Shown here piece after piece: positions 1 to 49,463 of a stretch of DNA of 49,463 nt (the first letter of the stretch is position 1; the number at the start of each line of letters is the position of its first letter). The position numbers and the translations under genes were made by a program. The DNA lies in the IMG/VR virus record IMGVR_UViG_3300012943_000012, positions 1 to 49,463 of that record. One strand, given 5' to 3'. The notes beneath the pieces were generated by a model that did no database searches, was not told the DNA's origin, and saw nothing but the letters and a program-made list of their open reading frames with translations. The DNA comes from a virus (lineage: Duplodnaviria; Caudoviricetes).

Positions 1-123
1 TAAGGCTCTTGGTGATTATGGTAGCCTTGAGTTCCGTTCTATGCGTGGTACACGTGACCTCAATTTGATCTACACTTGGGCTGAGACCTTGTATGGTCTC
101 CGAGAGTATGCCAAGACGTTTGA
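1..123. repeat. 123-bp terminal overlap, identical to 49341-49463 (circular assembly)
   Basis: TAAGGCTCTT...CAAGACGTTTGA occurs at both ends, and an ORF reads in frame across the junction. Confidence 0.97.
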
Positions 124-376
124 GAAGCCCTCTGACGTCGTTGAGTCATTCTCCTTACTTGGTGCTGAGGAATTCCTTAGCCGTGCTCTGGGTAAAAATA
201 CAGAGCATTTCCTTTGTGAGGAGTATATGGACCTGTTGTGGACGGGTGTGCGTAATGCACAGGATGTGGCCTACTGTATTGACTGGCAGAAGTTTGAGCC
301 TAAAATGAAGATTGTTGGTGGTCTCGAATTCCCTGACGATATGGTTGTTATTAACGAACCGATGGAAGACTTCTAA
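1..376 (+). CDS. Amidoligase (COOH-NH2 ligase family), 3' part; gene starts at 48829 and spans the junction (~295 aa)
   Basis: The 41..376 ORF is the in-frame continuation of ...[24 protein letters not shown]. Confidence 0.85.
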   Translation, partial: KALGDYGSLEFRSMRGTRDLNLIYTWAETLYGLREYAKTFEKPSDVVESFSLLGAEEFLSRALGKNTEHFLCEEYMDLLWTGVRNAQDVAYCIDWQKFEPKMKIVGGLEFPDDMVVINEPMEDF

Positions 377-1542
377 TGCTCCTGTATCCGTATAAGAATG
401 GTAGTGAAGGTGCTAAGGCTCTTGCTAATTCCTTGGACATCCTACAAATCAAGAAGGAAGGTAGTCGTTTCCGTGGTGGTCCTGAAAAACTTGTAATCAA
501 TTGGGGTAATAGTATGTCTACTGAGGAAGTGGATAAGTGTGCCGTGATTAACCATCCTAAGTCTGTGGCACTTTGTGCTAATAAGCTACACTTTTTTCAA
601 GCTGCTCAACGATGGAATGAAAATTCCGGTTTGATTGATCAGATTATGATGCCAATGTTCAGCACAAACATGGATTGGGCCGGTGATTATGTTCGTGCTG
701 GGTATAAGATCGTGTGCCGGACTGTTTTGAATGGACACAGTGGCGAAGGTGTTGTCATTGCCGAGACAGCTGATCAGTTGGTTAAAGCTCCTCTATACGT
801 TGAATATATCCCTAAGAAGTCTGAGTTCCGTGTCCACATCTTTGATGGGCAGGTGGTAGATGTCCAGCGTAAGGCCCGTAATCCTGAGATTCCGGATGAT
901 CAGGTTAACTGGCAGGTCCGTAATCACCAGAATGGTTTTATCTATGTCCGTGATGAGGCAGCAGATAATGTTCCTCGTGGGGTCTTGACAAATGCCATAA
1001 ATGCTGTTAAGATGGCTAAGTTAGAGTTTGGGGCTGTTGATGTGCTCTGGAATGACCGTCAGGCTCGAGCTTATGTCCTTGAGATTAACACGGCTCCTGG
1101 TCTTACTGGAACTACACTTGAAGGCTACAAGAGCCGTCTTGAGCAAGTTGGTAAGATTTACGCCCAGATTGTGGCTGGGAAGAGAAAGAATAAGCAGGCT
1201 ATCCTGCCTGAGGCTGATCTTGCTGAAGCCTTCCGTCTCTTTGCTGACATTGGTGTGCCCGGAAGAATTCCTGTTGCTCTGGCAGCACCAGCTGAAGCCA
1301 TTCAGCCCGTACCTGAGCAACGTCGTAGGGCTAATCACTTGAATGCTCAGCCTCAGATTAACTGGGGTCAACTGGTTGATGAACCTAACATTGCTCACCA
1401 CCCGGATTGGGCTGCTGGATTAAATGCTAGACAGCGTTTGGAAAGAGCCAGTGTAAGACTCAATAGAAACCCCTTGGATAGTGTAGCTAGACTTGTATAT
1501 AATGAAGCTGCACAAGCTATTCGCCTTGGTAATCTCGGTTAA
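376..1542 (+). CDS. ATP-grasp ligase (phiEco32-type) with C-terminal extension
   Basis: INWG, GHSGEG, EFRVH, FGAVD and VLEINTAPG motifs. Confidence 0.88.
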   Translation: MLLYPYKNGSEGAKALANSLDILQIKKEGSRFRGGPEKLVINWGNSMSTEEVDKCAVINHPKSVALCANKLHFFQAAQRWNENSGLIDQIMMPMFSTNMDWAGDYVRAGYKIVCRTVLNGHSGEGVVIAETADQLVKAPLYVEYIPKKSEFRVHIFDGQVVDVQRKARNPEIPDDQVNWQVRNHQNGFIYVRDEAADNVPRGVLTNAINAVKMAKLEFGAVDVLWNDRQARAYVLEINTAPGLTGTTLEGYKSRLEQVGKIYAQIVAGKRKNKQAILPEADLAEAFRLFADIGVPGRIPVALAAPAEAIQPVPEQRRRANHLNAQPQINWGQLVDEPNIAHHPDWAAGLNARQRLERASVRLNRNPLDSVARLVYNEAAQAIRLGNLG

Positions 1543-2030
1543 TGTTTGAGATCAGCAACTTTCTCCCTGACCCTAAACAAGTCAGGGAGTTTGCTCTCTC
1601 ACAGAAGTTTGGTGATCTTAAGGCTTACGATGGGGAAACCTATAGGCGTATTGTGAACGTAGAAGTACCCGGCCTTGAAGAAGCTATAGAAAGAACAATG
1701 GGCCCTGTTCTAATGTTGGGGCAGGGCTTCCGTCTTAACTTTGGTGGAGAGTTACCTAATCATGCTGTTCATATTGATGTTGGCTGGGGTACTCACGCTC
1801 TTGTACTTTATCTCTCATCCTGCCCAGCCATTGAAACAGGGACAGCCTTTTATAAATCCACAGACGGAGAGCCAGAAATGGTTAGCCTCTGTAAAGAAGA
1901 GTTTGGTAAGGCAGTTATCTACAGATCCGACGTACCCCATTCCAGATGGCCTCTTGAGGCTTATGGATCAAGTGCCGAAGACGGCAGATTAATTGCTGTA
2001 GCATTCTTCACACCATTTTCGGAGATGTAA
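1542..2030 (+). CDS. Putative 2OG-Fe(II) oxygenase
   Basis: HxD (HID), ALVLYL, GTAFY, distal H (PHSR) and late R (GRL). Confidence 0.7.
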   Translation: MFEISNFLPDPKQVREFALSQKFGDLKAYDGETYRRIVNVEVPGLEEAIERTMGPVLMLGQGFRLNFGGELPNHAVHIDVGWGTHALVLYLSSCPAIETGTAFYKSTDGEPEMVSLCKEEFGKAVIYRSDVPHSRWPLEAYGSSAEDGRLIAVAFFTPFSEM

Positions 2031-2186
2031 ATGTTTGGTTCGCTATTTAATGCTATCACTGACGTTGCTAAGATTGTAGTTGCTCCTGTTGAAATTGCAG
2101 CAGGTGTAACAAGAGCTGTTACCAAACCTCTGGCTGAGGCTGCTGGGGAGTTGGTGAAAGATGTTAAGAAGTTGGCTGAGGATTAA
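2031..2186 (+). CDS. 51-aa amphipathic helical protein (MFGSLFNAITDVAK...)
   Basis: ATG directly follows the upstream stop, GGAG lies upstream, and the ORF is clean. Confidence 0.7.
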   Translation: MFGSLFNAITDVAKIVVAPVEIAAGVTRAVTKPLAEAAGELVKDVKKLAED

Positions 2187-2231
2187 TCAATGTGGGTGTC
2201 ATAATTTCTAATAAAAATCAAGGAGGGTGTA

Positions 2232-3902
2232 TTGTCCACATGTTTGGTAAAGATCCCACATGATAAGTGTGGTAGTAGTGATGCCCTCCAAGTCTTTGAG
2301 AATGATGATAAGACTGTAAGTGGCTATTGTTTCAAGTGTCACACTTATGTAGCCAATCCGTTTGGTGATCAAGTGGATGCTAGTGTCATTAAGGAAAAGT
2401 ATCCAGTAAAGGTTAGCAAATCTAAGGAAGAGATTAAGCAGGAGATGCAGGAAATCTTTGAGTTAGATTCCTGTGATCTTGCTGAACGTAAACTTAGAAA
2501 GTCTAGTTTGGATGCCTTTGGAGTTAAGGTTGGTTATGATGAGTCAGATGGTAAGACACCTAGACTCGTATTCTTTCCTTATACTAAGGATGGTGATATT
2601 GTCAAGTACAAGGTCCGACTTCTCGGTCAGAAGAGGATGTGGTCCATTGGTATTGACAAAGATGTAGATTTGTTTGGTTGGGAACAAGCCTTGGGTTCAG
2701 GTGCCAAGAAGATCATCATTACTGAAGGTGAGTATGATGCCATCGCTATGCGCAGAATCCTGGAGACCTACACTACAGAATCCTATAAGGATTATATGCC
2801 TGCTGTGGTCTCACTTCCCGATGGTAGCAGTTCTGCTACTAAGGCCATCACTAAGGCCTATCCCAAACTAAAGAAAACATTCACTGATGTAATCCTAGCC
2901 TTTGATCAAGATGAGGCTGGTAAGAAAGCAGTGGAAGATGTAATGCGTATCCTACCTGATGCTAAGGTAGCTGAACTTCCTTGTAAGGATGCTAATGAAG
3001 CCATTCTAAAGGGTATTGGTAAGGCTGTATGGAGGGCTGTCACATTCGCTGCTGACAAGCCTAAGAACACCAGACTAATCAAGGGTAGCCAACTTAGAGA
3101 GGCTGCCATGAGACGTCCTGAGATGGGGTTAAGTTGGCCATATGAAGGTCTCACGAAACTTACTCGAGGCATTCGAAGAGGTGAGACTTATTACTTCGGT
3201 GCTGGCGTTAAGATGGGAAAGAGTGAGTTGGTTAATGACATTGCCAAGCATCTTATGGTTGTTCATGATCTACCTGTTATGTTGTGTAAGCCCGAAGAAG
3301 ATAAGGCTGAAACTTATAGGCGTCTGGTCGGGAAAGTGGCAGGAAGAATTTTCCATGACCCAGACGTAGAGTTTGACGAAGAAGCATTCCTTGCTGGTGA
3401 TAAACTTGTTGGTGATAAGGCCATCGTTGTAGATAATTACCAGTTTGTTAACTGGGATAACTTGAAGGATGATATCCGTTATGCAGTTGGTAATGAAGGC
3501 GTACATGATATTATCATTGATCCAGTTACCTGTTTTACTTCTGGAATGTCTGCTAGTGATACGAATGAATTTTTGGTCTCATGGTCTGCCGAGTTGTCTT
3601 CGATGGCGAAGGATCTTAACTTCACTTCGTACATCTTCTGTCACCTCAAGGCACCTGAAAGTGGTGCACCACACGAACGTGGTGGACAAGTTCTGAGTAC
3701 ACAGTTTACTGGCAGCCGAGCAATGATGAGATCCTGTCATCTAATGGTGGGTTTGGAAGGTAATAAAGATCCTGAGTTGGCTCTTGAGGAACGTAACATT
3801 CGTAAGCTCAAGATCCTTGAGGATCGAAACTTTGGTGCCAGTGGTGTAATTAAACTCTACTGGGACTACAAAAGTGGAATGTTTAATGAGATGAGGGTGT
3901 AG
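2232..3902 (+). CDS. T7 gp4-like primase-helicase
   Basis: N-terminal Zn finger, TOPRIM (EGEYD, FDQDEAG), Walker A variant AGVKMGKS, IIIDP. Confidence 0.95.
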   Translation: MSTCLVKIPHDKCGSSDALQVFENDDKTVSGYCFKCHTYVANPFGDQVDASVIKEKYPVKVSKSKEEIKQEMQEIFELDSCDLAERKLRKSSLDAFGVKVGYDESDGKTPRLVFFPYTKDGDIVKYKVRLLGQKRMWSIGIDKDVDLFGWEQALGSGAKKIIITEGEYDAIAMRRILETYTTESYKDYMPAVVSLPDGSSSATKAITKAYPKLKKTFTDVILAFDQDEAGKKAVEDVMRILPDAKVAELPCKDANEAILKGIGKAVWRAVTFAADKPKNTRLIKGSQLREAAMRRPEMGLSWPYEGLTKLTRGIRRGETYYFGAGVKMGKSELVNDIAKHLMVVHDLPVMLCKPEEDKAETYRRLVGKVAGRIFHDPDVEFDEEAFLAGDKLVGDKAIVVDNYQFVNWDNLKDDIRYAVGNEGVHDIIIDPVTCFTSGMSASDTNEFLVSWSAELSSMAKDLNFTSYIFCHLKAPESGAPHERGGQVLSTQFTGSRAMMRSCHLMVGLEGNKDPELALEERNIRKLKILEDRNFGASGVIKLYWDYKSGMFNEMRV

Positions 3903-3943
3903 TATGTTTGACATGGAACTGTTTCTAGAATGGGCGGCTATGT

Positions 3944-4435
3944 ATGCTGGCGAAATCTGAACTTGAGTGCTTCTATTATGAGAACTATGACAGTCTAGTC
4001 AAGCGTACTTCCAGTAGATGTGGTAGCCCATTTGATGCTGAAGATATTGTACAGACAGCTTTTGAGAAGGCTCTAAGATATTGGAAGACGTACACTGAAG
4101 GTACCCATCTTGACAGATGGTTCAGTGTTATTCTTAATAATACTTTGAGAGATCATCAAAACGCTGTAAGAATGGGTCCTGTAACCAAACCTCTTGAAGA
4201 ACATCTTGATGACATTGAACCTATCATTCCTAATGATGTGCTTCCTGTAATCAGACAGGATATCAAGAATATGGCTAAAGCTGAGGCTGAACCTACACGA
4301 ACAGTGCTTAGACTTCACTTAGATTTTGGGTTCACTTGTGGAGAGATCAATGATCTAATGCAGGGCTTGACATATCGTAAGATCAATGATATGATTAAAG
4401 TCTTTCAGAGAAAAGTAATCAAGAGGTACGAATGA
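3944..4435 (+). CDS. ECF-like RNA polymerase sigma factor
   Basis: Region 2 motif DAEDIVQTAF...WFSVILNNTLRD and a region 4 HTH-like C-terminus. Confidence 0.85.
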   Translation: MLAKSELECFYYENYDSLVKRTSSRCGSPFDAEDIVQTAFEKALRYWKTYTEGTHLDRWFSVILNNTLRDHQNAVRMGPVTKPLEEHLDDIEPIIPNDVLPVIRQDIKNMAKAEAEPTRTVLRLHLDFGFTCGEINDLMQGLTYRKINDMIKVFQRKVIKRYE

Positions 4436-6291
4436 GATTCACAGTCTTTGACGCAGAAGCAAACGGTCTGCATCCAGATAAATTCCACTGCGTCAGCTAC
4501 CGGGAACAGAATGGAATCGTCAGCGTCACGGACTATGATGATATGAAGACATTTCTCTCAGGGAGTGAAATCCTTGTAGGCCACAATATTTCTCGCTGGG
4601 ATATCCCTAATTTAGAACGGGTGCTAGGGATAAAGATAAGTGCCAGACTAATAGACACTCTCGCCATTTCATGGTATTTGCAGCCACAACGGCTTCGCCA
4701 TGGACTTGAATCATATGGTGATGAGTTTTGTGTTAAGAAGCCTTATATACCAGATTGGGAGAACCAAGCACTGGAAGATTACATCAACCGGTGTCAGAGA
4801 GACGTAGAGATTAACTCCATCTTGTGGGATAGGCAGTGGGAGATCCTCAAGGAGCTTTACGGATCTGAAGCGGAGGCCTTACGGTTCTTAGCCTACCTAG
4901 AGTTTAAGATGGATTGTGCACGAGAACAGGAAGAGGTTCGCTGGAAGCTCGACACCAAGAGAGCTGAGGGCTCATTGGAAAGGATGATTGTCGAGCGAGA
5001 TGCTAAGCTGGAAGACCTTAAGAGTGCAATGCCTAAGGTTCCAGTTAAAGCAATTAAGAGGAAGCCTGCAAAACCATTCAAGATGAATGGGCAGCTAAGT
5101 GTTGCAGGTCAAGATTGGTACTTGTTTTGTGAGAATAGGGATATAGATCCAGTCATGACAGAGAGTTATGACTATGTTAAGGATTACAATGAGCCCAACC
5201 CAGGCTCACATGATCAAGTAAAATCTTGGTTGTACTCATTAGGTTGGAAGCCTGAGACCTTCAAATTCGATAGGGATAAGCAGACAGGGGATGTCAGGAA
5301 GATTGCTCAGGTGGCTCAAGAAAAAGCTAAGGGGCCGGGGTTATGTCCTAGTGTCTTGAAGTTGATTGCTAAGGAACCTAAGATTAAGGTTCTAGATGGT
5401 TTGTTTGTTCTCAAACATCGTATCTCAGTGCTTGAAGGATTCCTTGAGAATCATGAAGAAGGCTGGCTCAAAGCTGAAGTAGACGGCTTTACGAATACTT
5501 TGAGATTTAAACATAGAACCATCGTCAATCTTCCCGGAGTACAGAACCCATATGGTGAGGATATCAGGGGTTGTTTGATTGCACCAGATGGAGAGGAGTT
5601 GTGTGGTAGTGATATGTCAGGGCTAGAGGATAGACTTAAGCAACACTTTATCTACCCTTATGATCCTGAGTACGTTAAGGAGATGAATCGTGACGATTTT
5701 GATCCACATTTGGACTTGGCAACTAACGCTGGAGCTGTATCAGTACAAGATGCAGATACATATAAGTCAGCTGAGAAAAAGGATGTGGGAATTAAGAACA
5801 TTAGGCACACATACAAGCAAGGGAATTACGCTTGCCAGTATGGTGCTGGTGTTCCAAGGTTGGCTCTTACTGTTGGATGTGACAGATCGACTGCTGAGTC
5901 TATTCATGCAGCTTATTGGAAGCGTAACTGGTCTATCAAACAAGCTGCATCTGATCAAGTAGTAAAAGTTAGCGATGGGCAGATGTGGTTGTACAATCCT
6001 ATCAGCAAGTTCTATTACTCCTTGAGAGCAGAGAAGGATAAGTTCTCCACCTTAGTACAAGGTAGTGCTGTGTATTGCTTTGATATGTGGGTAAGAGAAC
6101 TTAGGAAAAGGGGCCTGCACATGGCTGGTCAATTCCACGACGAGGTTGTGAGCCCAGTTAAGAAGGATGACAAGGAAAGAGTTAAGGCTATTGTCAGAGA
6201 AGCCATCAATTCGGTTAACAAGAAACTAAAGCTCAATAGGGAGCTTGATGTAGACACTCAATTTGGGGAAAATTATGCCTCGATCCATTAA
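4432..6291 (+). CDS. polA: Family A DNA polymerase with 3'-5' exonuclease
   Basis: FDAE exonuclease I, GHNI, motif A DMSGLE, motif B RHTYKQGNY...YG, motif C HDE. Confidence 0.96.
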   Translation: MRFTVFDAEANGLHPDKFHCVSYREQNGIVSVTDYDDMKTFLSGSEILVGHNISRWDIPNLERVLGIKISARLIDTLAISWYLQPQRLRHGLESYGDEFCVKKPYIPDWENQALEDYINRCQRDVEINSILWDRQWEILKELYGSEAEALRFLAYLEFKMDCAREQEEVRWKLDTKRAEGSLERMIVERDAKLEDLKSAMPKVPVKAIKRKPAKPFKMNGQLSVAGQDWYLFCENRDIDPVMTESYDYVKDYNEPNPGSHDQVKSWLYSLGWKPETFKFDRDKQTGDVRKIAQVAQEKAKGPGLCPSVLKLIAKEPKIKVLDGLFVLKHRISVLEGFLENHEEGWLKAEVDGFTNTLRFKHRTIVNLPGVQNPYGEDIRGCLIAPDGEELCGSDMSGLEDRLKQHFIYPYDPEYVKEMNRDDFDPHLDLATNAGAVSVQDADTYKSAEKKDVGIKNIRHTYKQGNYACQYGAGVPRLALTVGCDRSTAESIHAAYWKRNWSIKQAASDQVVKVSDGQMWLYNPISKFYYSLRAEKDKFSTLVQGSAVYCFDMWVRELRKRGLHMAGQFHDEVVSPVKKDDKERVKAIVREAINSVNKKLKLNRELDVDTQFGENYASIH

Positions 6292-6460
6292 GCCACACAT
6301 GTCTAAAGATGAGCTAATTAGCTTTGATAAGGATATCTTAGGGGTTACATATGACGATGGACTTGCTGTAATTGTCCTCGGATATGATGTAGCCACTGTA
6401 ACATTTGATAAGAAGGATCTTGAAGATTTGATTCAATTTATTAAGAGGAATGAACTGTGA
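6275..6460 (+). CDS. Hypothetical protein
   Basis: ORF overlapping both neighbours; ATG start chosen over the upstream TTG. Confidence 0.6.
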   Translation: MPRSIKPHMSKDELISFDKDILGVTYDDGLAVIVLGYDVATVTFDKKDLEDLIQFIKRNEL

Positions 6461-7119
6461 GTTTTGATTTGACCAAACAAAAGTCTAGTGGTGGTTTTAA
6501 GCAGCCCCTGCTGGAAGTAGGTACTGCCCCAGCCCGTCTGGTCCGTATCATTGACCTTGGTATTCAGCCTCAGCAGGCTTTTGAGGGCAAGGATAAGCCC
6601 CCAGCACACATGGTGGACTGGACTTGGGAACTAGTAGATGTCTTCATGGTGGACAAGGATGGTAATGAAGATGAGAGTAAGCCTCGCTGGATCAGTGAGC
6701 AGTTTCCTCTTCACAATCCTAAGGCCGATCTTGCCAAGTCAACTAAGCGTTGTAATGCTGTTGATCCGGATAAGAAGCTGAACTACCAGATGGATAAGTA
6801 CATTGGCCTTCCGGCTATGGTGACCATTGGTCACAAGGTTAGTAAGGGCAACACCTATGCTAATGTCCTGAACGTTGGTCCAATGCGTCCTAAGGACATT
6901 GAGAAGTGTCCTGAGCTTAAGAATGAGCCTGTTGTGTTCACTCTTGATGAGCCTGATATGGAAATCTTCAAGTCGTTCCCTGACTGGCTTAAGGAGCGGA
7001 TCATGGGTAATCTTGAGTTTAAGGGTAGTAAGCTGGATAAGGCCTTGAATGGTGATAAGGCTAGTGAGCCTGAGCAGGATGAACAAGAACCTGAGAATGG
7101 AGAGCAGGAAGCATGGTAA
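6457..7119 (+). CDS. Probable single-stranded DNA-binding protein
   Basis: Replication-module position; acidic tail ending in an aromatic residue (EPEQDEQEPENGEQEAW), as in T7 gp2.5. Confidence 0.65.
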   Translation: MSFDLTKQKSSGGFKQPLLEVGTAPARLVRIIDLGIQPQQAFEGKDKPPAHMVDWTWELVDVFMVDKDGNEDESKPRWISEQFPLHNPKADLAKSTKRCNAVDPDKKLNYQMDKYIGLPAMVTIGHKVSKGNTYANVLNVGPMRPKDIEKCPELKNEPVVFTLDEPDMEIFKSFPDWLKERIMGNLEFKGSKLDKALNGDKASEPEQDEQEPENGEQEAW

Positions 7120-7412
7120 ATCTCGTTGGTAAGTTTGCTAAGGTGAAGAGTGATAAGTATGAAGAGTATGGACTTCCTGAAGGGACTCCTGTATTCGTTG
7201 CTGGTAGTGGCTTTAGTCCTCTCGATGATGATGATAACTATAAGCTGCTATTTGTGGTGGCACGTCTTGGTGGAGACAACCTGCCAGTAGCCCCTGGGGT
7301 TACCATTGCTCGTAGTAGTCTAGAGGTTCTCAGTGATGAGGACAGTGCTGAATATAAGAAGAAGATGGAAGATGCACTCCCAGCAGAAACAGCAGCCCAA
7401 GAAGCCGGTTGA
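7113..7412 (+). CDS. Hypothetical protein
   Basis: ORF with upstream AGGA, overlapping the previous gene. Confidence 0.7.
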   Translation: MVNLVGKFAKVKSDKYEEYGLPEGTPVFVAGSGFSPLDDDDNYKLLFVVARLGGDNLPVAPGVTIARSSLEVLSDEDSAEYKKKMEDALPAETAAQEAG

Positions 7413-7512
7413 TCCTGAAGAAAGTAAAGCCTCTAAGCTCCGTAAGAAAGCTCTAAGGGAACTTAGAGAACACGATATGGAGGATGTGGATGAGATGCCT
7501 TATAGACGCTGA
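7372..7512 (+). CDS. 46-aa charged hypothetical protein
   Basis: Fills the gap between neighbours; MHSQQKQQPKK... Confidence 0.45.
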   Translation: MHSQQKQQPKKPVDPEESKASKLRKKALRELREHDMEDVDEMPYRR

Positions 7513-8389
7513 TATCCTGACCTATGAGTGTTCTGCTATAGGCCAGTTCAAGGATGAATCAACTGGTGAGATTGTCATGAAAGACTTCTCTAGGGTTGAA
7601 GAACATCTGCACCAGAAGATTAAGGAAATCTTGGAGGAGTGTGACTCAGATGAAGAGCCACTCCTCTTCCTTACTGGTGATAGACACCTAGCTAAACTTC
7701 TGAATAGAAGACCGAAGTGGAGTGAACCTTCGGAACCATTAGAATTACTTCCTTCATTCAGATATTTTGAAGCAAAGACAAGACCGTACAAAGGTAATAG
7801 AAAGGATGTAGAGAAGCCTCTACACTACCATAATATCAGAGCCTATATTCTGTCAGAGTTCGAATGTGTGATCTCTAATGGACTTGAAGCTGATGATATG
7901 TTGGCAATGCACATGACCAAGAATCCTAACACCATCCTATGCTCCATAGATAAAGATCTGAGACAGGTTCCGGGTTGGCATTATTCTTGGTCTATTGGAC
8001 CGAGGCCTAGTATTCCTCTCTACGAGGTTGATGAGTTCGGTACAATGGAGTTGGTTGATAAAGGGAAGAGTAAGGCCTTGAAGGCCACAGGTATTAGAAG
8101 TTTGTTTGCTCAGGCCCTAATGGGGGATTTGGTGGATAATATCCAAGGCATTCCCAAATGTGGTCCTGTGATGGCATATAACATTCTTAGTCCCTGCCTA
8201 ACGGAACTAGAACTGTTCCTTGCTACAGCCAATAAGTACCGTGAAGTGTATACATTAGACTGGAAAGAAAAACTCAGAGAACATATGGATTTAGTTTATA
8301 TGATTCGAGAGACGGATGAGGAAGGAAATCCTGTCCGGTATAAGTATCCAGAAGGGAGTGATCTTTGGGAAGACCCTCAGGAGAATTAA
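7490..8389 (+). CDS. 5'-3' exonuclease (T7 gp6-like)
   Basis: LIDAD, YKGNR, LEADD, SIDKDL and GDLVDNIQG motifs. Confidence 0.92.
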   Translation: MRCLIDADILTYECSAIGQFKDESTGEIVMKDFSRVEEHLHQKIKEILEECDSDEEPLLFLTGDRHLAKLLNRRPKWSEPSEPLELLPSFRYFEAKTRPYKGNRKDVEKPLHYHNIRAYILSEFECVISNGLEADDMLAMHMTKNPNTILCSIDKDLRQVPGWHYSWSIGPRPSIPLYEVDEFGTMELVDKGKSKALKATGIRSLFAQALMGDLVDNIQGIPKCGPVMAYNILSPCLTELELFLATANKYREVYTLDWKEKLREHMDLVYMIRETDEEGNPVRYKYPEGSDLWEDPQEN

Positions 8390-8784
8390 CCAGATGTGGA
8401 GGTAAGTGGACTGAGGCTTACTTCAGGAATTTTGTCAAGAATCAGATCAGATCAGCTACACGCAAGTGGCACCCAATTCAGCAGTGTAAGAAAGATGCTA
8501 AGGTTGGGTATGCTGAATACCAGTGTGCATGTTGTAAAGAAACTGTTCCTCCTACAATCTATGATGATATTAAGGGCAAGCGTGTCACTAATATCTTCGT
8601 AGACCATATCAACCCCATTGTTGATCCTACTAAGGGTTTCACCACTTGGGATGATTTTGTTGAAGGCACTTTCTGTGAGGCAGATAATCTGCAACTTCTT
8701 TGTGGCAAGTGTCATAAAGCTAAATCACAAGAAGAAATTGAGGTCGCCAAAGAGCGACGAGCTAAGGAAAAGAAGAATGCTTGA
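8365..8784 (+). CDS. HNH endonuclease
   Basis: CACC...VDHINP...NLQLLCGKCH. Confidence 0.85.
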   Translation: MGRPSGELTRCGGKWTEAYFRNFVKNQIRSATRKWHPIQQCKKDAKVGYAEYQCACCKETVPPTIYDDIKGKRVTNIFVDHINPIVDPTKGFTTWDDFVEGTFCEADNLQLLCGKCHKAKSQEEIEVAKERRAKEKKNA

Positions 8785-9034
8785 AGAATATCATAACTTC
8801 ATGGATGTTGAAGATGTTGAACTCCGTTCTTGGAATCGGTGTGCAGTGATCTTTAATATTGCTGCCGATGAGGCTGAGGGTATGTGGAAAGAGTATTTTG
8901 CTCAGTTCAACGAGGAAGATCAGAAGTCCATTCGTAAGATGTATCAGAGGATTAAGAATGACGGCTATGAATTTACCCGAGCAGCAGTCTCTCGTCGATA
9001 TAACGCTATCCGACCAGTCTATGCCGAAAACTGA
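8777..9034 (+). CDS. Hypothetical protein (85 aa)
   Basis: ATG at 8777 with upstream AAGGA; the longer call overlaps the HNH gene. Confidence 0.7.
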   Translation: MLEEYHNFMDVEDVELRSWNRCAVIFNIAADEAEGMWKEYFAQFNEEDQKSIRKMYQRIKNDGYEFTRAAVSRRYNAIRPVYAEN

Positions 9035-9326
9035 TCAAGCCCTTCGATATAACAACGGTAAGCCACAGTTGAGTTATCTCCTAGATGCGCCATTTGCTAT
9101 GGAAGGTTTGGCTAGACGGTTTGAACTTGGTGCAAAGAAATATTCCAGAGATAATTGGAAGAAGGGTCTTCCTGATAATGAGGTGATTGATTGTCTTACA
9201 AGACATTTGATGGCCTACCATAATGGAGAGGCTGAGGATGCTGATGGCGGATTCCACGTTGATGCTATCCTTTGGAATGCTGTAGTCCTTTCTGAACAAT
9301 TCTATAAACGGAGACAGAATGGCTAA
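9021..9326 (+). CDS. dATP/dGTP diphosphohydrolase-like (DUF5664) protein
   Basis: YNNGKP...GAKKYSRDNWKKG...RHL...H...WNA pattern. Confidence 0.8.
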   Translation: MPKTDQALRYNNGKPQLSYLLDAPFAMEGLARRFELGAKKYSRDNWKKGLPDNEVIDCLTRHLMAYHNGEAEDADGGFHVDAILWNAVVLSEQFYKRRQNG

Positions 9327-10092
9327 GATTCTCTATTTGGACATCGAAACTTGTCCTAAGCTAGCTTATGTATACAGTTTCTTTAAGACTAACATCAGCC
9401 CTAAGCAGGTTAAGGAGCATGGTTACATCCTGTCATATGCTGCCATTTGGGGAGATGCTCCTGATAAGGAGATCATCTATAATGAAACCCGTAGTGAAGA
9501 TGATCAGGAACTCATCGAGGAACTGATTGACCTTTTGGACGAGGCTGATATTGTAATTGGTCATAATGTAGATGGTTTCGATGTTAACACCATCAGTGCT
9601 AGAGCCCTGATCCTTGGTCTTAAGCCACCTAGCCCATTTAAGGTAGTTGATACTTATAAGGCAGCCAAACGATACTTCAAGTTTGAATCCAACTCTCTGG
9701 AGTACATTAGTACAGTACTTAAGGTTAAGCATAAGAAGCTAAGCCATAATAAGTTTCCTGGGTTTGAGTTGTGGATTCAATGTATGAAGGGTAACAAGGA
9801 AGCCTTCGCTGAGAATAAGACCTACAATTGTTGGGACACTCTCACCACACGGGACGTGTATAAGGAAATGCGTCCTTGGATTCGTAACCATCCTAACTTG
9901 GCTGTGTTTGATGAGGTTGATGAGTATGTTTGTGTCGCTTGTGGTGGTACTCATGTTCATCTTCGTGGGTTTGCCCACACTAATATTGCTAAGTACCAGA
10001 GATACCTCTGCCTCGAATGTGGCAAGTGGAATCGAACCCGAGTAAATGAACGTGACAAGAAGTCCTCAAGGAGTCTGTTAACTAATGCTTAA
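9319..10092 (+). CDS. RNase H-fold (DEDD) exonuclease with C-terminal Zn ribbon
   Basis: LDIET, GHNVDGFD, YNCWD; CVAC...CLEC. Confidence 0.82.
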   Translation: MAKILYLDIETCPKLAYVYSFFKTNISPKQVKEHGYILSYAAIWGDAPDKEIIYNETRSEDDQELIEELIDLLDEADIVIGHNVDGFDVNTISARALILGLKPPSPFKVVDTYKAAKRYFKFESNSLEYISTVLKVKHKKLSHNKFPGFELWIQCMKGNKEAFAENKTYNCWDTLTTRDVYKEMRPWIRNHPNLAVFDEVDEYVCVACGGTHVHLRGFAHTNIAKYQRYLCLECGKWNRTRVNERDKKSSRSLLTNA

Positions 10093-10453
10093 TGCTTATG
10101 ATCGTCCTAAGTTGGATTTGGGTGGTGTTGAACCTACGATCTTCTCGTTTGATTTTGATAACACCATTAGCAGGGACCCTAATGGGTTCCTTGCTATGAT
10201 GGAGATGCTAGAGAATCGTGGTCATACGGTGATTGTTTGTACTGCCCGTCTTAAGGAAGTGTATCCTGAGGATCTTCAGTTCCTCATTGATAAGGGTTAT
10301 AAGGTGTACTGGTCGGAACACAAGTCGAAGGACAACTACCTTCGTAGCCTTGGTATCCGAGTGAATGTTTGGATTGATGATTGTCCCGATGCTGTCCTTA
10401 ATGATTACCATGGCCAGCCCCGTACTTATATTGATATGAAGGATGTAGCATAA
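10085..10453 (+). CDS. HAD-superfamily phosphatase
   Basis: DFDNT, TAR, K and IDD motifs. Confidence 0.8.
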   Translation: MLNAYDRPKLDLGGVEPTIFSFDFDNTISRDPNGFLAMMEMLENRGHTVIVCTARLKEVYPEDLQFLIDKGYKVYWSEHKSKDNYLRSLGIRVNVWIDDCPDAVLNDYHGQPRTYIDMKDVA

Positions 10454-10626
10454 TGAAGACTGGTGAAACTGTGGGTTTTGCTGTTGTTGATGATCATGGT
10501 TATATCGTTAATGGAGCTATCCTGTCCCGTAAAGATGCACGAGCTTGGAAGAATGAGCTCAATGATGATAAGGAATATGAGGCACACTCCCCACACCGAA
10601 TCGCACGAGTGGTTCTTGATAAGTGA
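10453..10626 (+). CDS. 57-aa hypothetical protein
   Basis: Overlaps both neighbours (TAATG and GTGA). Confidence 0.65.
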   Translation: MKTGETVGFAVVDDHGYIVNGAILSRKDARAWKNELNDDKEYEAHSPHRIARVVLDK

Positions 10627-11297
10627 TCGAAGTAGTTGACGTGATGGGTGATGATCTGGCCGTAGCTAATGCGGCCAGAGTCTCCTTTAACAAATGGAAG
10701 GATAACTTTGATGACAAAGACGCTAAGCTCATTACATATCTTGCATCCCATGAACATTCCACCCCATTTAGGCACCCTCAAATATCTATTAGATGCTCTG
10801 CACCGGTGTTCTTGGCTAGGCAGCTTGGGAAACATCAAGTAGGTCTTACTTGGAATGAGGTGAGTCGTCGTTATGTAGATGATGAGCCTGAATTCTATTT
10901 CCCATATCAATGGAGAGCCCGTCCTGACGGTTCAGTGAAACAGGGTTCAGGTAATACTGAGATCACACACATCCCAGATTGTCTTGATTTTATCAATCAA
11001 GATGGTGGTTCTATGACTGTCCATAACTACTACAAGTCTATCATCAAGAATGCTAAGGGTATGTATGAGCAGATGTTGGAGGCTGGGATTGCTCCTGAGA
11101 TGGCTCGTATGATCCTCCCTCAGAGCATGATGACTACATGGGTATGGACAGGTTCACTCCTAGCCTTCTTCCATGTATGGAGACTTCGTTCCGAAGCACA
11201 TGCTCAGGTGGAGGCTCAGGATTTCGCTAAGGAGCTTGATACAATTATGATGGAGCTATTCCCTGTAAGTTGGGGTGCTCTTAAGGAGGCTGTATGA
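10623..11297 (+). CDS. thyX: Flavin-dependent thymidylate synthase
   Basis: AARVS, HSTPF, RQLGKH...NEVSRRY, EMARMILP, HAQVE. Confidence 0.95.
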   Translation: MIEVVDVMGDDLAVANAARVSFNKWKDNFDDKDAKLITYLASHEHSTPFRHPQISIRCSAPVFLARQLGKHQVGLTWNEVSRRYVDDEPEFYFPYQWRARPDGSVKQGSGNTEITHIPDCLDFINQDGGSMTVHNYYKSIIKNAKGMYEQMLEAGIAPEMARMILPQSMMTTWVWTGSLLAFFHVWRLRSEAHAQVEAQDFAKELDTIMMELFPVSWGALKEAV

Positions 11298-11446
11298 GTA
11301 ATGAATTTGAAGAGCTTGCTAAACAGCTCATTGAATATTTGTGTAAAAATCACCATCCTCACACCACAATTATCATTACCCCTACTGGTGCTGAGATTTT
11401 AGAGGGTGTGCAGGCATTTAATGCAGAAGAGTTTCTGCGTGATTAA
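11294..11446 (+). CDS. 50-aa hypothetical protein (NHHPHTTIII motif)
   Basis: AAGGAGG RBS and ATGA overlap. Confidence 0.7.
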   Translation: MSNEFEELAKQLIEYLCKNHHPHTTIIITPTGAEILEGVQAFNAEEFLRD

Positions 11447-12416
11447 ATTGCTAGAACCAACCAAATCCTATGTCACTCACTACCCTGATGCTATCTCTTT
11501 CTGTGAGAAGGCTGAGGGTATCTTTTGGACCAGTAAGGAGATTGACGTAGAAAAGGACAAGCAGGATATGCTTGTCAATATGACGGAGGCTGAACGCCAT
11601 GGCGTCACCACTACTCTTAAGTTGTTTACTCTCTACGAGCTTATTGCTGGTAATGAATATTGGGGTGAGAGAGTTAAGAAAGCGTTCCCGAGGCCAGAGA
11701 TTGAACGTATGTGTTCTGTCTTTAGCTTCTTTGAGCTTAATATTCATGCTCCTTTCTATGATCGCCTTAATAAAGTGCTGGGACTGAGCAATGATGAGTT
11801 TTATCTTAGCTATGCTAACGATCCTGTTCTACGTGATCGTATCAATTTTGTGGATAATCTTGTCAATCAGCCTGACCTACTCACTAGTCTGGGTTGTTTT
11901 AGCCTTGTGGAAGGAGCTGTCTTGTATTCTAGCTTCGCTTTCCTCAAGCATTTCCAAGCTCAGGGCAAGAATAAGCTCCTGAACGTGGTAAGGGGTATTA
12001 ACTTCTCTGTTAGAGATGAGAATATCCATGCTATGGCTGGAGCGTGGCTGTATCGCTCTCTAAGGGACGAGACCCTCAAGGCTAACCCATCCTATAGGGG
12101 TGAGGTAGAGAAGGCCTCAGAGGCGATTCTAGAGGCTTCTAGGGCCATCTATGAGCATGAGAGTCGTATTGTTGATATGATCTTCGAGAAAGGTGAGATT
12201 GAGGGTATTACTTCTGACCAGATGAAGAAGTTTGTCCAGAGTAGGATTAATCTCTGTCTGAGTCAGCTGGGTTTGCCTCAGGTATTTGAGGTGATGAATG
12301 ATACTATCTCGGGCTGGTTCTATGATAACATCAACTCGGTGAGCTTTAATGACTTTTTCACGGGTGTGGGGTCGTCTTATAATAGATCATGGAAGCAGGA
12401 TGGCTTTGTATGGTAG
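11439..12416 (+). CDS. nrdB: Class I ribonucleotide reductase beta subunit
   Basis: FW, ELNIH, VEG...FAF, RDENIH, DFF; GTG start at 11439 is inferred. Confidence 0.93.
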   Translation: MIKLLEPTKSYVTHYPDAISFCEKAEGIFWTSKEIDVEKDKQDMLVNMTEAERHGVTTTLKLFTLYELIAGNEYWGERVKKAFPRPEIERMCSVFSFFELNIHAPFYDRLNKVLGLSNDEFYLSYANDPVLRDRINFVDNLVNQPDLLTSLGCFSLVEGAVLYSSFAFLKHFQAQGKNKLLNVVRGINFSVRDENIHAMAGAWLYRSLRDETLKANPSYRGEVEKASEAILEASRAIYEHESRIVDMIFEKGEIEGITSDQMKKFVQSRINLCLSQLGLPQVFEVMNDTISGWFYDNINSVSFNDFFTGVGSSYNRSWKQDGFVW

Positions 12417-12586
12417 GCAAAAGTGTGTTCCCGTGTCATGGGATGACTTTCCAGCGATACTGGGATTTACAACATGATGTATCCTTTGAACTAACTGACG
12501 AAGAACTCCAGAATGGATGGTTGTTTGATCATGACAATTGGGATGGGATGCTAATTCACAAATCTTGGCCGGAGGCTAATGTATGA
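12410..12586 (+). CDS. Hypothetical protein
   Basis: Short ORF overlapping both neighbours. Confidence 0.5.
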   Translation: MVGKSVFPCHGMTFQRYWDLQHDVSFELTDEELQNGWLFDHDNWDGMLIHKSWPEANV

Positions 12587-12777
12587 CTATGTTTAATCTA
12601 ACCCATCAGCTGTCTGAGGCTCGTCTTAAGGCCTCTCAGAAGTTCAATGAATGGGTTAATAAGCAGGATGATGAAGTAAAGGCAGCTTGGGATGAAGTAA
12701 AGGCAGCTTGGGAAGAACTACTTGTGGAAATCAACTCCCTTAAGGTGAAGATTGCAGCCCTTAAGGCTAAGAGTTAA
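12583..12777 (+). CDS. Small coiled-coil protein
   Basis: GGAGG RBS and heptad pattern. Confidence 0.7.
   Translation: MTMFNLTHQLSEARLKASQKFNEWVNKQDDEVKAAWDEVKAAWEELLVEINSLKVKIAALKAKS
12670..12711 (+). repeat. Perfect 21-bp tandem duplication encoding DEVKAAW twice
   Basis: GATGAAGTAAAGGCAGCTTGG x2. Confidence 0.95.
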
Positions 12778-14471
12778 TGTCTGCTAGTATATATGAACAG
12801 CTTTCCGAAGAAAGAAAGCACTTACAAAAAGAAGGTAAACTCCCTAACTGGTTCAGTACAGGCGGTTGGCAGCTGGCCAAGGACAAACTCCTCTCCGGCT
12901 CTGATAGCATGTTCGAAACCTATAGTAGGATTAGCAGGACTGCTGCTAGGCATACCGATGATCCCGATTCTTGGTATAAGCGTTTTATGGAAATCATGTG
13001 GAGGGGATGGCTCGCACCTTCAACGCCTGTTCTAAGTAATATGGGTACTATTAAGGGTATGCCTGTAAGCTGCTCTGGAGGTTACATTGAAGACTCAATT
13101 GACGGATTCTACAGAGGATATTATGAAGTTGCTATACTCACTAAGCATGGATTTGGTACAAGTGGTTTCCTTGGAGATGTTAGACCTAGGGGTGCTGGGA
13201 TCAGAACTGGGGGTCGTGCTTCAGGTGTTCTACCCGTTGTCAAACACTTCGTACAGGACATGCGTGACGTTGCCCAAGGAACTAGTCGTAGGGGCGCTTG
13301 GGCAGGATATCTACCAATTGATCACGAAGACTTTAACGAAGTAATTGACTATCTTGAACATCATCCTGATGATCTTAACATTGGTTGGAATGTATCTAGT
13401 GCTTTCATTGATCGCCTTGAGGCTGGTGAGAAGGACGCAACCAATCGCTACCAAAGAGCACTTAAGGTTAAGGCGGTTACCGGTAAGGGTTACTTCCACT
13501 TTCCTGACAAGGTCAATAGGCTATCGCCTAAGATGTATCATGATCGAGGATTGGAGGTTAAGGCTTCTAATCTTTGTACGGAAATCTCCCTATTCAGTGA
13601 TGCCAACCATACGTTTACGTGTGTCCTTAGCTCGATGAATTTGGCTAAGTATGATGAGTGGAGTAAGACAGATGCTGTATTTGTTGCTACTGTATTCCTT
13701 GATTGTGTTGCTGCTGAGTTCATACGTCTTAGCGAAGATACCCCAGCTCTCGATAAGGCACGTGCTTTTACATTTAAGTCTCGTGCCCTTGGTTTGGGTG
13801 CTCTTGGTTTCCATACTTATCTACAGTCCAAGCTAATTGCTTTTGAGTCCTTTGAGGCTCATATGATCAACTTGGAAATGTTTAAACATATTAGGGAGGA
13901 AGCAGAACGTGCAACAGGATGGATGTCAGAACAGTGGGGAGAGCCTGAGTGGTGTGTCGGGTATGGACGAAGAAACTCACATCTTCTCGCAGTTGCACCT
14001 AACACTCAATCAGCTCTCATCTGTGGCGGAGTCAGTCAGGGTATTGAACCAATTGTTGCAAATCTATACAATCAGTCCACAGCAGCAGGAGAGATTTATC
14101 GGATCAATCCTACATTCCTTGAAATCGCTAGATCACGAGGTAAGTTCACTCCTGAACTTGTGTCCACACTTGTGGGAAGTGAAGGCAGTGTCCAAGGACT
14201 TGACTGGCTAACTGATCATGAGAAATTGGTATTCAAGACTGCATACGAAATTGATCAACGAGCTATTATCAGAATGGCTGCTGCAAGACAGCAGTATATT
14301 GATCAGGCTCAGAGTATTAATTTGTTCTTTGATGCAGATGAAGATGAGGCGTACATATCTGAAATCCATAAGGAAGCATTCCTTAATCCATGGATCAAGA
14401 GCCTGTACTATCTTCGTACCAAAGCAGGAGTCAAAGCCTCCCGAGGTGATTGTCTGGCCTGTGAGGGCTGA
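12777..14471 (+). CDS. nrdA: Class I ribonucleotide reductase alpha subunit (short, no evident ATP cone)
   Basis: STPVLSN, VSC, SNLCTEI, APN, KSLYY, C-terminal CLAC. Confidence 0.95.
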   Translation: MSASIYEQLSEERKHLQKEGKLPNWFSTGGWQLAKDKLLSGSDSMFETYSRISRTAARHTDDPDSWYKRFMEIMWRGWLAPSTPVLSNMGTIKGMPVSCSGGYIEDSIDGFYRGYYEVAILTKHGFGTSGFLGDVRPRGAGIRTGGRASGVLPVVKHFVQDMRDVAQGTSRRGAWAGYLPIDHEDFNEVIDYLEHHPDDLNIGWNVSSAFIDRLEAGEKDATNRYQRALKVKAVTGKGYFHFPDKVNRLSPKMYHDRGLEVKASNLCTEISLFSDANHTFTCVLSSMNLAKYDEWSKTDAVFVATVFLDCVAAEFIRLSEDTPALDKARAFTFKSRALGLGALGFHTYLQSKLIAFESFEAHMINLEMFKHIREEAERATGWMSEQWGEPEWCVGYGRRNSHLLAVAPNTQSALICGGVSQGIEPIVANLYNQSTAAGEIYRINPTFLEIARSRGKFTPELVSTLVGSEGSVQGLDWLTDHEKLVFKTAYEIDQRAIIRMAAARQQYIDQAQSINLFFDADEDEAYISEIHKEAFLNPWIKSLYYLRTKAGVKASRGDCLACEG

Positions 14472-14510
14472 TATATTCAATGCTGAGTGTAAGAATTTCT
14501 AGGAAATTTT

Positions 14511-14720
14511 ATGACCAATGTTATTGAGGGTAAGTTTGGTTCATTCAAACCTAAACAAGAACTTGTGTACCAGTGTCCTTTCTGTGACAGTGGACGTACT
14601 TTCTACCTTTGTGAGGATCCCGGTGTGATCCAGTGTATAGCCTGTTCCTCACGACAGGAGATTCCACCAGATTGGATGGAAGGTGCACATAACAGATTTG
14701 CTGAATCAGACGACGAATAA
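14511..14720 (+). CDS. Small Zn-ribbon protein
   Basis: CPFC...CIAC. Confidence 0.65.
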   Translation: MTNVIEGKFGSFKPKQELVYQCPFCDSGRTFYLCEDPGVIQCIACSSRQEIPPDWMEGAHNRFAESDDE

Positions 14721-14774
14721 AAAATTAGGCCGGTCTAGGGTTCTCACAAGGAGTCCTAGCCGGCCTTTCTTTTA
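14719..14774. terminator. Bidirectional intrinsic terminator between the convergent arms
   Basis: AGGCCGG-T-CTAGG...CCTAG-CCGGCCT hairpin with an A-run on the left and TTTCTTTT on the right. Confidence 0.85.
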
Positions 14775-15098
14775 TCTACGTTTTCTTTCCTGCTGACCTT
14801 CCAACTTGGCCAACTGAGTGCTGAGGTTATTAACAGCATCTGCCAGCTTATTAGTTGATTCACTCTGTACCTTCTGACTTTCTTTGAGTTGAGAAATGTT
14901 CTCAGTAAGTCTAGCCTGTGAGACCTGAGTGCTGCTGACAGCGAAGTCTAGCTTATCAGCTTTATCTTGGACATCCTGAACCTTGGCGAATAGGCTGCCT
15001 GATGCAAACACTAAGGACCCAACTGTAAAGACCATCTGACCATAGTCCTTAATGAAGGTCTTTACTTTGGATACAGTGTTCGTTGATTCTTGACCCAT
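14772..15098 (-). CDS. Membrane-anchored coiled-coil protein, possible holin-like
   Basis: One hydrophobic segment; last gene of the lysis cassette. Confidence 0.5.
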   Translation of the reverse strand: MGQESTNTVSKVKTFIKDYGQMVFTVGSLVFASGSLFAKVQDVQDKADKLDFAVSSTQVSQARLTENISQLKESQKVQSESTNKLADAVNNLSTQLAKLEGQQERKRR

Positions 15099-15349
15099 TC
15101 TACTATCCCCTGCTTATCTACATTACATTGGATGACATTGTTTGTTTGATCTATCCAAGCCTTAACTAGCACATCCTTATCTAAACTCTTAGGGGGCTGA
15201 CTCACAGGAGTGTTAGTGGTTAGTGGTTCTGGAGGAGCAAGAAGGATCACTCTGTCCTTGACAATAGGTTTCCCACATGCTGTCAAGATAAGCATTGTCA
15301 GCAACAGTGCTGGAAATTTGACCAGCCTTGACTTTCTTAGATACAGCAT
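15062..15349 (-). CDS. o-spanin (Rz1-like lipoprotein)
   Basis: Lipobox LTAC, Pro-rich, overlaps the i-spanin. Confidence 0.85.
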   Translation of the reverse strand: MLYLRKSRLVKFPALLLTMLILTACGKPIVKDRVILLAPPEPLTTNTPVSQPPKSLDKDVLVKAWIDQTNNVIQCNVDKQGIVEWVKNQRTLYPK

Positions 15350-15608
15350 CTACTTTCTCCTTAACCTCCACAACTCTGGTTTGGATTTGATCTTTACTCT
15401 TCTGAGCACCTTCTATAGCATCTAGGTCAAACCTAAAGGATGCATGAGCTGTGGTCAGCTGATCTGACAGAGTGGAGGCTGCCTCCTTATACACAGCTAC
15501 ATCAGCCTTAGCCTTAGTAGCCATATGCTTCTCTACAGTGTACATTGTAGCTAGGATGCCTATAGCCAAAAGGAGGACCCCTAGGATGTACATACTAATC
15601 TTGGACAT
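15213..15608 (-). CDS. i-spanin (Rz-like)
   Basis: N-terminal TM, coiled coil and C-terminal Cys residues; follows the endolysin. Confidence 0.85.
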   Translation of the reverse strand: MSKISMYILGVLLLAIGILATMYTVEKHMATKAKADVAVYKEAASTLSDQLTTAHASFRFDLDAIEGAQKSKDQIQTRVVEVKEKVDAVSKKVKAGQISSTVADNAYLDSMWETYCQGQSDPSCSSRTTNH

Positions 15609-16116
15609 CTTCTATCTCCGTAGTTCCCAGACAGAACCCAAGTTCTCCCTGCCTACGAACCTCAAGACCGGGCAACTTCTTCTTCCCGGCATAAACCCAG
15701 TTCACTAGTTGTCTACAGCCCTCAATGTATTTGCCCTGATTGAATAGCTTAGCCATCTGACTCGTGCTGAACTTGGTTCTCCCAATGTTGAAAGCAAAAT
15801 CGATTAAGCCTGCCTTCTGGTAGGGGTTGAGGGGAACATGGATGACAGCATCCACATCCTCCTCAGCCTTCCCCAAATCCTCTGCAAAGAGATTCAGACA
15901 TTCAGTGTGGGTGTATACCTTACCCACCTTAACCTCAGGTCCTGTGTGGCCATAGCAAGTTGTAGCGATACCAACAGGATCTAGATAAGCGGTGGTCTTA
16001 AGCCCCTCACTAGGGGCGGTAAGGAACACTCCTGATATAGCTGCGGAGAGTGACATACCACCCGCTAGTAAGTATGCTAGCATCTTCTTTTGGTCCCCTG
16101 TAGGCTTAATTTTCAT
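15595..16116 (-). CDS. GH24 lysozyme, probable SAR endolysin
   Basis: E-x8-D-x5-T (EGLKTTAYLDPVGIAT), YGHT, GL..RR; Gly/Ala-rich N-terminal hydrophobic segment. Confidence 0.92.
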   Translation of the reverse strand: MKIKPTGDQKKMLAYLLAGGMSLSAAISGVFLTAPSEGLKTTAYLDPVGIATTCYGHTGPEVKVGKVYTHTECLNLFAEDLGKAEEDVDAVIHVPLNPYQKAGLIDFAFNIGRTKFSTSQMAKLFNQGKYIEGCRQLVNWVYAGKKKLPGLEVRRQGELGFCLGTTEIEDVQD

Positions 16117-18016
16117 TCGCCGTTTCCTCTACTGGAGGAGTAAGCTGACTCATAAGAGCCTCATAGCTGGACTTATAATCCACATTACCACCAAAGTGAG
16201 CACTGGCCTTAATCAAGTTGTTCATAACAGGAGCAACCTCTCGATTAAGTCTCTGAGCTTCTCTCGCAGCATTTCTAGCTCTATCAGCATCATTAGTAGG
16301 ATTAGCTACAAAGCTGACACCTGTACCATTGAACATGGTACGGACCACTTCATTAGTGGGGGCTTGATACTTAGGATTACCAGTCTTAATGGTAGATCTA
16401 TCACTGCCAAACGGGTTGATATCAGCTTCAGGACCAACATAAACATTAGCGTTCTGGAACTCCTGCTGAATGAGAGGAAGGACTTGTTCCTTATAATCTC
16501 TCTCATAAGCAATTTTAGCCTGAACAGCTGAGTCACCATTAATCAGATCAGGGTTCTTACTTAGATAACCACCAATCTGGGGATCAGCAAAGAACTTGAT
16601 AGCTGAGTTGAGCTCCGTTGGGCTAGCAGCTGTGGGACCATATAGACCAACACCCTTAAGAATGTTGCTGATGTTACCATCAATCTCTGTCTTAAGATCA
16701 GGGTCCTTAATACCAGCATTCATATTAGACAAGGAAGTCTTAACAATCTTGAAATACTGGTCCACACCCTTATTATGATCAGGATCATCATTATGAGTGA
16801 TATCACCCGGCTTAGTGGGAACAGCTGACTCATCACCCGGAATCACCTTATTACGCTTCAGGAGATCAATGGCAGCATTGCCAAGGGACTGCTGGAGAGC
16901 ACCAGCACCAGCAGGGATCATCTTGCTAGTGGCAGTGAGAGTAAGGAACTTAGGATCAGAGGTGAGCAGCTGCATATTCTTTGTGCCAATAATATTCGAA
17001 ATAGTATTAGCAGTGACCTCAGATTTGGTCTTACCAGTGACCTGATCCTTAGTAGCCTGAGCCAACATGTCCAGAGGCTTTGTGAGAGCCTCTAGGGAGC
17101 CCGTGGAATCATACCCCGCGGCTAGGGCACCAGTCTGCTGATGGATCGCTGCCAGCTGGCTGTCAATGTCTCTGGAGGCCATTTCACCTGTATAGGTAGT
17201 AGTACCACCCTTACCGTCAGGAACCTGCTGCCCAACCTGAGCAGCAATGCGAGCAGTGTCCTGCTGCCACTTACCAAAGTAAGCATCAGAGAGGGTCTGA
17301 GCCCCCTGTAAAAACTGCTGCTTAGCCTGATCCTGAGCAAGCCCAATACGATTACGCTGCATGGTAATAGATTGATTGGCTAGCTGAGCTCTCTCATTCT
17401 GAATGGACAGGCCAGAACTTACTAACTGATTCTCCTTTACCTTATGCTCAAGAAGGGCATTAGCTGCCTCCATCTGACTCTGAGCAAAGAGGAACTGTTG
17501 GTGCTTCTCAGCAAGGTTCTGCTGAACTTCTGGTGTATCATTAGGACTACCCCAACCAGCGGCCTGAGCACGCTGGAGGGAAGCCATCTTGAGTGTATTA
17601 GCATTATCCTGACCCTGCTGGTAATCCTTAACCACATTCTGGCCAAGGCCAGCCTTGTCAATGATATTGCCATAAGTCTTAAAGATCTCCTCCTGTTGGA
17701 GGGGATGGTTAGCCAACATACGAGACGTACGAAGTCTATACTGTCTTAAGGCTTGATCAGGCTTAAGTACACCCTGCTGTTCAAGGTCAGCAACTCTAAG
17801 GAGATCATCAGCATAACCCTGAATAAAACCAGCATTCTGCTTAGCCACCTGAAGCTGCTGACCCTGACCATAGGCCTGAGCCACAGTACCACCAACTGCA
17901 CCAAGGAAGTTACCAGCTGTTGAAATAGCATTGGCTGCTCCCGTGTCAACAGGGTTAGGAGCTACTGTGGCTCTCTGAAGAGGAACTTCGTTCACACCTG
18001 ACTGGAAATCCGCCAT
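16106..18016 (-). CDS. Internal virion (ejection) protein
   Basis: Ala/Gln-rich helical protein in the core-protein position. Confidence 0.6.
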   Translation of the reverse strand: MADFQSGVNEVPLQRATVAPNPVDTGAANAISTAGNFLGAVGGTVAQAYGQGQQLQVAKQNAGFIQGYADDLLRVADLEQQGVLKPDQALRQYRLRTSRMLANHPLQQEEIFKTYGNIIDKAGLGQNVVKDYQQGQDNANTLKMASLQRAQAAGWGSPNDTPEVQQNLAEKHQQFLFAQSQMEAANALLEHKVKENQLVSSGLSIQNERAQLANQSITMQRNRIGLAQDQAKQQFLQGAQTLSDAYFGKWQQDTARIAAQVGQQVPDGKGGTTTYTGEMASRDIDSQLAAIHQQTGALAAGYDSTGSLEALTKPLDMLAQATKDQVTGKTKSEVTANTISNIIGTKNMQLLTSDPKFLTLTATSKMIPAGAGALQQSLGNAAIDLLKRNKVIPGDESAVPTKPGDITHNDDPDHNKGVDQYFKIVKTSLSNMNAGIKDPDLKTEIDGNISNILKGVGLYGPTAASPTELNSAIKFFADPQIGGYLSKNPDLINGDSAVQAKIAYERDYKEQVLPLIQQEFQNANVYVGPEADINPFGSDRSTIKTGNPKYQAPTNEVVRTMFNGTGVSFVANPTNDADRARNAAREAQRLNREVAPVMNNLIKASAHFGGNVDYKSSYEALMSQLTPPVEETANEN

Positions 18017-18018
18017 TG

Positions 18019-21000
18019 TTAGTTGTCCTTACCGTCGTACGGTTTATCTTGGAATTGATTGCCGAAGATCAGAAGGTCCTTCAGGTCTTGCTTATCCTGA
18101 GGGTTACTGAACGGAGTGGCCTCAATCAGGTTCAAACAATCACCCTTAGAATACATAGGGCAGTTTCTCATTACCATGTTATACATAGAAGCATCACCAG
18201 CATCCAAATCAGCCTTAAGTTTCTGGTCCATGAGTCTCTGGAGTACAGGATTGTTATTACCATATACTCTGTAGTACTCAGTGAGCATCTTCTGAGTATG
18301 CTCAAGATCATTACCATTCAGGTCAGGATTGCTATAATGAGCCTTAGCATTTCTATACCACTGGCTGAAGTCAGCTTCCATATCCTTTTTATTCTGGATA
18401 TTATTCTGAGTAATCTTCTGGAGAGCAGTCTCAGTTTCCGTTGGGAAACCAAGTATTGCACCAATGGCATTAACCTTATCAACATTTTCCTGAGTGATAG
18501 TGCCCGTAGAACCAATCTTCTGTCTAGTCTGAAGAAGATAGGAAGCCTTGAAGTAGGCAGACATACCAGAGGAGATGCTAGCAAAATCCTTAGCCACCTG
18601 TAAGAAGGTGGTGGGATCCTGATAGTCATCTACCAGATTAGTATATCTAGCCATATCACCCACAGCCTTGGTAACTCTAGGATTGCTACCAAAGAACATG
18701 GAAGCAGATGGAGAATTAGCAAGAATGTCACCAATGTTACTGGTGAAGATATTATGAACCAGATCAAGGGTGCCATGAGCATTAAATGGGCTAAGACCAG
18801 ACCAGTCAATTTCAGACTTCTGTCCACTAGCCAAGCTAAGGGCCTTATTAAAGAACCAACCCTCAACACCATTGCTCACAGCTTCCTTAGCATCAGGATT
18901 AGTGATACTATTGGTGTACTTGCCAAGGTCAATCACATAGGAGCCAGTACCAAACAAGACGGTGCTTAGAGCAGCCATCTTAGCTTTCAACTGCCAAGGA
19001 ATGGCTCTGTTAGTGGTCATGTTAAGAATCATCTTCTGAGTGTTCTGAGTATACTGGAACACCATGGAGAGAGCATTCTTATTAGAAGCTAGATCACCAG
19101 CCGAGTTCATGTTACCTGTATAGTTTCTAGAGGCAGCATGTACCTTATCAGCAATATCATCAGCAAACACATTGAGGCCCTGCTTCTCAGCAAGATCTCT
19201 ATGAGCCAACCAAGACATGCTGCTTGAATAGAACTCACCAGCGTCAAAGCCGATCTTACGGCTGAAGTTAGCAATGGCATGAGGTACCTTCGTAACCCTG
19301 CCCACAAGACTGTTCTGTGACTGAGCCACCATGTTGGCAGCCATATCATTCACAGCACCTGTGATCATATTCTGATGATCCACAGCTGCACCCAGACCAC
19401 TTCTTACAAACTGGTCAAATACCTTCTCAGCAGTCTGACTATCCCCCCAAGCATTTTTAGCAAGAGCAATCATAGTAGCATGACTAGCATCTGAACCAAG
19501 GGTTCTCATAGCCAGATAAGCAGGCTGTGAGAATGCCTTAACAGAAGCCAACCAACTCGGATTAAGAGCACCCAGCATCACTGCCTGATGACCCTGCACC
19601 ACAAGCTGTCTCAGAGGAGCCAAGCCAAGATAAGCGTAATAGGACACAGACTTCATACCATTGGTCAAGGATTTGTTAGCAAGGTCTCTAGTGAGTTCCT
19701 CACCCTTACCACTAACCTTACCAACAATGTCAGCAACGTTATGGAAGGCAGCCTTGATACCATCATCTAGAAGATTAGTGTAGCTATTCTCTAGATAGTT
19801 GGCATAGCCAAAGGTAGTACGTGCATCAGCAACTCTACTCTGGTTCTCATTAACACCACCACGGTATTTAATCTTTCTCATGTCCGTAGGGATCATGGGC
19901 TGATTATATTCGCCCTTAGGCAGGAGATCACCATACTGAGCAATACCTCTCTGCTTGATGGAATCAATCACATCAGACAGAGCAATCTTCTTACTCAGGG
20001 GAACAGCCTGACCAACCATGGTCTCAACAGGATTACGTAGGCGAGTATCAGACATGTTGGTAGCATTACCGGTGGAATCCTCAAGGAGGGCACCACGTCT
20101 ACGGAAGCTACTCATACCCTTAGCTTGATGAACGTCATATTCCTGTTCAAATCTATTACCATCACTAAGACGGGTATCCTTACGATAGTAGAACTCGTTA
20201 GGACCTTGAGAAGTCATTCTTCTAGCAACAAGATCAGCTTCCTTAGTATTCTTAGCTGTGGCTACAGACTTCTCATAAATCACCTTACCATTGGCATCTT
20301 TAACCTTCTCGATGACATGGAATGGGTCTTTATAGTCAATGCCATAGTAGCCCGGACGATAAGCAAGAACCTGTGAGCTAGGAGTGAACTTCCGAAGGTA
20401 ACCACCACCCGGCTGATTAAGATGAATAACATGTTCACCTACATCACCACCCTGAGTGAGAATGGGCTGACGCAGCTTAGCAATGCCACCACCATTCTTA
20501 TATAAGGTCTGTACATCAGCTTTAGTCAAGTTCTGAATAGTATCTGTAGCAGCATCCCAAACATTTACACCACTAGACACAGAAGCCTGAGCAACTCTCC
20601 TAACAGGAAGGTTAGTCTGGCTACCGGCATGTATGAACTCTTCATAACCCGCCTTATCAAGCTGCTTAGCAAAATACTCATTCTTCAGATGCCATACACC
20701 ATCCCAAAAATCCTTAAACTTCTTAAGGGTGGCCATACCCTCTTGTGAAGCACCTGCGGCCATTAGCTTTACAGTGTCATATTGACGAGACATGAGGTTA
20801 GCCTCATTAATCTCATTATGCAGAACACTCTGTTCAGCAGGGCTAAGTCTCTTCCAGTCTGTGGCAAAATCACCAATCTGACGAAGGAAAGCCTTCTCAA
20901 TACCAGCAGCCCTATCTGTACCAACCACAGCAGGCTGGACAATAACTCTGTCAAGCATACTCTGGGGATCAAACAAGATGTTGGAGAAGGTACCCTGAGT

Positions 21001-23064
21001 ACCACCCATAGGAGTCCAACGATCAAAGAAGTTCAGGTTAACCTTAAGGGGCTGCCAACCCTGAGCTTCAGTTACATCATTAGGGGCAATTCTATACTCA
21101 TGGTCAACAGATACTAAGTAATCGTCTACATGGTTAGGATTAGCTTCCTTGAGCTTAGCCACCTCATCAAGGTCCGTGGGAACATACTTCTCACCATCTC
21201 TACGAAGCAGGCCTAAGGCAGACTCATCCACACCAGTATTGCGGAGGGCAAACTTAGCCGTCTCCAGAGCATCACTAGCATCACTGAATCCATTTGCCTG
21301 AGGACCATATACACCTCTAAAGGAGAATCCCTGAGGGGTGTTAGTGAACTTAGCCTGATCAGGAACCAGCTGGAACATCTCCTGTCTAGGAGTCATACCA
21401 ACAGCCTCACTGAACTGATTCACCTTCCAAGAGCGGGCAGCAGCTGCCTCAGCCTGAAGATACTGGGTTTGGCCATCATGCTTGATAAAATTAACCAGCT
21501 CAGGTGGAATGGCATCCCTAGTCTGAGTGATGGCATCTGGGGCAGAAATCTTATTAGCCACAGAACCGTCTACATGGGCCACCTCGGGCATCATGGCGTT
21601 AGCCAAGGCATCCGTACGGGTGGTGCCTGCGAGGGCCTTAGCGGCCTCGTCAGAGGCATCTAGCTCCATACTACCAAAGGCATTACGGGCCATATCAATG
21701 TTGGTGTCTTTAAAGTTCTGATAGATGGATACAGGTTGTACCTGAGATCTCACACTATCACGGATGGCACTGCTAAGAACATTCTCAGGAGGCATCTTCT
21801 GATAAGGAACACCCGTGGAGCTATCATAAACCTGACGTTCACGACTTTTATAGAACTGGCCAAGACTATTCTTGTTGACCTTCTCATAGGAGGCCTCAGG
21901 AATGGTGTCATCAACCTTGGCTGTAGCCGCCTCAGGAGCCGCCTCAGCGGATGCCTTTTCAGCAGCATAGTTAGCCTCAAAGTCAGACTTAAAGGCTGCC
22001 TCAACGTCCTGTGCACCCTTACGGCCAGCATTATACTCGGCAAGGGCCTTACCATACTTACCAGCAACCTTAGCTCCCTTAAGGAGAGGACCACCAAGTA
22101 TGGTTAGATCAGCCCAGCTAGCCACATTATCTGCAAGAGCTTGACGGTCACTATAACCAGCACCACCAAGGATGTCCTGAAGATTTTGCCTACGAGCTTC
22201 ATCATTAAGATCATTTACTACAATGTTAGAATTAGTGTTGATCAGGTTAGCCATACTCTGGGCTGCACCCAGCTGCTGATCAGGCGGGAGAGACTCAATG
22301 GAATCTCTCAGATATTTGTTGGAGTTACCCACACCACCAAGGAAGGTCTTAAGGAAGGCCGACACTGGAGCACCAGACTGATCAGCTCTGATACGAGCCG
22401 TCATAAACTGTCTAGCAAAAGGGAGAGCTGAGCTAGCCATATCATAGGCATGCTGTGCTGCATCAGGCTGAGACATTGACATGGCGGAAGTATACACCCG
22501 CTGAATGTCCTGCTTATTCTGATTCATTTCAGTGGTGATAGCAGCTAGATTAAATCTAACCTTATCCTGCTCAGCATTAGGAGTGCCATGGACATCGGCA
22601 TCAATGGCCTTAGTGGAGAGCATATTGGCTGGAGAATAGATGGCACTATTCTTATCATACACTTGGCCAACAGCAGCTTTCTTCTGCTCGTCAGTGAGAT
22701 TAGGATTTGCCAAAATATTCATGAGGGGATCTTTATTCTGCTGCATAGCATTGTCACGAGCCTGACCAAACAACTGTGTGGCAGTCTGAGACTGACCCTC
22801 AGATGTATCCTCAGCGAGAGCCTGACGATAACTATCAATCATACTCTGGGCTGCCGTACCACTCGGGCTGAGGGCTGAGGCATACGCAGCTGTATTGATA
22901 GAGGAGGGCAGGTTAACCACCGGAGCAACCGGCTCTACACCTGGAGAGAAGTCTGACAGAGCAGGCTCCTGACCATCACCCATCAAGCTAAGCTGCTTTA
23001 GGCTCATAGGAGCCTTAGGCCTCAAGTTGGGGGTTTTGAGATTGCTACCAATGGTATTGGCCAT
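18019..23064 (-). CDS. Large internal virion protein (1681 aa)
   Basis: Size and synteny; no catalytic motif recognised. Confidence 0.65.
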   Translation of the reverse strand: MANTIGSNLKTPNLRPKAPMSLKQLSLMGDGQEPALSDFSPGVEPVAPVVNLPSSINTAAYASALSPSGTAAQSMIDSYRQALAEDTSEGQSQTATQLFGQARDNAMQQNKDPLMNILANPNLTDEQKKAAVGQVYDKNSAIYSPANMLSTKAIDADVHGTPNAEQDKVRFNLAAITTEMNQNKQDIQRVYTSAMSMSQPDAAQHAYDMASSALPFARQFMTARIRADQSGAPVSAFLKTFLGGVGNSNKYLRDSIESLPPDQQLGAAQSMANLINTNSNIVVNDLNDEARRQNLQDILGGAGYSDRQALADNVASWADLTILGGPLLKGAKVAGKYGKALAEYNAGRKGAQDVEAAFKSDFEANYAAEKASAEAAPEAATAKVDDTIPEASYEKVNKNSLGQFYKSRERQVYDSSTGVPYQKMPPENVLSSAIRDSVRSQVQPVSIYQNFKDTNIDMARNAFGSMELDASDEAAKALAGTTRTDALANAMMPEVAHVDGSVANKISAPDAITQTRDAIPPELVNFIKHDGQTQYLQAEAAAARSWKVNQFSEAVGMTPRQEMFQLVPDQAKFTNTPQGFSFRGVYGPQANGFSDASDALETAKFALRNTGVDESALGLLRRDGEKYVPTDLDEVAKLKEANPNHVDDYLVSVDHEYRIAPNDVTEAQGWQPLKVNLNFFDRWTPMGGTQGTFSNILFDPQSMLDRVIVQPAVVGTDRAAGIEKAFLRQIGDFATDWKRLSPAEQSVLHNEINEANLMSRQYDTVKLMAAGASQEGMATLKKFKDFWDGVWHLKNEYFAKQLDKAGYEEFIHAGSQTNLPVRRVAQASVSSGVNVWDAATDTIQNLTKADVQTLYKNGGGIAKLRQPILTQGGDVGEHVIHLNQPGGGYLRKFTPSSQVLAYRPGYYGIDYKDPFHVIEKVKDANGKVIYEKSVATAKNTKEADLVARRMTSQGPNEFYYRKDTRLSDGNRFEQEYDVHQAKGMSSFRRRGALLEDSTGNATNMSDTRLRNPVETMVGQAVPLSKKIALSDVIDSIKQRGIAQYGDLLPKGEYNQPMIPTDMRKIKYRGGVNENQSRVADARTTFGYANYLENSYTNLLDDGIKAAFHNVADIVGKVSGKGEELTRDLANKSLTNGMKSVSYYAYLGLAPLRQLVVQGHQAVMLGALNPSWLASVKAFSQPAYLAMRTLGSDASHATMIALAKNAWGDSQTAEKVFDQFVRSGLGAAVDHQNMITGAVNDMAANMVAQSQNSLVGRVTKVPHAIANFSRKIGFDAGEFYSSSMSWLAHRDLAEKQGLNVFADDIADKVHAASRNYTGNMNSAGDLASNKNALSMVFQYTQNTQKMILNMTTNRAIPWQLKAKMAALSTVLFGTGSYVIDLGKYTNSITNPDAKEAVSNGVEGWFFNKALSLASGQKSEIDWSGLSPFNAHGTLDLVHNIFTSNIGDILANSPSASMFFGSNPRVTKAVGDMARYTNLVDDYQDPTTFLQVAKDFASISSGMSAYFKASYLLQTRQKIGSTGTITQENVDKVNAIGAILGFPTETETALQKITQNNIQNKKDMEADFSQWYRNAKAHYSNPDLNGNDLEHTQKMLTEYYRVYGNNNPVLQRLMDQKLKADLDAGDASMYNMVMRNCPMYSKGDCLNLIEATPFSNPQDKQDLKDLLIFGNQFQDKPYDGKDN

Positions 23065-23073
23065 GATTCATCC

Positions 23074-23541
23074 TTAAGCAAATAGATTATTTACACTCTG
23101 TTTAAACTGTGGAGTATTAGAGAACACATTGAATGAGGAGCTAGCTAGACTTCCAATAGCACCGAAGGTAGCCGCATTACCCTGAGCATCCGAAGCCTTA
23201 TTCTGATAAGCTAGGACACCACTCTGTGTACTTTGATTCTGAGAGATGGTGGCAACATTACTACCCACCTGAGAACCCAAAGCTGAGATACCACCAATTT
23301 CACCAGAACTACCTAGGGTACCAGTGTTAGCTGAGCCCTGCATAATCTGTGCGGTTCGTACTCTCTGCTGTCGTACCTGTGATCTAATATCAGCCTGAGT
23401 GGCAGCCTGATTCTGGGCAGCCTGTACCTCTGAGGCATTCTTCTGTGCCTTCCTTGCTTTCTGTTGCTCTTGGTTCTGCATATAAGCTGAACCAGCTGCA
23501 ACTACAAGTGAGGCAATAGCAAGTGCAGTTACAACACCCAT
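23074..23541 (-). CDS. Small internal virion protein (T7 gp14-like position)
   Basis: Hydrophobic N-terminus, Ala/Gln/Ser-rich. Confidence 0.65.
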   Translation of the reverse strand: MGVVTALAIASLVVAAGSAYMQNQEQQKARKAQKNASEVQAAQNQAATQADIRSQVRQQRVRTAQIMQGSANTGTLGSSGEIGGISALGSQVGSNVATISQNQSTQSGVLAYQNKASDAQGNAATFGAIGSLASSSFNVFSNTPQFKQSVNNLFA

Positions 23542-23544
23542 TAT

Positions 23545-24009
23545 TCAATCCTCAAGTAAGATTTTCTCATAAACATTTTCTGTATGTCTGTAGCCATACT
23601 TAAGAGGTATATCCTCATTGTGGCCAACCTGAAAGGCTAGGACTTGGCTAATAACACCATTATCAATGAGAAGCTGTTCCATAGCAGCTAACATATCAAG
23701 GAAGATACCACCCTTACGATGTTCCTTCTCAACGAAAATAGCCAACTCTTTAGCCACGAAGGTAGAGGAGAACATGTCAGGACTCACTAGATTAGTAAAG
23801 TACCCAATCAGTTTATCCTCCTCATCCCTTGCAGTAATGATATGAATCAGACCATTATCCATACAGATCTTTAGAAACTGCCAGTTGTAATTCTCTGGGA
23901 CTTTATCAACCTTATGTTCAAAAACTTCAGCATAGTGCTTCTTACCAAGTTTAAGACATTCAGCCATAGCTTTAAGGTTGGACTCTTCCTGAATCTTATA
24001 CATTACCAT
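23545..24009 (-). CDS. GNAT-fold protein (T7 gp13-like position)
   Basis: IFVEKEHRKGG acetyl-CoA-binding-like motif and KYGY. Confidence 0.7.
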   Translation of the reverse strand: MVMYKIQEESNLKAMAECLKLGKKHYAEVFEHKVDKVPENYNWQFLKICMDNGLIHIITARDEEDKLIGYFTNLVSPDMFSSTFVAKELAIFVEKEHRKGGIFLDMLAAMEQLLIDNGVISQVLAFQVGHNEDIPLKYGYRHTENVYEKILLED

Positions 24010-25888
24010 TAACTCCCAAATTCATAGACCAACCAAGAAGCTCCATATGCTTACCCGGCTCTGATTCAAACAGGATGGATACAGCTTTACCATAACCCCT
24101 AACTTTAGTCCTAGTCTCTACAACAGAATAACCACTATCAAACTTATCAGGACTATCAGGATAGTACACATTTCTTAACCTATACAACTGCTGAGGTTGT
24201 GACCATTTATTAGAGTTAGCACTATTAGTCCAGTCCCACTGAGTAGTCATAATACATGAGGACTGATTGGCCAATGTAAGGTCACCATCTCCTGTACCAT
24301 CATCAACAAGACCAGTTTCAGTCTGATTGAAATGGGTGGTCATGTAAACAATATCTTTCTTTCTCTGGGTGTCACCACCATTGAGTGCACCAGTCAAAAG
24401 ATAGGATTTAGCATCCACACCCACACCATCAAAACTAACCCAATCATAATGGTTAGGTTCAGAGTAGTTACCAAAGGTAAACTGGATATTAGACTCATAT
24501 GCTGTGATAACTAGATACTGGACATCCTTAATATTACCTAAGGTGTCATCAAAAGCTGTTACAGAAACCTGAACACCATCATTATTACTATCAATGACAT
24601 TACTACCATCACTAATAATGACATCATTAGACCTAATTGGCTGGGAGAAAGGATTAACATTCACCCCACCAATAACTGCTGGTAGTCCACTGCTGCTTAC
24701 ATCTTGGATAGTGTACTTAGAATATACACCGTTAGTTACATCCAAAATAAGCTCAGTGGTCTTAATAGTACTGTCTTTACGATTACCATATACCCACTTA
24801 ATCTTCTGTTCAAACTCATCATAAACACCCTGAGAGGTTTTAATATCAGCAGATGCAATGGAGTTGTACAAGGTCTTAAGGGTCTTTCTGGTGATGTTAT
24901 TGGCTACAAAGTCACCATACTCATTAGTAGTCAGAGTATAGATACCATCTCTGCTCCAATAGAATACAGCATTACCAACCACTACCACAGATCCGGGGGA
25001 TACACAGCCTGCTGTGGTAATCTTAGTAACCTGATAGTTTGTGGCTGTGAAGCCTGAGCTTGCACCACCACTGACAGTCCAAGCACCATTCTCAGCTAGG
25101 ATTACCAAGCCAGTCTGGATGCTCTGCATGGCACAAATACCATAAGCGCCATCAATACGTATGAAGCCACCATCAGTGTCAACTAGATCACTACTATCAG
25201 GGGATGTAGGATCAGCAGCCTGATAACAACGATAGATGGAAGAAGCATCCTGCACTAGGGAGCTAAACAATACATAAGAAGACATCTTGGGGCTGCTAGA
25301 GTCACCATCATTAAGGGCTCCGGGGAAACCACCATAGAATACTCTCCCAGCATACTCAGCTACAACACTAGGACCACCAGGAGTTTCATCAGCAGGTAGT
25401 GTATCAATGTTGTAAGTGTTCTGAGGATACTGGGCCATCATCTGAGCAAACACTTGCTTTCTGCTAGCACCACGAGATAAGGCATCAATGATGAAGTAAC
25501 CCATAGGAGCTTGTGCAGTACCGATAGGATTAGCAACACAGTCCTTAGCATTAAATCTAACTACAAACTTATCACCATCTGAGTTAGTATTAGCATAGAC
25601 GAAAGCATTAATGTAATCTGCATTAGCTGGGAAAGCACCACCTGATGCTCCAGTGAACTGGCTGATCAGATCAACAGGGGTTGTACCACCATCAAAGGAT
25701 GGCTTAGGTGCAGACCAACCCTGATTTCTGAGGTTATACAGGTGTCTTGAAGTAAGGACCCTAGGCCTAAGGGTTACATTAGTACCTTCCCTAAGGTTCT
25801 TACCAGTGATGTTAGCAGTCTCTGAGCCACCAGTAATTGGACCAGAACCGGAGCCACCGCCTTCACCGGGAGAATCAATTGGAAGCAT
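23996..25888 (-). CDS. Tail tubular protein B/nozzle, main (C-terminal) part
   Basis: Beta-propeller-like repeats, YAGRVFY, C-terminal KVRGYG...LLGW; synteny. Confidence 0.75.
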   Translation of the reverse strand: MLPIDSPGEGGGSGSGPITGGSETANITGKNLREGTNVTLRPRVLTSRHLYNLRNQGWSAPKPSFDGGTTPVDLISQFTGASGGAFPANADYINAFVYANTNSDGDKFVVRFNAKDCVANPIGTAQAPMGYFIIDALSRGASRKQVFAQMMAQYPQNTYNIDTLPADETPGGPSVVAEYAGRVFYGGFPGALNDGDSSSPKMSSYVLFSSLVQDASSIYRCYQAADPTSPDSSDLVDTDGGFIRIDGAYGICAMQSIQTGLVILAENGAWTVSGGASSGFTATNYQVTKITTAGCVSPGSVVVVGNAVFYWSRDGIYTLTTNEYGDFVANNITRKTLKTLYNSIASADIKTSQGVYDEFEQKIKWVYGNRKDSTIKTTELILDVTNGVYSKYTIQDVSSSGLPAVIGGVNVNPFSQPIRSNDVIISDGSNVIDSNNDGVQVSVTAFDDTLGNIKDVQYLVITAYESNIQFTFGNYSEPNHYDWVSFDGVGVDAKSYLLTGALNGGDTQRKKDIVYMTTHFNQTETGLVDDGTGDGDLTLANQSSCIMTTQWDWTNSANSNKWSQPQQLYRLRNVYYPDSPDKFDSGYSVVETRTKVRGYGKAVSILFESEPGKHMELLGWSMNLGVNGNV

Positions 25889-25899
25889 TATGAATCTCC

Positions 25900-26421
25900 T
25901 TAGGCTGCGATGTCAGTGACACCAAACAAATCTCTAATCAAAAGTCTCTTAGATAGCACACTAAACCCACCATTATCATAGGTGTATACATCAATATCTT
26001 TGCCACCAGTAACTACAACCAATCTACCATCCACAGATGCAAAGGACATATTAGACGTTGTGTTATAGTCCTTATAACCAATTAAGGAAGCTGAGATTGG
26101 TTGGGCTGTGCCATCAAAGAAGTGAATTCTATTCTGAATCTGGACCACAATGAATGTCTGACTGGAATCTCCACCAACATTATCCCACTTATAAGAATTA
26201 AAAACAACGTCAGTTCCAACTGGAAGAGTTTGACCACTATCAACTATAACATAATTCTGTTCGTAGTCAAAACCATTTCTTCGAGTTCTTAAGCCTGTAC
26301 TATTAAGAATGAAGTTCTCTTCATCCATAGAGGCATTAGTTGGAAAAGTTAGAGGTGTAGCCTCGGTGACCAAACCTCCAACGAAGTTATTAAATTCTAC
26401 AGGTTGGTAACTACGAGGCAT
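25900..26421 (-). CDS. Tail tubular protein B/nozzle, N-terminal part
   Basis: NFVGGL...NF...GLRTRRNG start typical of nozzle proteins. Confidence 0.7.
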   Translation of the reverse strand: MPRSYQPVEFNNFVGGLVTEATPLTFPTNASMDEENFILNSTGLRTRRNGFDYEQNYVIVDSGQTLPVGTDVVFNSYKWDNVGGDSSQTFIVVQIQNRIHFFDGTAQPISASLIGYKDYNTTSNMSFASVDGRLVVVTGGKDIDVYTYDNGGFSVLSKRLLIRDLFGVTDIAA

Positions 26422-26429
26422 AGGTCACC

Positions 26430-26600
26430 TTATTCCTTTGGCTGTTTAGATTCTACGTAACGATCCACTGCAACCTTAGCAACTCTGATAGAGTTCCATT
26501 CACCACTTAGGGCCTTAGGGAGGGAGCCTTTACCAGTGTGTTTAATAATATGGTTGGCAGTGTTCTCACCAATTTCAATTAGGTAGCCTTTGTATTCCAT
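26430..26600 (-). CDS. 56-aa hypothetical protein (MEYKGYLIE...GKGSLPKALSG)
   Basis: TAATG overlap with tail tube A; clean ORF. Confidence 0.7.
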   Translation of the reverse strand: MEYKGYLIEIGENTANHIIKHTGKGSLPKALSGEWNSIRVAKVAVDRYVESKQPKE

Positions 26601-27406
26601 TAGTCATCTCTTTTAAAGGTTGGGTCACAACTACGACGACTGGCCATGTGACTAGCATGTCTGCCATAGTCTGGGAATTTGATACCTTGGTTAACTCGCT
26701 TATCTGTTCTAGCAAGCCACTTACGCTGACGTTGAGCTGCCTGTTCTGCTTTCTGGTCCGGCTGCTGTCTGACCTTCATAGAAGCTCTAGACTTAGCCTC
26801 TTCAAGCAGGAGGCTGAATGCCTTCTCTGGAAGATCAGGATAAGCATCATCAAGATGTGTCCAAGGAGGAGTTACATATGCATAGACCTGAATCTTATGC
26901 TTTTGAAGAGTATCATCAACAGATGAATCATAGGAATCAAAGATAAGAGTCTTGTCATTAAAGCTAGTGTAGTAGGTGGGAGCCTGATCATTCTTGATTG
27001 TAAATTCAACACCAGACTCAGGATCAACCATAGTCATATAGTTGGGTTGAGTATTATCTCTGTTATTACATACTCTCAGAAAATCATCAGGCTCAAGTAC
27101 TTTAATAGTATCGAACCGCCTACGCTCACCTTCACCAGCCTTAACCTTGTTATAGTTCACAAGAGTGATCTCACGGACCTCATCTTGCAGTCTCATAAGG
27201 ACAGGAAGGTTGTAATCACCACTAGCATTGACCTCAACTAACTTCCTAGTGTGAGGCCAGTTTCGACTATCAATTAACTCGGCATAGGTAGACTTAACAA
27301 TCTGGGCAACCTGCTGAGACTCCACAGTATCATCAATGGAGTTTACAGTGTCAGAGTCAAGATCATTAAGTATGTCTTGCACTATATCAAGAAGAGTCAT
27401 CTTCAT
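26600..27406 (-). CDS. Tail tubular protein A/adaptor
   Basis: TLLDIVQDIL...VNSI N-terminus; synteny. Confidence 0.8.
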   Translation of the reverse strand: MKMTLLDIVQDILNDLDSDTVNSIDDTVESQQVAQIVKSTYAELIDSRNWPHTRKLVEVNASGDYNLPVLMRLQDEVREITLVNYNKVKAGEGERRRFDTIKVLEPDDFLRVCNNRDNTQPNYMTMVDPESGVEFTIKNDQAPTYYTSFNDKTLIFDSYDSSVDDTLQKHKIQVYAYVTPPWTHLDDAYPDLPEKAFSLLLEEAKSRASMKVRQQPDQKAEQAAQRQRKWLARTDKRVNQGIKFPDYGRHASHMASRRSCDPTFKRDD

Positions 27407-28083
27407 TACTGGACACCTTGATATTTATAGATAGTAACTTCGGCAGCTGGATCTACAGCCCAACCTGAAGTATTAGGAGCTGACTGGGCTAGGCCACCAA
27501 TGGAAGCACCTGCTGAATCAGAGGCAATCTGAAAGGTAATAACTGAGCCAGCAGCTGCATCGATGAAGAAGGTTTCAGCCCAGCCAGAGATCTGATTAGC
27601 TGCCAACTGGACTCGATGGGTGGGCTCATAAGGACTGCCATTAAGCAAGACCCTAAAGAAGACAATGGAACCTGAAGCACCAGCTGCAAAGTTTAGATCA
27701 TATCTGATGGCATACTGACCAGCTGTGGTCAGAGTTACAGCACCAGCAGCACTTACAGCCACATCGGTGTTTGAAGCAGCAGCACCGAAAAGTACCTGTA
27801 GTGCGGTATTAGAAGCACCGGGAGTTTGAGTAGCTGATGTGCTCTGGCTACTAAGGCTTAGGGCATAACCCTTAGAGGTGGCCTTAACACCAAGGTCAGT
27901 ATAATTAACCTTACGGAACGTGGTAGTGCCATCCCCATTAGCCATACAAGCGGTACCAGCAACTGCCGTGGATGCGCCTTTAGCTTCATGCCTATCGGCA
28001 TCTGAGATGACTGAATGTTGAATAGTAGCGATGGCTGTTCTCCAAAGAAAGGCCCCCACCATAAGGCAGGGGCCGTGTAACAT
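27406..28083 (-). CDS. Virion structural/fibre-like protein; start uncertain (28083 ATG or 28032 ATC)
   Basis: H...HEAKG N-terminal motif and beta-rich C-terminal domain. Confidence 0.6.
   Translation of the reverse strand: MLHGPCLMVGAFLWRTAIATIQHSVISDADRHEAKGASTAVAGTACMANGDGTTTFRKVNYTDLGVKATSKGYALSLSSQSTSATQTPGASNTALQVLFGAAASNTDVAVSAAGAVTLTTAGQYAIRYDLNFAAGASGSIVFFRVLLNGSPYEPTHRVQLAANQISGWAETFFIDAAAGSVITFQIASDSAGASIGGLAQSAPNTSGWAVDPAAEVTIYKYQGVQ
28044..28074 (-). terminator. Intrinsic terminator after the capsid gene block
   Basis: GGCCCCTGCC-TTAT-GGTGGGGGCC followed by TTTCTTT on the - strand. Confidence 0.85.
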
Positions 28084-28277
28084 TAAGGAAGTGTTTCTTG
28101 TTCTCTTGTGACAAACTTACTAACACCAGTATTTTCCATCAACCCTTGATTTTGTAAATACTCAACAAGGTCCTGAAAAGCCCCATCATCCATACTCAAA
28201 GGCTCGCCAGTTGGAACAGCCTCCTGTACATTATAGATGTGAAGACCAGTTGTAACTACATAAGTTTGACTACCCAT
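28083..28277 (-). CDS. Hypothetical protein
   Basis: AAGGAG RBS. Confidence 0.65.
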   Translation of the reverse strand: MGSQTYVVTTGLHIYNVQEAVPTGEPLSMDDGAFQDLVEYLQNQGLMENTGVSKFVTREQETLP

Positions 28278-28294
28278 GAACTCTCCTTAAAAAG

Positions 28295-28558
28295 TTAAAC
28301 AATAGATCCAGCCGCTCTAAGGTTAGTGAGCAAAGTGTTAAACTTTGCTACAATATCCGTAGTATCAACAGCGTTAGCAACAGTAGCTGCCTTCTTCACA
28401 ACACCGGCAACGGTAGTGCTAGCAGCAGTAGCGGCAGCAGCCGAACTTGGTGCACCAGCAGCAAACCAATCCGACATAAGCTGGCCAAAGGCCGTATGCT
28501 TGTTGGTCGGAAGAACAGTCTTGATGTGCTTACGCGCGGCATCATACCAGTCCTTCAT
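28295..28558 (-). CDS. Head-fibre-like small protein
   Basis: ASTTVAGVVKKA...KFNTLLTNLRAAG motif. Confidence 0.7.
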   Translation of the reverse strand: MKDWYDAARKHIKTVLPTNKHTAFGQLMSDWFAAGAPSSAAAATAASTTVAGVVKKAATVANAVDTTDIVAKFNTLLTNLRAAGSIV

Positions 28559-28941
28559 TACGGAGTAACCGCAGACAGGTCGAAGTCATCGCCCGGGACA
28601 TTATGGAACTTGATGATAATAAAACCACCAGTACCACCAGTCTGAGCAACAATACCCGTGTTAGCCGCCGGAATCTGCACAGGAGCAGCCTCAGTGGCTG
28701 CCAGAACAGCAACGCCACCAATGGACACAGCCGAGACCGTGCCAGTTGCAAAGGTCGTATCAACCTTATACACCTTGACATTATTCCGGCGGGGGAACTT
28801 ATAGATCAGGCCGCTAAACGGAAGATTGACAACATACTCATTGTCAAAACCATTCCGCTTAAAGACACCCTGCTCACCACCCGACTTGCGGGGGCCATAC
28901 TGGTTGCTGACATTCAGACCAGCACTATTTTCATAAGCCAT
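28558..28941 (-). CDS. Probable capsid decoration protein
   Basis: Directly after the major capsid gene, strong RBS, similar codon style. Confidence 0.6.
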   Translation of the reverse strand: MAYENSAGLNVSNQYGPRKSGGEQGVFKRNGFDNEYVVNLPFSGLIYKFPRRNNVKVYKVDTTFATGTVSAVSIGGVAVLAATEAAPVQIPAANTGIVAQTGGTGGFIIIKFHNVPGDDFDLSAVTP

Positions 28942-28955
28942 TATTTATTCTCCTA

Positions 28956-29897
28956 TTAGGCAATGGCAGTAGCGGAGGTGACAATGCCACCCAGCGTGTC
29001 AGTACGGGCAAGACCGAAACCATAGCGGCAACGGACAACGTACTCATCACGAGCACGATCCTTGTTACGCTCACCTTCAGCCTTGGGCATACGACGCCAT
29101 GCACCGAGAACCGGCTTGGTCTGATCGCTAGCCACACACATAGCAATGTTCAGGACGCCAGTGACCGAGGTCGTACCATCCGACCACGTGCCCTGAGGCA
29201 GGCGGTTCGAGGTAAGAATATCCCAACCAAACAGGCTCTGAACGAATCGCTGACCACGTGCCATACCCTCATTGAGGATGGCCTGACCGAACGGCGTGAC
29301 GTCATGCGTAATGGTAACGAGACCATTCAGCGTGGCTTCCACAACCGGATCAACAATCAGAACACGACCTTCAGCAGGAACGTTAGCCTTATCAAACGCG
29401 AGACGCAGCTTGATCAGATCCGAAAGGTCAAGGGTGTTATTAGCACCAGAGGCCGGGATCAGGTGGGCAAAACCATTGACTGCATGCGGGGTATTAGCCA
29501 GCGCATAGTAATCACCAACAGTCTTGAGGAAGTCAGTCTCAAAGCCTTCCTGAATAGCACGGGTCGATTCCGACGCACGCTCACCCATCAGCTGATCAAT
29601 CTGAGCACCGTCCTCACGAAGGTCATCAGTCACATACCAAGCATCACCCTTGTACTCAGTGATACGGAAGGTGATCTCACCAGTCTCAATCGGATTGTAC
29701 ACCAGCGGCGTATCTTCCTCGGCATCCTGAATAGTCACAGTACCGATAGTCTTAATATGGAGCGTTTCACCAGAACCGAAGTCACTCACATTACGCCAGA
29801 ACGACTGCGGGAGCAGACCATCATGGAGATTCTCATAAATGAACTGAGAGTAGACTTCCGACTCAATGAATGCACGCGAATTTTCGAGAAGCTGCAT
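28956..29897 (-). CDS. Major capsid protein
   Basis: HK97-fold podovirus motifs (GETLHIKTIG, DKANVPAEGR, FGWDILTSN, YG); synteny. Confidence 0.9.
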   Translation of the reverse strand: MQLLENSRAFIESEVYSQFIYENLHDGLLPQSFWRNVSDFGSGETLHIKTIGTVTIQDAEEDTPLVYNPIETGEITFRITEYKGDAWYVTDDLREDGAQIDQLMGERASESTRAIQEGFETDFLKTVGDYYALANTPHAVNGFAHLIPASGANNTLDLSDLIKLRLAFDKANVPAEGRVLIVDPVVEATLNGLVTITHDVTPFGQAILNEGMARGQRFVQSLFGWDILTSNRLPQGTWSDGTTSVTGVLNIAMCVASDQTKPVLGAWRRMPKAEGERNKDRARDEYVVRCRYGFGLARTDTLGGIVTSATAIA

Positions 29898-29908
29898 TTA
29901 TATTTCCT

Positions 29909-30655
29909 TTAGCTATCAATTCCGTATTTAGTATACACTTCATTACGAAGCTCAGCAAATCTATTACCCTGCTCCTTACGGTTTGCATGGATACCAGAAA
30001 GCAAACTGTGATCAGGCTTCTTAGAAGTCTCAATAACAGGCTTCGGAACTGGAGTGCGTTGATTAGATACGGTGGGGTTTGAGTCCTTATGGACAGGGTT
30101 GCCAAACAAGGCTAGGACTACGTCCGGGCTCTGCTTAGCGAGTTCTCCAAGTGCCTGTCTGGTAGTGCCTAGTTCCTTAGCCTTAACGTCGAGCATCTCG
30201 ACAGCCTTGTCACCAAACTTACCCAGAAGGGCATCATTAACTTTCTGCTGATTAGAACTCAACGTCGCATTCACGCGTTCAGTGTTGAGGCTATCAGCAA
30301 CAAGTTTACGAACTGCCTGCTCATCAAGACCCGTAACCTCTACAGGGGTAACTGTAGGAGTGGTCTGCTGCTCCAGGAGTCGCTGTACAGTCTCCTCAAT
30401 GTTGCTAAACTTACCCACCTGTTCCTTCAGTGCCTGCAACTCTGAGTTAGTACCAGTAAGCTGGTTCTTGAGTTCAGGAATGTACTTCTGGGAATGGTCG
30501 AGGGCAACTAGGGCATCTTCGAGGGTCTTGTACTTCTGTTCACCATGCTCATTCTTAATATTCTTGAGGAGGTCCTCGGGCTTAATCTGAACTGGTGTAG
30601 TGTCAACCGGCGGGGTAACAGGCTGATCACCAAAAACGTTTGACTGGTCGGTCAT
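29909..30655 (-). CDS. Capsid scaffolding protein
   Basis: KYKTLEDAL plus coiled coil; lies between portal and capsid genes. Confidence 0.8.
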   Translation of the reverse strand: MTDQSNVFGDQPVTPPVDTTPVQIKPEDLLKNIKNEHGEQKYKTLEDALVALDHSQKYIPELKNQLTGTNSELQALKEQVGKFSNIEETVQRLLEQQTTPTVTPVEVTGLDEQAVRKLVADSLNTERVNATLSSNQQKVNDALLGKFGDKAVEMLDVKAKELGTTRQALGELAKQSPDVVLALFGNPVHKDSNPTVSNQRTPVPKPVIETSKKPDHSLLSGIHANRKEQGNRFAELRNEVYTKYGIDS

Positions 30656-30664
30656 TTGAAATCC

Positions 30665-30907
30665 TTAGTCTGTAATTAGTTCCATGATCTCCCTAAGGGC
30701 TCGCTCGTATCCATGACGGTGTGCCTGAAGATACGCCCAATTAGGATTATCATAATGTGATTCTAAAGTAGAGCCTGCTCGTTTCTCTTCAATGATATCA
30801 GCTAATACTAGCTTCAATCTTGCTCTGATTCTAGTAGACTCCTTATAGAATGTTCTCATATCTGACTCTACTTGGCCAGAGAGTCCTTTTGTCCATCGCC
30901 TATCCAT
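30665..30907 (-). CDS. Hypothetical protein
   Basis: ORF between portal and scaffold genes. Confidence 0.7.
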   Translation of the reverse strand: MDRRWTKGLSGQVESDMRTFYKESTRIRARLKLVLADIIEEKRAGSTLESHYDNPNWAYLQAHRHGYERALREIMELITD

Positions 30908-30910
30908 ATG

Positions 30911-32662
30911 TTAGGCTCCTGGAGGCATAGGCATCTGCTGCTGAACCTGTAGGTCTTCCTGAGACTGGTTAGCTAGAGCCTGTGTATCATGCTGCTCTTC
31001 AACAGCCACATTAGGACTAAAGATATTATAACCATTCAGTCCAATAACATCATTGATGAACTTAACCATATTAAGAGCAGATGTATGTGGAGCAATCATC
31101 TGGCCAATAGGGCTTGAGAATACACCAATGAGATTCTGAAGATCCTGCTGCTGCTTAGCAAAGTGTCTAGCACCAACAGGCCTAATGATGCCATTAGCAG
31201 TGATATCCTCTCGGGTGATTTGGATGAACTGCTGGGCATTATAATCATTATCCATAACTCTGATAACATCACTACCATCAAGATTACGCTTAGCGGACTC
31301 AAGCATGCAGTTAAGAGTAGGCTCAACAAGCTCAACCTCAAACTGGATGATCTTCTCTTGGAAGATTCTGCCAGCTGCTGTTTGAAGCTGTTGTACTTCA
31401 AAGGCAGTCTTTTCACCCGGAGTTCTAATACCCATCGCATCACGAGGGGCACCAGCATAAAGCTCCATCTTGTTTTCAAGCTGAGTGATCTGATTGTCAG
31501 CTGTTACAATATTGTTGAGACCCTTAAGGACCTCTTGTACACTACCACCTTCACCAGCGTAAATCTCAGCTGACGGTCCCCATACAAACTCTTCCACATC
31601 TCCGGTAATGAGTAGTGGAGGCTGAATGGCTAAATCGAAAGCATCGGCCTTAGCATTTTCGAGGTGGTCAATACGATACTGCATGCCCACAAGGTTGTCC
31701 AGAGGACCCATAGCCCAGAGGTTATCAGGGCGGAATCTCCAGCCGACATGTTGGATGGGAGCAGATCCAAACCAATTGGCGATCTCTTCATTACGAATGG
31801 TAGTCCGTCTGTCAACAACAGTGATCACTCGATCAGTCATCAGAGTACCATCAATGTCAGTATAGTCCCCGTAAAACTCTAGGACTTCAAAGTACTGACC
31901 CATGAGGTACTCATACATATTACCAAAACCATCAATGTTTAGGCCATTAGCTTTCTGGAAGTCTTCGTAGCTATAGCCACCAAGAGCTTCACAAAGCATG
32001 TCACGAGAATCCAGAGCTTTCTGCCAGAAGGCATTTTCAGGCTCGTCCTTGGCCAATCTCTGGATTTCACCCCGAGTCTTTAGGGATCTGACAACCTTAA
32101 ACGTATGCTGAATATCATCAGCCATAGGGTCAAACACAATGTCCATAGGACTGATTCTATGAATCCGAGGACCAATATACTGAGGAATCTTTAGGCCATT
32201 CTTATCAAGTTTATACATGGCCTCAAAACTAACAGTACAGAATGCATTACCATAGTCAATATAGTCATAGACTAGCTTAGACATTTCTGTACGGAAGTGA
32301 GACTCACGGCACTTGTTCTCAATATAACCTTGAATGATTCTAGCAGTTTCATGCTTAGCATCATCTTTAGTATAAGCCTGCCAGCTAAGCCAGTTGTCAT
32401 TAGGGAAGAGTGCACTAATATAGTTGGAGTGCAGGTTATCTCTAATCTGACAAAGTTTAGGTGTAGTAGTACTATTCTTCCAAGGAAGTCTTGAGTTACT
32501 AGTGGTTCTAGTATCAGTAGCGAAGATATAATTACGAAGCTCAAGCCACTCATCAACCTTGCCCTGACGCTGCATGTTGAACCGATCCCAAGCCTGTGCA
32601 ATGTATCTGGCTGGATCATCCTGAGTCAACAGGGCTTTAATCTGAAGTACCTTTGTTGACAT
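30911..32662 (-). CDS. Portal protein
   Basis: 583 aa after TerL; YGNAF, RISPMD, KTAFEV. Confidence 0.9.
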   Translation of the reverse strand: MSTKVLQIKALLTQDDPARYIAQAWDRFNMQRQGKVDEWLELRNYIFATDTRTTSNSRLPWKNSTTTPKLCQIRDNLHSNYISALFPNDNWLSWQAYTKDDAKHETARIIQGYIENKCRESHFRTEMSKLVYDYIDYGNAFCTVSFEAMYKLDKNGLKIPQYIGPRIHRISPMDIVFDPMADDIQHTFKVVRSLKTRGEIQRLAKDEPENAFWQKALDSRDMLCEALGGYSYEDFQKANGLNIDGFGNMYEYLMGQYFEVLEFYGDYTDIDGTLMTDRVITVVDRRTTIRNEEIANWFGSAPIQHVGWRFRPDNLWAMGPLDNLVGMQYRIDHLENAKADAFDLAIQPPLLITGDVEEFVWGPSAEIYAGEGGSVQEVLKGLNNIVTADNQITQLENKMELYAGAPRDAMGIRTPGEKTAFEVQQLQTAAGRIFQEKIIQFEVELVEPTLNCMLESAKRNLDGSDVIRVMDNDYNAQQFIQITREDITANGIIRPVGARHFAKQQQDLQNLIGVFSSPIGQMIAPHTSALNMVKFINDVIGLNGYNIFSPNVAVEEQHDTQALANQSQEDLQVQQQMPMPPGA

Positions 32663-34266
32663 TATGCAAAGCCTCCGAACTTGGCGTGATAATTACTTGC
32701 TGGCTTAAACAACTCAATCATACTCGTCCTAGCAGATTTGGTAGGTACTATAGCAATGGAAACAGCAGATGCTAAGGCATCCTTAATATCATCATGAGGA
32801 GGACGGGACAGGACAAGTTCCTCTTCTAGGACTTCAGTCCATCCACCTTCCATGTGCCACATAGTCATACTGTCATAACGATGTTCAAGGGCAGCAGCAA
32901 TACGCTCTTCCTTGTTGCCTTCATTACGAGTTGGTCTAAACTCCTCTACAGAAAGTTTAAGACCAGACTTAGTGACGTAATCTTTAATATCATTAACAAT
33001 GACCTTCTGAGCTACAGTAACCTCACATCGCAGTTTATTAAAGTTCCACTTAGAATGGAGGTCGCGGATGTGGTTAAAGTACTCAATAGTCTTATCAGCT
33101 TTGAATCTATCAATATCTAAAATGTAGATAGCACCAGTATGATCAACTCCAATAACCACAATAGCCGACCAGTCGGCCTTCTTAGTCAAGGAGAATGCGA
33201 AGTCTACTGAAGCATATACATTAAGTCTGTTGTCTTTGAAGTACCACCTATCACCCTGCTTCTTAAGGAAACGGGGATTATAGTACTGGAACTTCTCCCT
33301 GCTGATTCTATCTGAGCCCGGATCATTGGGATCATTATAATACTGAGCATAGAACTGAACTCTGTCAGAGTACTCAGCCTTAATACGTGAAAGAATCTGT
33401 TGATTAAAACCAAAGGCTTTACCGTCTTTACGGATGGCTCGTGGCCAAAGGTATATGCCCTCATCCTCGACGGCGTACTCTTTGATTTCCCAAACAGGGG
33501 ACACATCAATCTTAATACCTTCTGCATCAAAGATATCATAGACTTGTTCTTTCCAATCCCGATAAACATCAGCGGGATGGTATCTTGTACCACATGCTAC
33601 AGTGAATCCACCAGAGTTTCTGATGGAGGTAAACTGAGAGGCCTTACGAGAGACAAGGTTTCTACCTTCCTCAGTATAAGCGTTCTCAGGAACAACCAAG
33701 TCATCAGCGATGATGACATCAGCATGCCAACCTGTAGTATTAGTAGTAAGGCCAGCTGTGGCTACCGTGGCATCTCTGATACCTTCAGCTTTACGCTTAG
33801 GATGATCAATGGAGAGCTTAGTAGCTGACCACTTATCACGCTTACCTTCTTGAGGATTAATGTACTCAGGAAAGTATCTCTGATAGACACTTGAACCTAG
33901 AATATTCTTAACTGCATAGAGCTGGGTTTCAGCTAGCTCTGCTGTTGCAGAAAGATACAAGGCTGTAATCTCTGGATGCCTAGTGATAATCCAAGAAAGC
34001 CATGTTGCTACAACGTGACTCTTAAGATGACCACGGGGAAGGAGCATTAGTTTATTACTTGCAAGCTCCAACCCCTGACCAAACAATTCATAACTGTGCA
34101 ACCAAGAATACAACTCTCTATGGATCGCTCCATACATATAACCGGGGTTGACTAGACGGGCATAGTAGTTGAGATCAGCCATAGCATGTTCTCTGACTTC
34201 CTTAGCCTTGTCAGGCATACTGTCTAGTCTACGCTGAGCTTCTACAAGCCAGTCTTCTTCAATCAT
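32662..34266 (-). CDS. terL: Terminase large subunit
   Basis: PRGHLKS Walker A, IIADD Walker B, GTRY, nuclease VDFA...HDDIKDA. Confidence 0.95.
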   Translation of the reverse strand: MIEEDWLVEAQRRLDSMPDKAKEVREHAMADLNYYARLVNPGYMYGAIHRELYSWLHSYELFGQGLELASNKLMLLPRGHLKSHVVATWLSWIITRHPEITALYLSATAELAETQLYAVKNILGSSVYQRYFPEYINPQEGKRDKWSATKLSIDHPKRKAEGIRDATVATAGLTTNTTGWHADVIIADDLVVPENAYTEEGRNLVSRKASQFTSIRNSGGFTVACGTRYHPADVYRDWKEQVYDIFDAEGIKIDVSPVWEIKEYAVEDEGIYLWPRAIRKDGKAFGFNQQILSRIKAEYSDRVQFYAQYYNDPNDPGSDRISREKFQYYNPRFLKKQGDRWYFKDNRLNVYASVDFAFSLTKKADWSAIVVIGVDHTGAIYILDIDRFKADKTIEYFNHIRDLHSKWNFNKLRCEVTVAQKVIVNDIKDYVTKSGLKLSVEEFRPTRNEGNKEERIAAALEHRYDSMTMWHMEGGWTEVLEEELVLSRPPHDDIKDALASAVSIAIVPTKSARTSMIELFKPASNYHAKFGGFA

Positions 34267-34269
34267 TGG

Positions 34270-34770
34270 TTACCTACGATAGTCTTCAAGTCTTTTAATG
34301 TCTGCACTGAATTCATCATCAACACGTTGAGAGATAGCTGCCTGACGCTGTATCTCGGCCTTAGAAGGACGACCAACAGCTCTCTTATCCCAACCCTTCT
34401 CAATGAGATACTTGGCTGCCTGAAAGCCTCCAGACTCACCTTGACACATATTGATCATTTCCTTCACACCTCTTGAGGCAAGGAGGAGTTCAAGCTCCTC
34501 CCTCCACTCGTCGATATGCTTCCGAAGGATCTTATTCTCACCAAGACGTTTCCAATGTTGCCAACCCAAAAGATACTTGTTAGCAAACAAATATTCCTTA
34601 GGATCTTCCATCTCTAGGTATAGTCTTTTAAGTGATGGGTACATAGTGCCCTTATACTCGTAGTCATAATCCTTAAGTGTATAGATGGCATAGTCATCAT
34701 AGTTAATCTCAAGGAACAGGCTCTGGGTCAGAGGGCGACCATTAGTATCCAACAGTTTAGTTCTTTCCAT
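34270..34770 (-). CDS. Probable terminase small subunit
   Basis: Directly upstream of TerL; helical, with GRPSK motif. Confidence 0.65.
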   Translation of the reverse strand: MERTKLLDTNGRPLTQSLFLEINYDDYAIYTLKDYDYEYKGTMYPSLKRLYLEMEDPKEYLFANKYLLGWQHWKRLGENKILRKHIDEWREELELLLASRGVKEMINMCQGESGGFQAAKYLIEKGWDKRAVGRPSKAEIQRQAAISQRVDDEFSADIKRLEDYRR

Positions 34771-36764
34771 TACACTCTCGCATACCAGTTAAAGCCTGTG
34801 GCTGCACCAGCGTTAGCACTCATGTTAATGGTGAAGGTAGTTGCCGTAGCATTACCCACCCAGAATGCATTAGGGGAGATATTAGCATTGTTAGGTGTAG
34901 CAACCATCATAGTGGGAGCAACACCAAGGCCATGGGTTACAGTTACGCTGTTTGCACCAGAAGCCATAGTACTGTTGCCCCAAGTCTCTGAAGCCCAGCC
35001 CGGGCAATTGGTAGCCCTAACAGTAGCACTGTTATTGATAAGGATAGCAGCTGTAGTACCTTCCACATTACAACCAACCAGAGCTCCTCTGGAACAACCT
35101 GAGGTAAAGATACAAATACCATATCTCTGGTTAAAGACGTCAGTTACATTCTGGTGGACAGTGTTTACACCAACAATATTAAAGTCCGTGACAGCGAAGC
35201 TAGCACCAACAAGAATGCCAGAACCAGATGCTGTCAGGGAGATATTGTTACCAACAAAATCACCACCAGTGACGCTGAAGAAGGAGCAGTTGAACACAGC
35301 ACCATGGACAGATGAGAAGGTTGCCTGATTATTACAGAAGCTCACTCTATGGTTATTAACTGAGAAGTTAAAACCTGAGGATGCACTAACTGCTGTCAGG
35401 GAAGAGTTAAGACCAGCTTCCTCAGAGAAACAGTTATCCACAATAATGTTCTTACCAAAGGTATCAAAGTTAAAGCCATGGCCATTAGGACTGACAGAGT
35501 TCACACAGTTATGAATGAACAGATCAGTTAGGCCAAAGGTACCATTACCTTGGAAATTAAAACCAGATGCACCAGAGTTATAAGCCGTGCTATTAGAGAG
35601 CACCAAGCCTGCACTACCAGCAGTGATGCTAGTAAAGTTAAAGCCTGCTCCACCACAGTTGATAGCATAGCAACCATCTACTACAAGGTTTGCTCCATCA
35701 ATGTTAAAACCATCCTTGATGGTATTATGAACGAAGCAGTCCTTTACAGTGCTACCACTCTGGCTATTAGGAATGTAGATGCCATGATAGGTGGAAGCAA
35801 TGTTAATATCCTTAAGGGTGAACCCTGTACCACCATTAACTTGAATACCATGGGCAGAGGTGGAAGCCTGAGCCACACCAGTGATGGTGAAGTTCTCAAG
35901 GTGACAACTCTGAGCACCAGCATTAGTAATAGTAATAAGGGGGGCAGATAGCTGACCAGTCATCTTAAGGAAGGTCTGCTTAGTACCATACAAGGTCACT
36001 GGGGTGGTAAGGGTATAACTCTGGTTCAGGTTAAAAGTACCAGCTGGCATCTGACCCTGAGCACCAGTCTGCTGGAGCTGAGTAAAGAATGCAGCAAAGG
36101 CAGCAGAGCTATCAGCAACACCTGTAGGATCTGCTCCAAAGTCTGTAGGACTGAGCACCTCCCTTAGTTTAGCTTGGACAGTTCTGTTAACCGAACCTGT
36201 ACCATTCTGCTTGAATCCAACCAGACCTGAGCCAGTATTGGCAGCTAGGTTATTAACAATGGTGGTATCAGCAGTGGTACGATCTGAGATCTCCAAGGAC
36301 ACCCTATCAAAGGACTGTACCCAAGTAGAACCTGACCATCTATACGTAGTGTTATTAGTGGGGGTTGGATCATTGGTAACCTGACCAATGGTACCCACAG
36401 GCTTGCTAGTATCTGCCTGAAGGGTGGTTAGGGTGGCATAGCCAATGACACCAGAAGACTGACTAGCTGTAATCTGATTGATCTGAATCTGGAGATCATT
36501 ATCAGCACCACTTCTAATGACAGCCTCATTATCCAGGTCTACTAGACGTACAAGGTCATTAGGTTCTACAGGAGCAAAGTCCTGACTTAGTATGGTATTA
36601 AGAACCCTATACCCATTCATATCCAAGTCCTGATCCATAGTGTTCCCATTATCAGTGAGAGCCATACGATCAGTATTCAGGGTGTCCTGGATCTTATCAA
36701 AGTTATCATTGATCTTAGCTAGGTTATAAGCCGAGGTAATTTTATTAAGAGTGATGTCTGCCAT
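34770..36764 (-). CDS. Tailspike/depolymerase with right-handed beta-helix
   Basis: N-terminal anchor, RTVQAKLREVLSPTDFGADPTGVADS motif, Asn/Gly-rich repeats; ATG 36764 follows GGAG. Confidence 0.85.
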   Translation of the reverse strand: MADITLNKITSAYNLAKINDNFDKIQDTLNTDRMALTDNGNTMDQDLDMNGYRVLNTILSQDFAPVEPNDLVRLVDLDNEAVIRSGADNDLQIQINQITASQSSGVIGYATLTTLQADTSKPVGTIGQVTNDPTPTNNTTYRWSGSTWVQSFDRVSLEISDRTTADTTIVNNLAANTGSGLVGFKQNGTGSVNRTVQAKLREVLSPTDFGADPTGVADSSAAFAAFFTQLQQTGAQGQMPAGTFNLNQSYTLTTPVTLYGTKQTFLKMTGQLSAPLITITNAGAQSCHLENFTITGVAQASTSAHGIQVNGGTGFTLKDINIASTYHGIYIPNSQSGSTVKDCFVHNTIKDGFNIDGANLVVDGCYAINCGGAGFNFTSITAGSAGLVLSNSTAYNSGASGFNFQGNGTFGLTDLFIHNCVNSVSPNGHGFNFDTFGKNIIVDNCFSEEAGLNSSLTAVSASSGFNFSVNNHRVSFCNNQATFSSVHGAVFNCSFFSVTGGDFVGNNISLTASGSGILVGASFAVTDFNIVGVNTVHQNVTDVFNQRYGICIFTSGCSRGALVGCNVEGTTAAILINNSATVRATNCPGWASETWGNSTMASGANSVTVTHGLGVAPTMMVATPNNANISPNAFWVGNATATTFTINMSANAGAATGFNWYARV

Positions 36765-37197
36765 CAGTATCTCCAAGGGAAGTCCTACTTAGGGCTACCA
36801 CAAGTCTTCCTTAGACAAGGAGGTAGATAATATGTATAAGCCTTATATAAGGAAAAGTCCTAGGAGAGTGGCTCTTGATCTACTACATGTTCTTTTCTCT
36901 TTAATGCATGCTCTTTCTTCGAAAGCTCTTCTCTCGAAGAGAGTATTCCTTACGTAGTAAGAACTATGCTCTCTTATACTTTTCTTACGCTTATATACTA
37001 TATAACCTCATTTTTAGGCATTTTAGGACAAATTATTTTCATTAATTTTAATTTATTTTTAGGAAGTGTTATAAATCATATACTTAGCTATTAGCTATAT
37101 TTTCCTTTAGAAATTCTTAAGGTGTATTGCACCCATATAAGCACACCCCCGACCCCCCTTTAGCCCCCTTAACATTTCCTTAGCATACGCCAGCGTA

Positions 37198-37206
37198 TGT
37201 TATAAT
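37198..37206 (+). promoter_or_regulatory. Candidate extended -10 sigma70 early promoter
   Basis: TGTTATAAT facing the early arm. Confidence 0.5.
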
Positions 37207-37443
37207 GTATCATGGGGGGTGCAATAACACCCGGGTATAACCTTCATCTAACCTTAGTTTAACATCTCCTTAACTATCAATGTGTTACATACGCGCACGC
37301 CTGGTTCCTCATATGTGCATGCCCTAATGCATGCCAACCTATGACTAATGGCATAGGCCATATGGCATATAGACTCTCCTCCTCGACTGTGTCAATCTAT
37401 CTCCACGGTCAGGCAATGACCTAGATGCAGCAAGGCTGGCAGC

Positions 37444-37977
37444 CAACTGGCAACAGTTGTAGCACCCACGTCCTTGTCATACCTAGGGCATCACCTACCC
37501 AGCTAAGCGAGACGCTAGTGGTTAGCCTCGGTCCATGAGACCAGCCCCATTCAGCTAACGTTCAGTGAACCCGTAGTATGATTCATCCATGAGTTGGGCA
37601 ACCAACTATGAGTGTTCAGGAACTAAGGTCCGGCCGGAAGGCGCAGGCTTAGGGAGAGTTGCACTCATGCCAACCTGAGCCATAATCAGGCTGCCGAGTC
37701 GGAGGCAAAAACCGAAAGAGTCGCGGTGCAGGCATCGATGAGTGCACCCCCGCTACCATCGCGGGCAACATGAGGTTGAGGGAGTAACAGGCTTACAACC
37801 TGTGAAAGCTAGGCTTCTGGATGGGTGAGCAAAGGACGAGACCACGTCTCAAGCAGTCCCCTCACAAGGTTGGGCAACCAAGGATAAGAATCCTAGGCGA
37901 AGCCTAACTAGCCCTCATTAGGGCAGCAAGCTAAGGCTTGCTCATATACCTTGTGTCTAGTTAGGATCAGGGTATAT
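37444..37977 (+). ncRNA. Candidate large structured RNA/leader (~540 nt)
   Basis: No credible ORF; about 20 hairpins, GNRA loops and long-range helices. Confidence 0.6.
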
Positions 37978-38011
37978 CATCAAGCCTTAACTAACACAAC
38001 AGGACAAGACC

Positions 38012-38143
38012 ATGATCAAGTATATGTTCTTTGCCTCAAGGGATGAAGCTGGTCAGTTCATTCTTAATCATAGGGTAGACGGTGGTATGTGCTACTACGT
38101 TGGCATGAATGGTAATGATCACGAAGTGAGGGTCATCGTATGA
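38012..38143 (+). CDS. 43-aa early protein
   Basis: AGGA RBS; ATGA overlap with next gene. Confidence 0.6.
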   Translation: MIKYMFFASRDEAGQFILNHRVDGGMCYYVGMNGNDHEVRVIV

Positions 38144-38307
38144 ATCATCGTGATCGTGATGCTCACACCAATGGGTTTAAGATGGGTGGCATGAGTCAGG
38201 GCTACCGTCCGAAGGACACCATTGATGGTGCTAAGATTATTATCTACATCATCACCATCCTGATCCTTGCCAAGTGTGTGGCTATGTTCATCGGAGGACT
38301 ATCATGA
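38140..38307 (+). CDS. 55-aa early membrane protein
   Basis: ATGA overlaps at both ends; C-terminal TM. Confidence 0.6.
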   Translation: MNHRDRDAHTNGFKMGGMSQGYRPKDTIDGAKIIIYIITILILAKCVAMFIGGLS

Positions 38308-38555
38308 GAAAGCCTGACACCCGCATCAAGTTCATGTCAGCCCAAGCTAAGCGTGAGGCTCGTGTTAATCACCTTCGTTCCGAAGGAACACCTGAAGCAA
38401 GGGCTGACCTTAAGAAGATGAACACCATTGTTCTTCACTCAGGGTCGGCTAGTGTCAAGGGTATGTGGGGACGTAATCATCCCCTCAAGGCTAAGGTGAA
38501 TGCTAAGACAAGGCATCACCTGAGTGCAGCTAAGGCTATAATGGCTGGACGCTAA
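38304..38555 (+). CDS. Basic early protein
   Basis: GGAGG RBS. Confidence 0.7.
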   Translation: MRKPDTRIKFMSAQAKREARVNHLRSEGTPEARADLKKMNTIVLHSGSASVKGMWGRNHPLKAKVNAKTRHHLSAAKAIMAGR

Positions 38556-38634
38556 CAAGTAGTGCAATGCCAACCGCCACAATTTCGTGGTAAAACTACG
38601 GGCACCTATGCCCACCAACTAAGGACGTCTAGAA

Positions 38635-39243
38635 ATGACCGCCATCAAGTACAACCTCCCGAAGACCACGGAAGAACTCAACAAGACGCAGGATAAGGCC
38701 ATCAAGGCCGCCAATAGTGCCCGTAAGCTCATTCAGCAGGCTCTTGTAGCCACTGTGCATCATCTGGCTACCAACCATGACGTACGTGTGGCTCGTCGTC
38801 TGGTGGACGGCCTGAGTGAAACTGTGCGGGGCAAGGCTCTTGTGGCTTGGCTCGTCAAGTATGGTCATCTTACCATCGGTAAGGTGGACCTTGAGGTTGA
38901 GGGTAAGACCATCAAGGTGGAAACCTTCGATGGCATCAAGGGTGATGCTGATGCACATAATCAGCTTATCCGTGATAGCTGGGAGGAAGCCAAGGCCACG
39001 ATGTGGTGGACTGCCATCAAGGCTGACAATGCCTATAAGGGCTTTGACCTGAATGAATACCTCAAGGCTGGCATTGCCCAGCTTCAGAAGGCTCAGAAGA
39101 AGGTCGAGGAAGGTAAGGCTGACCCGTCCACGGTGAGCACCGAGGTTAATGACGTGGTGATCAAGGCCATCATTGCCTTCGCCAAGTTTGATGTTATCGG
39201 CGAGGTGGCTAACCCGGACGAAGTGCAGGCTGAAGCCGCATAA
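38635..39243 (+). CDS. Early hypothetical protein (202 aa)
   Basis: AAGGA RBS, strong codon bias. Confidence 0.85.
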   Translation: MTAIKYNLPKTTEELNKTQDKAIKAANSARKLIQQALVATVHHLATNHDVRVARRLVDGLSETVRGKALVAWLVKYGHLTIGKVDLEVEGKTIKVETFDGIKGDADAHNQLIRDSWEEAKATMWWTAIKADNAYKGFDLNEYLKAGIAQLQKAQKKVEEGKADPSTVSTEVNDVVIKAIIAFAKFDVIGEVANPDEVQAEAA

Positions 39244-39372
39244 GCTACAAGTTTAAGGGTTGTACTTAGCCCACCCCACATCTAGCCAAGGTCAATCCAG
39301 ATCCTAATGGCAACACTCTTAGGTGCGGAAACTTCCCTAGGTGTGGGCTTTCTATTTCCTAAGGAGAACAAC

Positions 39373-39609
39373 ATGAAGCGTCAGACTCAGATTGCCCCCG
39401 GTGTGTTCAACTACTCCACCGGACAGGTGGGTACCAGCGATCTTCCCGCCTTCATCGGTGAGGTGTGCACCCGCAAGCCTAGCCTGAACAAGAAACAGAC
39501 GCGTGCCTATGGCCGCCTGACCGTACCCGTGGTGGACAAGGCTGGCTGGCGTAGCCAGTTGGCTGGTGCATATGCCAAGCTGAAGCAGGCTGCTAAGGGG
39601 AAGCACTGA
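39373..39609 (+). CDS. Early hypothetical protein
   Basis: AAGGAG RBS before ATG 39373. Confidence 0.75.
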   Translation: MKRQTQIAPGVFNYSTGQVGTSDLPAFIGEVCTRKPSLNKKQTRAYGRLTVPVVDKAGWRSQLAGAYAKLKQAAKGKH

Positions 39610-39685
39610 TGTACATTTACATTGTCCATCCTTGTAAACTATGCCAAGGAAAGTGTCTGTGCTGGGATGAACCGGCATACTAGAT

Positions 39686-39862
39686 ATGATGCCTTACAAT
39701 GAAGGTTGGCATGCTGCTAAGTGCTATGTGGATCAGCATCCCGGATGCAAAATGCCTGAGCCATTCCAGTTATGTCCATACAAACCGTATACAAATGGTG
39801 ATGTCCAGTGGCGTGCTGGATTTGTTAATGGCTACATCTTGTGGCGTCCGCTTTCCAAATAG
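39686..39862 (+). CDS. 58-aa protein with RMF-like motif
   Basis: YNEGWHAA...CPY...QWRAGFVNG. Confidence 0.55.
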   Translation: MMPYNEGWHAAKCYVDQHPGCKMPEPFQLCPYKPYTNGDVQWRAGFVNGYILWRPLSK

Positions 39863-39875
39863 TGTGTAATGTCAA

Positions 39876-39909
39876 GCCCACCTGTCAGGCAAATCCGGGG
39901 TGGGTTTTT
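39876..39909 (+). terminator. Possible intrinsic terminator
   Basis: GCCCAC...GTGGGT followed by TTTT. Confidence 0.5.
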
Positions 39910-39942
39910 CAATGCGCATTGCCATAATTATGTGCAAACATC

Positions 39943-40099
39943 CTTGTGGGGTTGCATAAACGCACTAGTCCATTATCAGCCAAGCCTTAGGTCACCTGAC
40001 TTGAGGTCAATTCCACTTCTGGGTGGTAAGTAATGGCTCCTAGGGAAACTTTAGTGCGTCCTGCGCCTAGCGCTGCCTCTTAAAGAGCAGCCCCACAAG
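39943..40099 (+). ncRNA. Candidate structured RNA (~157 nt)
   Basis: 13-bp closing helix plus nested 9-, 6- and 10-bp helices. Confidence 0.6.
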
Positions 40100-40115
40100 T
40101 CCAAAGGAGAGATGT

Positions 40116-40307
40116 ATGAATAAGACTCCGTGCTATTCGTGTAGTAAGCATGTTGAGCAGGTAAGAAGGCTTATCAATGAGAAGAAACAACTAGAGGCGG
40201 AGAATGCGAGGTTGCGTGAGGCTTTGCAGCGAATCGAAAGCCTTGATGATGACCAGCTCGGACCTTCGTGCGAAGGGTCCATCGCCCGCATCGGAGCCAC
40301 GCCATGA
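40116..40307 (+). CDS. Hypothetical protein
   Basis: AAGGAG RBS. Confidence 0.65.
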   Translation: MNKTPCYSCSKHVEQVRRLINEKKQLEAENARLREALQRIESLDDDQLGPSCEGSIARIGATP

Positions 40308-40585
40308 CCAGTGAAGCCAGGCGTTTCAGTTCGGATGATTTTGAGATAACTGCCAACGAGTTTGATTCGGAATACCACGACCGTTGGGCAGCGATGATGC
40401 GACAGGCCGCATCCACCGAGGCCAAGGTGCAGGGGTTGGTTGAGGCGCTGGAGTGCATTCTAAAAATAGGTGGCTTCTCTCCTGAAGGCGCTGTCGCAGC
40501 GAAAGCCCTTTCCAAGTTCCTAGGTCCCTTTTGGTATTGGGGTGGCCCTTATGGTCCTGTAATCAATTCTAAGAAGCCAGCCTAG
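40304..40585 (+). CDS. Hypothetical protein
   Basis: GGAG RBS and ATGA overlap. Confidence 0.6.
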   Translation: MTSEARRFSSDDFEITANEFDSEYHDRWAAMMRQAASTEAKVQGLVEALECILKIGGFSPEGAVAAKALSKFLGPFWYWGGPYGPVINSKKPA

Positions 40586-40633
40586 GCTACCCTACCAACC
40601 ACCCTCACAAACCGCTTGTAGGAGCATACAGCC

Positions 40634-40786
40634 ATGTCCCTTGATGATGACGAATACGTTGCCATCCTGGCCCTAGAGCGTCAGGTAAATGCTCTTCAGG
40701 CTAAGGTATTAGCCCTTGAGAGTGTTAATCGTCAACTTGGAGAAGAAAATGCCTTCCTCAGAAATCAAGCTGTGGCCCAAGTTTAA
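40634..40786 (+). CDS. 50-aa coiled-coil protein
   Basis: AGGAG RBS and heptad pattern. Confidence 0.6.
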   Translation: MSLDDDEYVAILALERQVNALQAKVLALESVNRQLGEENAFLRNQAVAQV

Positions 40787-41024
40787 GTACAAACAGAATG
40801 GGCATGGCCAAGTAAGGGTCTGGATTAAGGAAGGACCCTTATCTATCTTCTGGAAGAAGGTCACCACCGAGATGAGATGGGCTAACTGGGGTGATAGGCA
40901 TCCTGTGCCCTACTATGCTGATGATCTTGAACGAGCTCAATATGCCATGAGAGAAATGCTTAGGATGAGAGCTGAGCATTTAGATGCTTGGAAAAAGTCA
41001 CACACTTGGAAGATGGTCAAATGA
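40749..41024 (+). CDS. Hypothetical protein
   Basis: GGAG RBS before ATG 40749. Confidence 0.6.
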   Translation: MPSSEIKLWPKFKYKQNGHGQVRVWIKEGPLSIFWKKVTTEMRWANWGDRHPVPYYADDLERAQYAMREMLRMRAEHLDAWKKSHTWKMVK

Positions 41025-41281
41025 CATTCTCAGCACAAGATATCAGGGGTATGTATGCAAACGATACGTACATACAAGGCCTTGAGGCAGTTGAAGAAGC
41101 CATCAAGGCCACAGCTAAAGAAGCACACAGGGTTGTCGTTGATATTCCCACGGGTACAAACTCTAATGGGGAATATTGTGAAGCGTATCATGTGGTTAAG
41201 AACCTACAAACACGTGGGTTTGAAGTGAACCTTGTCCATGATCCTGAGAATGGGTCATCTGAATTAACTATTAGGTGGTGA
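41021..41281 (+). CDS. Hypothetical protein
   Basis: ATGA overlap. Confidence 0.65.
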   Translation: MTFSAQDIRGMYANDTYIQGLEAVEEAIKATAKEAHRVVVDIPTGTNSNGEYCEAYHVVKNLQTRGFEVNLVHDPENGSSELTIRW

Positions 41282-41429
41282 TATGTTTCGCATCATAGCT
41301 TTTACTAAAAGTGGTCAGCCGACTGCTGGAGATTAAGGAGCGTATCACTCGTAAGGTTAGGGTCACTAAGCGTGAGGAAGTGATCATTCATACCGAAACT
41401 GAAGTTAACTTTGAGTTTGGGAGTTGATC

Positions 41430-41594
41430 ATGCCCAAAGTGATTGACTACAAAATCATCACATCAGATGCAGCAAGTGATTTGGAAAGGGTCGTTAAGTA
41501 TTACATCGGGAGTGGATGGCAGCCCCTTGGACAACCTTACGCTAGGGAATCTATGCATCCACGTTGGTTCCAAGTTGTGGTTAAGTACCAGTAA
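41430..41594 (+). CDS. 54-aa DUF1737-like protein
   Basis: YKII...LERVV...GWQPLGQP...QVVVK; GGAG RBS. Confidence 0.6.
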   Translation: MPKVIDYKIITSDAASDLERVVKYYIGSGWQPLGQPYARESMHPRWFQVVVKYQ

Positions 41595-41644
41595 GTCAAC
41601 AAGTTGTTCAATGCCAAATCGTTGATTTTTGTGCAAAAGTTTAA

Positions 41645-41727
41645 GGGTTGTGTGTAGTTCGTAAGTATCAAGACTGAGCACGAACCAGACTGATAAACTG
41701 GGAATCACTCACTACTGACAACCCACC
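41645..41727 (+). ncRNA. Candidate three-way-junction small RNA
   Basis: GGGTTGT/ACAACCC closing stem and two hairpins with complementary loops. Confidence 0.5.
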
Positions 41728-41732
41728 TTTAT

Positions 41733-41810
41733 GCGCCTATAGCTCAGTTGGATTAGAGCAGGGGACTTCTAAGCCCATGGTCGGCGGTTCGAGTCCGTCT
41801 AGGCGTACCA
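41733..41810 (+). tRNA. tRNA-Arg(TCT)
   Basis: Acceptor GCGCCTA/TAGGCGT, D arm, loop CTTCTAA, GGTTCGAGTCC, encoded CCA. Confidence 0.92.
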
Positions 41811-41815
41811 CTTCA

Positions 41816-41888
41816 GCGTCCATAGTTCAATTGGTAGAATCTCAGGTTTCCAACTTGGTTGTTGTGAGTTCGAGTCTCACTGGACGCT
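41816..41888 (+). tRNA. tRNA-Gly(TCC)
   Basis: Acceptor GCGTCCA/TGGACGC, loop TTTCCAA, GTTCGAGTC; followed by CCG rather than CCA. Confidence 0.9.
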
Positions 41889-41992
41889 CCGCCTTCCCTA
41901 AGCCCCTACAAGGGCTTCCTAACAACTCCCTAATACCAACCCTAAGGGGTGGCTCTAGAAAGGGCTTACAGAGGCTTACAGACGTGTTCACG

Positions 41993-42130
41993 ATGTTTTT
42001 CCTATGGCTTGCTGCCAGTATTTTTATCTACCCTGTCTATAATAAGGGTTATGGGGCAGCAGCCGATGCCATGTTCACCATTATTGCCACTGTTACAGTC
42101 CTATTTGCTGCCCTAGCTTTTAATTGGTGA
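41993..42130 (+). CDS. Small membrane protein
   Basis: Two hydrophobic segments. Confidence 0.55.
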   Translation: MFFLWLAASIFIYPVYNKGYGAAADAMFTIIATVTVLFAALAFNW

Positions 42131-42134
42131 TCTT

Positions 42135-42314
42135 ATGACTCGTAGATTTTTGTTCTTCATTTTAGAAATGATTGTTATAGGCTTGGCATTCCTGTCCAAC
42201 AATATGGCTGGTAACCACTGGGGTACTGGTGAGTACGCTGCTCTGTTCCTGGCAGTCTTTTTCTTCGGCACCCTAGCTAACTGGGTCCTATCCGAAGAAT
42301 TAGGTTACTATTAA
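42135..42314 (+). CDS. 59-aa two-TM membrane protein
   Basis: Clean ORF with two hydrophobic helices. Confidence 0.6.
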   Translation: MTRRFLFFILEMIVIGLAFLSNNMAGNHWGTGEYAALFLAVFFFGTLANWVLSEELGYY

Positions 42315-42321
42315 GTTCAAC

Positions 42322-42542
42322 TGAACAGGTAGTTTATCGGACTAAAACTCACCATAGCCTCTATCACCTACCCATCAAGATGATGAGTTGGTAGGAATGG
42401 ATATCAAGTAATCCTGAAACTAGACCCAGATTAGCCTAGAGACGTGTATACGCCTCAAATCTAAAGTCGAGGCTACATCCAGGAACTCTTGTGGTGATAC
42501 ATTTGGTGAAAGATGGGGTCAGGACCCATCCCTGTTCAACTA
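42322..42542 (+). ncRNA. tRNA-shaped RNA with large structured insert
   Basis: Acceptor-, D-, anticodon- and T-like stems flank a ~150-nt folded insert. Confidence 0.65.
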
Positions 42543-42635
42543 TTCTGGAGATAAGATGATCACGATATGCCTTATGATGGCAGCTCTGGCCATCTTAGCT
42601 TACTGTTCTAAAGATGATGACAACGGGAGACACCC

Positions 42636-42824
42636 ATGAGTAAGCATGTTGCCACTAAAACCCCCTATTTTCCCCAGCTCCGTAACAGCTTGGGACAGTT
42701 CCTTCGGAGCCTTGAACGGTTAGTTCACACCTCAGCCTTCATCATCCCTGAGCATAAGAATAATCAGGGAGCCACTGTAAGCCCCTCTGTGCGTCGTCCT
42801 GGTCTCACCTATAGGAAGGCCTAG
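42636..42824 (+). CDS. Hypothetical protein
   Basis: GGAG RBS. Confidence 0.6.
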   Translation: MSKHVATKTPYFPQLRNSLGQFLRSLERLVHTSAFIIPEHKNNQGATVSPSVRRPGLTYRKA

Positions 42825-43016
42825 GGTTATGTCTACAATGGCCGTAGTGGTCTTCCTAGGAGGTCTGGTGGGCATTGTCCTGCTAGGTCTTCGGTATGGA
42901 ACCCTTGATGAAGAGTGATTTACTGTGGCTTAGTCCACTGCTACTAGTATTTGGAGTGCCTGCCTTAATTGGTGGGTACATTGGTATTCTTATTGGCTTA
43001 TACATGAGACATAGAG

Positions 43017-43346
43017 ATGACACACGACGAGATGATTGCCATCATTCAGGCTCATAAGGAAGGCAAGACCATCCAATATCGACGCCCAGATAAAACGTGG
43101 GAAGATTCCGTCTCCGCTAGTGTTGGAGATAAATATCCTACCTTCAATTTCGCTAATGTTATTTATCGTGTGAAGCCTGATCCACAGGTTCGTTATGCTG
43201 TCCTTGATATTAATGGGCATGGTTGGATGCTTTCTGGTAGAACCTTGTGGTTGCTGAGAGCAACTGCTGAGGAAGCCTTTAATGAGGCTAATAAGATCGG
43301 TAGTAATGGTCCTTATCGTGTTGTTAAGTTTGTGGAACAGCTGTAA
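43017..43346 (+). CDS. Hypothetical protein
   Basis: IQAHKEGKTIQYR...W...NF...YRVKP pattern common in phage early proteins. Confidence 0.75.
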   Translation: MTHDEMIAIIQAHKEGKTIQYRRPDKTWEDSVSASVGDKYPTFNFANVIYRVKPDPQVRYAVLDINGHGWMLSGRTLWLLRATAEEAFNEANKIGSNGPYRVVKFVEQL

Positions 43347-43489
43347 ATCATCCTAATCAACCCTTAAGATCAAGAGCATGCTATAAAGGTCAAAGGCAGG
43401 GATGGTTCTCTTCGAGAACATATACCTAAGGTATCCTTAGTATACCTATAGTATATATAATATATATCTAACCTTGCCGGGGCAAAATT

Positions 43490-43518
43490 AGGGTATCACA
43501 CAAATTCATTCTTGTCAA
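43490..43518 (-). promoter_or_regulatory. Leftward sigma70-type promoter
   Basis: TTGACA-17 bp-TACCCT with TGn extension on the - strand. Confidence 0.65.
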
Positions 43519-43602
43519 GGGTTTTCTGCATGATTTTTGGAATAATTTATATCTGCATGATTTCATTGGCATTATCCATAATCATCCTGTCGAGAAGGGA
43601 CA

Positions 43603-43737
43603 ATGAAAGTTTCTACCAGCACACTTACGAACCAACAGATTGAAAACCTAGTAGCTAAAGGTTACCAAGTGGTGATCAATGCTGACGAGGAATTCGCTGA
43701 TATCACCAAGGTGGTGGTTGAGGAAACTGTCCAGTGA
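43603..43737 (+). CDS. 44-aa hypothetical protein
   Basis: AAGGGA RBS; GTGA overlap with the GGCT gene. Confidence 0.55.
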   Translation: MKVSTSTLTNQQIENLVAKGYQVVINADEEFADITKVVVEETVQ

Positions 43738-44081
43738 GCCACCTAATTTTTGTATATGGAACCCTTAAGCAGGGCCATGGTAATCATCGCCTGATCCATG
43801 ACCAGAAGTTTAAGGGTATTGGTGTGTCTGAGGAGAACTTCCAAATGTATAGTTTGGGGGGTTTCCCGGGAGTTGTCGCAGGATCTAAGGAGATCGTGGG
43901 AGAACTGTATGAGGTTGATGACCTCGCCTTTGAGCGTTGTGATAGGCTTGAAGGTCATCCTCACTTCTATAAGCGTGAGCAGGTTCAAGTGATGAATGAA
44001 GAATTTGAGGATGTCTTGGCCTGGATTTATATTTATCAGGGTAAGACAGAAGGGCTGGAGGCTGTTGACGAATGGAAGTGA
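43734..44081 (+). CDS. Gamma-glutamylcyclotransferase (AIG2-like)
   Basis: FVYGTLK...N, GELYEV, DRLEG...Y. Confidence 0.9.
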   Translation: MSHLIFVYGTLKQGHGNHRLIHDQKFKGIGVSEENFQMYSLGGFPGVVAGSKEIVGELYEVDDLAFERCDRLEGHPHFYKREQVQVMNEEFEDVLAWIYIYQGKTEGLEAVDEWK

Positions 44082-44914
44082 TCTCTGAAGAACTGCTAAT
44101 TAAGGCTAGAGATAAGGTTAACAGTCTATTGAAAAGTGGGGAATTCAGAGATCGTGATGCTCTGATCACCACTGGTATTGTGGCAGCTTATGTGTTGGTG
44201 TATGCTCATGAGGGGATTACCCCCTGTCACCAGATGTGCATGGCTCAGCTTAGAGGAACAATAGCTAAGGCTGCCGTCTGCCACATCCAAGGTGGTGCTC
44301 GTACAGTCCAGCCCATGACTGATGAAGAGGCCATCCGCTACCTTCAATATCTGATGGACAATGATATGTTCAAGGGAGCTTTCCTTAAGCACAATGCTGA
44401 GGAAGCTATGGCTGAACGTATGGTTTACCACGATCTTAACAGTCTTCCTGCCAATCAGGCTATGTGGGCTATCACAGCCACTCGTGCCCTATGGGAATCA
44501 CCCTTCAGCAAGGTGCCTAGCTGTTTCTGTAAGCTAGTGGATGCTGGTCTCAGTCCTGACTATAGTTATATTATGGCTCACTATCTCGAACCTAGTGGTG
44601 ATGGGTTTGTCCTCAGTGAGTTTAGGGGTAATAGTAATCATGCTGTAGTGTCGATGTATAATTTTGATGAAGTGTCCCTTAGGAACTTTATGAAACATAA
44701 AATCACTCTGCTTGCTCCTGGCCCTATTAGTGCTGGTAATGGTTACACCAAGTCTTATGGTGGTGGCTCCAGATATTCCATCTTTCAGTTATTTAAAGAT
44801 GAATATGAGTGTAGGGACGCGTTCATCCCCCTGAAGAAAATCCTCACTGATAAGTTGGGTAACAAACAGATTAGTCCAGAACAACTTAAGGCCTTGGAGG
44901 CTGATTATGCGTAA
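44072..44914 (+). CDS. Hypothetical protein within the ligase cluster
   Basis: 280-aa ORF overlapping both neighbours. Confidence 0.8.
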   Translation: MEVISEELLIKARDKVNSLLKSGEFRDRDALITTGIVAAYVLVYAHEGITPCHQMCMAQLRGTIAKAAVCHIQGGARTVQPMTDEEAIRYLQYLMDNDMFKGAFLKHNAEEAMAERMVYHDLNSLPANQAMWAITATRALWESPFSKVPSCFCKLVDAGLSPDYSYIMAHYLEPSGDGFVLSEFRGNSNHAVVSMYNFDEVSLRNFMKHKITLLAPGPISAGNGYTKSYGGGSRYSIFQLFKDEYECRDAFIPLKKILTDKLGNKQISPEQLKALEADYA

Positions 44915-45497
44915 GGTATTTGTTGTTGGTGGTAGCCGTGGCCTATGTAGTTGGTTCAACTCAGCTGGGTTTGAGACCACTGATGAGCCACTTAAGGCTG
45001 ATATCTTCCAGTTCATGGGTGGTGAAGATGTATCACCCGAGTTGTATGGACAGAAGAATACCGCCAGCTATAACAACTTCCAACGTGACATGAATGAGAT
45101 GGCCTACTTTGGGTTGGCCAAGCGGATGGATATCCCCATGATTGGTATTTGTCGTGGTGGACAATTCCTTAATGTCATGTGTGGTGGTGAGATGATCCAA
45201 CATGTGGATGGCCATGCTGTTAGTAAGGGTCACACACTTAAGATCATTCAAGAATTTGGTGATGATAAGGAAATTCATGCCACATCCACACATCATCAAC
45301 TTATGCTCCCTGATTATCGTAAGGCTGAGCTTTTGGCTTATGCCACAATTGTGGGAGATAGTGACCCAGAAGTTGTCCTCTATGAGGACGATCGTTGTAT
45401 CTGTTTCCAGCCGCACCCTGAGTACCCTCATAGCAGTAAAGAGCTTCAAGAGTATTACTTCTCGCTAGTCAACTCCCTTCTTTCTAAGGATTTCTGA
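44907..45497 (+). CDS. Class I glutamine amidotransferase (peptidase C26-like)
   Basis: GGEDV, GICRGGQ nucleophile elbow, STHHQ, QPHPE. Confidence 0.9.
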   Translation: MRKVFVVGGSRGLCSWFNSAGFETTDEPLKADIFQFMGGEDVSPELYGQKNTASYNNFQRDMNEMAYFGLAKRMDIPMIGICRGGQFLNVMCGGEMIQHVDGHAVSKGHTLKIIQEFGDDKEIHATSTHHQLMLPDYRKAELLAYATIVGDSDPEVVLYEDDRCICFQPHPEYPHSSKELQEYYFSLVNSLLSKDF

Positions 45498-45498
45498 A

Positions 45499-45957
45499 AT
45501 GCAGATCCATGAATTTCCCTATTGCTGTAAGGCACGTATCATCTCCAGCTTTGGTGCTGGCCATATCGGTGAGAATGATGACTATCTCAAGGCCCGAGGT
45601 ATTAGTGATCCATCTAAGGCCCGCGCCAAACGTTATTCCAAAGAAGAAGTCTTGGAATACCTTAAGAAGAATATTGAAGGTATGCGTAGCCTTGGTATCC
45701 ATGTAGTGTTTGCCTGTCCCACCAGCAATCAGCCTGAAGCCATTGAGGCCCTTGAAGAGTTTGGTTTCTTTGGTATTCCTGAGGGTGAACGTGCACATGG
45801 CAATAAGGTGCATTATTGTGGACACACTAAACCCAACAATTACGTTCCTGATAAGACTAATATTAAGGTTACCGTTGACCATTATATGGTACCTATGTTC
45901 TATTCCATTCCGTGTATTAGCGAAGAATACGCTGAGCAGTGGACTACCCTCAACTAA
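45499..45957 (+). CDS. Hypothetical protein
   Basis: AAGGA RBS; PYCC motif. Confidence 0.7.
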   Translation: MQIHEFPYCCKARIISSFGAGHIGENDDYLKARGISDPSKARAKRYSKEEVLEYLKKNIEGMRSLGIHVVFACPTSNQPEAIEALEEFGFFGIPEGERAHGNKVHYCGHTKPNNYVPDKTNIKVTVDHYMVPMFYSIPCISEEYAEQWTTLN

Positions 45958-46010
45958 GTTAACCAATGCTGACTGTCTAAATTTCCCCTAAATTTTAAGG
46001 AGAGATTCCC

Positions 46011-47444
46011 TTGTGCGGAATCGTAGGATGTGTGGGCAAGATTTGGAAGGCTGAAGAAGAGGCCTTCAAGTTGCTCCTCCAACTTGATACTATCCGTGGT
46101 CCTCATTCCACGGGTGTTCTTAGTGTATCGACCAATAATAAGGAAGACCTCACTTGGTTGAAGTCTGTAGGTACGCCATGGGAACTGTTCGAACTGGATG
46201 ATTGGCAGAAGCTAATTGGTCCTCGATCACATCGTGTACTTTTAGGACATAATCGTTGGGCTACCTCTGGTAAAGTTACCAATGAGAATGCTCACCCATT
46301 TGAGCATGGAACCTTCACAGGTGTACATAATGGCACCCTTCGGGCTCAACATCGGCTTAAGGACCATAAGGATCATGAGGTTGATTCCTCAAACATCTAT
46401 TATAATATGGCCCATGAAGGTGTTGAGGATACCCTTAAGAAACTTGAGGGTCCGTTTGCCTTGGTTTGGTATGATAGTGCCGAAGGTAAGCTCCAGATGG
46501 TCCGTAATAGTGAGCGTCCCTTGTGGATCTGTAAAACCACAGATGGTGATACTTACTTCTGGGCATCTGAGCCATGGATGATGAGAGTTGCTCTCAACAA
46601 GCATGGGATTAAGCACGGGGATCCTGTTGAGCTTGAGCCGGGGAAGTTGGTGTCCTTTGATGTTCCGTTTGGGTTTGGTAAGAAGGGTGAGTTTAAACCG
46701 TCCATCAAGGATGTTGAGTTCTATAAGTATGTTGCTCCTCCACGTGAGGATAATGACTACTACTCCCAACATCACTGGGCCCAGCGTCGTAGTGGTGGTT
46801 ATGGCTACCATTCTGGCTCTGCTGTTAACAGCAGTAATACAGGGGGTGGGCGTAATAACGTTGTCCCTTTCGTAAAGCCGGGAGTTGGAGTAGACTCCTT
46901 AAAGCTGTATTTGGGTAAGACTGTCGTCTTCTCTGTCATTGGTGAACGCACCAGCAATAAGCAGGATTATATTCTTGCTGAGGTTGAGGATCATCTAGCA
47001 CCTCAGGTACGTGTCTTCACTCCACCTAAGAAGAAGCTGGGTAAGTTGTTACTCGGCAGTGAGATGTTGTTCCGTGGTAAGGTCAAGTCCTGTACTGCTC
47101 AGGAGAAGTTTGGTAATTATCTGACTCTTGACCATCGGACCATCATTCCTGTTGTTCAGGAAGAAATGGTAGAGCTTCTCAATACTTTTGAGAAGACTAA
47201 CGAGATTCATAAGCAGCGTGTTGAAGATGTTCCTGAGGAAAAGTTTGTCTCTGGTTTCAGGGGCCTTATGATTCCTTTGGACCAGTGGTTTAAGAACACT
47301 GAGAATGGTTGTTCTTGGTGTCGTGATTTTGCCAAAGTATCTGAAGCTGAAGAGCTTATGTGGCTCAAGAGTGACGAATATCTCTGCCCGCTTTGTCAGG
47401 TGGATGATGAAGTCTTGTCTATGATCAATTTGCCTGATAGGTAA
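46011..47444 (+). CDS. Class II (Ntn) glutamine amidotransferase with C-terminal Zn finger
   Basis: MCGIVG, RG, GHNRWAT, HPF, HNG; CSWC...CPLC; TTG start after AAGGAG. Confidence 0.92.
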   Translation: MCGIVGCVGKIWKAEEEAFKLLLQLDTIRGPHSTGVLSVSTNNKEDLTWLKSVGTPWELFELDDWQKLIGPRSHRVLLGHNRWATSGKVTNENAHPFEHGTFTGVHNGTLRAQHRLKDHKDHEVDSSNIYYNMAHEGVEDTLKKLEGPFALVWYDSAEGKLQMVRNSERPLWICKTTDGDTYFWASEPWMMRVALNKHGIKHGDPVELEPGKLVSFDVPFGFGKKGEFKPSIKDVEFYKYVAPPREDNDYYSQHHWAQRRSGGYGYHSGSAVNSSNTGGGRNNVVPFVKPGVGVDSLKLYLGKTVVFSVIGERTSNKQDYILAEVEDHLAPQVRVFTPPKKKLGKLLLGSEMLFRGKVKSCTAQEKFGNYLTLDHRTIIPVVQEEMVELLNTFEKTNEIHKQRVEDVPEEKFVSGFRGLMIPLDQWFKNTENGCSWCRDFAKVSEAEELMWLKSDEYLCPLCQVDDEVLSMINLPDR

Positions 47445-47447
47445 TCC

Positions 47448-48260
47448 ATGAAAATCCTTGTTGGTGCAGACCCCGAGTTGTTTGCCTTCGATAAAGAAAC
47501 TCCGGTTAGTGCGTTTGGCCTGATCAAAGGTACCAAGTATGAGCCCTTCAAGGTTCAGGATGGTGCTGTTCAGGTGGATGGTATGGCTCTTGAGTTCAAC
47601 ATTAACCCCGCTGAGAATGAGGCTGAGTTCATTAAGAACCTCAACAGTGTGATGAGCAGCCTTAAGAGTATGGTTCCGGATTTTGATATCCGTGCTGTAC
47701 CTGTGGCTGAATTTGGTATTGACTACATCCTTGAACAGCCTCAGGAAGCCGTTGAGCTGGGCTGTACGCCCGACTTTGATGCTTGGGCTAATGGTAGTAT
47801 CAATGAGCCTCCGAATGCCATGATGCCCTTTAGAACGGGTGCTGGACATGTCCACATTGGTTGGGTGGAAACTAATGATGCCAGCGAGTATGACCCTGAT
47901 CATCTTGAAAAGTGTGTCAGTGTAATCAAGCAGCTGGATTTCTTCCTTGGCCTTCCATCCTTGTTCTATGACAAGGGTGTTAAGCGTCGTACCATGTACG
48001 GTAAGCCGGGGTGTTTCCGTCCTAAGACTTATGGTGCTGAGTATCGTGTCCTGAGTAATCAGTGGCTAGAGTCTGATGCACTTAAAGGTTGGGTCTTCCG
48101 TAACACTAAGGAAGCTCTTGAGCGTCATGAGAAGGGTGATCTGGTTTATAATCAGGTTAACACCAAGATTCTCAAGAATCTGATGGATGCAGAACCGGAT
48201 CTTATTCGTGTCCGTAAGATGCTGGATAAACTTAATATCGAGATCCCTAAGGTGGCATAA
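47448..48260 (+). CDS. phiEco32-like COOH-NH2 ligase (type 2)
   Basis: GADPE, DGMALE, GCTPD, AGHVHIG, RR..YG..G.FR, GAEYR. Confidence 0.9.
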   Translation: MKILVGADPELFAFDKETPVSAFGLIKGTKYEPFKVQDGAVQVDGMALEFNINPAENEAEFIKNLNSVMSSLKSMVPDFDIRAVPVAEFGIDYILEQPQEAVELGCTPDFDAWANGSINEPPNAMMPFRTGAGHVHIGWVETNDASEYDPDHLEKCVSVIKQLDFFLGLPSLFYDKGVKRRTMYGKPGCFRPKTYGAEYRVLSNQWLESDALKGWVFRNTKEALERHEKGDLVYNQVNTKILKNLMDAEPDLIRVRKMLDKLNIEIPKVA

Positions 48261-48832
48261 TGTACGGGAATGATTTCGCCTACGCTCAGTCAAGAATCCA
48301 AGGGACTATCCTGAGGGTTAAGAAGACTGGAGAGCCGGTTTATGTGTACATTGTTAACGGTGGTGGTCAGTGTTCTGTAACCCCCATTGAGAGAGATTGG
48401 GGCGGTGAAGCCACTGTGACTATGCATGTAGATGACCTTGATATGCATCCGGTGCCACTTGGGTATGTTAACTCAGCTGGCGAAGCCACTTATCTTATGC
48501 GTGTTCCCATGCGCAGGGATTGGAAACAGGGGCTACGTCAGGAAAACTGTTGGTCTTCTGGGCGTCGTCTTAATAGTATCCCCATGAAGGATCTTAAGAA
48601 CTGTATCATTGGACGTTTCCCATCCTTTGAGACGGCTCTTAAGGATGTTGTAAAATCTGGTGAAAAGGCTAAGAACAAGATCATTGCTTGGCATCGTCAC
48701 TGGGCTGTATCCACTGATGGTCGTGTGTTCTATAAGAACCATGAACAGGTTGGTACCATTTTAGATGGTCATGTTGATTTGTTCCCTTCACACAAATATC
48801 TGGCTGAGGTGCTTGAGGAGAGTTTTAAATGA
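48260..48832 (+). CDS. Hypothetical protein of the ligase cluster
   Basis: LGYVN...R.P.R..WKQGL motif; overlaps both neighbours. Confidence 0.8.
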
Positions 48833-49463
48833 CAACAGTGTTTAAGGAGATGGGCATCCGTATAGCTGAGAAGGGTGACATTGGCCTTGAAATTGAGGTG
48901 GAAGGTGTTAACCTCCCTCGTCTTGGTAAATGGTGGAGAAATGAACAGGATGGCTCCCTTAAAGGTCCGGAGAATGCTGAGTATGTTCTTCAGAAGCCCG
49001 GCTCACTTGAAGATATTAGAGCAGCACTTAATCATTTGGATTCTGTATATAATCAGAGTTCCACTGTTGTGCATGATACTGTTCGTGCTGGTGTGCATGT
49101 TCACATCAATTGTCAAAACCTAACTATGACCGAACTGTACAACTTTGTCACCCTATATCTCTGTCTTGAGAATATTCTGGTAAAGTGGTGTGGTGAGTAC
49201 AGGGAAGGTAATCTATTCTGTCTTCGAGCTTGTGATGCTGAATGGATGCTATCTGTCCTTAAGCTGGCAGCCTCAGATAAGAAGAGACAGTTTAAGAACC
49301 GTTTGCATAGGGATGAACTACGCTATGCAAGTATGAACCTTAAGGCTCTTGGTGATTATGGTAGCCTTGAGTTCCGTTCTATGCGTGGTACACGTGACCT
49401 CAATTTGATCTACACTTGGGCTGAGACCTTGTATGGTCTCCGAGAGTATGCCAAGACGTTTGA
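48829..49463 (+). CDS. Amidoligase, 5' part (continues across the junction to 376)
   Basis: GAGGAG RBS; GLEIEVE, DGSL, E, GVHVH, RY..MN and GSLEFR motifs; missed by the ORF track because it runs off the end. Confidence 0.88.

Follow-up and report, generated by a model that had tools for sequence, protein, structure and literature searches.

The DNA analyzed here (the window) is a complete virus record of 49.5 kb (49,463 nucleotides) with direct terminal repeats. Its gene content and order are of the Zobellviridae type, with a replication/amidoligase arm on the + strand and a structural arm on the − strand, and its major capsid protein is 73.7% identical to its counterpart in PA11-like phages of Pseudomonas. 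Because of this capsid match, the agreement of the genome end with that of phage GP100, the promoter motif and the family of a neighboring protein (see below), the host is probably a Pseudomonas. A C-rich motif on the + strand (37144–37170), which also opens the linear GP100 record and was aligned with locus L142, likely marks the start of the terminal repeat and the physical left genome end. This would place the region studied here, 37444–37977, about 300–830 bases inside that end, at the head of an early arm of approximately 27 kb. The region contains open reading frames of only 20–40 aa, none being longer than 40 aa. Downstream of it, on the same strand, are a gene (38304–38555) whose small basic product was assigned to the gp1 family of phiKMV and LUZ19 (phrog_5722), and a gene for a phrog_1448 protein (38635–39243), which was used as a synteny marker. 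Among 44 window proteins scanned no phage RNA polymerase was present, only a sigma factor, whose gene (3944–4435) follows the amidoligase cluster. This cluster (43734–49463 and 1–2030) comprises gamma-glutamyl cyclotransferase, glutamine amidotransferase, COOH-NH2 ligase, amidoligase and RimK-like genes, the last being of the ribosomal protein S6 glutaminyl transferase type. Genes for tRNA-Arg(TCT) and tRNA-Gly(TCC) are located in the early arm at 41733–41890.

The preliminary description of the window had proposed that a new large, structured + strand RNA heads the early arm. Protein-anchored and motif searches located the element in the same slot in five uncultured relatives (L001, L002, L126, L130 and L142), of which L001 is 72% identical to the window over 352 nt. 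A core alignment of the six genomes, which are not fully independent since L002 and L130 are closely related, was built with the structure placed by hand. In this alignment 97.1% of 210 cells were paired and 20 of 35 base pairs displayed changes on both sides. When the partners were slid out of register, pairing dropped to 32–41%, and none of 500 shuffles reached the values of the true alignment. The count includes the pseudoknot PK2, two pairs of which are changed on both sides in L142. The + strand is indicated to be the RNA by a U-G pair of arm C that never varies, by PK2 pairs that change from C-G to U-G, and by the orientation of the promoter. The compensatory changes thus sustain the proposal, and we regard it as nearly certain that the element is a real structured RNA; its boundaries and fold as first given had to be redrawn from the relatives.

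Beyond these relatives, direct searches yielded little. A blastn search of the region and two homologs against 50,697 phage records returned nothing useful, and a pattern derived from the core had no match in 185,579 prokaryote genomes. A pattern search of metagenomes gave nine matches, comprising the new homolog L130, the L001 contig, the window's own contig and six that were discarded as chance. A loose pseudoknot descriptor (4–24 of 40 shuffles matched, while the window itself was missed) and a scan for PK1 singly (39 of 170 shuffles matched) were too unspecific to be used.

The predicted element is a conserved fold of about 350 bases on the + strand with three pseudoknots and an anticodon-like loop. 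A variable domain at the 5′ side is followed by two small H-type pseudoknots, PK0 (37667–37690; stems 37667–69/37681–83 and 37674–78/37686–90) and PK1 (37692–37715; stems 37692–95/37704–07 and 37699–702/37712–15). The first stem of PK0 has only 3 bp in the window, and all four pairs of its second stem show two-sided changes. The pentanucleotide GTCGC (37720–37724), invariant in all six genomes, has no consistent pairing partner and is apparently unpaired. Stem A (37725–37748; two-sided change in 4/8 pairs) carries a 2×2 purine internal loop. Next comes stem B (37749–37765), whose loop (37756–60) pairs with 37820–24, 64 nt downstream in the window, to form PK2; stem B and PK2 are each 100% paired, with two-sided changes in two of five pairs. 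Between the PK2 strands lies arm C (37769–37819), an arm of fixed length with two-sided changes in 5/8 pairs and one invariant U-G, the tip of which (37787–37803) is a 5-bp stem with the 7-nt loop CUUACAA. Helix D (37825–29/37861–65; 4/5 pairs changed on both sides) encloses a variable insert and is followed by AAG. Further 3′ are domain E (37868–37909), hairpin F (37911–24) and hairpin G (37925–42), and then, ahead of the first ribosome-binding site, a long stem (37932–53/37968–89). Instead of pairing locally, the 3′ half of hairpin G can open this long stem, an overlap which recurs in the relatives.

Seven helices of the preliminary description were checked by coordinate and all are present in 37444–37977: three GCAA hairpins, ATGAGTG/CACTCAT (7/7 paired), 37491–502/37817–28 (11/12), CCTTGT/ACAAGG and CAACCT/AGGTTG. 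The remaining motifs named there also occur within the region, and GGTGCA/TGCACC, CCCGC/GCGGG, ACAGG/CCTGT and GCC-GGAA-GGC are supported by comparison with the relatives. The multi-domain fold said to be closed by long-range helices did not survive this comparison: the bases of 37491–502/37817–28, CAACCT/AGGTTG and CCTTGT/ACAAGG covary within other helices, so that all three conflict with the covarying fold. Neither the pseudoknots nor the anticodon-like loop nor the PhoP-type promoter had been recognized in the preliminary description. Because L001 has an equivalent 11-bp upstream complement, an alternative fold might still form in a longer transcript. The first GCAA hairpin was unsuitable as a family marker, since the alignments of 119 viral loci containing its 16-mer never extended beyond about 30 nt. 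Folding energy, which had been suggested as a check, is weak evidence and favors neither strand (z-score of 37444–37977: −2.6 on + and −2.8 on −), 16% of 50 windows of the genome having values below −2. In 150-nt windows only 37851–38075 stands out (−5.3 and −4.6), and the conserved core (37626–37850) has a z-score of about 0.

Analysis of the sequence upstream of the fold revealed a direct repeat, RTTCAG-N5-RTTCAG, at 37549–37565 (+), the sole exact match in the window. This copy reads ATTCAG-N5-GTTCAG and agrees with the P. aeruginosa PhoP consensus GTTCAG-N5-RTTCAG as given in PMC3156716 and PMC7916210; G/ATTCAG is described in the latter as the ChIP motif for PhoP. A −10 hexamer, TATGAT (37577–37582, +), is located 11 bp behind the PhoP-type box, so that the window has such a repeat directly upstream of a −10 element. 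The box is found in four of the five relatives, always in the leader. In four records searched in full, all six copies were in the leader, and the reversed control gave none. L002, L130, L126 and L142 have a −10-like hexamer at a comparable distance behind the box. Judged from this arrangement, transcription would start near 37589 and the promoter may be activated by PhoP. Such a start would leave outside the RNA the first 145 bases of the region as first drawn (37444–37588), which do not align in the relatives. An extended −10-like element at 37198–37206 (+), not reported by a promoter scan requiring a −35 match, could give a 5′-extended transcript covering the 5′ hairpins noted first. The TTCAG repeat was rejected as an RNA hairpin, as L002 and L142 break the pairing yet keep the repeat. 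In two of the relatives several PhoP-box promoters follow one another upstream of small early ORFs and of the RNA, with three copies in L126 and two in L142. L001 has no PhoP box; another repeat with an 11-bp period, CTTCAC-N5-CTTCAC, precedes a −10-like hexamer there (L001:2800–2835), which suggests another host response regulator. A palindromic stretch containing GGCAT upstream of the promoter (window 37338–37369 and L001:2766–2797, 27 of 32 positions identical) is possibly a protein-binding site.

A gene-free block of 380–475 nt occupies the same slot in PA11-like phages, with a sigma70 promoter directly upstream in 13 of 14 loci. Neither blastn nor nhmmer matched these blocks to those of the window group, and a covariance model built from the six genomes had no match in 11 loci comprising those of PA11-like phages, LUZ19, KBC54, Pecta and CW02. 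The wider family consequently rests on topology, spacing and synteny. A strict descriptor, drawn up on the same sequences of both groups and covering B, PK2, C and D together with the AA behind D, matched the syntenic place in PA11, TC6, O4, HHBS10_2, L156 and L157, against a background of two matches in 297 kb of shuffled sequence and five off-target matches in 379 kb. L152 and L154 were matched on the wrong strand, which was scored as off-target, and no core was found with this descriptor in Pecta, Asterion, CVT22, CW02, VPMCC5, T2S2, J8-65 or L158. Using a relaxed descriptor, the core was located in 16 of 17 regions, the exception being C171; helix D of L154 differs here from the reading by eye. 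As only fully paired B and PK2 were accepted, the informative part of this result is the variety and spacing of the pairings. PK2 is formed by nine different pairings in the 16 sequences; of 72 cross-combinations between them, just 7 are fully paired. The distance from loop to partner is 65–70 nt in 13 of the 16, the three longer ones containing inserted hairpins. The tandem arrangement of PK0 and PK1 was detected in 13 of 18 regions compared to 14 of 216 shuffles, the search windows of five autographiviruses having been placed by hand, and was missed in L001, L142, KBC54, C171 and LKA1. Taken together, homology with the PA11-like blocks is very likely.

The interiors of the PA11-like blocks are of at least four types. 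PA11 (L124:3073–3500) and O4 (L155:1314–1780) have both block ends in common while their middles are unrelated. A 5′ motif of the PA11 type was found at 120 loci, nine of them in promoter context; the rest were dropped. An rrn-type boxA lies upstream of the early genes in L124, L125, L154–L156, L161–L167, L144, L146, L158 and L159, which belong to Pecta, CW02 and the PA11-like and J8-65-like phages; the window group lacks it. Further early leaders that are poor in genes and look structured occur at L158:2570–3040, L143:1050–1600 and on the reverse strand of L144 at about 3530–4200; the J8-65-like, Asterion and Pecta leaders do not fit the descriptor of this element. In the early leader of GP100, about 500 nt upstream of its structured block, a type II hammerhead ribozyme was identified (L123:573–644; RF02276, 39.8 bits, gathering score 37).

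Arm C measures 51 nt in 10 of 15 sequences despite differing in sequence, and 54 nt in the window. In 11 of 15 sequences the arm, when folded alone with no motif required, ended in a loop closing on RCAA; L001 and L126 form this hairpin with two more pairs closed, whereas other folds were obtained for O4 and TC6. The tip loop follows the pattern Y-U-N-R-C-A-A on a stem of 4–5 bp, a pattern that, on such a stem, matches that of anticodon loops. The first position is a pyrimidine in 14 of 16 and the second a U in 15 of 16; positions 4–7 were required in the search that yielded the 16 sequences and the U was not. Exceptions are L130, which lacks U33, and GP100 and L154, which have 8-nt loops. In the window the stem of about 5 bp with the 7-nt loop CUUACAA has the form of an anticodon arm (Y-U-N-N-N-R-N), and positions 34–36 would read Val. 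The would-be anticodon varies among the sequences (UAC, GGC, GAC and AGC; Val or Ala type) and therefore fits no single tRNA. No intramolecular partner of at least four pairs was found for the window tip loop. In five PA11-like sequences (PA11, TC6, L156, L157 and L197) a UUGU at a common offset of 72–75 nt upstream is a possible partner of the tip, which makes a tertiary contact a live alternative role for the loop.

The small basic protein encoded next to the element belongs to a family of 135 clusters, and 117 of 119 tblastn matches were in Pseudomonas phages. The member from Kantovirus C171 matches ORF1 of phiKMV and the corresponding genes of LUZ19v, PollyC, KBC54 and PA11, and LUZ19 gp1 was matched by an alignment of the family (E 3.7e-6). 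Members from LKA1 and phi-2 have arginine-rich N-termini. No Pfam family and no usable Atlas match were obtained for the protein, and its structure model was of low confidence. Its charge and its linkage to the element invite the guess that it binds RNA.

The gp1 family connects the locus to LUZ19 and other phiKMV-like phages. In LUZ19, tandem pseudoknots are predicted in the same slot, and the published transcriptome lists there a 420-nt transcription unit without genes, TU010, which begins at promoter P005 (1284) and stops at 1704, a 3′ end fed by five promoters and with no terminator type assigned (PMC10914365). In that study 1284–1704 is given only as a transcription unit; its ncRNA table is limited to RNAs below 250 nt and its main text does not appear to discuss the interval as an ncRNA (PMC10914365). 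Strong early promoters in this part of LUZ19 are also described in PMC3604761, where read pile-ups are explained as a 5′-end effect. By our prediction the 3′ end at 1704 falls inside the 5′ arm of a long stem before gp1. The transcript supports a discrete RNA in the syntenic slot of a distant phage and not in the window genome itself. In LUZ19, PollyC, KBC54 and C171 neither PK2 nor the tip loop was detected, and homology with the LUZ19 and PollyC blocks is moderately probable, and that for the 5′ half only. RefSeq places a 42-aa gp0.1 across the 3′ part of the LUZ19 block, which may be a misannotation over RNA. A hairpin common to LUZ19/phiKMV, KBC54 and C171 carries a loop ending in GCCAA that resembles a Gly anticodon (L290:1673–1702; L292:2256–2286; L178:1219–1250).

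To the extent of the databases searched, the element is uncatalogued. In agreement with the expectation that it is new, no Rfam family matched it: with Rfam 15, only the two tRNAs of the window reached the gathering score, the region gave one 10-bit chance match at E up to 10, 18 related loci gave tRNAs and one hammerhead outside the element, and eight further loci gave none at E up to 1. A tmRNA would have a tRNA-like domain with a CCA end and a tag frame; ARAGORN and Rfam detected no such domain, and the ORFs have only 20–40 aa. For self-cleaving ribozymes and group I/II introns there was likewise no Rfam match, and no fit with their known topologies was recognized. A literature search that covered mainly open-access papers found no description of this RNA. 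We conclude that it is a real large phage RNA without an Rfam entry, best filed with the large ornate phage RNAs.

What such an RNA does can be argued from its features. That it is a discrete, processed RNA is probable. The host RNA polymerase would transcribe it within minutes of the onset of infection, while the end of the genome is being taken into the cell. The long stem would serve as an RNase III-type site, and a cut near 37945 would free the RNA from the early transcript, whereupon hairpin G could form a protected terminal 3′ end. The neighboring basic protein might then bind the RNA, and the anticodon-like loop would be presented to host proteins that recognize tRNAs, e.g. anticodon nucleases. 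Phages are known to counter tRNA-cutting defenses. We tentatively prefer this reading, an early processed, trans-acting, tRNA-like decoy RNA, because arm C is of fixed length and its loop shows the pattern described, because release of the RNA from the mRNA is predicted, and because the block interiors are swapped between close relatives, while giving it less than an even chance. Swapped middles such as those of PA11 and O4 are as expected under host-driven selection. A counterpoint is that the element has no CCA end and received no tRNA or tmRNA call from ARAGORN or Rfam. The broadest version holds that therapeutic Pseudomonas phages of the Zobellviridae and phiKMV-like groups share first-made, processed RNAs, with a three-pseudoknot anticodon mimic opposing tRNA-targeting immunity as RNA only, and with one branch driven by PhoP; as a whole it is rather doubtful.

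The element could instead act in cis as an antiterminator, the nascent RNA promoting read-through of the early arm alone, as put does, or with the basic protein, as in N/nut. Its position directly behind the early promoters, an early arm of this length in a genome whose scanned proteins include a sigma factor and no phage polymerase, and the basic, partly arginine-rich protein family would suit this role, as would the GNRAA-type loop of hairpin F in PA11-like phages, which recalls lambda boxB. The window leader has no boxA beside a hairpin of the nut type between 36.7 and 38.7 kb, allowing up to two mismatches. However, PA11-like phages already have the rrn-type boxA upstream of the RNA, LUZ19 keeps the slot despite its own polymerase, and neither a defined 3′ end nor an arm of fixed length is necessary for antitermination, so that we consider this function possible but doubtful.

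Shape conserved over sequence, in an RNA that is large, ornate and phage-encoded, would also be expected of a structural, RNA-only oligomer of the ROOL/GOLLD kind or of a nuclease-resistant leader protecting early mRNA, and kissing contacts could be made through a tip loop of the U-turn type. Yet the window tip loop is not self-complementary, Rfam reports no match to ROOL, GOLLD or OLE, and the element is smaller than these and does not lie beside the tRNA genes at 41733–41890; a structural or stabilizing role therefore appears unlikely. Equally, the pseudoknots and the loop might dock on the small ribosomal subunit, boosting early phage translation or tying up ribosomes, for which tmRNA and the dicistrovirus IRES elements are models. 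Several pseudoknots, a size of about 360 nt and the anticodon-like arm are compatible with this, and GOLLD, which binds ribosomes in pull-downs, provides a precedent (PMC12286853). Against it stand the lack of a tRNA-like domain or tmRNA call and of a codon-like partner for the window tip, the ordinary ribosome-binding sites of the downstream genes and a predicted cut that would part the RNA from the mRNA, and we hold ribosome binding to be improbable. Finally, the inverted repeats might only resemble RNA structure and belong to a DNA element (an injection stop, origin or packaging signal), as the proximity to the genome end and the strand symmetry of the folding energy would allow. The changes in arm C and PK2 that hold only on the + strand, the covariation of the pseudoknots, the placement of the promoter and the LUZ19 transcript all point to RNA, making a DNA element very improbable.

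Unlike most such finds, this large phage RNA class has cultured counterparts: the core topology recurs in PA11, O4, TC6 and GP100, and a related block with a mapped transcript is present in LUZ19/phiKMV. Its function is therefore testable in laboratory strains. If the preferred reading holds, counter-defense by RNA would gain a new form, an anticodon decoy held on a scaffold; if the RNA is an antiterminator, one of this size would also be new. That a lytic phage apparently wires its first transcript to the host regulator PhoP is a separate surprise.

Several known systems resemble the element in part. LUZ19 TU010 shares with it host promoters, a gene-free block of similar size with tandem pseudoknots, the long stem, gp1 and gp3; it differs in having a sigma70 promoter instead of a PhoP box, no detected PK2 or anticodon-like tip and no covariance-model match. 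Put RNA of HK022 and lambda nut/N are likewise structured RNAs right behind an early promoter with a small basic protein encoded adjacent, whereas the element is about five times longer, contains three pseudoknots, has no boxA in the window leader and is predicted to be released by processing. The T7 early leader with its RNase III sites combines left-end host promoters with an irregular stem of considerable length upstream of its first gene; here, by contrast, the released 5′ piece would itself be a conserved tertiary fold. With tmRNA the element shares size and several pseudoknots, and with the thrS operator and plant-virus tRNA-like structures an anticodon-like stem-loop, but it has no acceptor stem, CCA end, T-loop or tag frame, and its triplet is not fixed. 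As described in PMC12286853, ROOL and GOLLD are also large, pseudoknotted and phage-encoded; at about 350 nt the element is shorter than the 659-nt ROOL and than GOLLD, which often exceeds 800 nt, and it lies at the left genome end before a gp1-like gene rather than near tRNA islands.

What the first reader, a model, noticed from the sequence alone, without database searches (positions are those of the whole stretch)
42322..42542. tRNA-shaped RNA whose anticodon loop is replaced by a ~150-nt pseudoknotted domain
Seen in sequence: an 8-bp acceptor-like stem TGAACAGG (42322-29)/CCTGTTCA (42531-38) followed by ACTA, one base from ACCA. A D-like arm AGTTT-ATCGGACTA-AAACT has GG in its loop. An anticodon-like stem CACCA (42350-54)/TGGTG (42504-08) and a T-like arm GATGGG-GTCAGGA-CCCATC (no TTC) directly abut the acceptor stem. 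The insert has TAGCCTC (42355-61)/GAGGCTA (42469-75), CCTACC/GGTAGG enclosing CATCA/TGATG, and TATCACC (42362-68)/GGTGATA (42493-99), which crosses the first helix as a pseudoknot. Established: a tRNA-like domain plus a pseudoknotted insert is the tmRNA layout, and Y-RNA-like RNAs and T4 species I/II RNAs also carry tRNA-like ends. This element lacks the tmRNA GGGGC end and the G3:U70 Ala determinant. Inference: an undescribed tRNA mimic, such as a decoy for anticodon nucleases, a ribosome-binding RNA, or a carrier for the nearby ligases.
Basis: partly seen in the sequence, partly recalled or inferred. Interest (0 to 1): 0.85.

Follow-up and report, generated by a model that had tools for sequence, protein, structure and literature searches.

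The report
Anticodon-less phage tRNA mimic, variant elbow
A soil phage carries a 221-base stretch shaped like a tRNA whose decoding loop is replaced by a 149-base insert predicted to fold on its own; it likely makes a stable, non-decoding RNA of the unexplained kind known from phages T4 and T5, but no relative was found to test its fold or its job.

Summary
The tRNA frame is real. All the named helices are at the stated places. A loose cloverleaf descriptor hit once in 583 shuffles of the genome, and in related phages it returned only ordinary tRNAs. The element fills an intergenic gap near two tRNA genes of a complete Zobellviridae-like soil phage.

It is not a tmRNA, Y RNA or group I intron, and no single excision restores a normal anticodon loop.

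New here: the T-loop GUCAGGA resembles the variant T-loops (purine at 54) of alphaproteobacterial-type tmRNAs and of an unannotated phage tRNA-like family. Its T-arm is 15/17 identical to examples of both, so the missing TTC is probably not decay.

The pseudoknot is unproven. Its two helices can also be rival nested folds 3.2 kcal/mol apart, and no homologue was found, so there is no covariation.

The closest known layout is phage T5 RNA1/RNA2 and T4 RNA C, all of unknown function. The scan has noted this general layout on other DNA before (unchecked notes), but no look-alike sequence. Best reading: a non-decoding RNA whose tRNA frame likely gets a structured cargo matured and stabilised, possibly as a decoy. 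New variant of a known kind; interest 0.45.

The parts
42322..42542 (+). Whole tRNA-shaped element, intergenic (between a stop at 42314 and an ATG at 42556)
42322..42329 (+). Acceptor stem 5' strand; pairs with 42531-38 (8 WC pairs, probability 0.81-1.0); third pair is A-U, not G-U
42330..42349 (+). U8, A9, D arm (4 bp, 9-nt loop with A14, G18 G19, A20), U26; D arm resembles a phage tRNA-Arg D arm; thermodynamically weak
   Evidence: the tRNA-Arg locus was picked by a D-arm pattern, so the likeness is partly by construction
42350..42354 (+). Anticodon-position stem 5' strand; pairs with 42504-08
   Evidence: probability 0.69-0.83
42355..42503 (+). 149-nt insert replacing the anticodon loop
42355..42475 (+). 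Helix A (42355-61/42469-75, 7 WC pairs) closing hairpin C (42367-95), a small hairpin (42399-414) and an irregular rod (42423-68); its 3' strand has two more partners at 42432-37 and 42452-56
42362..42499 (+). Helix B (42362-68/42493-99, 7 WC pairs): crosses A (pseudoknot) or replaces it (alternative fold); repeats the TCACC/GGTGA of the outer stem
42480..42491 (+). Small hairpin between the 3' strands of A and B
42512..42530 (+). T arm, 6 bp (or 5 bp plus one bulged C); loop GUCAGGA at 42518-24 of the variant G54/G58 type; 15 of 17 identical to the Melnitz tmRNA and Bestia T arms
42531..42542 (+). Acceptor 3' strand and ACTA tail; CCA is not encoded
41733..41810 (+). tRNA-Arg(TCT), CCA encoded
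41816..41890 (+). tRNA-Gly(TCC), complete CCA not encoded
42135..42314 (+). 59-aa hydrophobic ORF upstream, no family match
42556..42639 (+). 27-aa hydrophobic ORF downstream, with GGAG at 42547-50; no PHROG match

Best explanation
The element is a tRNA-shaped sequence with no anticodon loop, and it likely encodes a stable, non-decoding small RNA whose tRNA frame would get host enzymes to cut it out and finish its ends, so that it would present a 149-base folded cargo together with a tRNA-like elbow. Shown: a complete cloverleaf frame with perfect stems, an intergenic place on the same strand 430 nt behind two tRNA genes, no recoverable anticodon loop, no encoded CCA, and a T-loop of a variant type that other natural RNAs use. 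Inferred: co-transcription with the tRNA genes; 5' cutting by RNase P; 3' trimming and CCA addition, as this phage's tRNA-Gly would also need; an L-shaped elbow (G18-U55, G19-C56, U8-A14). The most likely job (inferred, about 0.3 on its own) is a decoy or binding partner for a host protein that recognises tRNA shape, such as a tRNA-cutting or tRNA-sensing defence factor, with the insert supplying specificity. Helices A and B form either a pseudoknot or a two-state switch.
For: The frame is far beyond chance. All frame stems are pure Watson-Crick while the T-loop differs from TTCGAAT at several places, which suggests selection on shape rather than decay (inference). The T-loop fits the loops of alpha-type tmRNAs (GGCAGTA, GGCAGAA, GGCGGTG, GGCGGTA twice) and of the Bestia-type phage genes (GGCAGTA, AGCGTTA, ATCGTTA); 0 of 108 distinct ARAGORN tRNAs in the held loci had G54. 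The same layout (tRNA frame, folded domain at the anticodon position) is seen in T5 RNA1 and RNA2, annotated 'tRNA-like stable RNA with unknown functions', and more loosely in T4 RNA C. T4 RNA C is a real transcript by northern blot (PMC9697503, passages). The element fits exactly between two ORFs.
Against: No homologue anywhere searched, so there is no covariation and no proof of selection (73/77, 74/76/77, 128, 138/140/141). The closest relative (G001) has tRNA genes at the same spot but no such RNA. The D stem is not favoured thermodynamically, and the overall z-score is matched by other windows of the genome. The acceptor-T helix is 13-14 bp, not 12. The T-arm likeness is post hoc: the ATGGG stem also occurs in 2 of 108 ordinary tRNAs, the Bestia gene was found with the Melnitz T arm as query, and G59 is seen in none of the comparison loops. 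Nothing tests the decoy role.
Confidence: 0.55

Rival explanations
1. A recently broken tRNA gene or structured leftover with no function as an RNA: a tRNA-derived frame hit by an insertion and now drifting, or an mRNA structure in front of the 27-aa ORF.
For: Singleton: no homologue found. Insert alone folds little better than shuffles (z -1.69). Short repeats TCACC, TGGTGA and TAGCCT could be scars of local duplication. A ribosome-binding site lies 5 nt after the 3' end.
Against: All 19-20 pairs of the acceptor, anticodon-position and T stems are Watson-Crick. The T-loop changes fall on a pattern other natural RNAs use.
Confidence: 0.17
2. The insert is itself catalytic or a ligand-driven switch (a small ribozyme or aptamer carried on a tRNA scaffold).
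For: Order of strands A5'-B5'-C-...-A3'-hairpin-B3' recalls the P1/P2/P3/P4 order of HDV-like ribozymes (recalled, not from a call). Two folds lie 3.2 kcal/mol apart. Adjacent crossing 7-bp helices are rare in shuffles (0.64%).
Against: No Rfam family at E up to 10 except a 17-nt chance match. By eye: no G-U at the first pair, no P1.1-type GG, no linker between A and B, and 70 extra nt between C and A3'.
Confidence: 0.1
3. A tRNA gene interrupted by an intron (group I or an unknown small type, like the 'enigmatic' tRNA introns of Lak phages) that is spliced to give a working tRNA.
For: The insert sits in the anticodon loop. In one register a cut after U33 leaves a CAU triplet. Short group-I-like words are visible by eye. 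Lak phage tRNAs carry unexplained inserts (10.1101/356790, passages).
Against: 0 of 16 single excisions give both U33 and a purine at 37, and the cut after U33 that leaves CAU does not end the insert in G. No Intron_gpI match at E up to 10. No splicing partner was recognised among the 20 proteins scanned.
Confidence: 0.07
4. A derivative of an alphaproteobacterial-type tmRNA that acts as an SmpB or trans-translation decoy, like the truncated tmRNA of phage DS6A.
For: T arm 15/17 identical to the Melnitz tmRNA T arm. tRNA-like domain plus possible pseudoknot. The DS6A form inhibits host tmRNA (PMC11915505 and PMC4131195, passages).
Against: No G3-U70 and no GGGGC end; it has a D stem and an anticodon-type stem; no tag-like frame. 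No alpha_tmRNA match at E up to 10 and no ARAGORN tmRNA. Likeness to Melnitz is confined to 18 nt, and the same loop type occurs in non-tmRNA phage genes.
Confidence: 0.07
5. A dedicated carrier RNA for the neighbouring ligase and amidotransferase gene cluster.
For: The cluster (GGCT, two glutamine amidotransferases, COOH-NH2 ligase, ATP-grasp protein) starts 1.2 kb downstream.
Against: In the 80 records collected through the ligase (54 at least 90% complete) the RNA model gave one weak match, E 0.06, that was a plain hairpin on inspection.
Confidence: 0.03

Closest known systems
Phage T5 RNA1 (AY543070 30501-30644) and RNA2 (32959-33083), annotated 'tRNA-like stable RNA with unknown functions'
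   Same: In a phage tRNA region; acceptor stem, D-like arm and T arm kept; anticodon loop replaced by a longer folded domain (fold predicted); no Rfam match at their coordinates at E up to 0.1.
   Different: They are 144 and 125 nt with standard TTCRA T-loops and an extra variable hairpin; ours is 221 nt with a 149-nt insert, crossing helices and a G54/G58 T-loop. No sequence likeness beyond 8-13 nt chance words.
Phage T4 RNA C and RNA D (species 1 and 2; NC_000866 70908-71046, 71053-71171)
   Same: Small stable RNAs from the tRNA region, function unknown (PMC9697503 and PMC3014915, passages); RNA C ends in a T arm and closing stem.
   Different: RNA C has no clear D arm or anticodon-type stem in its predicted fold, and has a standard T-loop; no sequence match.
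Alphaproteobacterial-type two-piece tmRNA (Rfam RF01849, RF04321; e.g. phage Melnitz MZ577097)
   Same: T arm nearly identical (15/17); variant T-loop with G54, C56, purine 57, G58.
   Different: No alanine identity, no tag frame, not permuted, D stem present; family search negative.
Unannotated 90-nt tRNA-like genes of Acinetobacter and Aeromonas phages (Bestia, BS46, Acj61, phiA009, 4L372XY)
   Same: D arm plus variant purine-54 T-loop in a phage tRNA cluster; Bestia T arm 15/17 identical.
   Different: They have a 9-nt anticodon loop, a long variable arm, an encoded ACCA and a different D loop; a profile of five members did not hit the element.
YrlA-type Y RNAs (Rfam RF02553; PMC4201824, passages)
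   Same: Non-decoding tRNA mimic with D and T arms.
   Different: In YrlA the acceptor-like stem is closed by a loop, the ends lie in the Ro60-binding part, and genes lie beside Ro60; here the ends are in the acceptor stem and the genome has no TROVE protein.

Membership tests
Canonical tRNA (RF00005) | Cloverleaf frame with U8, A14, G18 G19 | tested here: met
Canonical tRNA (RF00005) | 7-nt anticodon loop with U33 and purine 37 | tested here: not met
   149-nt insert; 0 of 16 single excisions give it
Canonical tRNA (RF00005) | T-loop U54 U55 C56 R57 A58 | tested here: not met
   loop is GUCAGGA; no ARAGORN or Rfam call
tmRNA (standard or alpha-type) | G3-U70 alanine determinant and GGGGC 5' end | tested here: not met
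   third pair A-U in either register
tmRNA (standard or alpha-type) | No D stem or anticodon stem; tag reading frame ending in small hydrophobic residues | tested here: not met
tmRNA (alpha-type) | Variant T-loop G54..C56 R57 G58..A60 | tested here: met
   5 of 7 loop letters and 15 of 17 arm letters match Melnitz
Group I intron in a tRNA | Core P3-P7 model match, 5' exon ending in U, terminal G, exons rejoining to a tRNA | tested here: not met
YrlA / Y RNA | Encoded beside Ro60; ends outside the acceptor-like stem; RF02553 match | tested here: not met
HDV-like / theta ribozyme | Double pseudoknot with P1.1, G-U at the cleavage site, catalytic C (features recalled) | tested here: not met
   no Rfam match; features absent by eye
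T5 RNA1/RNA2- and T4 RNA C-type tRNA-like stable RNAs (a descriptive class) | tRNA frame with a folded domain at the anticodon position, in a phage tRNA region | tested here: met
T5 RNA1/RNA2- and T4 RNA C-type tRNA-like stable RNAs (a descriptive class) | Sequence homology to a known member | tested here: not met
T5 RNA1/RNA2- and T4 RNA C-type tRNA-like stable RNAs (a descriptive class) | Accumulates as a discrete stable RNA during infection | not testable with these tools
   needs RNA data from infected cells
Bestia-type phage tRNA-like genes | 9-nt anticodon loop, long variable arm, encoded ACCA, profile match | tested here: not met

The most novel reading that the evidence does not exclude
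A natural tRNA-scaffolded ribozyme or switch: a phage RNA that uses a tRNA body with a tmRNA-type elbow as a processing and stability chassis for a 149-nt pseudoknotted or two-state domain of a new fold with its own activity against host translation or defence.
Probability: 0.15. Interest if true: 0.85.

Novelty: new variant of a known kind. Interest (0 to 1): 0.45.

Why it matters
The tRNA-like stable RNAs of T4 and T5 still have no known job (PMC9697503, PMC3014915, passages). This example differs from those I compared in two ways: a larger insert that may form a pseudoknot or switch, and a T-loop of the variant type used by alpha-type tmRNAs and by an unannotated phage tRNA-like family. That loop type is a practical search handle, since tools built on the standard TTC loop miss such genes. 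If the RNA proves to be a processed decoy or catalyst, it would show that phages use tRNA bodies as natural scaffolds for cargo RNAs. As a singleton from an uncultured phage it is a weaker test object than T5 RNA1.

Tried and rejected
Homologue searches, all without a credible hit:
- blastn in INPHARED phages: whole element, two halves, 3' end; only short chance words.
- blastn in PLSDB plasmids: no match.
- IMG/VR pattern scans: exact T arm, 0 hits; T-loop pattern, 119 matches from 35 of 64 parts of the collection, none with a tRNA frame among the 40 best-paired of 75 distinct contexts printed; D-arm pattern, 18 loci, one an ordinary tRNA-Arg, none a homologue; insert 15-mer, 61 loci, none extending.
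- JGI metagenomes: one strict 22-mer scan, which returned only the window's own contig.
- GTDB genomes: one gapped pattern, one chance hit.
- Single-sequence covariance model R1 over 92 sources, 99 IMG/VR records and 16 named phage records. The model rests on one sequence and the genome search has a coarse first filter, so distant homologues could be missed.
- Variant T-loop pattern in 80 related records: 12 matches, none in a tRNA frame.
- Leads L072, L088, L010 and L045 were inspected and are coding DNA or plain hairpins.
- Protein-anchored searches for closer phages: 0 loci, 1 locus, 80 loci with ligase identity at most 59%, 24 loci.

Expression: no RNA holder listed; this says nothing either way.

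Considered and rejected by eye, using recalled features: RNase P C-domain, a nested second tRNA, group II intron domain 5, lariat-capping ribozyme. Also rejected: a minus-strand reading (descriptor negative, model E 2.3) and a protein-coding explanation (stops in all six frames over 42315-42645).

Literature: ten searches found no description of this RNA, and none gave a text hit for the variant T-loop words. Subscription journals are mostly not covered. PMC5389517 was seen only as a listing. No supplements were read; tables of predicted viral structured RNAs could hold relatives.

Full report
Setting. The window is a complete 49,463-base virus record with direct terminal repeats. Its terminase is 72% and its COOH-NH2 ligase 57% identical to those of Pseudomonas phages PA11 and O4, which are filed under Zobellviridae. 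The only sequencing run listed as holding it is a soil metagenome, possibly the source. The element lies between a 59-aa ORF ending at 42314 and a 27-aa ORF starting at 42556. It is on the same strand as tRNA-Arg(TCT) and tRNA-Gly(TCC), about 430 nt downstream.

Is the observation right? Yes. All helices are present with Watson-Crick pairs only. A descriptor for a cloverleaf with a 7-400 nt anticodon insert, allowing G-U pairs and any T-loop, found the element in the window and 1 hit in 583 shuffles of the window. In 87 related loci (about 1.5 Mb) it gave 20 rows, all ordinary tRNAs; it missed the window's own two tRNAs, so it is specific rather than sensitive. A separately assembled contig agrees letter for letter over the element. 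ARAGORN and Rfam 15 do not call it.

Weak points. The folding z-score (-2.93) is beaten by 3 of 22 tiled windows nearby (25 shuffles each), and the insert alone has z -1.69. The D stem has pairing probability about 0.01 because a shifted hairpin is 2.7 kcal/mol better. Helix B shares two bases with helix C. Adjacent crossing 7-bp helices occurred in 0.64% of 5000 insert shuffles, which favours B being real, though the pattern was chosen after seeing it. Forcing B gives a fully nested fold only 3.2 kcal/mol above the best one. The strands are also repeated: TCACC at 42349 and 42364, TGGTGA at 42492 and 42504, TAGCCT at 42355 and 42432. A pseudoknot, a two-state switch and duplication scars all remain open.

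What it is not. It is not a decoding tRNA or an intron-bearing one: none of 16 single excisions in two stem registers gives U33 together with a purine at 37, and the cut after U33 that would leave CAU does not end in G. The group I model does not match at E up to 10. It is not a tmRNA: no G3-U70, a D stem is present, there is no tag frame, and ARAGORN and the alpha_tmRNA model are negative. It is not a Y RNA: the ends are in the acceptor stem and the genome has no TROVE protein (YrlA features from PMC4201824, passages). It is unlikely to be a partner of the ligase cluster, which is shared by 80 related records with no credible match to the RNA. The nearest relative, G001, has three tRNA genes at the same spot and nothing like it.

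The T-loop. I recalled that alphaproteobacterial tmRNAs use a variant T-loop and checked this on real records. The tmRNA of phage Melnitz has the T arm AUGGG-GGCAGUA-CCCAU against AUGGG-GUCAGGA-CCCAU here, 15 of 17 identical. Four more alpha-type tmRNAs have GGCAGAA, GGCGGTG and GGCGGTA twice. Searching with the Melnitz arm also found an unannotated 90-nt tRNA-like gene in the tRNA cluster of Acinetobacter phage Bestia with the same T arm. It has relatives in 8 Acinetobacter and 9 Aeromonas phage records, duplicates included, with loops GGCAGTA, AGCGTTA and ATCGTTA. None of 108 distinct ARAGORN tRNAs in the held loci had G54. So the loop likely belongs to a natural purine-54 class, which keeps U55, C56 and a purine at 57 for the D-loop contacts (G18-55 and G19-C56 as described in PMC7609411, passages). 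Cautions: the match was judged after the fact, the ATGGG stem also occurs in 2 of the 108 ordinary tRNAs, G59 is in none of the comparison loops, and Bestia was found through Melnitz. Outside the T arm there is no likeness to either family. The D arm is 17 of 19 identical to that of a phage tRNA-Arg(ACG), but that locus was picked by a D-arm pattern.

Closest known kind. Earlier notes of this scan pointed to the T5 and T4 stable RNAs, so I fetched them. T5 RNA1 and RNA2 are annotated 'tRNA-like stable RNA with unknown functions' and are predicted to fold as a tRNA frame with a longer domain at the anticodon position; T4 RNA C is similar but looser. They also have no Rfam match. T4 RNA C and D are late RNAs of unknown function, RNA C checked by northern blot (PMC9697503; PMC3014915; passages only). 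The element shares their layout, not their sequence. Lak phage tRNAs with unexplained inserts are another parallel (10.1101/356790, passages). The scan's notes list many more phage RNAs with this layout but no look-alike of this sequence; these are unchecked AI notes and are not counted as support.

How it most likely works. Shown: frame, position, absence of an anticodon loop and of encoded CCA, variant T-loop. Inferred from general tRNA biology (own knowledge): it is transcribed with the tRNA genes, cut by RNase P, trimmed and given CCA by the host, as the phage's tRNA-Gly would also need, and it folds into an L-shaped elbow carrying the 149-nt domain. Engineered tRNA scaffolds work this way (recalled). 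It cannot decode. Whether it is charged is unknown; there is no alanine mark. I put 0.55 on a processed, non-decoding scaffold RNA. The most likely job is a decoy or ligand for a host protein that reads tRNA shape (about 0.3). Rivals: functionless remnant or mRNA structure 0.17, catalytic or switching cargo 0.10, spliced tRNA 0.07, tmRNA-derived SmpB decoy 0.07 (precedent DS6A; PMC11915505 and PMC4131195, passages), ligase carrier 0.03.

Limits. No homologue was found in the searches listed under Tried and rejected. Several were weak: one strict pattern in metagenomes, a partial scan in IMG/VR, and a covariance model from one sequence. There is therefore no covariation, and no RNA data were available. 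Ten literature searches found no description, but the library lacks most subscription papers and no supplements were read.

Verdict. A real, unannotated tRNA-shaped element; a new variant of a known but unexplained kind of phage RNA, set apart by its large, possibly pseudoknotted insert and its variant T-loop. Interest 0.45. The boldest open reading, a tRNA-scaffolded ribozyme or switch of a new fold, gets probability 0.15 and interest 0.85.

Noticed in passing
L322:845-934 (MW316733), L327, L328, L329-L331: Unannotated family of 90-nt tRNA-like genes in Acinetobacter and Aeromonas phages: 9-nt anticodon loop, long variable arm, purine-54 T-loop, ACCA end; stems differ between members yet still pair.
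   Followed up: partly
L323:824-1232, L324:815-1200, L325:842-1206: Alpha-type two-piece tmRNA genes not annotated in Erythrobacter phage vB_EliS-L02, Mesorhizobium phage Cp1R7A-A1 and Rhodobacter phage RcRudolph; in the last it overlaps an annotated hypothetical ORF.
   Followed up: no
L238, minus strand, about 390-175: In the tRNA cluster of a 217-kb phage, a stretch of about 215 nt that looks by eye like a divergent RNase P RNA, preceded by a truncated tRNA-like 5' half; no Rfam match at E up to 0.1.
   Followed up: partly
window 43518-43490, minus strand; L010:197: A leftward sigma-70-like promoter (TTGACA, 17 nt, TAnnnT) about 1 kb downstream points back toward the element, antisense; a similar one sits at the same place in the closest relative.
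   Followed up: no
window 42412-42417 and 42519-42524: Six bases of the insert are exactly complementary to the element's own T-loop; may be chance.
   Followed up: no
window 42423-42639: A stop-free frame without a start codon runs through the 3' half of the element into the 27-aa downstream ORF; its length is within chance.
   Followed up: no
window 36776-38012: Long non-coding region with a repeated 13-mer (37593, 37869) and a 25-nt inverted repeat (37929-37992); perhaps genome end, origin or early promoters.
   Followed up: no
L004:2034-2103: Pseudomonas phage GP100 has an annotated 'tRNA-Pseudo-TTA' in the equivalent early region.
   Followed up: no
window 41816-41890; L003, L019-L076: tRNA-Gly lacks a complete encoded CCA. 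Most tRNAs picked up in related phages are tRNA-Arg(TCT).
   Followed up: no
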